Assembly (NCBI GenBank): GCA_964405765.1
Contig: CAYOPC010000004.1
Location: 1-41,232 of the forward strand
DNA: 41,232 nucleotides
Direction: 5' to 3'
Source of the DNA: an uncultured Gammaproteobacteria bacterium
Lineage (GTDB): Bacteria > Patescibacteriota > Microgenomatia > UBA12405
Every line of letters starts with the position of its first letter. Within the stretch, counting starts at the first letter, position 1. The notes below the pieces were generated by a model, which was not told where the DNA came from, searched no databases, and saw only the letters and a program-made list of their open reading frames with translations. Of this stretch, positions 1 through 41,232 are shown piece after piece. Both the position numbers and the translations under genes were made by a program.

Positions 1-156
1 TCTTGTTTCGCTTCGTTATAATTCCCTAAAGGGAATCGGATAGGTTCTCTTGAAATAACTTAACCAAGCCTGAAAGGCTATCATTTCTTTTTGAGAAAGT
101 GAATAGAAAAGTGTTGAAAAGTGGGCAGTATTGATTGATATTGTATAATAATACCC

Positions 157-708
157 ATGAAATTAATTATTGTCAGACACGGGGAAACTGTGGCTAACAC
201 CAAACGAATTATTCAGGGCAGAGAAAGTAATAAATTGACGGAAAAAGGTAAAGACCAAGCAAAAGAGGCCGGAAGACATTTAAAAAAACATAAAATTGAT
301 ATGGTTTTTTGCTCACCTTTGGATAGATGTGTGGAAACATTGGAAAATATTATGACGGAGTGTGAAATTGAGGGAGAAATTTTTATGTCGAATTTGATTG
401 AAGAAAGGTTTATGGGAGAATATGTCGGGTCTAATTTGGATATGGTGGACTGGAAGGAAATTGATGAGGATAATAAAATTAATCGGGAAATGGGAGTAGA
501 AAGTTTGGTTGATTTTAGAAAAAGGGTGGAGCTGTTTTTGGAAGATTTGAAACTGGAAGAGGGAGAAAAAACAGTTTTGGTGGTGAGCCATGCCGGACCG
601 ATTGAAATAATGGTAGATAAAATTACCGGCAAAGAGATGGATATTAAAAATGCTCAAGTAATAGAATTAGATTACGAGACGAGTTTGGATTTTGATTATT
701 CTAAATAG
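157..708 (+). CDS. histidine phosphatase family protein (phosphoglycerate-mutase-like)
   Basis: N-terminal IVRHGET..N catalytic motif and C-terminal VVSHAGPI motif typical of the histidine phosphatase superfamily. A TGTATAAT extended -10-like box lies a few nt upstream of the ATG. Confidence 0.8.
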
Positions 709-1781
709 TCCTGGAGTTTCTTTCTTCTGGAAGGGTGGCGGAGTTTACGAAGGGCTTTGGCCTCGATTTGGCGGATACGTTCGCGGGTAACATTGAATAT
801 TTTACCAACTTCCTCGAGAGTTTTGGGAGTTTCCCCCATTAGACCAAAACGGAGAGATAAAACTTTGGTTTCGCGTTCGTCAAGAGAGCTAAGAACTTCT
901 TCAATAGATTCGCGGAGTAATTCTTTACTGGTTTCTTCGTATGGGGATAATTGAGTGGTATCTTCGATGAAATCACCTAAAAATGAGTCTTCGTCGTCAC
1001 CAACCGGAGTAGAAAGCGAAGTGGTGTCCTGGGAAATACGATAAATTTCTTCGACCTTATCAATAGATATACCGACTTCATTAGCAATTTGCTCAACAGT
1101 AGGTTCTTTACCCAATCTTTGAGTTAAGGCCCGAGTGGCTTTGTAAACTTTATTGATGGTTTCGACCATATGGACCGGAATGCGAATGGTTTTGGCCTGG
1201 TCGGCGATAGCCCGGGTAATAGCTTGACGAATCCACCAAGTGGCATAAGTCGAGAATTTAAAACCACGATGCCAATCGAATTTTTCGACAGCGCGCATGA
1301 GACCCTGATTACCTTCCTGAACCAAATCAAGGAAAGTTAGTCCCCGACCGATATATTTTTTGGCAATAGAAACAACCAGACGTAAGTTGGCGTTGATAAG
1401 ACCTTCACGGGCGAGAGTGGAACCTTTTTCGATATCTTTGGCTAAAGAAACTTCTTCATCAAAAGTGAGAAGGTTGATTTTACCGATCTCCTTGAGGTAC
1501 ATCCGGACAGAATCAACGTTACCTTTTTGGGTCAAAAGACTAAGAAGATCGGAAGAACTGGTTTTGTTATTTTCTTTTTCAATAACTTCTTTGGATTCAA
1601 CCTTATCAAAAACATCAACTCCTCTTTCAAAGAGATAATCAAAAAGGTTATCAACTTCATCAATATGTTTTTCTGGTTCGGGGATTTGAGCTAAAATCTC
1701 ATCGTTGGTGAGGTAATGAAGTTTTTTGGCTTGAGACAATAATGTTTGTTTGATTTTGGAAAGGTTGAGGGTGGCGGCCAT
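696..1781 (-). CDS. rpoD: RNA polymerase sigma-70 factor RpoD
   Basis: Sigma regions 1.2-4 are recognisable ([74 protein letters not shown]). Lies directly downstream of dnaG, as in the classical macromolecular-synthesis operon. Confidence 0.92.
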
Positions 1782-1814
1782 AGCCTGTATTGTATACGAA
1801 ATTAACGAATAAAT

Positions 1815-3620
1815 CTAGCTTTTTTTGATTTGGACCTTGGATAATTCAGAAAGCAGTTTATTATACTCTTTTTCGACGGCGGCGAGTTTGTCTTCGTCAC
1901 CATTATTTTCTAATTGGGCAATTTGACTACTAAGAAAATTTAACTTATCTTTTAGATAAAAAGTGTCAAGAATGGCGACAGTTTTTTGAATTTCTAAAAG
2001 GCGCTGGCGAGATTCAATAGGATTGACGGTGGTTTCTAAATAAATTGATTGAAAAACAGAATGAATTTCAGCCGGGAGTAAACTTTCAAATGATTTTGGG
2101 TTGAATTCGTTAATTTTTAATAAATTATTGCCAATTATTTGAAAACGATGGTCCTGAAGACGGGAAATTTGAGCGGTAATTTTTTTGGCCACTTTGACAG
2201 GATTTTTGGCACCAATAATTAAGGTTAATAAAAGTTGCTCAAATTTTTCAGTTTTGGAAGATTCGACCGGAATATTTGGTTTTGGGGTAAGGTTAAGTAG
2301 GGACCCACCAACAGCTGCCGCAGTTTTGGTGGGCAGGTTTTTTTGAGCTTCTTCAAGAATAGCCTGATAATCGGAACCGATTTCGTTGGCTAGTTTTTTG
2401 AGATAATCGGAGCGAATGACAGAATTTTTGATTTTAACTAAAAAGGGCAAAACTATATTTAAGATTTCTTTTTTACCTTTGACAGTATCAGGGTTATTTA
2501 TTTTAACTTGGGATTGGATAATAAAATCCCAGATAGAAACGGTTTGGTCGAGTTGGGTTTTGAAAAATTCTAAATCGTTTCTGACGGCTTCGTCAGGGTC
2601 TTTGTATTTGTCGCCTAAAGTGAGAACTTTAATGTCAAATTCCATAGAATCGGCAAGTTCGATACTTTTACGGGAGGCATTGGAACCGGCAAAATCAGAA
2701 TCAAGCCCCAAAATAAGAGTGTCGGTGTAACGACGAAGAAGTTGGAGTTGTTCCTCGGTAAAGGCAGTACCTTTGATGGCAACAATATTTTTAATACCGG
2801 CTTGGAAAGGAGAAATCATATCGAACTCACCTTCGGTAACAATGACAGTATTAAGTTGTCTAATAAAATCCTTGGCCAGATGGAGGCCAAAAAGATTGAA
2901 ACTTTTGTGGTAAATTTCAGTTTCAGGAGAATTGATATATTTGCCGGAGTCCTGGTTTTTGGTAGTAGGTAACATGCGACCAGAAAAACCTAAGATCCGG
3001 CCGCGATAATCGGAAAGAGGAAAAGTCAGACGACCCTGAAAACGGTCGTAAATTCGGGAATTGTATTGGCTCTGGCCAAAAGTGCCGGAAGCAATGAGAT
3101 CGGCGATCTTATAACCTTTTTTAGTTAAAAAATTAACAGTAATGGCGGGATTTTCGGGAGAATAACCCAAACCAAATTGTTTAATGGTGGTTAAATTAAT
3201 GCCCCTTTTGGTAACATAATCAAGAGCATTTTTCCCTAATGGATGAGATAAAAACATGTATTGATAAAATTTTTCAACTTGAGCATTTAGATCCATTAAA
3301 ACTTTTTTGCGGGAATCCTGCTTATTATCAAATTCGCTTTTTTTGAGAACGATACCGGCAATAGTAGCCAATTCGACTAAGGCTTCACGAAAATCAATCC
3401 GCTCATATTCCTGGACAAAAGTAAAAACATCACCGGATTTGCCGCAACCGAAACATTTAAAAATCTGAAGTTCTTCGGAGACGGTAAATGAGGGAGTCTT
3501 TTCGCCATGAAAAGGACAGCAAGCAATGTGATTGCGACCACGCTTTTTGAGAGGCAGGAAACGATTAATAACATCGACAATGTTGAGTTTTTGTTTGATT
3601 TCTTCGACCTGATTCTCCAC
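1815..3620 (-). CDS. dnaG: DNA primase DnaG
   Basis: Zinc-finger motif CPFHGEKTPSF...CFGCG and TOPRIM motif VTEGEFD. GTG start. 601 aa. Confidence 0.92.
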   Translation of the reverse strand: MENQVEEIKQKLNIVDVINRFLPLKKRGRNHIACCPFHGEKTPSFTVSEELQIFKCFGCGKSGDVFTFVQEYERIDFREALVELATIAGIVLKKSEFDNKQDSRKKVLMDLNAQVEKFYQYMFLSHPLGKNALDYVTKRGINLTTIKQFGLGYSPENPAITVNFLTKKGYKIADLIASGTFGQSQYNSRIYDRFQGRLTFPLSDYRGRILGFSGRMLPTTKNQDSGKYINSPETEIYHKSFNLFGLHLAKDFIRQLNTVIVTEGEFDMISPFQAGIKNIVAIKGTAFTEEQLQLLRRYTDTLILGLDSDFAGSNASRKSIELADSMEFDIKVLTLGDKYKDPDEAVRNDLEFFKTQLDQTVSIWDFIIQSQVKINNPDTVKGKKEILNIVLPFLVKIKNSVIRSDYLKKLANEIGSDYQAILEEAQKNLPTKTAAAVGGSLLNLTPKPNIPVESSKTEKFEQLLLTLIIGAKNPVKVAKKITAQISRLQDHRFQIIGNNLLKINEFNPKSFESLLPAEIHSVFQSIYLETTVNPIESRQRLLEIQKTVAILDTFYLKDKLNFLSSQIAQLENNGDEDKLAAVEKEYNKLLSELSKVQIKKS

Positions 3621-3633
3621 TGGCTAATTATAC

Positions 3634-3757
3634 CTCAATCTCCCCTTAATCCCCTCTTTCACAAGAGGGGAAAATAAAACCCCTCAGCCCCGACTAAAGT
3701 CGGGACAGCTCCCTCGCCTCGAATCCGAGTTGGAGCGGGCATTGAAAAATAGAGGGC
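3634..3757 (+). repeat. two abutting palindromic repeat units (type A + type B with nested hairpin)
   Basis: CAATCTCCCC..CCCCTCTTTCACAAGAGGGGAAAA, followed by AAACCCCTCAGCCCCGACTAAAGTCGGGACAGCTCCCT[CGCCTCGAATCCGAG..]. Nearly the same string recurs at 21936..22017. Confidence 0.85.
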
Positions 3758-3773
3758 TTTAAGACAATAATTA

Positions 3774-4085
3774 TTGGTGAAGATTACTTTCTTTAATTCT
3801 GATATTGATAAATTTATTCAAAGCCTAAATAAATCGACTTATTCAAAAGTACTTCGCCACCTTAAACTTTTAGAAACTTACGGTCCTCGGTTAACCATGC
3901 CATATTCTAAACCAATATCGCGCAATTTATTTGAACTTCGAAGCAGAGGTAATCAAGAAATTCGTTTGTTTTATTGCTTCTATAAAAATCAAATTGTGAT
4001 TTTGCATGGCTTTATTAAAAAATCTCAAAAAACGCCATCAAGAGAAATTAATTTAGCTTTACAAAGAATTTCCAATTTGCCATAA
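3774..4085 (+). CDS. type II toxin, RelE/ParE superfamily (HigB-like / phage Gp49-like)
   Basis: 103 aa. The pattern LELLETYGP...LFELR...EIRLFYCF..NQIVILHGFIKKSQKTP..EI matches the Gp49/HigB-like killer family. TTG or GTG start. The toxin gene precedes the HTH gene, as in hig-type modules. Confidence 0.8.
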   Translation: MVKITFFNSDIDKFIQSLNKSTYSKVLRHLKLLETYGPRLTMPYSKPISRNLFELRSRGNQEIRLFYCFYKNQIVILHGFIKKSQKTPSREINLALQRISNLP

Positions 4086-4110
4086 TATAACATATATGTT
4101 ATAAATAATT

Positions 4111-4401
4111 ATGAATAATAAATTTAATCCAACTTCATTCAAAGACTTTTTTGACAAGTCCATGAAGGATCCAGAAATTAAGGCTGGATACGATCGTCTT
4201 GGTCCAGAGTATGAAATCATCAATGCTTTAATCAAAAAAAGAATTGCCAAAAAAATTTCTCAAAAGGATTTGGCGACCAAAATAGGAACCAAACAATCAG
4301 CTCTTTCCCGTTTAGAATCCGGCACTTACAACCCGTCACTTATCTTTCTGAAAAAAGTTGCGGCTGCTCTCGATTGTCAATTACACATCACTTTAAAATA
4401 A
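4111..4401 (+). CDS. XRE-family helix-turn-helix antitoxin (HigA-like)
   Basis: 96 aa. HTH core ISQKDLATKIGTKQSALSRLESG. Lies 25 nt downstream of the toxin gene. Confidence 0.78.
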   Translation: MNNKFNPTSFKDFFDKSMKDPEIKAGYDRLGPEYEIINALIKKRIAKKISQKDLATKIGTKQSALSRLESGTYNPSLIFLKKVAAALDCQLHITLK

Positions 4402-4412
4402 ATCTTTGAATC

Positions 4413-4466
4413 AAAACTTACTCGTCCCTCGACAAGTTCGGGATGCCTTCCATTGAAAATGGAGAA
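4413..4466 (+). repeat. palindromic repeat unit (divergent type D)
   Basis: AAAACTTACTCGTCCCTCGACAAGTTCGGGATGCCTTCCATTGAAAATGGAG. Same two-hairpin plan as 36682..36738. Confidence 0.7.
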
Positions 4467-4486
4467 ATCTTAAAACAAAACCTATC

Positions 4487-5083
4487 TTATTCCAAATCCC
4501 CTTCCGCTTCGCGGCTTTCCCCTTTGACAAAAGGGGAACTTTTAACCAAATATTTTCTTTTTAAAATTAAATAGACACTTTTGGCGGTGACACCGTCGGG
4601 CCATTCGGGCCAATGGCCAGTAATATAACCATTTTCTCCACGACTAGTATCAATTTGCCAACCCCATTTTTGATAAATTTCGATAGTTTTAGTGTTGTGA
4701 GTGTAAATTCCAAGTAATAAATCGCGATTTTGAGAAAAAGCCAAAACTTTTTGATAGAGTTTTTTACCGATACCTTGGTGCTGATAAGATGGAAGAACGT
4801 AAAAACCGGAAAATTCGGCTTTATTTTCATTAATTATTTTACAGGTGGCCGAAGCAATTAACTTTTTATTATCAAAAACCAACCAGGTTTTTTGATCAGA
4901 AGAGTTAATTAATTTAGTGGCTAGATATTTTTGAGTGTCCAGAGTATTAAAAACTTGAGAAGAAAAACATTCTTTGGTTAAACCAATTTCTGGATTAGTA
5001 TAAGCAGATTCGTAGGTTTGCTGAAGTAAATCAGTGTATGGTTTTAGATCGGTGAGAGTGGCCAGATGAATTTTAAGAGGCAT
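4487..5083 (-). CDS. GNAT family N-acetyltransferase
   Basis: Acetyl-CoA binding motif VLPSYQHQGIGKKLYQKV. The C-terminal ~17 aa (SSPFVKGESREAEGDLE) are encoded by repeat unit 4494..4538. Confidence 0.72.
   Translation of the reverse strand: MPLKIHLATLTDLKPYTDLLQQTYESAYTNPEIGLTKECFSSQVFNTLDTQKYLATKLINSSDQKTWLVFDNKKLIASATCKIINENKAEFSGFYVLPSYQHQGIGKKLYQKVLAFSQNRDLLLGIYTHNTKTIEIYQKWGWQIDTSRGENGYITGHWPEWPDGVTAKSVYLILKRKYLVKSSPFVKGESREAEGDLE
4494..4538 (+). repeat. palindromic repeat unit (type E-like) forming the 3' end of the GNAT ORF
   Basis: AAATCCCCTTCCGCTTCGCGGCTTTCCCCTTTGACAAAAGGGGAA, made of hairpins CCGC-TTCG-CGG and TCCCCTTT-GACA-AAAGGGGA. Confidence 0.75.
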
Positions 5084-5101
5084 TTAGTGAAATTTTAACA
5101 G

Positions 5102-5151
5102 AAAACCTCTCTGTCACTTCGTGATATCTCCCCTTAAAAAAGGGAGAAGTC
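5102..5151 (+). repeat. palindromic repeat unit (type D)
   Basis: AAAACCTCTCTGTCACTTCGTGATATCTCCCCTTAAAAAAGGGAGAAGTC. Near-identical copies at 36682 and 40419. Confidence 0.9.
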
Positions 5152-5168
5152 ATTAATCTTTCATTTTT

Positions 5169-6242
5169 TTAATGATTGCGGGTGGTGATAAAGTCGATAG
5201 CGGCGGAAAGTCGGGAACGGAAAGGTTCAATCGATAAAAAGGTTAATTCGTTATCAAAAATTTGACGGGCTTCTCGCGAATAATCAGTAGCTAATTGTCG
5301 AGCAAAATCGAGGCTGCCACAAGTTTTCATTTGATGAATTACCCAAGCAACTTCGGTGGCGGTTTTTTGACTACGTGGTTTATTTAAAATATTGATTAAC
5401 TTAGTTTTGTTTTTTGGATCAATATTTTCTAATAAGTGAATTAAAATAACAGTTCGTTTGCCTTCGTAAATATCGTTGCCTTGCTGATTTTTTTGACCAG
5501 AAAAATCGGAAGTCAAATCAAGAAGATCATCAATAATTTGGAAAGATTTACCTAAAGCAAGCCCGAATTTGTAAATTGAGTCGAGTTGAGAATCGGTGGC
5601 ACCGACCAGGATAGCGCCCAAGCGCATGGGGCCGGAAATGGTGTAATAGCAAGTTTTACTTTCGGCAATTAACAAAACATCATCTATAGTAAGGTCGTAT
5701 CGATTATCTTCAATCCATTTGATTTCGATGGTTTGACCTAAAATAGTCCGATTTAACATAGTAAAAAATTCCTGGTGAATTTGCTGAGCAATATTTTTAT
5801 CCAATATGGAAGAATTTTGAGATAAAACCTGCCACATGAGAACATGGAGAGCATCACCGGCATTGAGAGCCAGATGGTCGCCGTAGATTTTTTGGATAGC
5901 CGGAAGACCACGACGTTGGTCTGATTGATCTTCAATATCATCATGAGCTAAAATCCAATCTTCGGAAATTTGCATAGCGGCAGCAGTGGGCAGGGATTTT
6001 TCTAAAGAGAAACCCATGGACTGAGCAGTAAGTAAAAGCAATGACGGACGAATGTATTTACCCTTTCTTTGGGGATAATCAGAAACCATATTAAAATGAA
6101 AATCAAGAATTGATTGATATGGTGATGGGAGACGACAAAAGGCGGGATAATCTCTGATTTGATTAAGATTGGCTTCAATAAAAGGCCAGAGAAGATTTTT
6201 GTAGTTAGTTAAAACTTCGATAAAATTAATTAGTGGTGACAT
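5169..6242 (-). CDS. polyprenyl (geranylgeranyl/farnesyl-type) diphosphate synthase
   Basis: First and second aspartate-rich motifs are present (AHDDIEDQSDQRRG and IIDDLLDLT). I place the start at the ATG at 6242 (MSPLINF...). The longer tracked ORF (to 6467) runs through the upstream gene. Confidence 0.85.
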   Translation of the reverse strand: MSPLINFIEVLTNYKNLLWPFIEANLNQIRDYPAFCRLPSPYQSILDFHFNMVSDYPQRKGKYIRPSLLLLTAQSMGFSLEKSLPTAAAMQISEDWILAHDDIEDQSDQRRGLPAIQKIYGDHLALNAGDALHVLMWQVLSQNSSILDKNIAQQIHQEFFTMLNRTILGQTIEIKWIEDNRYDLTIDDVLLIAESKTCYYTISGPMRLGAILVGATDSQLDSIYKFGLALGKSFQIIDDLLDLTSDFSGQKNQQGNDIYEGKRTVILIHLLENIDPKNKTKLINILNKPRSQKTATEVAWVIHQMKTCGSLDFARQLATDYSREARQIFDNELTFLSIEPFRSRLSAAIDFITTRNH

Positions 6243-7389
6243 TATTTTGGGTGTTTTCAACTTTTTTAACCCGAGAACCGAGGGAAACAATTTTACCAAA
6301 AGTATAGGGATAAACCATATACATAACTTCGAAAGTAGCGACGGATAATTCAAAAGCGGAAGGAATCTGATTGGTGATAAAGAAAGCCCCGGCACCCAAA
6401 ACCAAGGCGTTACGAAGACTACTGCGCATTTTTTCTTTAAAAACTTTACTAATAATTTTTGGGGCAATACCGGCTAATTTGGCTTCCCTAGCGGCCAGAG
6501 AATTACCTTTGTAACCGGCATGAATAGTAGTAATAAAAGTACCGACGGCAGTAACAAAATTCATAGGGGTATTTTGGCGAGTGAGGTCGACTTTGAGTAA
6601 CAGACCGGCAAAAGCGGTAGGAATATGACGGAGAAGAAAGATAAGAGCAATAATAAGGACGCCGCTAAAACCACCAATGGCGGCTAAAAGCCGATTATAG
6701 CGAATACGGGCGTAAAGGATTTTTTGATTTTTTTTGAAAATGAAACGGACCAGCCGCCAAAGAAGACGCAAGCCAATTAAAAATAAAATAACTCCGCCGA
6801 TAACCACGAAAATGGTATTCCAGGAAACGGCGGCAGTATCAGTAATTTTAAAAAAAGGAAAAGGAAAGATAGTTCCCTGAAGGGGGTAGGTGGGAGAGGG
6901 AACCCATTTATAAAGAAGGTTCATTTTTTGAAGTTTAAGAGGATCGGTGTAAAAATCGATTAAAAAAATACGTCCGGCAGAAAAAAAGGCAATGGCGTTG
7001 ACGAAAAAATTAAAAATATAGTAGACAATGGCAGTATTACCTTCACGAATTTTTTTGGTAAAAACTAATTGCTGTTGTTTGGTTTCCATGGTGTCAAGTT
7101 CATCTTCGAAATCTTTGAGAGGCTGATCCATGGCATTACCAATAAGACGGAGGGGGATAAAAATAACATTTTGGAGAACACCAATAAGGAGTACCGAAAC
7201 CCAAACCTGATGAGTAATAAAATAAAGGCTAAAAAAAAGACTGGCGTAGAGACGAAAACTGCCACCACGGAAAAACCAGATAAAAAGATAAATAAGAAAG
7301 ATAAGTAAAAAAGTAGTAAGGAATGGCAACCACTGGCGGCTATTGTCGATACGACGAACTTGAGATAAGGTTGACCGGTTTTCTACCAT
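6226..7389 (-). CDS. polytopic membrane protein (weak YidC/Oxa1-like features only)
   Basis: 387 aa with many hydrophobic helices. The segment IPLRLIGNAMDQPLKDFEDEL loosely resembles the YidC first-helix/coiled region. Overlaps the polyprenyl synthase start by 17 nt. Confidence 0.6.
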   Translation of the reverse strand: MVENRSTLSQVRRIDNSRQWLPFLTTFLLIFLIYLFIWFFRGGSFRLYASLFFSLYFITHQVWVSVLLIGVLQNVIFIPLRLIGNAMDQPLKDFEDELDTMETKQQQLVFTKKIREGNTAIVYYIFNFFVNAIAFFSAGRIFLIDFYTDPLKLQKMNLLYKWVPSPTYPLQGTIFPFPFFKITDTAAVSWNTIFVVIGGVILFLIGLRLLWRLVRFIFKKNQKILYARIRYNRLLAAIGGFSGVLIIALIFLLRHIPTAFAGLLLKVDLTRQNTPMNFVTAVGTFITTIHAGYKGNSLAAREAKLAGIAPKIISKVFKEKMRSSLRNALVLGAGAFFITNQIPSAFELSVATFEVMYMVYPYTFGKIVSLGSRVKKVENTQNNVTTN

Positions 7390-7423
7390 TGGTTAATTAT
7401 ACAATCTAATTTATACTGTAATT

Positions 7424-7798
7424 ATGCCAGAAAATAGAGAACGATTAGTTGCTCAAGAAACAATTAGAGAACAATCAAAAAATCACGAAGTATCGGTGGT
7501 AATGACGGATTTGCAAAAAGAAAGAGATATACTAATTCCCCGAGAAGTTAAAAATTGGATGCAAAAAGTGGAAGAAGATCCGATCTTGAAACAAAATAAT
7601 CAAAAAATTAATGGCGATGATGATTCAGTATTACAACCAATAGCCAAAACAGTAACAAAAATAACCTTACCTAGCGATAAAAAAATATTTACCGGGGGAT
7701 TTTCTAAACCGGTAGATAATGCCTGGAGATGGTTGTCAGAATTTATTCTTAGAGTTATCAAAAAAAATGAAGGTAAGGTAAAATTTAAAGAGGAATGA
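7424..7798 (+). CDS. hypothetical protein, translationally coupled to the downstream ATPase
   Basis: 124-aa ORF. Its stop overlaps the next start (ATGA at 7795..7798). No motif recognised. Confidence 0.5.
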   Translation: MPENRERLVAQETIREQSKNHEVSVVMTDLQKERDILIPREVKNWMQKVEEDPILKQNNQKINGDDDSVLQPIAKTVTKITLPSDKKIFTGGFSKPVDNAWRWLSEFILRVIKKNEGKVKFKEE

Positions 7799-10128
7799 AC
7801 GAGTCTATATTAATGGGTTATGTAAATACTTTAGTATCGGTTTTAGTACTGACGGTATTAATTAGCGGTTTATTGTTTTTGATTTTTTGGGGATTAATAA
7901 TGTGGTTTAAATGGAAAGATAGAGAAGAAAAATCTTTAAAACAGGTGAATTTGTTGGTGGCAGTACCTCAAGATAATGAAGTAAAGATTGACGCTATGGA
8001 ACAGATTTTGAATTCGTTTGGAAGTATGTATAAGAATGCTAAAGTAAAAATTTGGCAATTATTTATGAGTCAACCAAATGCTTCGTTGGAGATTATTGGA
8101 ACTGACGAAGATATTAAATTTTATGTGTCAGTACCAGAGAAATATCAGGATTTAATTGAGAAACAAATTTACAGTGTCTATGCCGGAGCCGACATTAAAG
8201 TAGTAGAAGAACCCAATATTTATACTAAAGACGGAGCGGTGGAATATGCCTGGTTAGGACTAAAAAAACTTCCCCATTATCCGTTGAAAAGCTACAAAGA
8301 AATTTCGACTGATCCATTGGCAGCGATAACTTCGGCTTTGTCAAAACTTAATAAAGATGAAACTGTGGCGATACAGTTAGTAATAACACCAACAGATGGT
8401 TCGTGGTCAAAAATAGGTAAGAGTTTTATCAGCAGCACCAAAAAAAGCGAGTCAAATCCGGAAAAGGCATCTTATAAGGTAGATGCTAAACAACTAGAAG
8501 GAATTGAGCAAAAATGCGGTAAGACAGGTTTAGAAACGGTAGTCAGGATTGTGGCGGTGGCACCAAATAAAGAAATTGCTAAAATGAATATTTCGAATAT
8601 TAAAGCCTGTTTTGGGCAATTTGAATCACCGTGGAATAAATTTAGCAGTAAGAAAATTTACTTAAAATCGATGTTTATGGATGATTTTATTTATAAATAT
8701 CCGGTAATGTTTTGGGTTAAACACAAAACAATTTTGTCGGTAGATGAGTTAGCGTCGATTTTTCATTTGCCAAACAAACAGATAGTGACGCCAAATATTT
8801 ATTGGCTGAAAGCTAAAAAAGCCCCAGCACCAGTAGATTCACCACAAGAGGGGTTGTATGTGGGAGATAATTTGTACCGAGGTGTAACTAAAAAGTTTTG
8901 TATGACACTGACTGATAGACAAAGGCACTTTTATATAGTCGGACAAACCGGTGTGGGTAAATCGTGGTTACTAGCAGATATGGCGTTGCAGGATATTAAA
9001 GCCGGTAAAGGAGTGTGTTTTATTGATCCGCATGATACTTTTGAAAGTATACTGGAAAGAATTCCCCCGGAAAGAGTGGATGATGTGATTTATTTTGATC
9101 CATCACAAACCGAGCGGCCGATGGGTTTTAATGTGATGGAGTGCGAACGGGAAGACCAAAAAGATTTCGTGACCTCGTCAATTATTAACTTAATGTACAA
9201 ACTATATGATCCTTATAAAACCGGTATCGTCGGCCCTAGATTTGAACATGCTATCAGGAATATTATGTTGACAGTAATGACAGAGCCGGGAGCAACTTTT
9301 ATTGAAATTGTCCGTTGTTTGACAGATCAAAGTTACGTTCAGGAAATTTTACCAAAAGTAAAAGATCCGATGGTCAGGCGTTATTGGACAGATCAAATTG
9401 CTCAAACAAGTGACTTTCATAAATCAGAAGTGCTGGATTATATCGTGTCGAAATTCGGTCGGTTTATTACTAACACAATGATGAGAAATATTATCGGTCA
9501 GAGTACATCTTCGTTTAACTTCCGCCAGGCGATGGACGAGGGGAAAATTTTAATCATTAATTTGGCTAAGGGAACTATCGGTGAGGAAAATTCAGCCTTC
9601 TTGGGTTTGGTGTTGATTCCTAAAATTCTGATTGCGGCGATGAGCCGTCAGGATATCCCAGAAGACAAACGAAGAGATTTTTATTTATATGTAGACGAAT
9701 TCCAAAATTTTGCGACTCAAGACTTTGCTGTGATTTTATCAGAAGCCAGAAAGTATCATTTGAATTTGACGGTGGCTAACCAATTTATTTCTCAAATGGA
9801 TGATGAGGTTAAAAATGCGGTGTTCGGAAATGTAGGGACAATTTGCAGTTTTAGATTGGGTATTTCGGACGCTGGATTTTTGACCAAGCAGTTCCAGCCA
9901 GAATTTGGAGAACATGATTTACTCAACTTGGGAACCGGAGAAATTTATTTAAAAACTATGGTGAATGGAATACCAAAAGATCCATTTTCTTTGAAAGTGG
10001 CAGCAATAGAAAAGAAAAAGCCAGGTAACCCAAAAATGGCGGAAGCAATTAAAAGATTGTCAGCACTAAAATACGGTAGGCCGAGATCGATTGTAGAAGC
10101 GGAAATAGCACAGAGAGCGAGATTATAA
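7795..10128 (+). CDS. VirD4/TraG/TraD-like coupling-protein-type P-loop ATPase with N-terminal membrane anchor
   Basis: N-terminal TM helix. Walker A is HFYIVGQTGVGKSW and Walker B is FYLYVDEFQNF. The following LSEARKYHLNLTVANQ segment is typical of the TraD/VirD4/HerA-like family. Confidence 0.7.
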   Translation: MNESILMGYVNTLVSVLVLTVLISGLLFLIFWGLIMWFKWKDREEKSLKQVNLLVAVPQDNEVKIDAMEQILNSFGSMYKNAKVKIWQLFMSQPNASLEIIGTDEDIKFYVSVPEKYQDLIEKQIYSVYAGADIKVVEEPNIYTKDGAVEYAWLGLKKLPHYPLKSYKEISTDPLAAITSALSKLNKDETVAIQLVITPTDGSWSKIGKSFISSTKKSESNPEKASYKVDAKQLEGIEQKCGKTGLETVVRIVAVAPNKEIAKMNISNIKACFGQFESPWNKFSSKKIYLKSMFMDDFIYKYPVMFWVKHKTILSVDELASIFHLPNKQIVTPNIYWLKAKKAPAPVDSPQEGLYVGDNLYRGVTKKFCMTLTDRQRHFYIVGQTGVGKSWLLADMALQDIKAGKGVCFIDPHDTFESILERIPPERVDDVIYFDPSQTERPMGFNVMECEREDQKDFVTSSIINLMYKLYDPYKTGIVGPRFEHAIRNIMLTVMTEPGATFIEIVRCLTDQSYVQEILPKVKDPMVRRYWTDQIAQTSDFHKSEVLDYIVSKFGRFITNTMMRNIIGQSTSSFNFRQAMDEGKILIINLAKGTIGEENSAFLGLVLIPKILIAAMSRQDIPEDKRRDFYLYVDEFQNFATQDFAVILSEARKYHLNLTVANQFISQMDDEVKNAVFGNVGTICSFRLGISDAGFLTKQFQPEFGEHDLLNLGTGEIYLKTMVNGIPKDPFSLKVAAIEKKKPGNPKMAEAIKRLSALKYGRPRSIVEAEIAQRARL

Positions 10129-10131
10129 AAC

Positions 10132-10177
10132 AAACCCTAACCCTACCCTTTCCCTTGACAGGGCAAGGGTAAAAAAA
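10132..10177 (+). repeat. palindromic repeat unit (type C)
   Basis: AAACCCTAACCCTACCCTTTCCCTTGACAGGGCAAGGGTAAAAAAA. Confidence 0.9.
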
Positions 10178-10197
10178 TAACCCCGAAAACGGAGTTA
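10171..10197 (-). terminator. rho-independent terminator downstream of the recombinase gene
   Basis: The minus strand reads TAACTCCG-TTTT-CGGGGTTA followed by TTTTTTT. Confidence 0.55.
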
Positions 10198-10219
10198 TTA
10201 ATTAATCACGTAATTATTT

Positions 10220-11086
10220 TTATAATTCTTTGAGTTTGATACCGCGGGCTTCGTCTTTGGCTTCGATTAATTCAAGGTATTTTTCGGTAGTAGAAATACG
10301 TTTGTGACCGACGACTTGAGAGACAACATCAATAGGAACACCGGATTTGAGTTGAAAGACAATAAAAGTGTTACGTAAGTCGTTAACTTTGATGTCTTTA
10401 AGATCAGCTTTATTAAAAAACCGATTTAAAAGACTTCTGATATTTCTGGCTAATAAAGTTTTGCCGGTTTTGGTAACAAAAACATTTTTTGAGCGGCCAG
10501 GATAGCGGCCTTCGGCTAAGTATTTTTGGAGGGCAAGTTTAGCAGAATTGTTTAACGGGACGTTTCTAGACGGATGGCTCTCATAACTTTCAATAAAAAT
10601 ATCGTTATCTTTGATATTGTCTAATTTTAAGTTTTCGATTTCTTTGATACGAAGTCCGGCCTGAAGCATAAGTTCAACGATAGCAGTAGCCCGAGTGTCA
10701 TTACGGCAGGCATCACGAAGTGAACGGTATTCAATTGGTTTTAAGATTTTTGGAGTATCATTTTCATATTTGGGATGTTTAACTTCAGTTGACGGATCAA
10801 TTTCAATTAAGGCTTCATTTTTTAAGAAAGAAAAAAAATTCTTAATAGAATTAAGCTTACGGGAAATTGATTTGGCAGTATAGTCGTTTTTAGCTAAATC
10901 TTCCTTGAAATCGTTAATATGTTCCGGAGTAATGAGATTAATATCTCCTACTCCTCTGGCTGACAAAAAAGCAAACAATTGGTTGATATCACCCTTGTAG
11001 GCTACAATAGTATTAGTGGACTTGCCTTTCTGGGTAAGCGCCTGAGTGAAGGTATTTAATGAACTATTGAAAGATAAATCAGCCAT
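10220..11086 (-). CDS. tyrosine recombinase, XerC/XerD family
   Basis: N-terminal SAM-like domain (NTIVAYKGDINQLFAFL). Catalytic region has AGLRIKEI and VVGHKRISTTEKYLEL (the R..H-x-x-R..Y pattern). Confidence 0.85.
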   Translation of the reverse strand: MADLSFNSSLNTFTQALTQKGKSTNTIVAYKGDINQLFAFLSARGVGDINLITPEHINDFKEDLAKNDYTAKSISRKLNSIKNFFSFLKNEALIEIDPSTEVKHPKYENDTPKILKPIEYRSLRDACRNDTRATAIVELMLQAGLRIKEIENLKLDNIKDNDIFIESYESHPSRNVPLNNSAKLALQKYLAEGRYPGRSKNVFVTKTGKTLLARNIRSLLNRFFNKADLKDIKVNDLRNTFIVFQLKSGVPIDVVSQVVGHKRISTTEKYLELIEAKDEARGIKLKEL

Positions 11087-11144
11087 GGTTATAGATATTT
11101 AAAACGACTTATAATAACATAAATTAGGACAATTTACAAATACT

Positions 11145-11504
11145 ATGAAAAGAATAAAGAATTCAGTATTATTAATACTGTCAATAATTATCCTAATATC
11201 AACAATTTTTAATGTTATAAACCAGTATAACACCCTGAAAAGAGCCAAGAAAAAAAATGAGGAACTTAGGGTAAGTCTGGAAAAAATGGAAACCAAAAAA
11301 CAACAATTAATTAAAAAAATAGAATATGCGACGACCAGTGCTTATATAGACCAACAAAAGAGGGAATTGTTGGCTTTGGGGACAGAGGGAGATGTATGGT
11401 TGGATTTGCCTAAAAATGAAGAGAAAATGGAATATAAACCAGAGATAAATGAGACAACAACAGAAACAAATTGGGAAAAGTGGATAAAACTGTTTACTGA
11501 TTAA
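11145..11504 (+). CDS. FtsB/DivIC-like septum-formation protein (single TM + coiled coil)
   Basis: 119 aa. An N-terminal TM helix is followed by a heptad-rich segment (KKKNEELRVSLEKMETKKQQLIKKIEY). The call rests on architecture only. Confidence 0.4.
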   Translation: MKRIKNSVLLILSIIILISTIFNVINQYNTLKRAKKKNEELRVSLEKMETKKQQLIKKIEYATTSAYIDQQKRELLALGTEGDVWLDLPKNEEKMEYKPEINETTTETNWEKWIKLFTD

Positions 11505-11570
11505 AAAACTTGTGCTAAACTTCCACCACTGAAGTCACCTAAACTTAGTTTGAGGTGGACTTAGGCAACA

Positions 11571-11640
11571 TGCGGGGTAGTGTACGGCTGCACGTGAGGC
11601 TCATAATCTCACAGACCTGGTTCAACTCTAGGCCCCGCAA
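11571..11640 (+). tRNA. tRNA with anticodon CAT (Met or Ile2)
   Basis: Hand fold: acceptor TGCGGGG/CCCCGCA, D arm GTGT-ACGGCT-GCAC, anticodon arm TGAGG-CTCATAA-TCTCA, T arm CCTGG-TTCAACT-CTAGG, discriminator A. The D loop is short and no CCA is encoded. Confidence 0.6.
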
Positions 11641-11650
11641 CAAACAAAGA

Positions 11651-11678
11651 GGTCGTCATTAGTTTGACGGCTTTTTTG
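11651..11678 (+). terminator. rho-independent terminator after the tRNA
   Basis: GGTCGTCA-TTAGTT-TGACGGCT followed by TTTTTTG. Confidence 0.55.
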
Positions 11679-11704
11679 TTGAAAAATATTTTCAGAAGGC
11701 ATAT

Positions 11705-11732
11705 TTGACTATGCCCGATATATAGGTATAAT
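11705..11732 (+). promoter_or_regulatory. near-consensus sigma-70 promoter at the left edge of the islet
   Basis: TTGACT, 16 nt, TATAAT. Confidence 0.5.
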
Positions 11733-11790
11733 ACACCAGATAATACTATGTTACTCGATATAAGTATTATGAAATTAAGCACTTTAAAAT

Positions 11791-11847
11791 CTAGAAGGGA
11801 TGTATTTGGGTCATAAATTAAAAATGATTTAAATACATCCTTTCTAG
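11791..11847 (+). repeat. 17-nt inverted repeat (long hairpin) in the islet 5' leader
   Basis: CTAGAAGGGATGTATTT ... AAATACATCCTTTCTAG with one mismatch and a 23-nt spacer, immediately upstream of the AAGGAGG ribosome-binding site. Confidence 0.7.
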
Positions 11848-11877
11848 GAAAGGAATACTTTGAAAGGAGGGAAAGCG

Positions 11878-12159
11878 GTGGAAAGTTGGATAAGATTTGC
11901 CCAACCAACCTTGATTCCAGCGGTGGAATGGGTGCTGGCGGTACTTTTGCTGACAGTGGTAGCGGTGGTGATAGCAAAAAATTGTACTGACGATAGGCTG
12001 ATTAAGAGACGAATAATCTTAATCGGTACGGCTATCATCTGTATAATTATTGTGACTACTGCCGTGAGGCTGATTGAAGCATGGATAACCAACTCTACTG
12101 GCCGAACGACAATTGACACTCAATCAATCAACTACGACCGGTTTTCGCCAGAAAAATAG
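11878..12159 (+). CDS. small two-TM membrane protein
   Basis: GTG start 6 nt after AAGGAGGG, and two hydrophobic helices. GC-rich codon usage matches the following gene. The tracked ORF starts at a TTG at 11860. Confidence 0.5.
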   Translation: MESWIRFAQPTLIPAVEWVLAVLLLTVVAVVIAKNCTDDRLIKRRIILIGTAIICIIIVTTAVRLIEAWITNSTGRTTIDTQSINYDRFSPEK

Positions 12160-12183
12160 GAAAATAGAGAGAGGTATAAGGCA

Positions 12184-13137
12184 ATGAAGAAGTGGAAATC
12201 ATTCCTGGTTCTGGTCCTGACGGTGGTGATTGTTCTGGCGATGACAGCCTGTAGTGTCGGTAACTATGTGAACATTCCTTCCGGATACGTGGGAAAAATT
12301 CTGAGACCGACCGGTTGGGACGAGGATTGGTTGACGGCGGGTCAGGTTGATCTGGGAATTGCCAATAATAATGGTAGTTACAATCAGCTTGTCTTGCTAC
12401 AGACTACCAGCGAGACTTATCTGGAGGCATTTGGTTCGATCGGGAGTTTTACTGATGGTCAGGATCATAGGATTTTGACACAGGACGGTGTGCCCTGTGA
12501 AGTCAACGTGACACTGAGAATGATTGTTCCTGAGGATAACGATTCCCGGGATGCAATTTTGGCTCAGGTGAGTCCGAAGCAGCTTTACAGCAACCTATCT
12601 ACAGTTACCGGTATAACCGTTTCGGATATCTATTTGAAATTCGCCCAATCGGAGGTAAGAAGCGTAATTCGAGCAACTTTGGCAATGTACGAAAGCTACA
12701 ATGCCATTTATGCCGATTACGCCAATGTTTCTGATAAGTTGGGTGAGAAAATCGGTGTGATATTCGATAAGGCTGGCGTGCCATTGAAGCTAATGCAGGT
12801 GGCTCTGTCGAATGTGAAACCTGACGAGACAGTGTGGTCGGCAAAGAATCAAAACGCAGCGGCGGCATCACAAGTATCGACCATCCAAGAGGTTGGTAAG
12901 GCAATAGAGGCCAACCCGGGATATCTGGAGTACATGAAGTGGCAATATCTTAAGGATATTGCTCAGACAGGAACTAATGTAACTATCGTTATCGGTGATA
13001 GTGGTGACAGCAACAATGCAGCGAATGACTTTGCGGCAGCGCAATATGTCATTGATAAACTGGAGGAGAGACTTCAGTTGCGCCAACCTCAGCCCCTGCT
13101 GAACAATCAAAGTAAGACATCTAGGGCTCTGGGGTGA
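12184..13137 (+). CDS. SPFH/band-7-like lipoprotein
   Basis: Signal peptide with a lipobox-like LAMTAC. The mature part begins NIPSGYVGKIL.., like SPFH-domain N-termini. It has a central alpha/beta segment and an Ala/Gln-rich helical tail (NQNAAAASQVSTIQEVGKAIEANPGYLEY). Confidence 0.55.
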   Translation: MKKWKSFLVLVLTVVIVLAMTACSVGNYVNIPSGYVGKILRPTGWDEDWLTAGQVDLGIANNNGSYNQLVLLQTTSETYLEAFGSIGSFTDGQDHRILTQDGVPCEVNVTLRMIVPEDNDSRDAILAQVSPKQLYSNLSTVTGITVSDIYLKFAQSEVRSVIRATLAMYESYNAIYADYANVSDKLGEKIGVIFDKAGVPLKLMQVALSNVKPDETVWSAKNQNAAAASQVSTIQEVGKAIEANPGYLEYMKWQYLKDIAQTGTNVTIVIGDSGDSNNAANDFAAAQYVIDKLEERLQLRQPQPLLNNQSKTSRALG

Positions 13138-13214
13138 GAGTATGTGGAAACACAAACTCTTTACCCGGGGCCCTAATTAATTAAAATATTGGTATAATTT
13201 CTGGTACAAATCAA

Positions 13215-13288
13215 GGCAGGGTAGCTCAGCTGGTTAGAGCGTAGCATTCATAACGCTAAGGTCGCGGGTTCGAGCCCCGCCCCTGCTA
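13215..13288 (+). tRNA. tRNA with anticodon CAT (Met or Ile2)
   Basis: Cloverleaf GGCAGGG-TA-GCTC-AGCTGGTTA-GAGC-G-TAGCA-TTCATAA-CGCTA-AGGTC-GCGGG-TTCGAGC-CCCGC-CCCTGCT-A. There is one A:C mismatch at 31:39, and a TATAAT box at 13193. Confidence 0.8.
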
Positions 13289-13293
13289 CACAT

Positions 13294-13328
13294 TAGATAT
13301 TAGATGATAGATCTTAGATCGTAGAAAA
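13294..13328 (+). repeat. five tandem heptads TAGATNN
   Basis: TAGATAT TAGATGA TAGATCT TAGATCG TAGAAAA, lying between two tRNA genes. Confidence 0.7.
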
Positions 13329-13337
13329 TTAAAATAA

Positions 13338-13391
13338 GGGTATGTAGCTCAGTTGGTTAGAGCAGTCCGAAATTTCGGACGAGTCCATGGT
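13338..13391 (+). pseudogene. 5' portion of a tRNA-like gene (acceptor 5' strand to T-stem 5' strand), truncated
   Basis: GGGTATG-TA-GCTC-AGTTGGTTA-GAGC-A-GTCCGAAATTTCGGAC-GAGTC-CATGG, then unrelated sequence. There is no matching 3' acceptor strand until 13552..13558. Confidence 0.6.
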
Positions 13392-13423
13392 TATATTAAG
13401 ATATATGGATACTTTAAAAATTT

Positions 13424-13497
13424 GGATGCATAGCTCAGTTGGTTAGAGCACCGATCTTATAAGTCGGGGGTCCATGGTCCGAGTCCATGTGCATCCA
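13424..13497 (+). tRNA. tRNA-Ile (anticodon TAT)
   Basis: Cloverleaf GGATGCA-TA-GCTC-AGTTGGTTA-GAGC-A-CCGAT-CTTATAA-GTCGG-GGGTC-CATGG-TCCGAGT-CCATG-TGCATCC-A. Confidence 0.8.
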
Positions 13498-13502
13498 CAA
13501 AA

Positions 13503-13559
13503 TGGTTAGAGCAGTCCGAAATTTCGGACGAGTCCATGGTCTGAGTCCATGCATACCCA
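13503..13559 (+). pseudogene. 3' portion of the same tRNA-like gene (D-loop to 3' end), lacking a 5' acceptor strand
   Basis: Repeats 38 nt of 13354..13391 exactly, then continues CTGAGT-CCATG-CATACCC-A. That supplies the T loop, T stem and an acceptor strand complementary to GGGTATG at 13338. Confidence 0.6.
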
Positions 13560-13719
13560 CCCGTGGTACTGAAAAATATTTTGCTTGTAAATATATCCCC
13601 CTCTTTCATTCGATCAAGGAAATCTACTATTATCTTGAATTAAGCAGGGTCAACAGGTCTGGAGTCTCCGCCAGAAGCGGACAGGCATGCATGCCCACAA
13701 AAAAATTAGTATCTAATAT

Positions 13720-14139
13720 TTAGATTGCTAAGAGAACGAAGCCACCGGTCATGAGAATTCCAGCTATAATGGTTTTCCAAGTAAAAGTTTCGTGGAAGAA
13801 AAATACTCCTAGTATGGCTGAAAATAGGGGATAAAATAATGTCATAAGAGAAGCCAAAGTTAGTGATGGAGCCTTTTGAAAGCCATAAATATATAAAAAT
13901 TCGGCAACAACTAACCAAATAAAAGCACACAGAATAAAAGGCCAGATATTTTTGAAGGTGAATTGACCGATGGTATTTTTGAAGCCGATAAATAAAATCG
14001 GCAGAAAAATTAAACCGCTAATGACCGCCATTAAGCTACTAACGAGTAATGGATTGTAGTTGTTTAAAAATTTTCTGATTAAAACTCCACCAAAAGCATA
14101 AGCTATCTGAGCAAATATAATTAAAATTAGTCCAAACAT
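13720..14139 (-). CDS. EamA/DMT-family small membrane transporter (single EamA domain)
   Basis: 139 aa with 4-5 TM helices. The N-terminus LIIFAQIAYAFGGVLIRKFL is typical of EamA domains. Confidence 0.6.
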   Translation of the reverse strand: MFGLILIIFAQIAYAFGGVLIRKFLNNYNPLLVSSLMAVISGLIFLPILFIGFKNTIGQFTFKNIWPFILCAFIWLVVAEFLYIYGFQKAPSLTLASLMTLFYPLFSAILGVFFFHETFTWKTIIAGILMTGGFVLLAI

Positions 14140-14143
14140 AGGT

Positions 14144-15154
14144 TTATTTTAATATTCCCATAGCAGTAAGGACGTCGTCGAGGGTGGTTTGGGCCTCGAG
14201 AGCAGCTTTTTTGCTTCCCTCTTCGATAATACTGTCGATAATATCGAATTTACCTTCATATTGAGCGCGTCGCTCACGAATTGGAGTTAAAAATTTGTTA
14301 ATGGCTAAAGCTAGCTTGGTTTTGACTTCGACATCACCTACTTGACCAATCAAATAACGCTTCTTAAGATCATCAACTTCGGCTTGGTTATCATTGAAAG
14401 CATCGTGATAAATAAAAACCGGATTACCTTCGACATGACCTGGATCGGTGGGTTTGAGATGGGTGGGGTCGGTATACATACCTTTAACCTTTTTATTAAC
14501 AGTCTCCTCATCATCAGAAAGATAAATACAGTTACCAATAGATTTGCTCATTTTAGCCTGGCCATCAGTACCAATTAAAGTGCCGCCGTCACCAATCAGG
14601 GCTTTGGGTACAGGGAAAACTTCACCATAAAGTTTGTTGAAATCACGGGCAATTTCGCGGGTAACTTCGACGTGACTTTCCTGATCTTTACCGACGGGAA
14701 CTAAATTAGCTTTGACCATAAGAATATCGGCAGCCTGAAGAACCGGGTAGTTTAATAGTCCTAAAGACGGCTGTTCGATGTGAAGATCATGCATAATATC
14801 TTTGAGCGTCGGAACCCGTTGAGCTCGGGGAACAGTGACTAAATTAGTGAATATGGTGGAAAGATAAGTAACTTGTGGAACACGACTTTGCTGATAAATA
14901 ACACATTTGGCCGGGTCAATGCCAACAGAAAGGTAATCAAGGACTAATCCCCTAACCCGGTCGCGAATAGTGGAAGTACGTTCTTGGGAAAAATTGGTAG
15001 TTAAAGTATGAAGATCGGCTATAATAAAAAAACAGTCGAATTCATCCTGAAGTTTAACCCGATTTTTGAGGCTGCCAATGTAGTGGCCTAAATGAAGCGG
15101 ACCGGTTGGCCGGTCACCGGTAAGAATGCGAGGTTTTTGATTTGTTTGAGTCAT
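14144..15154 (-). CDS. trpS: tryptophan--tRNA ligase
   Basis: Class I motifs TGPLHLGHYIG (HIGH) and KMSKS, with TrpRS-like size (336 aa) and sequence. Confidence 0.92.
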   Translation of the reverse strand: MTQTNQKPRILTGDRPTGPLHLGHYIGSLKNRVKLQDEFDCFFIIADLHTLTTNFSQERTSTIRDRVRGLVLDYLSVGIDPAKCVIYQQSRVPQVTYLSTIFTNLVTVPRAQRVPTLKDIMHDLHIEQPSLGLLNYPVLQAADILMVKANLVPVGKDQESHVEVTREIARDFNKLYGEVFPVPKALIGDGGTLIGTDGQAKMSKSIGNCIYLSDDEETVNKKVKGMYTDPTHLKPTDPGHVEGNPVFIYHDAFNDNQAEVDDLKKRYLIGQVGDVEVKTKLALAINKFLTPIRERRAQYEGKFDIIDSIIEEGSKKAALEAQTTLDDVLTAMGILK

Positions 15155-15267
15155 AAGTTTATTGATAGTTAAATTTTAACATTAAGAAAAAAGATTACTC
15201 CGATAAATCGGAGTTTGATAAATAGGCAAAATTTCTTCGTCTTTAACTTGAAATTTAGTCCTATTTA

Positions 15268-15392
15268 ACAAAAAAAATCTCCCAATTGTCGGGAGATTTG
15301 GATATTTTTAAAAAATAGTTTTATGCCGTTAAAACATCTCCCGATTGGGCTAGTTGAAGTCGCCAAGAACGAGATAATTTTATGAATGACAT
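15268..15392 (-). promoter_or_regulatory. putative transcription attenuator in the trpS leader (leader ORF, antiterminator, terminator)
   Basis: The minus strand has a 23-codon ORF (15392..15321, MSFIKLSRSWRLQLAQSGDVLTA) with one in-frame TGG. The segment CCCAATCGGGAGAT can pair with the 5' arm of the downstream hairpin AAATCTCCC-GACAATT-GGGAGATTT, which is followed by TTTTTTTT. Confidence 0.4.
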
Positions 15393-15423
15393 AGTTGAGA
15401 GAATAATAGCACAAATTTAGGAC

Positions 15424-15475
15424 AAAACCCACCCCCTCCGAAATTTCGGAGACTCTCCCTTGATGAAGGGAGGGC
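15424..15475 (+). repeat. palindromic repeat unit (type E-like)
   Basis: AAAACCCACCCCCTCCGAAATTTCGGAGACTCTCCCTTGATGAAGGGAGGGC. Its first hairpin holds the 14-mer TCCGAAATTTCGGA, which is also found in the tRNA-like gene at 13366 and 13515. Confidence 0.8.
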
Positions 15476-15507
15476 TTTATAAAAAAAATATTTTATTAAA
15501 GAGAAAT

Positions 15508-15537
15508 GTGACAAAAATTATTTTTTGTTGGTATAAT
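15508..15537 (+). promoter_or_regulatory. candidate sigma-70 promoter for rplY
   Basis: GTGACA, 18 nt, TATAAT. The context GGTATAATACACC is also seen at the islet promoter (11725). Confidence 0.45.
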
Positions 15538-15613
15538 ACACCTTAGTTTATAAGAGCCGAGGTCAGGTAGTCCCGCAGCGGCGGGACGAAGGGGCGCTAG
15601 GCAGACAAAAATA

Positions 15614-16294
15614 ATGACCAAAGAAAAACATCAAGTGAAGGCAACCACCAGAACTGTTGCTGGGAGAAAAGTTAAACACTTAAGAAAAGAGGGGTTTTTA
15701 CCAGCAACTGTTTATGGAAAAGCTTTTGAGTCTTTATCGGTTCAGTTTAATGCGGCTGAAATTGAAAAATTATTTAATGACATTGGAGAATCAACTTTAG
15801 TTGAGGTGATTTTGGATGAAAAAGAAAAATTACCTGTTCTTTTTAGAAACCCTCAATACCATCCAGTGGAAGGAAATATGATTCATATTGACTGTTATAA
15901 AGTTAATTTGAAAGAAAAGATTTCGGCAATGGTACCAATTGAATTTGTAGGCGAATCTCAAGCGGTTAAAGATGGTAATACTTTGGTAACAGTTACTGAT
16001 GAAGTAGAAATTGAAGCTTTGCCAGCTGATTTGCCAGAAAGTATTGAAGTTGATTTGGCGGTTTTGGATAATTTGGAAGCAACTATTACTGTGGCTGATC
16101 TAAAAATTGATACTTCTAAACTAGAAGTTTTGACTGATGCTGAACAATTGATTGCTAAGGTTGAAGAACCACGAGCTGAAGAAGAAGTGGCTCCGGTTGA
16201 AGAAACAACTCCGGTTGATGTACCAGCGATGAATCAAAAGACTGACGAAGAAAAGGAAGCTACAGCTAAAGCCAAAGAGGAAGAAAAAGAATAA
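15614..16294 (+). CDS. rplY: 50S ribosomal protein L25/general stress protein Ctc
   Basis: The N-terminal GRKVKHLRKEGFLPATVYGK motif and an acidic C-terminal extension are typical of long-form L25/Ctc. Confidence 0.9.
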   Translation: MTKEKHQVKATTRTVAGRKVKHLRKEGFLPATVYGKAFESLSVQFNAAEIEKLFNDIGESTLVEVILDEKEKLPVLFRNPQYHPVEGNMIHIDCYKVNLKEKISAMVPIEFVGESQAVKDGNTLVTVTDEVEIEALPADLPESIEVDLAVLDNLEATITVADLKIDTSKLEVLTDAEQLIAKVEEPRAEEEVAPVEETTPVDVPAMNQKTDEEKEATAKAKEEEKE

Positions 16295-16295
16295 T

Positions 16296-16742
16296 TTATT
16301 GAGTAATTTGATAGAAAAGCCTGTCAACGTCGGGCCGAACAGGGTCGAGTTGGTGGGCTTTTTTGATGGAATCGATGGCTAAGTTATTTTCACCTAAAAG
16401 GGACTGAGATTTGGCAAGCTCGATATAATCATCGGCAGTTTTTTGATTATTAACGGCGAGTTGATCAATTTTCTTTTGAAGTTCCTGGGGTTGATGGTTT
16501 AGTTTGTAAGTAATTACTTGATCGGGATTTAATTTATTTTCTAGAGTGGCAGCATGAGCCCAATCCCCATTTTGAACTAAAAGATGCCAAAAATCGAGAC
16601 GACCTAGATAACTGGTACTACCAACTAAACTGGATAAATTAATTTTGGCTTGGGTGTATTTGTCCGGTTTTTTTTGGGAAGAATAGAAATTAGTGGTAAG
16701 AAGAGTGATTAAAATCAGAATAACGAATATTTTAGATTTCAT
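16296..16742 (-). CDS. secreted or membrane-anchored hypothetical protein (TPR-like C-terminus)
   Basis: The ATG at 16742 gives MKSKIFVILILITLL.. (signal/anchor). The C-terminal YIELAKSQSLLGENNLAIDSIKKAHQLDP is TPR-like. Confidence 0.5.
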   Translation of the reverse strand: MKSKIFVILILITLLTTNFYSSQKKPDKYTQAKINLSSLVGSTSYLGRLDFWHLLVQNGDWAHAATLENKLNPDQVITYKLNHQPQELQKKIDQLAVNNQKTADDYIELAKSQSLLGENNLAIDSIKKAHQLDPVRPDVDRLFYQITQ

Positions 16743-16743
16743 A

Positions 16744-16792
16744 CTCAATCTTCCCCTATTCCCCCTTCTTTCACAAGACGGGGGTAAAACAA
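16744..16792 (+). repeat. palindromic repeat unit (type A)
   Basis: CTCAATCTTCCCCTATTCCCCCTTCTTTCACAAGACGGGGGTAAAACAA. Confidence 0.9.
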
Positions 16793-16804
16793 TTCCTTTT
16801 ATAA

Positions 16805-19150
16805 TTAATTTTTACCTGTAGGCCAGGAGGAAGAAATTAAAAGTTCTTTGGGTAAATTATACTGGGAAATTAGGTCTTGATAAACAGTTTCGGTGATAAA
16901 AGGAATAAAGGGATGAAGTAGTTTGAGACAGGTTATTAAGACTGTTAATAAAACTGAAACAATAATTTCGGCATTTGATTTGTCCGAATATTCGGGTGAA
17001 TCAAGTCTTTTTTTGGCGCCTTCGATATAGATATCACAAAATTCGTGCCAAAAAAATTGGTAAAGGTCTTCGCTGGCTTGGCCAAAACGATAATTATTTA
17101 AATTTTTGGTAGTGGAAATAATTAAATCATTAAGTTTGGTGAGAATAGATTGATCAGCTTGATTCAAACCCTTCCCCAACCCTTCCCTTGACAGGGCAGG
17201 GAGATCTAATGTGGAAATTTTGAGGTCGGGATTGGTTTCGCGGAGGCGGTCGATAAGCATTTCGACAAAGCGGGAGGCGTTCCAAATTTTGTTAACGAAA
17301 TTGCGTTGGGCGCGGATTTTATCTTCGGAAACGACAAAATCACTAGCCGGAGCAATACCATAAACCAGAGACATACGGAGAGCATCAGTGCCATATTTTT
17401 CGGTCATATCAAGCGGATTAATGACATTGCCTTTGGATTTACTCATTTTTTGGCCTTTGGCATCGGTAACTTTGGAGTGAAGATGAACAGTTTTGAAAGG
17501 AACATCACCAGTTAGATAAAGACCAAACATGGTCATGCGAGCGACCCAAAAAAATAAAATGTCCCACAAAGTGTCCATGACGGTGGTGGGGTAAAAATAA
17601 TCAAAATCAGGGGAAGATTTAGAAGGATCAGTGGTGTTGAATTCAAGAGTACTGAGAGGCCATTGGCCACTTAAAAACCAAGTATCAAAAGTATCAGTTT
17701 CCTGAATTAAATTTTTGGACTGACATTTGGGACAAGAATCAAGATGTTCGACAGTAAAATTAGTACCGACAGGGGCAACTAAGGATTGCAGACCATTATT
17801 AATTTCATCAAAAGAATATTTATCTTTTAAATCACGATAAAAACCAGAAACTATATTCTTATTTTTGTCGAGAAAATTTAATTTGATGTCAGGATGACAA
17901 TCTAAACAATACCAAGCCGGAATACGAGGTCCCCAAACAATCTGACGGGATATGTTCCAATCACGAATATTTTCCATCCAAGTAGTAAAGGATTTTTTGA
18001 AACGAACGGGGAAAAATTTGAGTTTGCCAGTTTTGGCAGCGTCGATAGCGGGCTTGGCAAGGGAATCGATTTTGACATACCATTGAGGAGCAGTGATAGG
18101 TTCGATGGGGTGGCCACAACGATAACAATGACCAACTTCATGAGAATAGTTTTTAATTTTTTCCATGAAACCGGCGGCAGTTAAGTCGTCGATAACCATT
18201 TGGCGAAGCTTCTGGGGGTAAAAACCACGATATTTTTCGGGGACATTGTTGTTGGATTTACCGTCGTAATCGAAGATGCGAACAAACTCTAAATTGTGTT
18301 TTTTGGCCATGTCATAATCTTCGGGAGAATGAGACGGAGTGACTTTAACAGCACCGGTACCAAATTCCATATCAATAGTATCTTCCCCTATTACAGGGAT
18401 TTCTTTGTTGACTAATGGGAGAGTAACGGTTTTATCAATTAAATTCCTATATCTTTCGTCCTTGGGATTAACAGCGACAGCAGTATCGCCAAGCATGGTT
18501 TCGGGACGGGTAGTAGCAACAGTTATGGGGCCATATTTAATGTACCAAAGATGAGAGTCGACAGTTTTATGATCAACTTCGAGATTGGAAAAAGCAGTGC
18601 CGCAACGAGTACAGTAATTAACGATTTTTTCATCGCGATATACCAGACCATCCTGATAAAGTTTTTTGAAAGTAGCTAAAACATTTTCGACAATGGCTGG
18701 TTCTAAACTGTAGTGATAACGAGTCCAATCCATAGAAAAACCGAGTTTCTTCATTTGGAATTGATTTAGTTTTCGGTTATCTTCGACAAAATCCCAAATC
18801 ATTTGGTAAAGAGTTTGGCGATCAAAATCAAAACGACTTTTGCCCTCTTTGGCTAATCTTTTTTCAAAAACAAATTGGGTTTCAATACCGGCGTGATCAC
18901 CACCCGGCAACCAAAGAGTGGGTTGACCAAGCATGCGGTGGAAACGGACTAAAATATCTTGGATAGTGAACAGAGCGTGACCCATGTGCATGGGATCGTT
19001 GGCATTGGGAAGTGGAAGAATTATGGAATAAGGATTATCTTTAATTTTGGCAACTTTGGGATTTTTGGGGACTTTGGGAGTGAAGGCGCCAGAATTTTGC
19101 CAAAGGTCGTAAATTTGGGCCTCAGATGCGGGATTGTAAACTTTGTCCAT
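16805..19150 (-). CDS. valS: valine--tRNA ligase (short form, no long C-terminal coiled coil)
   Basis: PLPNANDPMHMGHAL (HIGH-type), WLPGGDHAGIETQ and KMSKSKGN, with a CP1 editing-domain-sized insert. 781 aa. Confidence 0.88.
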   Translation of the reverse strand: MDKVYNPASEAQIYDLWQNSGAFTPKVPKNPKVAKIKDNPYSIILPLPNANDPMHMGHALFTIQDILVRFHRMLGQPTLWLPGGDHAGIETQFVFEKRLAKEGKSRFDFDRQTLYQMIWDFVEDNRKLNQFQMKKLGFSMDWTRYHYSLEPAIVENVLATFKKLYQDGLVYRDEKIVNYCTRCGTAFSNLEVDHKTVDSHLWYIKYGPITVATTRPETMLGDTAVAVNPKDERYRNLIDKTVTLPLVNKEIPVIGEDTIDMEFGTGAVKVTPSHSPEDYDMAKKHNLEFVRIFDYDGKSNNNVPEKYRGFYPQKLRQMVIDDLTAAGFMEKIKNYSHEVGHCYRCGHPIEPITAPQWYVKIDSLAKPAIDAAKTGKLKFFPVRFKKSFTTWMENIRDWNISRQIVWGPRIPAWYCLDCHPDIKLNFLDKNKNIVSGFYRDLKDKYSFDEINNGLQSLVAPVGTNFTVEHLDSCPKCQSKNLIQETDTFDTWFLSGQWPLSTLEFNTTDPSKSSPDFDYFYPTTVMDTLWDILFFWVARMTMFGLYLTGDVPFKTVHLHSKVTDAKGQKMSKSKGNVINPLDMTEKYGTDALRMSLVYGIAPASDFVVSEDKIRAQRNFVNKIWNASRFVEMLIDRLRETNPDLKISTLDLPALSREGLGKGLNQADQSILTKLNDLIISTTKNLNNYRFGQASEDLYQFFWHEFCDIYIEGAKKRLDSPEYSDKSNAEIIVSVLLTVLITCLKLLHPFIPFITETVYQDLISQYNLPKELLISSSWPTGKN
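17166..17203 (+). repeat. palindromic repeat unit (type C) inside valS, in frame
   Basis: AAACCCTTCCCCAACCCTTCCCTTGACAGGGCAGGGAG, translated on the minus strand as ..LPALSREGLGKGLN.. within ValS. Confidence 0.85.
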
Positions 19151-19271
19151 GAGGATATTTTAGCACGAAACTCTTTTTATCTGTCCTTTGACAGAACAAA
19201 AGTTTAATGAAAAAGATGATAATGTAGATAAGTTTTTATTTATATAAAAAATTTTTTGGTTTTAGAAAATA

Positions 19272-19949
19272 ATGGAAAATACTGGCGAAAAATTTATAGC
19301 AATAAAGCATAGTGATAATAGTCAAACTACTGTTGAGCTCATAAATAAAGAGGACGGCAAAATTCATTCGGGATTACATAAGGTTGTTGCCGCAGTTTTG
19401 TCAAAAGACGGCGAAGATGATGGGAGAAAGATAGAAATCCCTATGATTAGAAAAAAAGTAGCATCCGCAGATGGTTATTGTGAATATTGGGAAAGATTAA
19501 GAAAGGCCGCTATTCCGACTATACCTACCGTTAGGAAAATTAGTGAAAATGAAGTTTTAATGACCGATTTAACAAAAGACGGAAGTTCATTTTATGGTAA
19601 AGATAGTGTTTTTGGTTGTTTTAATAGATTTAAAAAAAATGAAATTAATATCTTAGATAGGTATTTTTTAGCTATTCAGACAAGTGTTTTAGAAAACGAG
19701 ATAAGGGGGATATCTCGTAAAGCTGATGAAAATGGAATAGTTTTACCGATTGACGACCCGTTTGATTTATTGGTTCATCCTGGTGGTAGTTGGGAAGTAT
19801 TAGTACTAGACCTAGAAACAGAAAGCTACAATACTTCAGAAGATCAGATTAGGATGTTTAATATTGAGAGTGTTGGTCATTATTTGACTTTGCTGAAAAT
19901 AAATAGAAATAGTTTATTAGGGAAAGAACCCCCATCGATTATTTCTTAG
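19272..19949 (+). CDS. hypothetical protein (faint kinase-fold-like motif)
   Basis: 225-aa ORF. VLMTDLTKDG and DLLVHPGG..VLVLDLE loosely resemble the hinge and catalytic/DFG-like segments of APH/RIO-type small kinases. This is not secure. Confidence 0.45.
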   Translation: MENTGEKFIAIKHSDNSQTTVELINKEDGKIHSGLHKVVAAVLSKDGEDDGRKIEIPMIRKKVASADGYCEYWERLRKAAIPTIPTVRKISENEVLMTDLTKDGSSFYGKDSVFGCFNRFKKNEINILDRYFLAIQTSVLENEIRGISRKADENGIVLPIDDPFDLLVHPGGSWEVLVLDLETESYNTSEDQIRMFNIESVGHYLTLLKINRNSLLGKEPPSIIS

Positions 19950-19983
19950 GTCTAATCTGGTTGGGTAGAATTTACTAGAAAAT

Positions 19984-20568
19984 TTGAGTGATAAAATTAG
20001 GGATATGACTCAAGAAGAAATATATAAACTTCACCAAAAATATGCCGAAGGAGAAAAGCAAAAAGAATTGTTGGATTTGGTCTGGGGACATAGCCTGATT
20101 GTCAGAGATATAGCTATGCAATTGGCCGATAATTTGATTAAAAAAGGAATAAAGATTAATAAAGAATTGGTGGAAATTGGAACATTAGTACACGACATCG
20201 GTTGTTATGATTATTATAAAAAAATTAATAATATGCCGTATATTTTGCATGGGGTAAGAGGTTATGAGATTTTGAAAAATGAGGGTTTTGAGGAAGAAAT
20301 TGCCAGAATAGCGACGATACATTTGGGTGTAGGGTTAATAAAAGAAAATGTATTGGCAAATAATTTACCATTGGAAGCAAAAGATTATATTCCAATAACT
20401 TTAGAGGAAGAATTGGTGGCTTATGCAGATAATTTTCATTCTAAGAAGGGCCCGGTTTTTATAAATTTTAGTGAAGCTAAAGAAAAATTAGCTGGTTTAT
20501 GGAGTGAATCGCCGATAATTTTTGAAAGGTTTAGGAAAAAGTTTGGAGAACCGGAAATTAAACCCTAA
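19984..20568 (+). CDS. HD/HDIG-domain metal-dependent phosphohydrolase
   Basis: H...LVHDIGCYD...H motif set. The start may be the TTG at 19984 or the ATG at 20005. The last codons and the stop lie inside repeat 20560..20602. Confidence 0.72.
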   Translation: MSDKIRDMTQEEIYKLHQKYAEGEKQKELLDLVWGHSLIVRDIAMQLADNLIKKGIKINKELVEIGTLVHDIGCYDYYKKINNMPYILHGVRGYEILKNEGFEEEIARIATIHLGVGLIKENVLANNLPLEAKDYIPITLEEELVAYADNFHSKKGPVFINFSEAKEKLAGLWSESPIIFERFRKKFGEPEIKP

Positions 20569-20602
20569 CCCTTCCCTTTCCCTTGACAGGGCAAGGGTAA
20601 AA
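20560..20602 (+). repeat. palindromic repeat unit (type C)
   Basis: AAACCCTAACCCTTCCCTTTCCCTTGACAGGGCAAGGGTAAAA. It supplies the K-P-stop end of the HD-domain ORF. Confidence 0.9.
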
Positions 20603-20671
20603 GCCAATTAGACTAGGTTGATGATATAATTTATGTGATAGAAATAGTGGAAATTAAGACAAAACCTAATG

Positions 20672-20767
20672 TTCAATCTCCCCTACCCCCTCTTTGACAC
20701 GAGGGAGAAAAGACAAACCCCTCAGTCCCTCGTTGAACTCGGGACAGCTCCCTTTGACAAGGGAGCC
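20672..20767 (+). repeat. two abutting palindromic repeat units (type A + type B)
   Basis: TTCAATCTCCCCTACCCCCTCTTTGACACGAGGGAGAAAAG, then AAACCCCTCAGTCCCTCGTTGAACTCGGGACAGCTCCCTTTGACAAGGGAGCC. Confidence 0.85.
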
Positions 20768-20782
20768 TCTAAAAGAAAAAAT

Positions 20783-21928
20783 ATGGAGATAATTGATATT
20801 AAAAATAACTATAATCAAGTAATAAAAAAAACAGCTGAAATAATTTTGGCTGGTGGATTAGTAGTGTTTCCGAGTGATACGGTTTATATTTTGGCAGTGG
20901 ATGCGACTAACGAAAATGGAGTAAAAAAGTTACTCGAATTTAAAAATAGGTGGACCGGAAAAGCCATTTCGGTAGCCGTGTTGGATGAGAAAATGGCTGA
21001 GGATTATGTGGTGTTAAATGAAAACAGCAGAAATATTTATGAAAATTTGTTGCCGGGACCGTTTACTATTGTAAGTGAAGGCAAGCATCAAGTAGCTGCC
21101 GGAATTGAGGCGGAAAATGGAACTTTGGGAATAAGAATTCCGGATAATAAATATATTCATGATTTGGTGGAATTGGTGGGTAAACCAGTGACGGCAACTT
21201 CGGCAAATTTGTCAGGGAGGACACCGAATTATTCGATTCAAAGTTTTTTGAGGCCATTGTCAAAAAAGAAAAAAGCTATGATTGATTTGATAGTTGATGG
21301 CGGTAAATTGCCAAAAAATAAACCCTCAACGGTGATTGATGCGACTGAATCGGAAATAAAAATTTTAAGACGAGGAGATTTGATTACTGGAAAAACTACC
21401 AGTTTCATTAGCAAGTCGGAAAAAGAGACAGAAAAGATTGCGGAGTTTTTGTTGAAAAGATCCAATCTTCCCCCTTCCCCCTTCTTTCACAAGACGGGGG
21501 TAAAACAAAATAAGCCGTTGGTGTTTTTATTGAGCGGAGATTTGGGTTGCGGAAAGACAGTTTTTAGCCGGAAAATAGGACATTTATTGGGAGTAAAGGA
21601 AAAGATTACTAGTCCAACTTATATGATTTATAATGAGTACAAAACCCTAACCCCCTCCCCCTTTCCCTTGACAGGGCAAGGGGAGAAAATGATCAAATTT
21701 TTACATATGGATTTGTATAAAATTACATCGGAAAAAGATTTGGAGGAAATAAAATTTCTTACTCTATTTTCTGAAGATACAGTCAGTTGTATTGAATGGC
21801 CGGAACAAATGGGAGAAAAATTTTTGAAAAAATTGAGAGAAAAAACTAAGGTAGTTTCGGTGAATTTTGAATATATAGATCAGGAGACGAGAAGTATTAG
21901 TTTCTCAGCTGATCAGTTGGTCAGATAA
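20783..21928 (+). CDS. fused L-threonylcarbamoyladenylate synthase (TsaC/YrdC domain) and t6A ATPase TsaE
   Basis: The N-terminal half has the YrdC/Sua5 pattern (GGLVVFPSDTVYILAVDA, TATSANLSG, PSTVID). The C-terminal part has the TsaE P-loop GDLGCGKT and SPTYMIYNEY...HMDLYK. I place the start at the ATG at 20783, because the 38 upstream codons are repeat-derived. Confidence 0.75.
   Translation: MEIIDIKNNYNQVIKKTAEIILAGGLVVFPSDTVYILAVDATNENGVKKLLEFKNRWTGKAISVAVLDEKMAEDYVVLNENSRNIYENLLPGPFTIVSEGKHQVAAGIEAENGTLGIRIPDNKYIHDLVELVGKPVTATSANLSGRTPNYSIQSFLRPLSKKKKAMIDLIVDGGKLPKNKPSTVIDATESEIKILRRGDLITGKTTSFISKSEKETEKIAEFLLKRSNLPPSPFFHKTGVKQNKPLVFLLSGDLGCGKTVFSRKIGHLLGVKEKITSPTYMIYNEYKTLTPSPFPLTGQGEKMIKFLHMDLYKITSEKDLEEIKFLTLFSEDTVSCIEWPEQMGEKFLKKLREKTKVVSVNFEYIDQETRSISFSADQLVR
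21462..21510 (+). repeat. palindromic repeat unit (type A) inside the tsaC-tsaE ORF, in frame
   Basis: CCAATCTTCCCCCTTCCCCCTTCTTTCACAAGACGGGGGTAAAACAAAA, translated NLPPSPFFHKTGVKQN. Confidence 0.9.
21641..21689 (+). repeat. palindromic repeat unit (type C) inside the TsaE domain, in frame
   Basis: AAAACCCTAACCCCCTCCCCCTTTCCCTTGACAGGGCAAGGGGAGAAAA, translated KTLTPSPFPLTGQGEK. Confidence 0.9.
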
Positions 21929-21935
21929 TCAGATC

Positions 21936-22017
21936 AAAACCCCTCAGCCCCGACTAAAGTCGGGACAGCTCCCTCGCCTCGAATTCGAGTCGGAGCGGGC
22001 CTTAATGAAAAGGAGCC
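21936..22017 (+). repeat. palindromic repeat unit (type B with nested hairpin)
   Basis: Near-identical to 3676..3757, differing in GAATTCGAGTCGGAG versus GAATCCGAGTTGGAG. Confidence 0.9.
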
Positions 22018-22140
22018 TTTTAAAAATTATGGTAAAATGCCTAAATTTAAAACATATGAATAATAAAGAAAATCCAAATAGAATATTAGCTCCAAAAAAG
22101 AGAGATAAGGGTAGAGAAAAATTTTGAGATGCAGATTTTA

Positions 22141-22827
22141 CTAGAGTAATTTGAAGGAAGAGATAAAGGTTTCACACTCGGTTTTGAGAGTGGCATTGCC
22201 ATTGTGGACACATTGAATAGTGTAGTTTTTACTATTGGATTGAATATCGACAATGGTTTGAGCGGCGATGTCGTAGCGGAATGATGGTTGGCCAGCAATC
22301 AAAGAGTTATCGTCAAATTGACGGTCAGGGTGAGTCCAGGACCATTGACCGTTTAAGCCAACATGAACGGCAAAATTACCTGAGGACAGGTAAAAGGTAT
22401 AGCGATTACCGGAGCTTTCGGTATCCTGATAAAGTTTTCTGCTGGTAGAGTAGTCGACAGAAAAACCATCTTGGTCAGAGGTAAAAGTTTCGATACCAGA
22501 TGAAGAAGTTGAAGTTGGGGTAGTGGTTGGAGTGAGGACTGGTATTTTGGTTGGAGTAATAGTATTTTTGGCGGTAGTTGGGGTAACTTTTCCGGAAATA
22601 GAGGCAATTGGAGTGATAATTGAGGCAGAGGTAGAGGCTGGAGTGATAGTATCGGTTTCTTCATCCGGTGAATCAGTTGGGAGTAATTCTATTTTGGGAG
22701 TGGTTTCGGAAGTATAAATGTTTTGTTGGTTGGTTTGATAAACTTGAAAGAGGAAATACCCACCAATTACTGATAAAATCAGCAGAAATAAACCTAAAAT
22801 TAAATAAGTACTATTTTTAGTTGACAT
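22141..22827 (-). CDS. membrane-anchored protein with Thr/Pro-rich linker and globular C-terminal domain
   Basis: I place the start at the ATG at 22827 (MSTKNSTYLILGLFLLIL..). TM anchor, then TPTTTPTSTSS-type linker. No enzymatic motif recognised. Confidence 0.55.
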   Translation of the reverse strand: MSTKNSTYLILGLFLLILSVIGGYFLFQVYQTNQQNIYTSETTPKIELLPTDSPDEETDTITPASTSASIITPIASISGKVTPTTAKNTITPTKIPVLTPTTTPTSTSSSGIETFTSDQDGFSVDYSTSRKLYQDTESSGNRYTFYLSSGNFAVHVGLNGQWSWTHPDRQFDDNSLIAGQPSFRYDIAAQTIVDIQSNSKNYTIQCVHNGNATLKTECETFISSFKLL

Positions 22828-22851
22828 ATTTATAGTTAATAATACAAACAA

Positions 22852-24123
22852 ATGAAAATATTGGCAATAGAGACGAGTTGTGATGATACTTGCGCGGCTG
22901 TTTTGGAAAACGACCGAGTGCTGTCAAACGTGATTTCATCGCAGACTGATTTGCATGCCAAATGGGGCGGAGTAGTGCCGGATATTGCTAAAAGAGCACA
23001 TACGGAGAGAATTGAGGCAGTAATTGCGGAAGCATTAAAAAGAGCAAAACCTTCCCCTTCCCTTGACCCTCCACTTCGGCGGGCAGGCAGGGTGGGGCAT
23101 AAATTATCCCCTGAAGAAATAATTGAGAGAGAAGTTAAAAATATTGATGTGATTGGGGTGACACAGGGGCCGGGGTTGGCAATTGCTTTGGGGATTGGAG
23201 TAAATAAAGCCAAAGAACTGGCGAAAAAATATAATAAAAAATTGGTGGCGGTAAATCATATTGAGGGGCATATTTGGGCAAATTTTTTGAAAAATAAAAA
23301 GGGAAAACCGGAAAGAGAATTGGAATTGCCGGCGATGGCATTGACGGTGTCAGGAGGACATACAAAAATAATACTAATTTCTAATAACCAATTTCTAAGT
23401 CAAAACCTAGAAGAACTCAATCTTCCCCCTTCCCCCTTCTTTCACAAGACGGGGGTTAAAACAAACCCTTCCCAAACCCTTCCCTTGACAGGGCAGGGCT
23501 TAAAACTCAATCTTCCCCTAACCCCTTCTTTAACAAGACGGGGAATAAAACAGAAGTTAATTTATACGGTTGTTGGAGAGACGTTGGATGATGCGGCGGG
23601 AGAGGCTTTGGATAAAGCGGCAAAAATGTTGGGGTTGGGATATCCGGGCGGACCGATTATAGAAAGATTGGCGAAAGACGGTGAGATAAATTTCTTGGAT
23701 CTTCCCCACCCACTGGCTGACAAAAAAATATTGGATTATAGTTTTTCGGGTTTAAAAACCAGTTTTTATTACAAAATAAAAGATTGGCCAAAAGAAAAAA
23801 TTTATCAAAATTTGAATAATTTGGCGGCGACTTTTCAGAATGCAGTGTTGGAAACATTATTGAGAAAATATAAATTGGCCATAGCTAGATACCAACCAAA
23901 AACGTTGCTAGCAAGCGGCGGAGTGTTGGCAAATTTGGAATTGAGAAAAAGGTTAAGAAAATTAGCCAAAGAAGTTAATTTACCAATTTATATGCCGGTC
24001 CATAAAAATTTAAATACAGATAATGCGGCCATGGTTGGAAGAGTGACATATAATAAGGCACTGATGGGAGAATATGTTGAGGATATAGACGCGTTGGATA
24101 GAGACCCGAGACTTACTATTTAA
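22852..24123 (+). CDS. tsaD: tRNA N6-adenosine threonylcarbamoyltransferase TsaD, carrying in-frame repeat insertions
   Basis: MKILAIETSCDDT, GVTQGPGL, HIEGH, SGGHT, GETLDDAAGEALDK, GYPGGP, FSGLKT. 423 aa, against about 340 aa for typical TsaD. Confidence 0.9.
   Translation: MKILAIETSCDDTCAAVLENDRVLSNVISSQTDLHAKWGGVVPDIAKRAHTERIEAVIAEALKRAKPSPSLDPPLRRAGRVGHKLSPEEIIEREVKNIDVIGVTQGPGLAIALGIGVNKAKELAKKYNKKLVAVNHIEGHIWANFLKNKKGKPERELELPAMALTVSGGHTKIILISNNQFLSQNLEELNLPPSPFFHKTGVKTNPSQTLPLTGQGLKLNLPLTPSLTRRGIKQKLIYTVVGETLDDAAGEALDKAAKMLGLGYPGGPIIERLAKDGEINFLDLPHPLADKKILDYSFSGLKTSFYYKIKDWPKEKIYQNLNNLAATFQNAVLETLLRKYKLAIARYQPKTLLASGGVLANLELRKRLRKLAKEVNLPIYMPVHKNLNTDNAAMVGRVTYNKALMGEYVEDIDALDRDPRLTI
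23046..23097 (+). repeat. palindromic repeat unit (type C with nested hairpin) inside tsaD, in frame
   Basis: AAAACCTTCCCCTTCCCTTGACCCTCCACTTCGGCGGGCAGGCAGGGTGGGG. Compare 29123..29184 and 31459..31520. Confidence 0.85.
23416..23552 (+). repeat. three abutting palindromic repeat units (A-C-A) inside tsaD, in frame
   Basis: CTCAATCTTCCCCCTTCCCCCTTCTTTCACAAGACGGGGGTTAAAACAA / AAACCCTTCCCAAACCCTTCCCTTGACAGGGCAGGGCTTAAAA / CTCAATCTTCCCCTAACCCCTTCTTTAACAAGACGGGGAATAAAACA. Confidence 0.9.
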
Positions 24124-24170
24124 TTAAGAATTAATAATTAATAGTTAATAATTAATAGTTAAGAGTTAAT
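24121..24170. repeat. AT-rich TAATTAA-type motif block
   Basis: TAATTAAGAATTAATAATTAATAGTTAATAATTAATAGTTAAGAGTTAAT. Related blocks at 24518, 26693, 31181 and 40292. Confidence 0.75.
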
Positions 24171-24513
24171 TTTTTGATGTTTTTAATATTTTAGTAATTA
24201 TCTTGATAATTTCTTCACAATCACTTATTAATGAACAACTTTGAGTTTGATTTAAATAACCACTTTTGTTTAACAAATTAATCCAATAAAGAGTTTCTCT
24301 TGATTCTTTATAGGCGACAGAGATTTTAGAAATAAAGTCTTTTTTGGATTGACCGCCAAGAGCTTCTTGAATATTTGCTCCGATTGACGTGCCACTTCTG
24401 AGTAATTGTTTGGATAAAATAAATTCTTTTTTATTTTCTTTAAGATATTTATAGAGATTAATTATTCTGAGAGCAAAATCAAAACTTTTTTGAGAGACAA
24501 TACTGTCTTTCAT
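24166..24513 (-). CDS. four-helix-bundle protein (23S rRNA intervening-sequence protein family)
   Basis: SFDFALRIINLYKYL....LSKQLLRSGTSIGANIQEA....DFISKISVAYKESRETLYWINLL is the hallmark pattern of this family. Confidence 0.85.
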   Translation of the reverse strand: MKDSIVSQKSFDFALRIINLYKYLKENKKEFILSKQLLRSGTSIGANIQEALGGQSKKDFISKISVAYKESRETLYWINLLNKSGYLNQTQSCSLISDCEEIIKIITKILKTSKN

Positions 24514-24517
24514 TTTT

Positions 24518-24533
24518 TTAATTAGTAATTAAT
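24518..24533. repeat. AT-rich TAATTAA-type motif (short block)
   Basis: TTAATTAGTAATTAAT, between the four-helix-bundle gene start and the VanW stop. Confidence 0.5.
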
Positions 24534-24534
24534 C

Positions 24535-26256
24535 TTAGTTGGTGGGGCCGCGGCGATAGACGGCGGCCCAAGGGACAAAGTTTGATTGAAAAGTTTTTTG
24601 ATGAATAACTTGGCCGTCTTTGTCGGTGACAGTCCAATCGAAAGCAGTTTTGAGACCGGGAATGGCATGTTCATCCTGAATAACTTTGCCGACAGGAAGA
24701 GTAGGGTCGTCAATCCAAACATCGGGAGGAGCTGGAGTAGCGTCCCATTGACGATAATTGCTGATTTCAACTTTGCGACCATCAGAAGTGCCGTAAATTT
24801 CGTAAGTTAGACGGCGAGCGTCCATATCGAGAACACTTTGAATAAGCAGATAATGAGCGGTATCATTGGTAAATTTTAAATCGGGACTAGGGATAAAAAC
24901 AGTAGCGTCGAAGCCGGGTTTAGAATCTTCTTCGTAATAACTAACCCGATAGGCATGGGCTTTACGCTCGGTAATATCTAAACCAGCATTGAGCATGGCC
25001 CGAAAAAGAGTGGTAGAAACCTGGCAGATTCCCCCACCGACATCAAGTTCAGTTTTACCCTGACGAATAATGTAAGCTTTGGCGTAACCAGCTTCAAGAG
25101 TAACCTCACCCAGTGATTTAATAAAAGAAAAGGTATCGCCAGGGGCAACTAAAATTCGATTAACAATGGATGAGCCTTTGGTGATATTGACATTACGGGT
25201 AGCGCTGGAATGCTTGAAAGTAGAAGTGCCACTGCCAATAAGTTCTTTTATCCCGAGATCATTGGCATCGGAGTTTTTAATTTTAGGTTCGGTAGATTGA
25301 TAAGAGAGATTAAATTCAATACTGGTTTTGTCGGAGTTCTCTAAATTAGTAAAAGCAGAAATAATATCTTGGGAAAGTTGATCGGAATCGATGTCAATAC
25401 CATTTTTGGCAGTCTGGAATTCTAAAACTTTATTATTTTCAAATTTAAAAACGGCATCAATAGGATCATGTTTAAAACTTTGAGAAGTGTTTTGGGAATA
25501 TAAATTAATTTTATCTTTTTGAAAACCATTATCGAAATCTATCCAAGAAATTAAGGTTTGATCGTTAAGGGTTACCCGATCGGAGGGGGTAATTAGAACA
25601 ATGGATTTACCGATTAACTTTTGAGCTCGGGAAATAGTTTGATTAACTTGATTTTGATCAGGAATAGTACCAATAGAATTAAGAGGAAGAGAAATTGTTT
25701 CGGTAAAATTGGCAAATTCGAGATTGTTAAGAATTTGTTCCTGAAGTTTACTTTGATCAAGACTTAGTCCGATAGAACCAGAGTTAGTAGAAATTTTTTT
25801 GTCTTTAAGAATAAGTTCGGTAGGAATAAAAGGTTTGTCGATTTGAGAAGCAATGTTTTCGATGGCCTGAGATAGTTGATGAGAGTCGTAGTTAACACTG
25901 AGAGAAAATTCTTTGGGATTAAAAAAGTATTTAATGTAATTAAATAAGCCTTCATCAAGACGACGATAAAGAATATTACCGGCGATTCTGTTAGTGTCAA
26001 GAGAAGCAGAGATAGAGGCGGTGGAAATGTCAAAGTTTTTTCCTTGATATTCAACTTTAATGTTGGTTGGCAAGACAAAATCCTGGTTGAGTTTATCAAT
26101 AATTTGACTGCGGGACAGATGAGAATAATCTTTGCCTAAAATTTTGGTATTACTGGCACTTTTGTTGTAATTGATGATGAGGGGAGCAAATAAAAAAAGG
26201 AGTGGAAAAAGAGTAATGATGAAGGCGACTAATAAGTTTTTGGTAGTGGATTTCAT
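24535..26256 (-). CDS. VanW-domain protein with N-terminal membrane anchor
   Basis: VanW core GGGICQVSTTLFRAMLNAGLDITERKAHAYRVSYY, plus an N-terminal TM helix. 573 aa. Confidence 0.8.
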   Translation of the reverse strand: MKSTTKNLLVAFIITLFPLLFLFAPLIINYNKSASNTKILGKDYSHLSRSQIIDKLNQDFVLPTNIKVEYQGKNFDISTASISASLDTNRIAGNILYRRLDEGLFNYIKYFFNPKEFSLSVNYDSHQLSQAIENIASQIDKPFIPTELILKDKKISTNSGSIGLSLDQSKLQEQILNNLEFANFTETISLPLNSIGTIPDQNQVNQTISRAQKLIGKSIVLITPSDRVTLNDQTLISWIDFDNGFQKDKINLYSQNTSQSFKHDPIDAVFKFENNKVLEFQTAKNGIDIDSDQLSQDIISAFTNLENSDKTSIEFNLSYQSTEPKIKNSDANDLGIKELIGSGTSTFKHSSATRNVNITKGSSIVNRILVAPGDTFSFIKSLGEVTLEAGYAKAYIIRQGKTELDVGGGICQVSTTLFRAMLNAGLDITERKAHAYRVSYYEEDSKPGFDATVFIPSPDLKFTNDTAHYLLIQSVLDMDARRLTYEIYGTSDGRKVEISNYRQWDATPAPPDVWIDDPTLPVGKVIQDEHAIPGLKTAFDWTVTDKDGQVIHQKTFQSNFVPWAAVYRRGPTN

Positions 26257-26257
26257 A

Positions 26258-26674
26258 TTAAAAACGGTTATCCATGGCCTGATTGGCTAGTTGGTCAGCT
26301 AATTTATTAAATTCACGGCGAACATGGGTGTATTTGATGGGTAGATTGATTTGAGTAAGTAATTGTTGAACTTGGGCAAAGAGGGGTAAGAGGGTTGGGG
26401 CTTTAACTTTATAGATGCCTTGAAGTTGACGAATCATGAGCTGAGAGTCGGCAAAAAAATTTACCTGAGAAATCCGATAAAGGGTTTGGTGTTTTTTAAC
26501 CCATTCCAGAGCAGCAATAATACCAGAATATTCAGCTTCATTGTTGGTTTTTATGCCCAAAAATTTTTCTTCCTGATAAAGCGGTTTATTTTGATCGTCG
26601 TAAATAACTAAGCCATAACCGGAAACACCCGGATTACCCCGAGAACCACCATCAGTATAGACATTGATAAGCAT
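26258..26674 (-). CDS. rnhA: ribonuclease HI
   Basis: VYTDGGSRGNPG, TNNEAEYSGIIAAL, DSQLMIRQ and the C-terminal NKLADQLAN catalytic pattern (D-E-D-D). Confidence 0.88.
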   Translation of the reverse strand: MLINVYTDGGSRGNPGVSGYGLVIYDDQNKPLYQEEKFLGIKTNNEAEYSGIIAALEWVKKHQTLYRISQVNFFADSQLMIRQLQGIYKVKAPTLLPLFAQVQQLLTQINLPIKYTHVRREFNKLADQLANQAMDNRF

Positions 26675-26692
26675 AAGAAATGATAACAGGAA

Positions 26693-26729
26693 AATAATTA
26701 CTAATTAATAATTAAGAATTAATAGTTAA
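26693..26729. repeat. AT-rich AATTAATAATTAAGAATTAAT motif
   Basis: AATAATTACTAATTAATAATTAAGAATTAATAGTTAA, 18 nt upstream of the rnhA start and abutting repeat 26728. Confidence 0.75.
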
Positions 26730-26775
26730 ACCCTTTGTCGTGATAAATCACGACATTTCCCTTAAAAAGGGAAAC
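26728..26775 (+). repeat. palindromic repeat unit (type E)
   Basis: AAACCCTTTGTCGTGATAAATCACGACATTTCCCTTAAAAAGGGAAAC. Confidence 0.9.
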
Positions 26776-26785
26776 TAAAAAGGTT

Positions 26786-27526
26786 TTATTCTAAAAAGAA
26801 GAGGCAGAACATGAGACCAATGCCCAAAAGAAGACAAATTAGCTGAGTAGCGGTAATGGAGATTTTGGGGTCGTGGCGGTGGAGCTCGGGAGTTAAGTCG
26901 GTGAGAGCTAAATAAATAAAGCCGCCGGCAGTAATGGGAATAAGATAGGAAGAAAAATCATAGTTTAAAAAAGAGATAAGAAAAACACCCAAAAAACTAG
27001 TAAGAGAAGTAATAAAGTTATAAAGAACGGTTTTTTTGAGGGGAACTTGGTGGTGGATAAGAATACCAAAATCACCTATTTCCTGGGGAATTTCGTGGAG
27101 AATTACAGCTAAAGTAGTGGTTAAACCAACAAAGGTGCTGATTTGGTAACTGGCGGCGATGAGGGCGCCGTCAATAAAATTGTGAACGCTATCGCCAATT
27201 AAATTTAGGGTGATAACATGTTTTTCTTCCTGGTGGCAATCAATTTCGTGGCAATGATGCCAACGAAGAATTTTTTCCAGAATGAAAAAGAGGATAATGC
27301 CAAATAAAATAAGTAAAGAAGAAGTGGATTTTGATGGAAAAAATTCAAAAGACTCAGGGATTAAATGAATAAAAGCATCGCCAAGCAGGCCACCAACAGC
27401 AAAGCTAACCAGAAAGAGAGTGATTTTTTGGATAGTTTTTTGGTTGATAAAAACAAGAGACAGACCAATAAGAGAAAGTAAACTAACTATAAGAGTAGAT
27501 AAAAGTGATAAGATGAATGGTGACAT
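26786..27526 (-). CDS. ZIP-family divalent metal transporter (ZupT-like)
   Basis: HNFIDGALIA and HEIPQEIGDFGIL motifs with about 8 TM helices. Confidence 0.85.
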   Translation of the reverse strand: MSPFILSLLSTLIVSLLSLIGLSLVFINQKTIQKITLFLVSFAVGGLLGDAFIHLIPESFEFFPSKSTSSLLILFGIILFFILEKILRWHHCHEIDCHQEEKHVITLNLIGDSVHNFIDGALIAASYQISTFVGLTTTLAVILHEIPQEIGDFGILIHHQVPLKKTVLYNFITSLTSFLGVFLISFLNYDFSSYLIPITAGGFIYLALTDLTPELHRHDPKISITATQLICLLLGIGLMFCLFFLE

Positions 27527-27592
27527 ATGGTTTATTTTACCAATAAAAATTGAATGTGGTAACTACCGATTGGTTTAGGGTATGATATAAGT

Positions 27593-29119
27593 GTGGATCT
27601 TGAAGATATAAAATCACCATTACCGCCAAGAAGGGTAAGTATTCAAACCGAACCTGAACCAGAAGAAAAACAGGTATTGGAGATACCTGAAGACAGGTTA
27701 AATCCGCAGGAAACTACGGTTTTTAGTGAAACTAAATTAAAAAGTGAAAGTAAATTGGCTTGGGTCAAAAATAAATGGGTAATGAGAGGAGTAGTAGTAG
27801 TCTTGGTATTAATAATAGGTTTAGGAGGGTTTAAAATAATTGGAAACAAAAAAGCTATTACAGAGACAGTGACTTTGAACTATTGGGGATTGTGGGAAGA
27901 TCCATCGGTAATGAATACAATCATAAGCGACTTTGAATCTAAAAATCCAGGAATAAAAGTGAATTATAAAAGGGGTCAAAGAACAGATTACAGAACTCGT
28001 TTAACTAGTAAATTAACAAAAACAAGTAATGGGGATGAAGATGTAGATGTATTTAGGTTTCATAATACCTGGATACCAATGATGAAGGATTATTTGGAGC
28101 CAGTACCGACGGAAACGGCAACAGCAATAGGGCTAGAAAATGATTTTTTGGATATTTATAAAAATGATTTGAAATTGAATGGAAAATGGGTGTCGGTACC
28201 AATAATGTATGATGGTTTAGCTTTATTTTATAATAAGGAATTATTAAATAAAGCTGGTTTGCCAATACCGGATGATTGGTGGGAGTTAAGAGAATCGGCA
28301 ATTAAATTAACTCAAAAAAATGAAGATGGTAAGATAATGGTAGCGGGAGCAGCTTTGGGGCTGGCCAATGTTAATGTGGATCATTGGAGTGATATTGTGG
28401 GATTAATGATGAAGCAAAATAACATAAATTTAGCTAAAATTTCTTCGACAAGTACGGATGAAAATCTTGAAGATGTATTAAAATTTTATGCTTCTTTTGC
28501 CAAGTCGGTTAGTAATGTTTGGGATAGTTCGCTACCAAATTCGACATCTTTATTTGCGGCCGGAAAATTGGCATTTTATTTTGGACCATCATGGCGAGTA
28601 TTTGACTTGCAGAATTTAAATAAAGATCTGGATTATGGAATTACTACAGTACCTCAATTACCGACTCTGGGAGTAACAAGTACTGATAGTACCCAATTAA
28701 CAGACAACCATTGGGCAAGTTACTGGACTGAAGGGGTTAATAACAAGAGTAGACATAAAGAAGCAGGGTGGAAGTTTTTGGAATATCTAAGTTCGGTTGA
28801 AGCATTGGAAAAAATGTATACGGCCGAGTCGCAATTAAGAACTTTTGGAGAAATATATCCAAGGAAAAGTATGTCAGAAAAACTTAAGAGTAATGAAAAA
28901 GTTTGGCCGTTTTTGTCGGTAGCTAATAAGGCCAGTAGTTGGTATTTGGCTTCGGAAACCGGAGATGAAGGGGTTAATACGGAGATGCAAAAATATTTTA
29001 CGGATGCAATTAACGGTTTATCAGGAATCAGTGGAAGTGCAACTGAAACAACTGAAATTATAACCAAATTAAAGAACGGAATAGCTCAATTACAAAAAAA
29101 ATATAATTTAACTAAATAA
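27593..29119 (+). CDS. membrane-anchored ABC-type extracellular solute-binding protein (family 1)
   Basis: GTG start and a TM anchor. LNYWGLWED....FESKNPGIKVNY and later W/Y-rich segments are typical of sugar-type SBPs. There are no adjacent permease or ATPase genes. Confidence 0.68.
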   Translation: MDLEDIKSPLPPRRVSIQTEPEPEEKQVLEIPEDRLNPQETTVFSETKLKSESKLAWVKNKWVMRGVVVVLVLIIGLGGFKIIGNKKAITETVTLNYWGLWEDPSVMNTIISDFESKNPGIKVNYKRGQRTDYRTRLTSKLTKTSNGDEDVDVFRFHNTWIPMMKDYLEPVPTETATAIGLENDFLDIYKNDLKLNGKWVSVPIMYDGLALFYNKELLNKAGLPIPDDWWELRESAIKLTQKNEDGKIMVAGAALGLANVNVDHWSDIVGLMMKQNNINLAKISSTSTDENLEDVLKFYASFAKSVSNVWDSSLPNSTSLFAAGKLAFYFGPSWRVFDLQNLNKDLDYGITTVPQLPTLGVTSTDSTQLTDNHWASYWTEGVNNKSRHKEAGWKFLEYLSSVEALEKMYTAESQLRTFGEIYPRKSMSEKLKSNEKVWPFLSVANKASSWYLASETGDEGVNTEMQKYFTDAINGLSGISGSATETTEIITKLKNGIAQLQKKYNLTK

Positions 29120-29122
29120 GGC

Positions 29123-29184
29123 AAACCTTAACCCGACCCTGTTTCCTAACCCTCCACTTCGGCAGGCAGGGCAAGGGTAAAAAA
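29123..29184 (+). repeat. palindromic repeat unit (type C with nested hairpin)
   Basis: AAACCTTAACCCGACCCTGTTTCCTAACCCTCCACTTCGGCAGGCAGGGCAAGGGTAAAAAA. Confidence 0.85.
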
Positions 29185-29191
29185 TAAAAAT

Positions 29192-29851
29192 ATGATTGCG
29201 GTAAATTTTAAGATTTATGAAAATACTTTTGGAGATGGAGTAGAAAAATTAGCTAGAATTTGTAAAAAAGTGTCAGAAAAGACGGGGGTCAAAATAGTGC
29301 CGGTGGTATCGGCGTTGGATGTTAGAATGGTTAAGGAAAAATTGGGAATGGAAGTTTGGGTTCAAAATGTGGATGAATTTTTTGAGGGAGCAAAATCAGG
29401 GTCAATATCGCCTATTCAAGTAAAAGAGGCAGGTGGAGACGGGACTTTATTAAATCATTCTGAATGTCGAAAAAAGCCCGGAACAATTAAAAAAATGCTT
29501 AAAGCCTGGCCAAAAAGTTTTACTTTAACACTGTGTTTAAGTAGTTTGGGTCAAGCTGAAAGTTGGGCGAAAAATGTTAAACCTAATTTTATTGCTTATG
29601 AACCAAAAAACTTGATTGGAAGTAAAGATAAGTCGGTGGCGACAGAGAAACCAGAGATAATTAAAAAAATAGTTAAAATGTATCCTAAAATACCGGTTTT
29701 AGTAGGTGCGGGAATACATTCACCAGAAGACGTAAAAGTTTCTTTAAAATTAGGAGCTAAGGGAATTTTGATTTCATCTTATATTGTTAAAAACAAGAAT
29801 CCCGAAGAAAAATTAATGGAATTAACCAAGTGTTTTATTAAAAATAAGTGA
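29192..29851 (+). CDS. tpiA: triosephosphate isomerase, archaeal-type (short, ~220 aa)
   Basis: AVNFKIYE, GTLLNHSECR, IAYEPKNLIGS and VLVGAGI match the archaeal TIM pattern (..NHSE.., ..EPPELIG.., ..GAGI..) rather than the ~250-aa bacterial form. Confidence 0.78.
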   Translation: MIAVNFKIYENTFGDGVEKLARICKKVSEKTGVKIVPVVSALDVRMVKEKLGMEVWVQNVDEFFEGAKSGSISPIQVKEAGGDGTLLNHSECRKKPGTIKKMLKAWPKSFTLTLCLSSLGQAESWAKNVKPNFIAYEPKNLIGSKDKSVATEKPEIIKKIVKMYPKIPVLVGAGIHSPEDVKVSLKLGAKGILISSYIVKNKNPEEKLMELTKCFIKNK

Positions 29852-29882
29852 TTTTTATTAATGGTTGCTGTATACTCGTATC

Positions 29883-30593
29883 ATGGCATCAATAGATAAT
29901 TTGCTCGTCTCTTTGCTAGTAGATGAGGTGGTCGGGGGTTTTATAGTAACAGTACCCCCAGGTCATGTAGGGTGTATTTATAGTGTTTTTAGGGGGGTGT
30001 TAAAAAATGTCTGGCATCCGGGGATGCATTTTAAGGTACCAATAATTCATCGGGTAAAACTTTTTAATGCTCAGCTGATTGAATATACGGTAGCCAAGGA
30101 TATTATACTGAAAGATAATAAAGAGATCATGGGTGATGAAGTGATTAATGCGGTAACTTCGGATAATAAGTTTGTAGCCGTGGAAGCAACAGTTTTGATT
30201 AAATTAGATACCGAGAGATTGCCGGAGATTTGGCAAAATATTGGAGAAAATTTTGTGTCGAAAGTGGTCCGACCAGTAACTAGAAGCCGAATTAGAAAAG
30301 TATTGACTAATCATACTTTAATGAATGCTTTGTCGACTGACAGAAGTTTGATTGAAGAAGAAGTAACTAATGAGTTGAGAGAATCTTTGTCGGGTCACGG
30401 TTTGAATGTGGAAAATTTTTATTTGAGTTCCTTGACCCCGATTGAAGGCTGGCAAATAACTGATGGTGATTTGCCCAAGGCAATGGAGGTTGAAGTGATT
30501 CAGCCAAAAACGGCCGAACAGATTAAAAGCGAAAGATTGTTTACTAACCAGCCAGAGTCAGGTACCAACAACGACTTAGGCCATAGGATGTAA
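29883..30593 (+). CDS. SPFH/prohibitin-family protein
   Basis: VPPGHVGCIYSVFRGVLKNVWHPGMHFKVPIIHRV is the typical SPFH N-terminus. The start may be the ATG at 29883 or the TTG at 29865. Confidence 0.75.
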   Translation: MASIDNLLVSLLVDEVVGGFIVTVPPGHVGCIYSVFRGVLKNVWHPGMHFKVPIIHRVKLFNAQLIEYTVAKDIILKDNKEIMGDEVINAVTSDNKFVAVEATVLIKLDTERLPEIWQNIGENFVSKVVRPVTRSRIRKVLTNHTLMNALSTDRSLIEEEVTNELRESLSGHGLNVENFYLSSLTPIEGWQITDGDLPKAMEVEVIQPKTAEQIKSERLFTNQPESGTNNDLGHRM

Positions 30594-31179
30594 GACTGCT
30601 AAGAGCAGAGTTGAGAGTGGAAAAACTGGTAGCGACATCATCAAAAAGAATGAGGTTTTGAGGAATGGGTAAAATTGGAGTAAAGGCTTGATGAAGGTTT
30701 TCTAATCGTTTTGGGTGACTTTTAATTTTTGCCTGTGAATGGGTATATTTAGACCGTAAAATAATCTGATCAGAAAATTTGAGATTTAGTTTTTGAGAGA
30801 TAGATTGACCAAGTAGAACAGATTGATTAAATCCACGCCAGTTTTGGCGGGAGTAATGAAGAGGAATAGGAGTTAGAACAAAATTATTTTGTTGCCAGTA
30901 TTTAATCAGATGAGGATAACATTTTTTGAGTTTTTGAGTAAAAATATTACTCATTTCGTCGGTGATATCGGTGGTAAATTCATATTTTAAAGATTGAATA
31001 GCGCGACGAATAAGGCCATGGAAATAAAAAAGACTAAGCCGGCCCTCTTTGGGTGGGTGGGAAGAAAATTTGGGAGAATGATATTTAATTTGTTGTTGAC
31101 AGTTAGGACAAAAATATTGACCGGCACGGCCGCAACCAAAGCAGGTTTTAGGAAAGAGAAGGTCGATGATAAAAGACAT
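30544..31179 (-). CDS. ComF-family phosphoribosyltransferase-like protein
   Basis: N-terminal double CxxC (CFGCGRAGQYFCPNC) and a C-terminal LILFDDVATS PRT-type motif. The convergent 50-nt overlap with the SPFH gene is tolerated. Confidence 0.7.
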   Translation of the reverse strand: MSFIIDLLFPKTCFGCGRAGQYFCPNCQQQIKYHSPKFSSHPPKEGRLSLFYFHGLIRRAIQSLKYEFTTDITDEMSNIFTQKLKKCYPHLIKYWQQNNFVLTPIPLHYSRQNWRGFNQSVLLGQSISQKLNLKFSDQIILRSKYTHSQAKIKSHPKRLENLHQAFTPILPIPQNLILFDDVATSFSTLNSALSSLTSYGLSRCWYLTLAG

Positions 31180-31180
31180 A

Positions 31181-31216
31181 TTAATTAATAATTAAGAATT
31201 AATAATTAATATTAAT
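31181..31216. repeat. AT-rich AATTAATAATTAAGAATTAAT motif
   Basis: TTAATTAATAATTAAGAATTAATAATTAATATTAAT, starting 2 nt upstream of the comF-like ATG. Confidence 0.75.
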
Positions 31217-31217
31217 A

Positions 31218-31520
31218 CACAATCTCCCCCTAACCCCCTTCTTTGACCCACCGACAGTTTCTCAGTCTGGTGGGCAGGCAAGAGGGGGAATCAAAACCCC
31301 TCAGGCTCGCTTTTCTCGCCAGCTCCCCTTGATAAAGGGGAGCAATTTTTCTTTATAGTGTCCGTGGTAGGATGAGGATAAAACCCTTTGTCACGATAAA
31401 TCGTGACATTTCTCCCGCAGTAGCGGGACTTACGCCTTAAAAAGGGAAACTTTAAAATAAACCCTAACCCTTCCCTTTCCCTTGACCCTCCAGAGGCGGG
31501 CAGGCAGGGCAAGGGTAAAG
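31218..31520 (+). repeat. cluster of four palindromic repeat units (A-nested, B, E-nested, C-nested)
   Basis: Units at about 31218..31296, 31293..31343, 31380..31450 and 31459..31520. Three of them carry an extra hairpin inserted in their own loop. Confidence 0.85.
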
Positions 31521-31538
31521 CAAAGTTAGTCTAGTTTT

Positions 31539-31568
31539 TTGGACAAAAAGGGCCAAATTTGATAAAAT
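31539..31568 (+). promoter_or_regulatory. candidate promoter for ssrA
   Basis: TTGGAC, 18 nt, TAAAAT, ending about 9 nt before the tmRNA 5' end. Confidence 0.4.
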
Positions 31569-31577
31569 ACAAGCTCT

Positions 31578-32035
31578 GGAGATGTATTGCATCGACGGAG
31601 CATGAACTTTAAAAAACGGCAAGCCGACTTTGATCCATTGAGTCGTTTCGTCCATAGGACGATCAGCCTCTGGCTGAAAACAGGGTTAAAACAAAAAATG
31701 CTAAAGAAAAACTTAGCAAGTTAGCTACCGATTTCACTGCCTATTTAGGTAAGGTTGCCGGTACTTCTTATCAACCAGCTTTGGCTGTTTGCTAAGAGAC
31801 TCATCACTTAGTTTTCTGTTTCGAGGGGAATTGGGTGGTGTAAATTAAATCGAAATGCAATCTCGATCTTCTCGGTTAGATCGTGGATTAAAGCGAGGGG
31901 TAATGCCCTCAACAATCGACATCCCGACACATTTTATGAATTTCTGTCGTCGGGAGTGTAGGTCAAAATTCTTTAAGCTTGTAGATGTTTTTTTGAGTCT
32001 GCTTTCGGACCCGGGTTCGTTACCTGGCATCTCCG
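31578..32035 (+). ncRNA. ssrA: tmRNA (SsrA)-like RNA
   Basis: 5' GGAGATG pairs with 3' CATCTCC. The 5' box GCATCGACGGAG resembles the tmRNA GGATTCGACGGG box. T arm is CCGGG-TTCGTTA-CCTGG. An internal frame ends ..YQPALAVC-TAA (stop at 31793..31795). smpB lies 4.2 kb away. Confidence 0.72.
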
Positions 32036-32040
32036 CCTTC

Positions 32041-32087
32041 GTCCCGCAGTAGCGGGACTACGGCGTGACGCAGTCCGCTTTTTTTTG
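32041..32087 (+). terminator. hairpin(s) plus T-run downstream of ssrA
   Basis: GTCCCGC-AGTA-GCGGGAC, then ..GTCCGC followed by TTTTTTTT. Confidence 0.45.
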
Positions 32088-32109
32088 ATTACTACTTCTA
32101 TCGAATTTT

Positions 32110-32376
32110 GTGTCAGAATTATTTATATATTGGGTTTATATATTGAAATGTAGTGATAATGGATTTTATGTTGGATGTACTGATGATTTAAAGAAAAGGA
32201 TAGAAAATCATAAAAATGGTGAAGTTAAAGAAACGAAATATAGATTACCAATAACTTTAAATAGTTATTTTGGTTTTAAAGAGAAACAAATTGCTTTTAA
32301 TTTTGAAAAGTATTTAAAAACAGGATCAGGTAGAGCTTTTGCTAAAAAGCATTTCAGGATTATGGTCACTGAGTGA
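32110..32376 (+). CDS. GIY-YIG nuclease-domain protein (UPF0213/YhbQ-like)
   Basis: YWVYILKCSDNGFYVGCTDDLKKRIENHKNG is a GIY-YIG core. 88 aa with a GTG start. Confidence 0.72.
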   Translation: MSELFIYWVYILKCSDNGFYVGCTDDLKKRIENHKNGEVKETKYRLPITLNSYFGFKEKQIAFNFEKYLKTGSGRAFAKKHFRIMVTE

Positions 32377-32394
32377 TTTTTTGGGTTTTTTATT

Positions 32395-35300
32395 TTAGGA
32401 GATATCTCGGACAAGGTAGCACTGATGGGTAATATCGTAACCGTTGAAATTGAAAGTTTCTTTAAGTGGGATATTCTTTTGATCCCTGACGTATCTGGAG
32501 ATAACATAGTTATTGGTGACAGAATAGTTAGAGATGGTTCCTTGTGTACCCGCAGTAATAATTTTTTTAATTCCCATATTTTTAGCAATTGGAGCAAGAT
32601 GGCCAACAAAAGATTCAAAGAATTTACCAATATCAACTGATTGTTCATTGGGAATATCAAAGGCACGGATTAAAAAAACTGGTTGATTATCAGCATCTTC
32701 AACTTTGAAGACTAATGTAGATCCAATAAATTCTGGATTTTCTGATTTGCTATTAGCAACAAATTTGTATGGAACTAAGTCTGGATAAGTTTTTAATAGA
32801 GGGTACACTTTGGTATAACAAACATCAGCCATATAGCCTGACATTTCACCAATAAGGCCACGATCAGGAATTATTGCTGTTGTTTGGTTCTGACCTAATT
32901 GAATGACAACAAAAGATTCCCGATAAGAATTTAATTCATTAATAAAAGATTGGAAAGAAAGATTTTTCTTGAATGGAGTGGAATATTTTTTAACAACTTC
33001 GAAAGTTGATTCGCTCCAATAGCCGTCTTGATTCTTGGTTTCAAAATTTAAAACATGGTCTTTGATGGTGTTATTTATAAGGTCAGTCATCTGACTAACA
33101 GCTATTGGGGTATTGTTGCTTTCCAATGAATTTTTAATGTTTTCTTTCCACCCGGGAGAATTTTGGTGTTTATCAAAGACTTTTTTAAAGACTAGCTGGC
33201 GAAGAATAGAATTGTATTTTTCTTGATCAGCACCTAAACCTAAAGTAAAAGGAATTAGCTTTGATAATAAACCATCGACGGAATTTGAAGAAGAAATCAG
33301 TTCTATTTCTCGGATGAAAGCATTTATTTGTTTTTGGAGATACTCTTGTTTTTTAGAATTACCACCGCTATCACTTGATGACAATTGAGAAACTCTTTGA
33401 TTAAACATTTCAATTAAAATACTTTTTTCTGAAGAAATATCATTACCATCAACAATAGCTTTAAGTATTTCTTCACTCAAGACGGTGAGAGGTTGACTAT
33501 CACTGATTTTTTTATCTGTTTCAACTTTAATGGAATTAGTGCTGATAATCTCTGGATAAAACTCACTGGGTAATGGGTTAATTTCTCCGTTTGATAAATT
33601 CTGGGAGAAATCAGAAATAATAGTTTGAATAGGAATTCTTGTAAAACGATTAACACTGTGGCCGGTAGCAATAGAAAGGGATTCGATCTGGAATGGGGTT
33701 AAATTTGATAAATCAGTTAACGGTTCTGGGCTAAAACAAATTTTTTGGATTTTTTTAACTTCTCGTCTTAGGTCTTCAATAGAAAAAATTCCACTTTGCA
33801 AAAGCTCTTCTGGAAGCTGGGGAGTCTTTTCTTTTTCATAAAGATAAAGAACTTGAAAATATTGATAAAATTTAGCTGATTTAGCAAGACCAAAGTTTTT
33901 AATATATTCGGTAGCAATTTTGAGGTGTTCTTGGTTAAGCTGAAAACCGGAATTTTTGTCAGTAACTAAGAATTCAAAAAACTTGCTGGTCCGATCGTAC
34001 TCATTGTGGGTGAAGGCATTGCGTTTTTCATCGGTAGATGTTGGGAGCGAGTTTAGAAGACCAGAAATAGTTTCTTGACCAAAGACTAGTACCCAAGAAT
34101 GGCGATCATGATATTTAATAAAATTTTCTGGATATGTTTGAGCATATTTTTTATAAAAGTATGGGGTAAATTCATTATTTTGGTCTAGAAATTTAACTCT
34201 TTCTTCTGGATATTGATATAGGAAAAATTCTCTGGCGGTAGCTTCTGAAATTCTTGAAGCTGCGAGGATGTCTCTTTGATCTGATTCTGAAGTAATAAGA
34301 TCTTTAATTTGGTCTATTTTAAGAGGATTATTGATAATATTTTTCTGTAAAAGAATATCTCTAAATAAGTGTTGTGGTTGATAAGTTAATTTACCTTCAT
34401 AAAAAAAGGAGGAGGGAGATAGACTTCTTTTGTCCGCATAAGCAAGAATATAGTGTTGAATCTGACCATCTTGGAGATTTGATAAAAATTGATAAAAATC
34501 TTTAGTGGTCTGGTCTGAGATAGAATCTAATAAATTTTGAGGAATAGTAACTTTTTGGGAGATAGTTTCAGAGTGACTAAGGTAGTGTTTGTAAAATTCT
34601 AAATTTGGTTGATGATTTTCGTCGAAATATTTTTTTATAAAACTTTCACGAGGATAAAAATCAATAATATTTTTACAAAAAAAGGCTTGTTGTTGACGAT
34701 CGGTTAGATTTAAAAGACAGTTTATTTGGTCTATTTCTTCTTCTTTAGCAAAAGACAAAATTTCTGATGGAAACTCAATTCTTTCTTGATTGTTGATATC
34801 TGATATAGCAATAGAACTAATTAAGGGAAAGAGATGTCTATGATTGTGATTACTGTTAACAAAAACAGCAAAGTCTGGTCGTCTATCATAATGGTAGTCT
34901 GGTATAGACAAAACTTCTGTTAGTTTTTTTTCGTTTGACGAATTGTAAAAGAAATTATTTTTGAGATAGTCTAGAGCAGTAATACTTTCCGAACTAAGCC
35001 CGTCGCTTGAAAGAAAATAAGAGATAGTTTGAGGTATCGGTAAAAAGGTATATTGGGTTAATTTATTTTTAGTTTCAGCAAATACGGAATCTGGGCTGTG
35101 ACTTACAAATCCGGCGTTAGTAAATAATTGTTTAAAAGCATCATCTGAATTAAAAGATTTTGATTCAAATTCTCCAAGAGAATCGAGGCGATCAATCCCT
35201 TTGATAATAGACGAATCAACATAAATATAAGAATCTAATTTTTTATCTCCTAACCTACTTGAACTATGATCATCATTCTCCATAATTTGGGCACGGGAAA

Positions 35301-35970
35301 TTCCCCTCGAACGTAGGCCATCATAAACTTGGGCGGCATTTATAACTCTTTCTTGCTGTAAAGCTTTAATGTCTTGCTGGCGAGTTTTCTTCCCTTCTTT
35401 AGTTTTAAGTTCCTCTTCATAAGAGGAAAAATGCTTCATGTAAAGCCTGTACTGACCGTAATCAATAATTTGGCCTTTGGTTTCTAAAATTAGGCCTCGA
35501 GGGACACCTCTTTTGACAAGACTATCGTAAACCTGAGAGGTGTCGGCAACACCAGATTTTTTGAGAGTTTGAATATCTTTCTGCCGAGTTAAAAAAGAAA
35601 CTTTAGTTTTTCGATTTGGATCTTGAGCAATTAATTCATCTAAGCTGGGGCGATTGGGAAAAAGATGAGAATTATTAGTGGAAGTTTCCGGTGTGATGAT
35701 TTCTCCTGATTCTTGTTTAATTTCATTTGATAAACGGGTAATTTCTAGCTGATCGGGGTTTGAAGATGGATGAGGTGAGGATGGAACAATTTCGGCAGTG
35801 GTGAGAGAAAGTTGATTTTCGCTTGGTTGGTCTGATGGCAGTTCGGCTAGTTGGTGAAAAGTTTCTGCTGGGTTTTGACGAGTTCGGTGGTTAAGAATTG
35901 ATCTAATTTGATCGCCAAGAGAAGATTTTTTTTCGGCGATTTTTAGTTCCGCTGAATTATCAATTGGCAC
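32395..35970 (-). CDS. giant hypothetical protein (1191 aa), no recognisable catalytic motif
   Basis: Long uninterrupted ORF. The N-terminal region is low-complexity and holds two copies of a ~36-aa module (TRQxDIxxLxx....QVYDxLxxRGxxRxxIxE). Its start overlaps the stop of the upstream 90-aa ORF by 11 nt. Confidence 0.8.
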   Translation of the reverse strand: MPIDNSAELKIAEKKSSLGDQIRSILNHRTRQNPAETFHQLAELPSDQPSENQLSLTTAEIVPSSPHPSSNPDQLEITRLSNEIKQESGEIITPETSTNNSHLFPNRPSLDELIAQDPNRKTKVSFLTRQKDIQTLKKSGVADTSQVYDSLVKRGVPRGLILETKGQIIDYGQYRLYMKHFSSYEEELKTKEGKKTRQQDIKALQQERVINAAQVYDGLRSRGISRAQIMENDDHSSSRLGDKKLDSYIYVDSSIIKGIDRLDSLGEFESKSFNSDDAFKQLFTNAGFVSHSPDSVFAETKNKLTQYTFLPIPQTISYFLSSDGLSSESITALDYLKNNFFYNSSNEKKLTEVLSIPDYHYDRRPDFAVFVNSNHNHRHLFPLISSIAISDINNQERIEFPSEILSFAKEEEIDQINCLLNLTDRQQQAFFCKNIIDFYPRESFIKKYFDENHQPNLEFYKHYLSHSETISQKVTIPQNLLDSISDQTTKDFYQFLSNLQDGQIQHYILAYADKRSLSPSSFFYEGKLTYQPQHLFRDILLQKNIINNPLKIDQIKDLITSESDQRDILAASRISEATAREFFLYQYPEERVKFLDQNNEFTPYFYKKYAQTYPENFIKYHDRHSWVLVFGQETISGLLNSLPTSTDEKRNAFTHNEYDRTSKFFEFLVTDKNSGFQLNQEHLKIATEYIKNFGLAKSAKFYQYFQVLYLYEKEKTPQLPEELLQSGIFSIEDLRREVKKIQKICFSPEPLTDLSNLTPFQIESLSIATGHSVNRFTRIPIQTIISDFSQNLSNGEINPLPSEFYPEIISTNSIKVETDKKISDSQPLTVLSEEILKAIVDGNDISSEKSILIEMFNQRVSQLSSSDSGGNSKKQEYLQKQINAFIREIELISSSNSVDGLLSKLIPFTLGLGADQEKYNSILRQLVFKKVFDKHQNSPGWKENIKNSLESNNTPIAVSQMTDLINNTIKDHVLNFETKNQDGYWSESTFEVVKKYSTPFKKNLSFQSFINELNSYRESFVVIQLGQNQTTAIIPDRGLIGEMSGYMADVCYTKVYPLLKTYPDLVPYKFVANSKSENPEFIGSTLVFKVEDADNQPVFLIRAFDIPNEQSVDIGKFFESFVGHLAPIAKNMGIKKIITAGTQGTISNYSVTNNYVISRYVRDQKNIPLKETFNFNGYDITHQCYLVRDIS

Positions 35971-36232
35971 GGGAATTATTTAAAGCAGTAATAGTTTTTT
36001 GGAGATTATACTTAAAAAGTGGATATTGGTTAACAAATTGACGAAGATGTTTGAATAAATCAGTGGTATTGGTTGAACTGTCGATGCCGGCGAGAACGGT
36101 TTGGGAAATTTTGACAATTTCAGTTCCGGTGATTTGTTGGTCGGTAAAAAGGAAGTCAAGAGTATTTAAGATCTGACGTTCGATAATATTTTTGGTATAA
36201 GAAAATTGATCGGGTTGGGTTGGAGAGGACAT
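35960..36232 (-). CDS. hypothetical small protein, co-oriented between smpB and the giant ORF
   Basis: 90-aa ORF that starts 15 nt after the smpB stop and overlaps the next start. Confidence 0.5.
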   Translation of the reverse strand: MSSPTQPDQFSYTKNIIERQILNTLDFLFTDQQITGTEIVKISQTVLAGIDSSTNTTDLFKHLRQFVNQYPLFKYNLQKTITALNNSRAN

Positions 36233-36247
36233 TAACTAAGTATACAT

Positions 36248-36661
36248 TTATCTGATGGTTTTTTTGATTTCCTGATCTTTGATTTTGGCGCGTTTTTCGT
36301 ACTTACGCATTTTGCGGCCGACACCGATTTCGACTTTAAACCATTTGCCGTGAAGGTAAATGGCGATGGGAATAATCATGTATTTTTGGTGACGGAAAGA
36401 CTGCAGTTTGGCAATTTCTTTTTCGGATAACAAAAGATTTCGGTCAAGGGTTTTGTCGGTGGCGATATTTTGAGAATATTTGTAAACAGGAATTTTGAGG
36501 TTAAATAAAATGGGCTGACCGTTGACAACTTCGACTTTGGAACCAATGAATTGGGGTGTTTGGAGACGCAAAGATTTGGCGTCAGCGCCAGTAAGGGCTA
36601 GCCCGGCTTCGAATTTGTGAATAAACTGGTAATCAAGGGAGTCCTTGTTGAAGTAACGCAT
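36248..36661 (-). CDS. smpB: SsrA-binding protein SmpB
   Basis: FEAGLALTGADAKSLR, LLLSEKEIAKL, the VEIGVGRKMRKYEKR basic tail, and 137 aa length. Confidence 0.9.
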   Translation of the reverse strand: MRYFNKDSLDYQFIHKFEAGLALTGADAKSLRLQTPQFIGSKVEVVNGQPILFNLKIPVYKYSQNIATDKTLDRNLLLSEKEIAKLQSFRHQKYMIIPIAIYLHGKWFKVEIGVGRKMRKYEKRAKIKDQEIKKTIR

Positions 36662-36681
36662 GCGTTAGTTTAACAGATTTT

Positions 36682-36815
36682 AAACCTCTCTGTCCCTCGA
36701 CGAGCTCGGGACATCTCCCCTTAAAAAAGGGAGAAGTCTTTAAGACAAAACCCACCCTTTGATTTAAACCCCTCAGACTCGCTTTGCTCGTCAGCTCCCT
36801 TTGATTAAGGGGAGC
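36682..36815 (+). repeat. palindromic repeat units (type D, short remnant, type B)
   Basis: AAACCTCTCTGTCCCTCGACGAGCTCGGGACATCTCCCCTTAAAAAAGGGAGAAGTC ... AAACCCCTCAGACTCGCTTTGCTCGTCAGCTCCCTTTGATTAAGGGGAGC. The 3' flank TTATAGTTTGCCAGTGGCAGACTGAGG resembles 31353..31378. Confidence 0.85.
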
Positions 36816-36860
36816 AATTTTTTTTATAGTTTGCCAGTGGCAGACTGAGGTTTGTAATTT

Positions 36861-37142
36861 TTAAAATTTACAAACTAATTCACAAACAGCTGCACAAAAA
36901 CCCCCAGGTGAATGACGACAGGGGGAAGTACAGGAATCGAACTGACCCAAAACAGAAGCACAAAGAAAAGAAAGTTTATAACTACCAGACCGCATTAAAT
37001 AACATTCATTATATTCAGAAGAATATTTTCCCCCAATACTAAGACAGGTGTTTTTAAATCTAGATCTTTGAAAAAGAATATAAATAATAATTAAGACTAT
37101 TACAGATAGAATACTTAGAAAAAATTTTAATTTTTTGGGCAT
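36861..37142 (-). CDS. small membrane-anchored 8-cysteine protein (paralog 1)
   Basis: 93 aa with an N-terminal TM anchor. The conserved C-terminus SC.SPCRHSPGG.C...CE.VCKF is shared with the neighbouring ORF. Confidence 0.6.
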   Translation of the reverse strand: MPKKLKFFLSILSVIVLIIIYILFQRSRFKNTCLSIGGKYSSEYNECYLMRSGSYKLSFLCASVLGQFDSCTSPCRHSPGGFCAAVCELVCKF

Positions 37143-37179
37143 ATTTTTAAGGAGATTTTTGGTTAGTAATTTTCAATTT

Positions 37180-37452
37180 TTAAAATTTACAAACTTGTTC
37201 ACACATAGTAATACAGACACCTCCTGGTGAATGGCGGCAAGGTGAGGCACAGGAACTATATTCGCTACCAGTTAGAGTACACAACAATCTGAGGACCTTA
37301 CCACCTTGACATTCGCGATAATCAGAAAGATATTTACCGCCACTAAGAGTACAGATTGTTGAAGGTTGATATTTTTTGAGAAAAATACCAAACAAATAAA
37401 GAAATAAAAATATTATTGGAATAATTAAAAGATATTTTATTTTTTTTGACAT
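37180..37452 (-). CDS. small membrane-anchored 8-cysteine protein (paralog 2)
   Basis: 90 aa with the same architecture and the same eight Cys positions as 36861..37142. Starts 6 nt after the stop of the 612-aa gene. Confidence 0.6.
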   Translation of the reverse strand: MSKKIKYLLIIPIIFLFLYLFGIFLKKYQPSTICTLSGGKYLSDYRECQGGKVLRLLCTLTGSEYSSCASPCRHSPGGVCITMCEQVCKF

Positions 37453-37457
37453 TGTTT

Positions 37458-39296
37458 TTATAAACTAATTTGGTAAATTTTTTGGTCGGAGGCGAGAAAA
37501 TAAATGGTTTTGTTGGCTGAATCGAAAGCAACGTCGAGAACCTGAAGGTCGCCAAGATTAAATTTAAATCCAAATTCACCGGTTTTTTTGTAGACATAAA
37601 TAAGCTTTGAATTATCAGAAAAAACTAAAAAATCACTGTCAATATCGGTGGTTAGACTAGCGGCTTTGGTAAAATTAATTTCCTGATTTTGATTAAATTT
37701 ATTTTTGATGCCGCTGTTATAAAGATAGATACGACCGGATTCGGTAAGAACCCAGATTTGACTGTCAATAGAGAGTGAAGTAGCACCAAGTTCGAGTTTG
37801 GCATCATTTTTTAACCAATTTTGAGGAGTAGAATAACCAGAAGCGCTAGGGGTAGATTTCCAAACGGCTTGAGAATTTTTATCTAAGATATAAAATGATC
37901 CGTTCCAAAATTGGGCATCGGTAACAGTAATTGAAGAAGGGATATCAATTTTTGAAGTCAGACCACTTTTTTCTACTAAATTAACTTGATTTTGAGATAG
38001 AAGATAAAGATTATTACTGTCGATTAAAATTTTGGTGGCGGATTTAATTTGATCAGAGATCAAAATGTTTTTGGTAGATTTTTCCTTAGGAAGAACAGTA
38101 TCGATACGACCGTTGGTGGAATCAAGAAGATAAAGAAATGATTTTGAAAAGATTATTTTAGAAAACTGAGGATGATTGGTAATAAGAGAGGTATCGTAGA
38201 TTGATTGGGGTTGAAAACTATCACTGTCGCCAGTCTGAGATAAAATTAAATCGACTTGAGACTTGTATTGATGGACTTCGTCGGTATGAATATTAAGCTG
38301 AGACATTTGAGAAATAATTTCCTGGGCCTCTTTGGCGGATTGGTAAGTGGCTTCAAGATTGAGATTTTTGACCACAGAAATATTATTAAGTTTAGTTTCT
38401 AATTCCGACTTGAGAATTTGGAAACCAGTTTCGGCTTTTTGGGCTTGATTTTTTTGATAACCAAAATAAGAACTAACAATAAGTCCAATTAGTAAAAACA
38501 AAGCAATAGATAACTGAATTTTTTTATGATTGCCGATTTTAAATTTAAAACGGTTTTTGACATAGATATTAGGTTGGTGAGAACGAGGAGGAATAACAGT
38601 ATTCGGATTGGCTGATGGAATTGGTGGGGATGATGGAGCAATGTCCGGGGAAGGTGAAACAGTTGAAGGATTATTAATATCAGTTTCGTCTGAATGAATT
38701 TCAATTAAAAATGATGAAAGATTATTTTGGTTTTCCAGGGAATAAAGATCGGCTAAAAAGTTTTCTTCGATATTTTGAATTTTTGGATCAACAAGGGTGG
38801 ATTTGATTTTTTCCCAACCAATTTGGTCAATAAAATCAGTAGTAGCCAAGATAATTCGGTCCTGATTTTTAACAGGTCCAGAAATCTGAGAAAATTGGTT
38901 TGAAACTCCAATAATAAGTTGGCTGATTTTTGAATCACGCTGGAGAATAGCCTGGTTTTGGTTATAGACAGCGATATAAGCTTGTTGATGATGGAAAATT
39001 AACAGAGATAAGCTGATTTGAATATCAGGAAAGGTACGGTTGATAACATGTTTCTCGAAAGTTTTAGCTAGTTTTTGACTGATATCGTTTTCGGTTTGGG
39101 CGAAAAATGACTGGTTAATTTGATTAATAATTTCTCTACCAATGGTTTTGAGATCCTGAGAATTATGGTGGTCCTGAAGACTGATTAAGCCGAAAAGGTG
39201 GGTTTGAGATAAGGAAGAATCTGGTTCACTTTCCCATGTTTGAGACCAGAATTGAGGATTGTTCTTACCGATGAAAGACCGACAATTAAAATGCAT
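37458..39296 (-). CDS. bitopic membrane protein: degenerate PP2C-like N-domain, Pro-rich linker, TM helix, repeat-rich extracytoplasmic domain
   Basis: 612 aa. N-terminal HLFGLISL...LSLLIFHHQQAYIAVYNQNQAILQRDSKISQL resembles a PP2C/SpoIIE strand pattern but lacks the metal-binding Asp residues. It has a PSPDIAPSSPPIPSANP linker, one TM helix, and a C-terminal beta-rich region (propeller-like by pattern only). Confidence 0.6.
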   Translation of the reverse strand: MHFNCRSFIGKNNPQFWSQTWESEPDSSLSQTHLFGLISLQDHHNSQDLKTIGREIINQINQSFFAQTENDISQKLAKTFEKHVINRTFPDIQISLSLLIFHHQQAYIAVYNQNQAILQRDSKISQLIIGVSNQFSQISGPVKNQDRIILATTDFIDQIGWEKIKSTLVDPKIQNIEENFLADLYSLENQNNLSSFLIEIHSDETDINNPSTVSPSPDIAPSSPPIPSANPNTVIPPRSHQPNIYVKNRFKFKIGNHKKIQLSIALFLLIGLIVSSYFGYQKNQAQKAETGFQILKSELETKLNNISVVKNLNLEATYQSAKEAQEIISQMSQLNIHTDEVHQYKSQVDLILSQTGDSDSFQPQSIYDTSLITNHPQFSKIIFSKSFLYLLDSTNGRIDTVLPKEKSTKNILISDQIKSATKILIDSNNLYLLSQNQVNLVEKSGLTSKIDIPSSITVTDAQFWNGSFYILDKNSQAVWKSTPSASGYSTPQNWLKNDAKLELGATSLSIDSQIWVLTESGRIYLYNSGIKNKFNQNQEINFTKAASLTTDIDSDFLVFSDNSKLIYVYKKTGEFGFKFNLGDLQVLDVAFDSANKTIYFLASDQKIYQISL

Positions 39297-39308
39297 TAAT
39301 TAATGATA

Positions 39309-39539
39309 CTACAAAGCCAACATACTTAGGACCAAAATTACAGAAAAAATTAAGTGAATAAAAGAAAAAATAATCAGAACAATATTAAATTTATCGGTGA
39401 TACTTTTGGACATAGAGGTGACTTGTTTAACTACGATCAGGGCAAAAATTACATAGAGGATAGAAAGTATAATAAAAAATATTTTGGTAATACCAAAAAA
39501 ATAGCTACCGAGATTATTAAAATCAGTCAGGTCAAGCAT
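39309..39539 (-). CDS. small two-TM membrane protein
   Basis: I place the start at the ATG at 39539 (MLDLTDFNNLGSYFFG..), which overlaps the upstream stop (ATGCTTGA). 76 aa with two hydrophobic helices. Confidence 0.5.
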   Translation of the reverse strand: MLDLTDFNNLGSYFFGITKIFFIILSILYVIFALIVVKQVTSMSKSITDKFNIVLIIFSFIHLIFSVILVLSMLAL

Positions 39540-40278
39540 GCTTGCCTCCTTTTTGTTCTTCCAAATCACGTAACTCTTTGAGAAGTTTAATAATTTTTTC
39601 TGGATTAGGGACTTTTTCAAAATTAATCTGATTAATTTCAGAGGCGGTTTGAATGAGAACATCGCCATAATTAAAGAAAGTTCCCAAAAGACCTTTGACT
39701 GAAGAAGAAACATCCTGAATCATGGAAAGATCAGCTTCAGCAAAATGCTTGTTGAGAAGATTGTTAAAATCAATATCAACAACTCTTTCATTGGTAATTA
39801 GGAAAACATTAAAATACCAGCTGAGAAACTTTTCGAAGGCGTAAATAAAAGTAAAAAGATACCAAAAGAGAACGGCGGAAAATTGAAATTGACCGGGGAA
39901 AAAATTTAAAAAGCTAAAATAATGAAAAAATAGAGGGACAAAAAGCATAAGAATGCCAACAAAAACCCAATGAAGATTAGTAATCCAATGAGGTCGAATA
40001 GCTAAATAGATTTCTTCACCTTCGTCTCGCTCCGAAAAAGAAAAGATTTTGGGACGAACAAGAAAAGAGGAAAATGGAGTTTTGGTATGACCTAAAATAT
40101 CATAAATTTTTCGATAAAAATCTTCGTCATGGTCTGGTTTTTGAGAGGAGACTTTAACAGATTTTGAAGATTTTTCTTTGGTGATAGAAGGTTTGATGGG
40201 ATCTGTTTTTTTGGCTGATGGAGAAGTAACTACCGGGTCATCCGGAGCAATAGTATCTAAATCTTTGGAACGGATCAT
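39532..40278 (-). CDS. bacterial PH-domain (YdbS/YdbT-like) membrane protein
   Basis: Two central TM helices are followed by ITNERVVDIDF....DVLIQTAS, typical of bPH_2 domains. Confidence 0.65.
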   Translation of the reverse strand: MIRSKDLDTIAPDDPVVTSPSAKKTDPIKPSITKEKSSKSVKVSSQKPDHDEDFYRKIYDILGHTKTPFSSFLVRPKIFSFSERDEGEEIYLAIRPHWITNLHWVFVGILMLFVPLFFHYFSFLNFFPGQFQFSAVLFWYLFTFIYAFEKFLSWYFNVFLITNERVVDIDFNNLLNKHFAEADLSMIQDVSSSVKGLLGTFFNYGDVLIQTASEINQINFEKVPNPEKIIKLLKELRDLEEQKGGKHA

Positions 40279-40291
40279 AGCTTATTATAGC

Positions 40292-40323
40292 AATTAATAA
40301 TTGATAATTAAGAATTAACAATT
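40292..40323. repeat. AT-rich AATTAATAATTAAGAATTAA motif
   Basis: AATTAATAATTGATAATTAAGAATTAACAATT, 13 nt upstream of the PH-domain gene start. Confidence 0.7.
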
Positions 40324-40345
40324 CTGTTTTTTTTCGATATTGATT

Positions 40346-40467
40346 CCGTCTCCTTAAATTCTTCTTTAACCAGCCTACCCTGAAGCTACGGCTTGGCGAA
40401 GCAGGGCAGGACTTTTTTAAACCTCTCTGTCACTTCGTGACATCTCCCCTTAATAAAGGGAGAAGTC
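40346..40467 (+). repeat. palindromic repeat units (divergent A with nested hairpin, then type D)
   Basis: ..CTTCTTTAAC[CAGCCTACCCTGAAGCTACGGCTTGGCGAAGCAGGGCAGG]AC.. then AAACCTCTCTGTCACTTCGTGACATCTCCCCTTAATAAAGGGAGAAGTC. Confidence 0.8.
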
Positions 40468-40468
40468 T

Positions 40469-41017
40469 TTAAAAATTAATCAAATGGTTTAACTGTAATA
40501 GATTTTTGATTTGGGAGGCGATGAAGTTGGCGTTGGATTTGGGAGGAAGGTGAAGAAAAATTTGTTTGGTGTTGAGATGTTTTTGGTTAATATGAAGTTG
40601 AATAGAATAGGCCATCCAATTACAATTATAAGTACCCATGTTGGAACTGATGGCAAAAAATTGAGAGTCGAAATTATCGAGTGGCGGCAAACTTAGATCG
40701 AGAAGAATGGGAGAAAAAGGATAAATCGGTTGATTATTGTAAGCATTTTTGGCTTGGGTTTCGATACGAATTTTGGAGAAATTACCATATATATCACCAA
40801 GACCGATAATCAGGTCATAATGGTTGTGGGCAATGTATTTTTGAAAAAATTGGCGAGGGTGAAAATAAATTAATTGATAAACCCTTTCCGCCAGAGGCGG
40901 ATTTCCCTTAAAAAGGGCAATTTTATCTTTTTCTTCTAGAATTTTTTGTAATTCTAGTAAAGTTCGGTGAGAAATGTTGGTGCCCCATTGATTGGAAAAA
41001 GCATAGATTAGGATCAT
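40469..41017 (-). CDS. pyroglutamyl-peptidase I (C15)-like protein carrying an in-frame repeat unit
   Basis: DLIIGLGDIYGNFSKIRIETQAKN, SSNMGTYNCNWMAY and IFLHLPP resemble the C15 pattern (..lG.a.gr..i..Er.A.N.., ..S..AGtyvCN..Y.., ..FiHvP). Confidence 0.45.
   Translation of the reverse strand: MILIYAFSNQWGTNISHRTLLELQKILEEKDKIALFKGNPPLAERVYQLIYFHPRQFFQKYIAHNHYDLIIGLGDIYGNFSKIRIETQAKNAYNNQPIYPFSPILLDLSLPPLDNFDSQFFAISSNMGTYNCNWMAYSIQLHINQKHLNTKQIFLHLPPKSNANFIASQIKNLLQLNHLINF
40879..40918 (+). repeat. palindromic repeat unit (type E) inside the C15-like ORF, in frame
   Basis: AAACCCTTTCCGCCAGAGGCGGATTTCCCTTAAAAAGGGC, translated on the minus strand as ALFKGNPPLAERV. Confidence 0.85.
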
Positions 41018-41061
41018 AAACCCTATCCCTACCCTTTCCCTTGACAGGGCAAGGGTAAAAA
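41018..41061 (+). repeat. palindromic repeat unit (type C)
   Basis: AAACCCTATCCCTACCCTTTCCCTTGACAGGGCAAGGGTAAAAA, starting 1 nt after the C15-like start codon. Confidence 0.9.
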
Positions 41062-41077
41062 CAAAAATTTAATTAAT

Positions 41078-41232
41078 TTATTTCTTTTCAATATTGAAGA
41101 GGTCGGATTTGATAACGATGGCGCCGGGGGCGCGAAGATTGAAGGCAGTTTTGAAAGTGGAGGCGGAGAAAGTGAAGTCACCTTTGTCGGTAGAGAAACG
41201 AACATTTTTAGTAATACCACCAGTAGAATAGT
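41078..41232 (-). CDS. 3' end of a CDS truncated by the window edge (product unknown)
   Basis: The minus-strand frame is open to the window edge and reads ..YSTGGITKNVRFSTDKGDFTFSASTFKTAFNLRAPGAIVIKSDLFNIEKK-TAA. Its composition looks more protein-like than the tracked ORF 41029..41220. Confidence 0.3.
   Translation of the reverse strand, partial: YSTGGITKNVRFSTDKGDFTFSASTFKTAFNLRAPGAIVIKSDLFNIEKK

Follow-up and report, generated by a model that had tools for sequence, protein, structure and literature searches.

Two adjacent eight-cysteine proteins of a Patescibacteria genome and their uncatalogued domain family

Two adjacent genes, P0002 and P0001, encode small proteins that share a ~60-residue domain with eight cysteines (the 8-Cys domain). 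They lie in the window, the whole stretch of DNA that was analyzed (41,232 nucleotides). The domain is uncatalogued within Pfam-A, NCBIfam, PADLOC, PHROGs and the PDB, as no named family matched in these libraries; the remark of the sequence-only reading that the motif belongs to no named family holds for all five. Judging from profile and pattern matches, the family turns out to be broad, extending across Bacteria and Archaea, and not a lineage oddity. The motif is hence not peculiar to a reduced-genome organism, as first thought, and often sits within larger envelope proteins.

The reading favored here, with moderate confidence, is that of type-II anchored proteins, each with one compact four-disulfide 8-Cys ectodomain acting as a surface binding or spacer module. 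Among protein parts, small surface modules rich in disulfides are nothing unusual; the present one appears to be a distinct family with a wide distribution. A definition of the domain would give an annotation to hundreds of envelope proteins now called "hypothetical"; many of these come from CPR bacteria and DPANN archaea, about whose surfaces little is known.

The two genes and their products

The features of the locus are as follows, in the direction of transcription.

37458-39296, minus strand: gene of a 612-aa single-pass membrane protein, 5 nt upstream of P0002, conserved across the genus
37180-37452, minus strand: P0002, the upstream paralog (90 aa; the span includes the stop codon), a signal anchor and one 8-Cys domain
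37378-37434, minus strand: hydrophobic signal anchor of P0002 (residues 7-25; best 19-residue Kyte-Doolittle window, 2.73)
37183-37362, minus strand: 8-Cys ectodomain of P0002 (residues 31-90), from the domain HMM and the AlphaFold2 model
36861-37142, minus strand: P0001, the downstream paralog (93 aa; the span includes the stop codon), a signal anchor and one 8-Cys domain
37074-37130, minus strand: hydrophobic signal anchor of P0001 (residues 5-23; Kyte-Doolittle window, 2.80)
36864-37055, minus strand: 8-Cys ectodomain of P0001 (residues 30-93), from alignments
36662-36860, no strand: spacer between P0001 and smpB, with a GC-rich hairpin at 36794-36815, which a terminator-like scan reports on the plus strand only
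36248-36661, minus strand: smpB, 199 nt downstream of P0001 (Pfam SmpB, E 5.7e-28)

The two products are 41% identical (BLASTP, E 1e-22), in agreement with their first description as adjacent paralogous 8-Cys ORFs of 93 and 90 aa; both are at the coordinates given there, on the minus strand. The eight Cys of each protein align, with the spacing C-x13-C-x9/13-C-x9-C-x3-C-x7-C-x3-C-x3-C (residues 33, 47, 61, 71, 75, 83, 87 and 91 in P0001). Their equivalent positions had been read correctly, and so had the shared C-terminal tail, SC(T/A)SPCRHSPGG(F/V)C...CE(L/Q)VCKF. The N-terminal motif needs a correction: a common string is present, but its register had been misplaced, the true one being GGKY(S/L)S(E/D)Y(N/R)EC.

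Both N-termini consist of a Lys-rich start followed by a hydrophobic stretch of ~19 residues, from residue 5 or 7 to residue 23 or 25, which bears out the proposed membrane anchor. The AlphaFold model of P0002 has a helix at residues 3-27. By inspection, no Ala-x-Ala or lipobox cleavage motif was seen in the P0002 anchor, and the Lys/Arg counts on either side of the anchor (3 vs. 2-3 in P0001 and P0002) leave the positive-inside rule ambiguous. P0001 and P0002 would be small type-II (N-in, C-out) membrane-anchored proteins.

An identical P0002 protein is present on 23 public contigs, and the protein matches the family profile with an E-value of 5e-45. Three relatives of P0001 (P0008-P0010) are 95%, 75% and 74% identical to it. 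The host assembly comprises 764 kb in 86 contigs and is 93% complete; a contig near-identical to the window comes from an activated-sludge metagenome.

Extent and predicted fold of the domain family

Word-indexed searches recovered close relatives only. Their alignment served as the profile for an exhaustive HMMER search among 1.84 billion representatives. At E<=1e-3, it returned at least 551 protein clusters (counted at 50% identity); 41 clusters reach E<=1e-10. Numbers of this order lie far outside what chance would give, and an absence of homologs, for which the sequence-only reading had allowed, is not what the profile search finds.

A domain HMM was built from 54 family members, and 172 instances from 158 proteins were aligned. 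The consensus reads C-e-x2-G-G-k-W-L-x-e-Y-n-E-C-E ... C-x2-l-G-G-x-F-n-e-C-A-S-A-C-R-H-d-P-x-a-x2-C-I-x-v-C-V-x-V-C-K-F, or, in a shorter form, C-x3-GG-x-W..Y-x-EC...C-x3-GG-x-F-x2-C-A-S-x-CRH...C-x3-C-x3-C. The full set of eight Cys is found in 168 of the 172 instances. Besides these near-invariant residues, the G-G-x-W/Y, E-C-E, A-S-x-C-R-H and V-C-K-F elements are conserved, and the Arg-His after the fifth Cys (C5) is kept in more than 80% of the 172.

A hydrophobic N-terminal segment precedes the domain in 142 of the 158 proteins, and a lipobox is present in 20. The domain forms the extreme C-terminus in 142 of the 158, and 90 are no longer than 135 aa, i.e., an anchor plus the domain, as in the window. 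It is either stand-alone or fused, in at least eight architectures, the partners being PsbP-like (PsbP_2), DUF333, PG_binding_1, ZnuA, Gmad2, Kazal_1, Omp85 and DUF3298. All of them are envelope or periplasmic domains, and this nature of every partner indicates that the 8-Cys domain lies outside the cytoplasm, at the level of the family.

Scanning a single genome of each species for the pattern gave 50 confirmed loci. The bacterial carriers among them belong to Paceibacterota, Saccharibacteria, Peregrinibacteria, Terriglobales/Acidobacteriota, Promineifilaceae and Gammaproteobacteria, and the archaeal ones to Woesearchaeota, Nanobdellota, Nanoarchaeia (DPANN), Methanosarcinales and Nitrososphaerota. 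The gammaproteobacterium Endozoicomonas numazuensis DSM 25634 is a cultured carrier, and its homolog, a lipoprotein of 141 aa (locus L075), offers an experimental handle. The domain is sparse within the phylum of the window (8 of 400 other sampled genomes), and a metagenome pattern scan gave two loci only. By tblastn, phage and plasmid collections contained zero matches.

AlphaFold2 predicts full-length P0002 with a pLDDT of 81.5 and the ectodomain alone with a pLDDT of 84 and a pTM of 0.64. According to this model, the ectodomain would fold as a compact alpha/beta unit, with the topology H-E-E-H-E-H-E (helix, beta-hairpin, helix, strand, short helix, strand). Foldseek detected no structural neighbors in the PDB, and a PDB sequence search with the close alignment was empty. 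Against Pfam-A and NCBIfam at E<=1, P0001 and P0002 gave nothing beyond noise on the anchor. The 54 family members did not share a recurrent Pfam or NCBIfam family either, the scattered sub-threshold matches lying mostly on the hydrophobic anchor, and the PADLOC and PHROGs scans were negative. A ferredoxin-like or zinc-ribbon match had been named at the outset as a result that would speak against a new motif; none was found to ferredoxins, zinc ribbons or other Cys-ligand metal domains, whether by Pfam, NCBIfam, PDB sequence or fold.

Three known systems invite comparison. DUF333 (PF03891) is likewise a small exported Cys-containing lipoprotein domain, shares the local C-x3-G-G turn, and occurs in the same polypeptides as the 8-Cys domain (P0028, P0033, P0041, L078). 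It has, however, four Cys in 47 residues and is devoid of the C-A-S-x-C-R-H...C-x3-C-x3-C tail. P0001 and P0002 do not match its HMM at E<=1 (gathering score, 25 bits), and at E<=10, the scan of the 54 members lists 25 families, none of them DUF333. Its matches, in P0028 and P0033, are confined to a domain of its own at the N-terminus. Homology was rejected, with an hhalign probability of 1.35% over eight columns (118 non-redundant rows vs. five DUF333 segments, a shallow alignment on the DUF333 side that limits the power of the comparison).

The best PDB match of the broad profile is the cytochrome bc1 hinge protein of a protist (9fq7 chain 3J; E 0.01, 19 bits). This QCR6/UQCRH hinge is likewise a small acidic disulfide-stapled protein, with the same C-x13-C...C-x9-C-x3-C spacing and a W-L-x-E-Y-N-x-C string, but the match covers C1-C5 only, at a marginal E-value. 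The hinge protein is mitochondrial and folds as an all-helical hairpin, whereas the model of the 8-Cys domain is alpha/beta with a G-G hairpin; Foldseek did not retrieve the hinge protein with this model. Probably, the match arose by convergence or by chance.

Large Cys-rich extracellular proteins of the CPR Peribacteria, averaging ~1,655 aa and resembling Myxococcus Cys-rich repeats, have been proposed to provide rigidity or attachment, and strain variation was noted among them (PMC4736985). The proteins described here are likewise Cys-rich CPR envelope proteins, but of 90-93 aa and with a distinct 60-residue domain.

Disulfides, metal and possible roles

Losses of Cys come only in pairs. The degenerate copy of one species of the genus (G019) is without C4 and C7 together, and in the 6-Cys half-domains of three other Patescibacteria, the six-Cys core is intact and precisely C1 and C2 are missing. 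This even parity favors four disulfides over a metal site. Both features by which a disulfide-bonded extracytoplasmic domain is recognized, an exported location and even Cys parity in variants, were found. Moreover, the gene of P0036 lies 25 nt upstream of another whose product is secreted, resembles DsbA and has a C-Y-F-C site, and the carriers include aerobic Gram-negative bacteria (Endozoicomonas, Terriglobales). The periplasm of Gram-negative aerobes oxidizes Cys pairs via DsbA/DsbB. In the window's own genome (93% complete), no VKOR was found, and the sole DsbA-like match is weak, no C-x-x-C site being seen, only a monothiol F-C-P-Y-G; an oxidizing pathway is hence not evident in this organism. 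Taken together, the evidence for either state would give a four-disulfide knot roughly twice the weight of a metal site. The initial proposal of an exported module of ~60 residues with eight Cys is supported by the export signals of the family, and its being disulfide-bonded is most likely, given the paired Cys loss.

In the arrangement proposed, the C1-C2 pair would be a self-contained N-terminal unit and C4-C7 one disulfide, the remaining two being drawn from C3, C5, C6 and C8. Such a rigid knot would expose the variable C2-C3 and C5-C6 loops on the cell surface. The domain may serve as a stable binding or spacer module, whether standing alone after an anchor or capping larger envelope proteins at their C-terminus. 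In this lineage, the cassette between the membrane-protein gene and smpB has undergone duplication and recombines between strains. That the domain binds anything is a guess. No conserved neighbor was found across the 50 loci in an all-against-all BLAST of 148 flanking proteins and Pfam scans of representatives, the groups obtained being close relatives only; the representative neighbors are unrelated housekeeping genes.

The main alternative is an extracytoplasmic metal-binding module (for Zn, Cu or an Fe-S-like cluster), in which metal coordination by the eight Cys and the conserved His would take the place of disulfide pairing; the anchored stand-alone copies would then be surface metal buffers or metallochaperones. 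Such a role is conceivable but unlikely. The eight near-invariant Cys plus the Arg-His after C5 speak for it. However, the Arg-His is replaced by Glu-Glu in one half-domain variant (G118), and the loss of Cys in pairs keeps an even parity that is typical of disulfides rather than of ligand spheres. The lack of a clear disulfide-forming pathway in the window's own genome and the anaerobic nature of many hosts also count in favor of metal; against it stand the presence of the domain in the oxidizing periplasm of aerobes and the lack of any match to a metal-binding family or structure.

The ZnuA fusions deserve particular attention in this respect. In several ZnuA-family proteins, the domain sits just ahead of the DPH-x-W ligand motif, and an ABC ATPase gene follows one of the fusions, two points in favor of metal. 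The His-rich loop of zinc-specific ZnuA (E. coli, Synechocystis) occupies the position before this motif. The 8-Cys domain has the same position as this ZnuA/AdcA (PF01297) loop, and both are rich in potential ligands, soft ones in the case of the domain; the loop is flexible and made of His/Asp/Glu, whereas the domain is folded and Cys-rich. The canonical His ligands are lost in the CPR ZnuA-type carriers, which again speaks for metal, but the archaeal ZnuA fusions retain their own, and the loop is also simply permissive for insertions. A bolder version, for which the chances are slimmer still, would be a module of new fold, common to Bacteria and Archaea, that captures soft metals (Zn or Cu) and replaces the His-rich loop in ZnuA-type importers; in ultra-small symbionts, it would act as free-standing, strain-variable surface metallochaperones scavenging metal at the host interface.

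A small disulfide-rich protease inhibitor (Kazal, TIL or pacifastin-like), which would guard the envelope or hit host or competitor proteases via a variable reactive loop, is improbable. Kazal_1 (PF00050), TIL (PF01826) and pacifastin have a comparable size, Cys density and extracellular location, the first two traits being typical of canonical inhibitors. In favor of such a function, the variation among close alleles, with indels, is concentrated in the C2-C3 and C5-C6 loops, a true Kazal_1 domain comes directly after the 8-Cys domain in DPANN lipoproteins, and one member adjoins an M48 peptidase gene. On the contrary, the Kazal and pacifastin Cys patterns differ in spacing from the 8-Cys domain, which counts against it. 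No significant match to a Pfam inhibitor was obtained (best TIL E 0.14, in 4 of the 54 members), none of the three families matches in structure, and there is no peptidase among the conserved neighbors. The Kazal HMMs (PF00050/PF07648) do not match the 8-Cys domain, nor does the domain show the Kazal pattern of six Cys with V-C-G-x-D-G-x-T-Y; in L063, the Kazal_1 match, at residues 138-163, lies outside it. Pacifastin-like domains in CPR genomes, recognized by structure only, were reported in a 2026 paper (PMC13388995), which was counted for the inhibitor; the six-Cys scaffold and three-stranded fold of this class were not found in the 8-Cys domain. Kazal-type inhibitors still provide a plausible functional analogy, as rigid knots presenting loops. 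The Kazal fusions and the ZnuA insertions are two concrete functional leads.

The sequence-only reading had also put forward a toxin or bacteriocin role. Secreted peptides of this kind are very improbable here, even if the products are small, Cys-rich, duplicated and strain-variable, and 4 of the 54 members have weak matches to a YxzE-like putative bacteriocin (best E 0.025). There is no double-glycine or cleavable leader but a long, uncleaved-looking anchor, and immunity, ABC-exporter and modification genes were not found nearby, nor were conserved neighbors of any kind. Class II bacteriocins have a cleavable leader, of the double-glycine or Sec type, and adjacent immunity and export genes, whereas the neighbors here are the 612-aa membrane protein and smpB. 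In addition, the 8-Cys domain also forms part of large structural envelope proteins and of binding proteins, and neither the phage and plasmid collections nor PADLOC and PHROGs contain it.

Selection, copy number and allelic exchange

In all ten pairs of the five type-A alleles with recovered DNA, dN/dS is 0.16-0.37 (Nei-Gojobori), alike in anchor and ectodomain, and for P0002 against four alleles, it is 0.16-0.29. Values of 0.16-0.37 imply purifying selection on the coding frame; P0001 and P0002 are genuine genes under such selection. Gene-wide positive selection is rejected by the same figures, and the diversifying selection that was to be looked for is not seen at this level, although a sharp allelic swap occurs in one strain (assemblies L014 and L015). 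That both ORFs are spurious, chance products of AT-rich DNA, has virtually no probability and was already ruled out by conservation: a Shine-Dalgarno-like GGAGG is indeed absent before either ATG (by inspection), but the profile search gave 551 homolog clusters, dN/dS is well under 1, the eight Cys are conserved in two domains of life, and the structure of the domain is predicted with confidence.

The gene of the 612-aa protein, which has no Pfam, NCBIfam or PDB sequence match, is co-directional with P0002 and P0001, the gaps being 5 and 37 nt. The claim that the two genes end a five-gene operon is right in this respect, but their membership is not fixed, as the 612-aa gene is mostly followed directly by smpB in the genus. 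Among 29 other species for which sequence upstream of smpB was recovered, the majority have ~80-200 nt and no further gene between the end of the 612-aa homolog and smpB. Convincing full-length matches (E <= 4e-10) were found in 3 of 36 sampled species of the genus, and two further matches of 17 bits are broken by stop codons. A Cys gene occupies the slot before smpB only in G025 (one copy) and G019 (the degenerate copy). In G030, the slot is empty, and a divergent 120-aa homolog lies elsewhere, beside an Hsp20-like gene.

The survey of copy number suggested by the sequence-only reading gave zero, one or two copies in related strains and genomes, with at least four allele types. One metagenome strain (L021) has a single P0001-type copy; another (L016) has a type-A copy and a third, "type C" copy. 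Since the slot is mostly empty in the genus and strains differ in their number of copies, the Cys genes amount to an accessory insertion; they do not belong to a fixed operon of five genes.

The swap affects a strain-variable cassette within P0002.

37256-37441, minus strand: strain-variable cassette, from the P0002 anchor through Cys3 (5' half to two-thirds of the gene), with the unrelated allele P0007 in L014 and L015

L014 (JGI) and L015 (ENA) are independent assemblies; over 8.8 kb, their identity to the window is 98.3% and 98.1%, respectively. Within the 186 nt of the cassette, they show 94 differences from the window, including indels, against an identity of 99.3-100% in the adjoining genes; identity resumes exactly at P0002 codon ~67 and continues to the end of the gene. 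The P0001 gene is 100% identical in L014 and 96.5% in L015. The 5' half of P0007 has at most 70% DNA identity to every sampled allele, so the donor is not among them, and conversion from the neighboring paralog or the "type C" copy is ruled out by this value. A diversity-generating retroelement is ruled out as well, as the differences are indels and changes of all base types across the 5' half, and not A-specific changes in a C-terminal repeat. Such a sharp-edged swap in otherwise identical strains suggests a strain-level turnover of the stand-alone copies at the cell surface, which bears on how episymbionts interact with hosts or phages. The genes next to the cassette are at least 98.7% identical in L014 and L015, except for smpB, which carries a second, smaller mosaic tract (95.7% identity).

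Proteins that carry the 8-Cys domain

The 8-Cys domain shared by the tandem paralogs P0001 and P0002 is also found in larger proteins. In the ZnuA-family binding proteins P0016, P0122, L068, L065 and P0112, one or two copies of it lie directly ahead of the ligand motif DPH-x-W. The canonical His ligands are substituted in the versions from Patescibacteria, P0016, P0122 and L068 (DPT/DPE/DPI, DPYYW, FTD), and retained in P0112 and in L065, which comes from a Nanoarchaeia MAG. Archaeal lipoproteins from Nanobdellota / Woesearchaeota MAGs (L063:2989-3522 and L087) combine the domain with a genuine serine-protease inhibitor domain, Kazal_1 (E 2.9e-9), placed after it, and Omp85-superfamily outer-membrane proteins of Terriglobales / Acidobacteriota (L062, L073) bear it at the N-terminus.

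Two further motifs, neither of which is matched by Pfam, recur in proteins with the domain. The Cys motif GGDRDxHGCxGSAGYSWCxxKxKCLRxWEExC precedes it in several Patescibacteria proteins (L101, L102, L104, L106, L072, P0057). A third recurring module, FxxCxxAGxPVMESYPRxC, accompanies it in lipoproteins, of which many are highly acidic (P0012, P0015, P0029, L064, L086, L096).

Oxidoreductase candidate in the same genome

The genome of the window, G000, yielded a sole thiol-disulfide oxidoreductase candidate:

L023:844-1905 (contig C10 of G000): 353-aa Cys-rich membrane-anchored protein with weak DsbA/Thioredoxin_4 similarity

A search of this protein for a C-x-x-C site found none; the single thioredoxin-like motif seen is a monothiol F-C-P-Y-G. 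VKOR was not found in G000.

The strain-variable locus, smpB and tmRNA

The features considered here are the following:

L005:1489-1851 (genome G030): divergent family member of 120 aa, outside the usual slot
Window 36404-36599: second mosaic tract, within smpB, 18 substitutions relative to strain assemblies L014/L015
Window 31578-32038, + strand: full-length tmRNA call (Rfam, 67.3 bits, E 3e-24)

In G030, the slot before smpB is empty, and the 120-aa family member adjoins an Hsp20-like gene and a gene for a small 4-Cys membrane protein. An independent metagenome contig (L112:1-136) terminates within the downstream Cys gene, which fits an assembly break at a strain-variable site.

The 18 substitutions in smpB are concentrated in ~200 nt, whereas the DNA on either side is 99.4-100% identical to that of the two strains; this sequence pattern suggests a separate patch of recombination. 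About 4.2 kb separates smpB from the tmRNA, with a 1191-aa orphan ORF in between. The tmRNA call is 461 nt long, compared with the 374 positions of the Rfam model, and ARAGORN did not report a tmRNA at this position.

Gene call near DUF5657

One mechanical ORF overlaps its neighbor:

Window 39309-39713: 134-aa ORF matching DUF5657, overlapping the 248-aa ORF at 39532-40278 by ~180 nt

As the gene calls of the near-identical contig L014 yield a 76-aa product in its place, an internal ATG is the probable start of the true DUF5657 gene.
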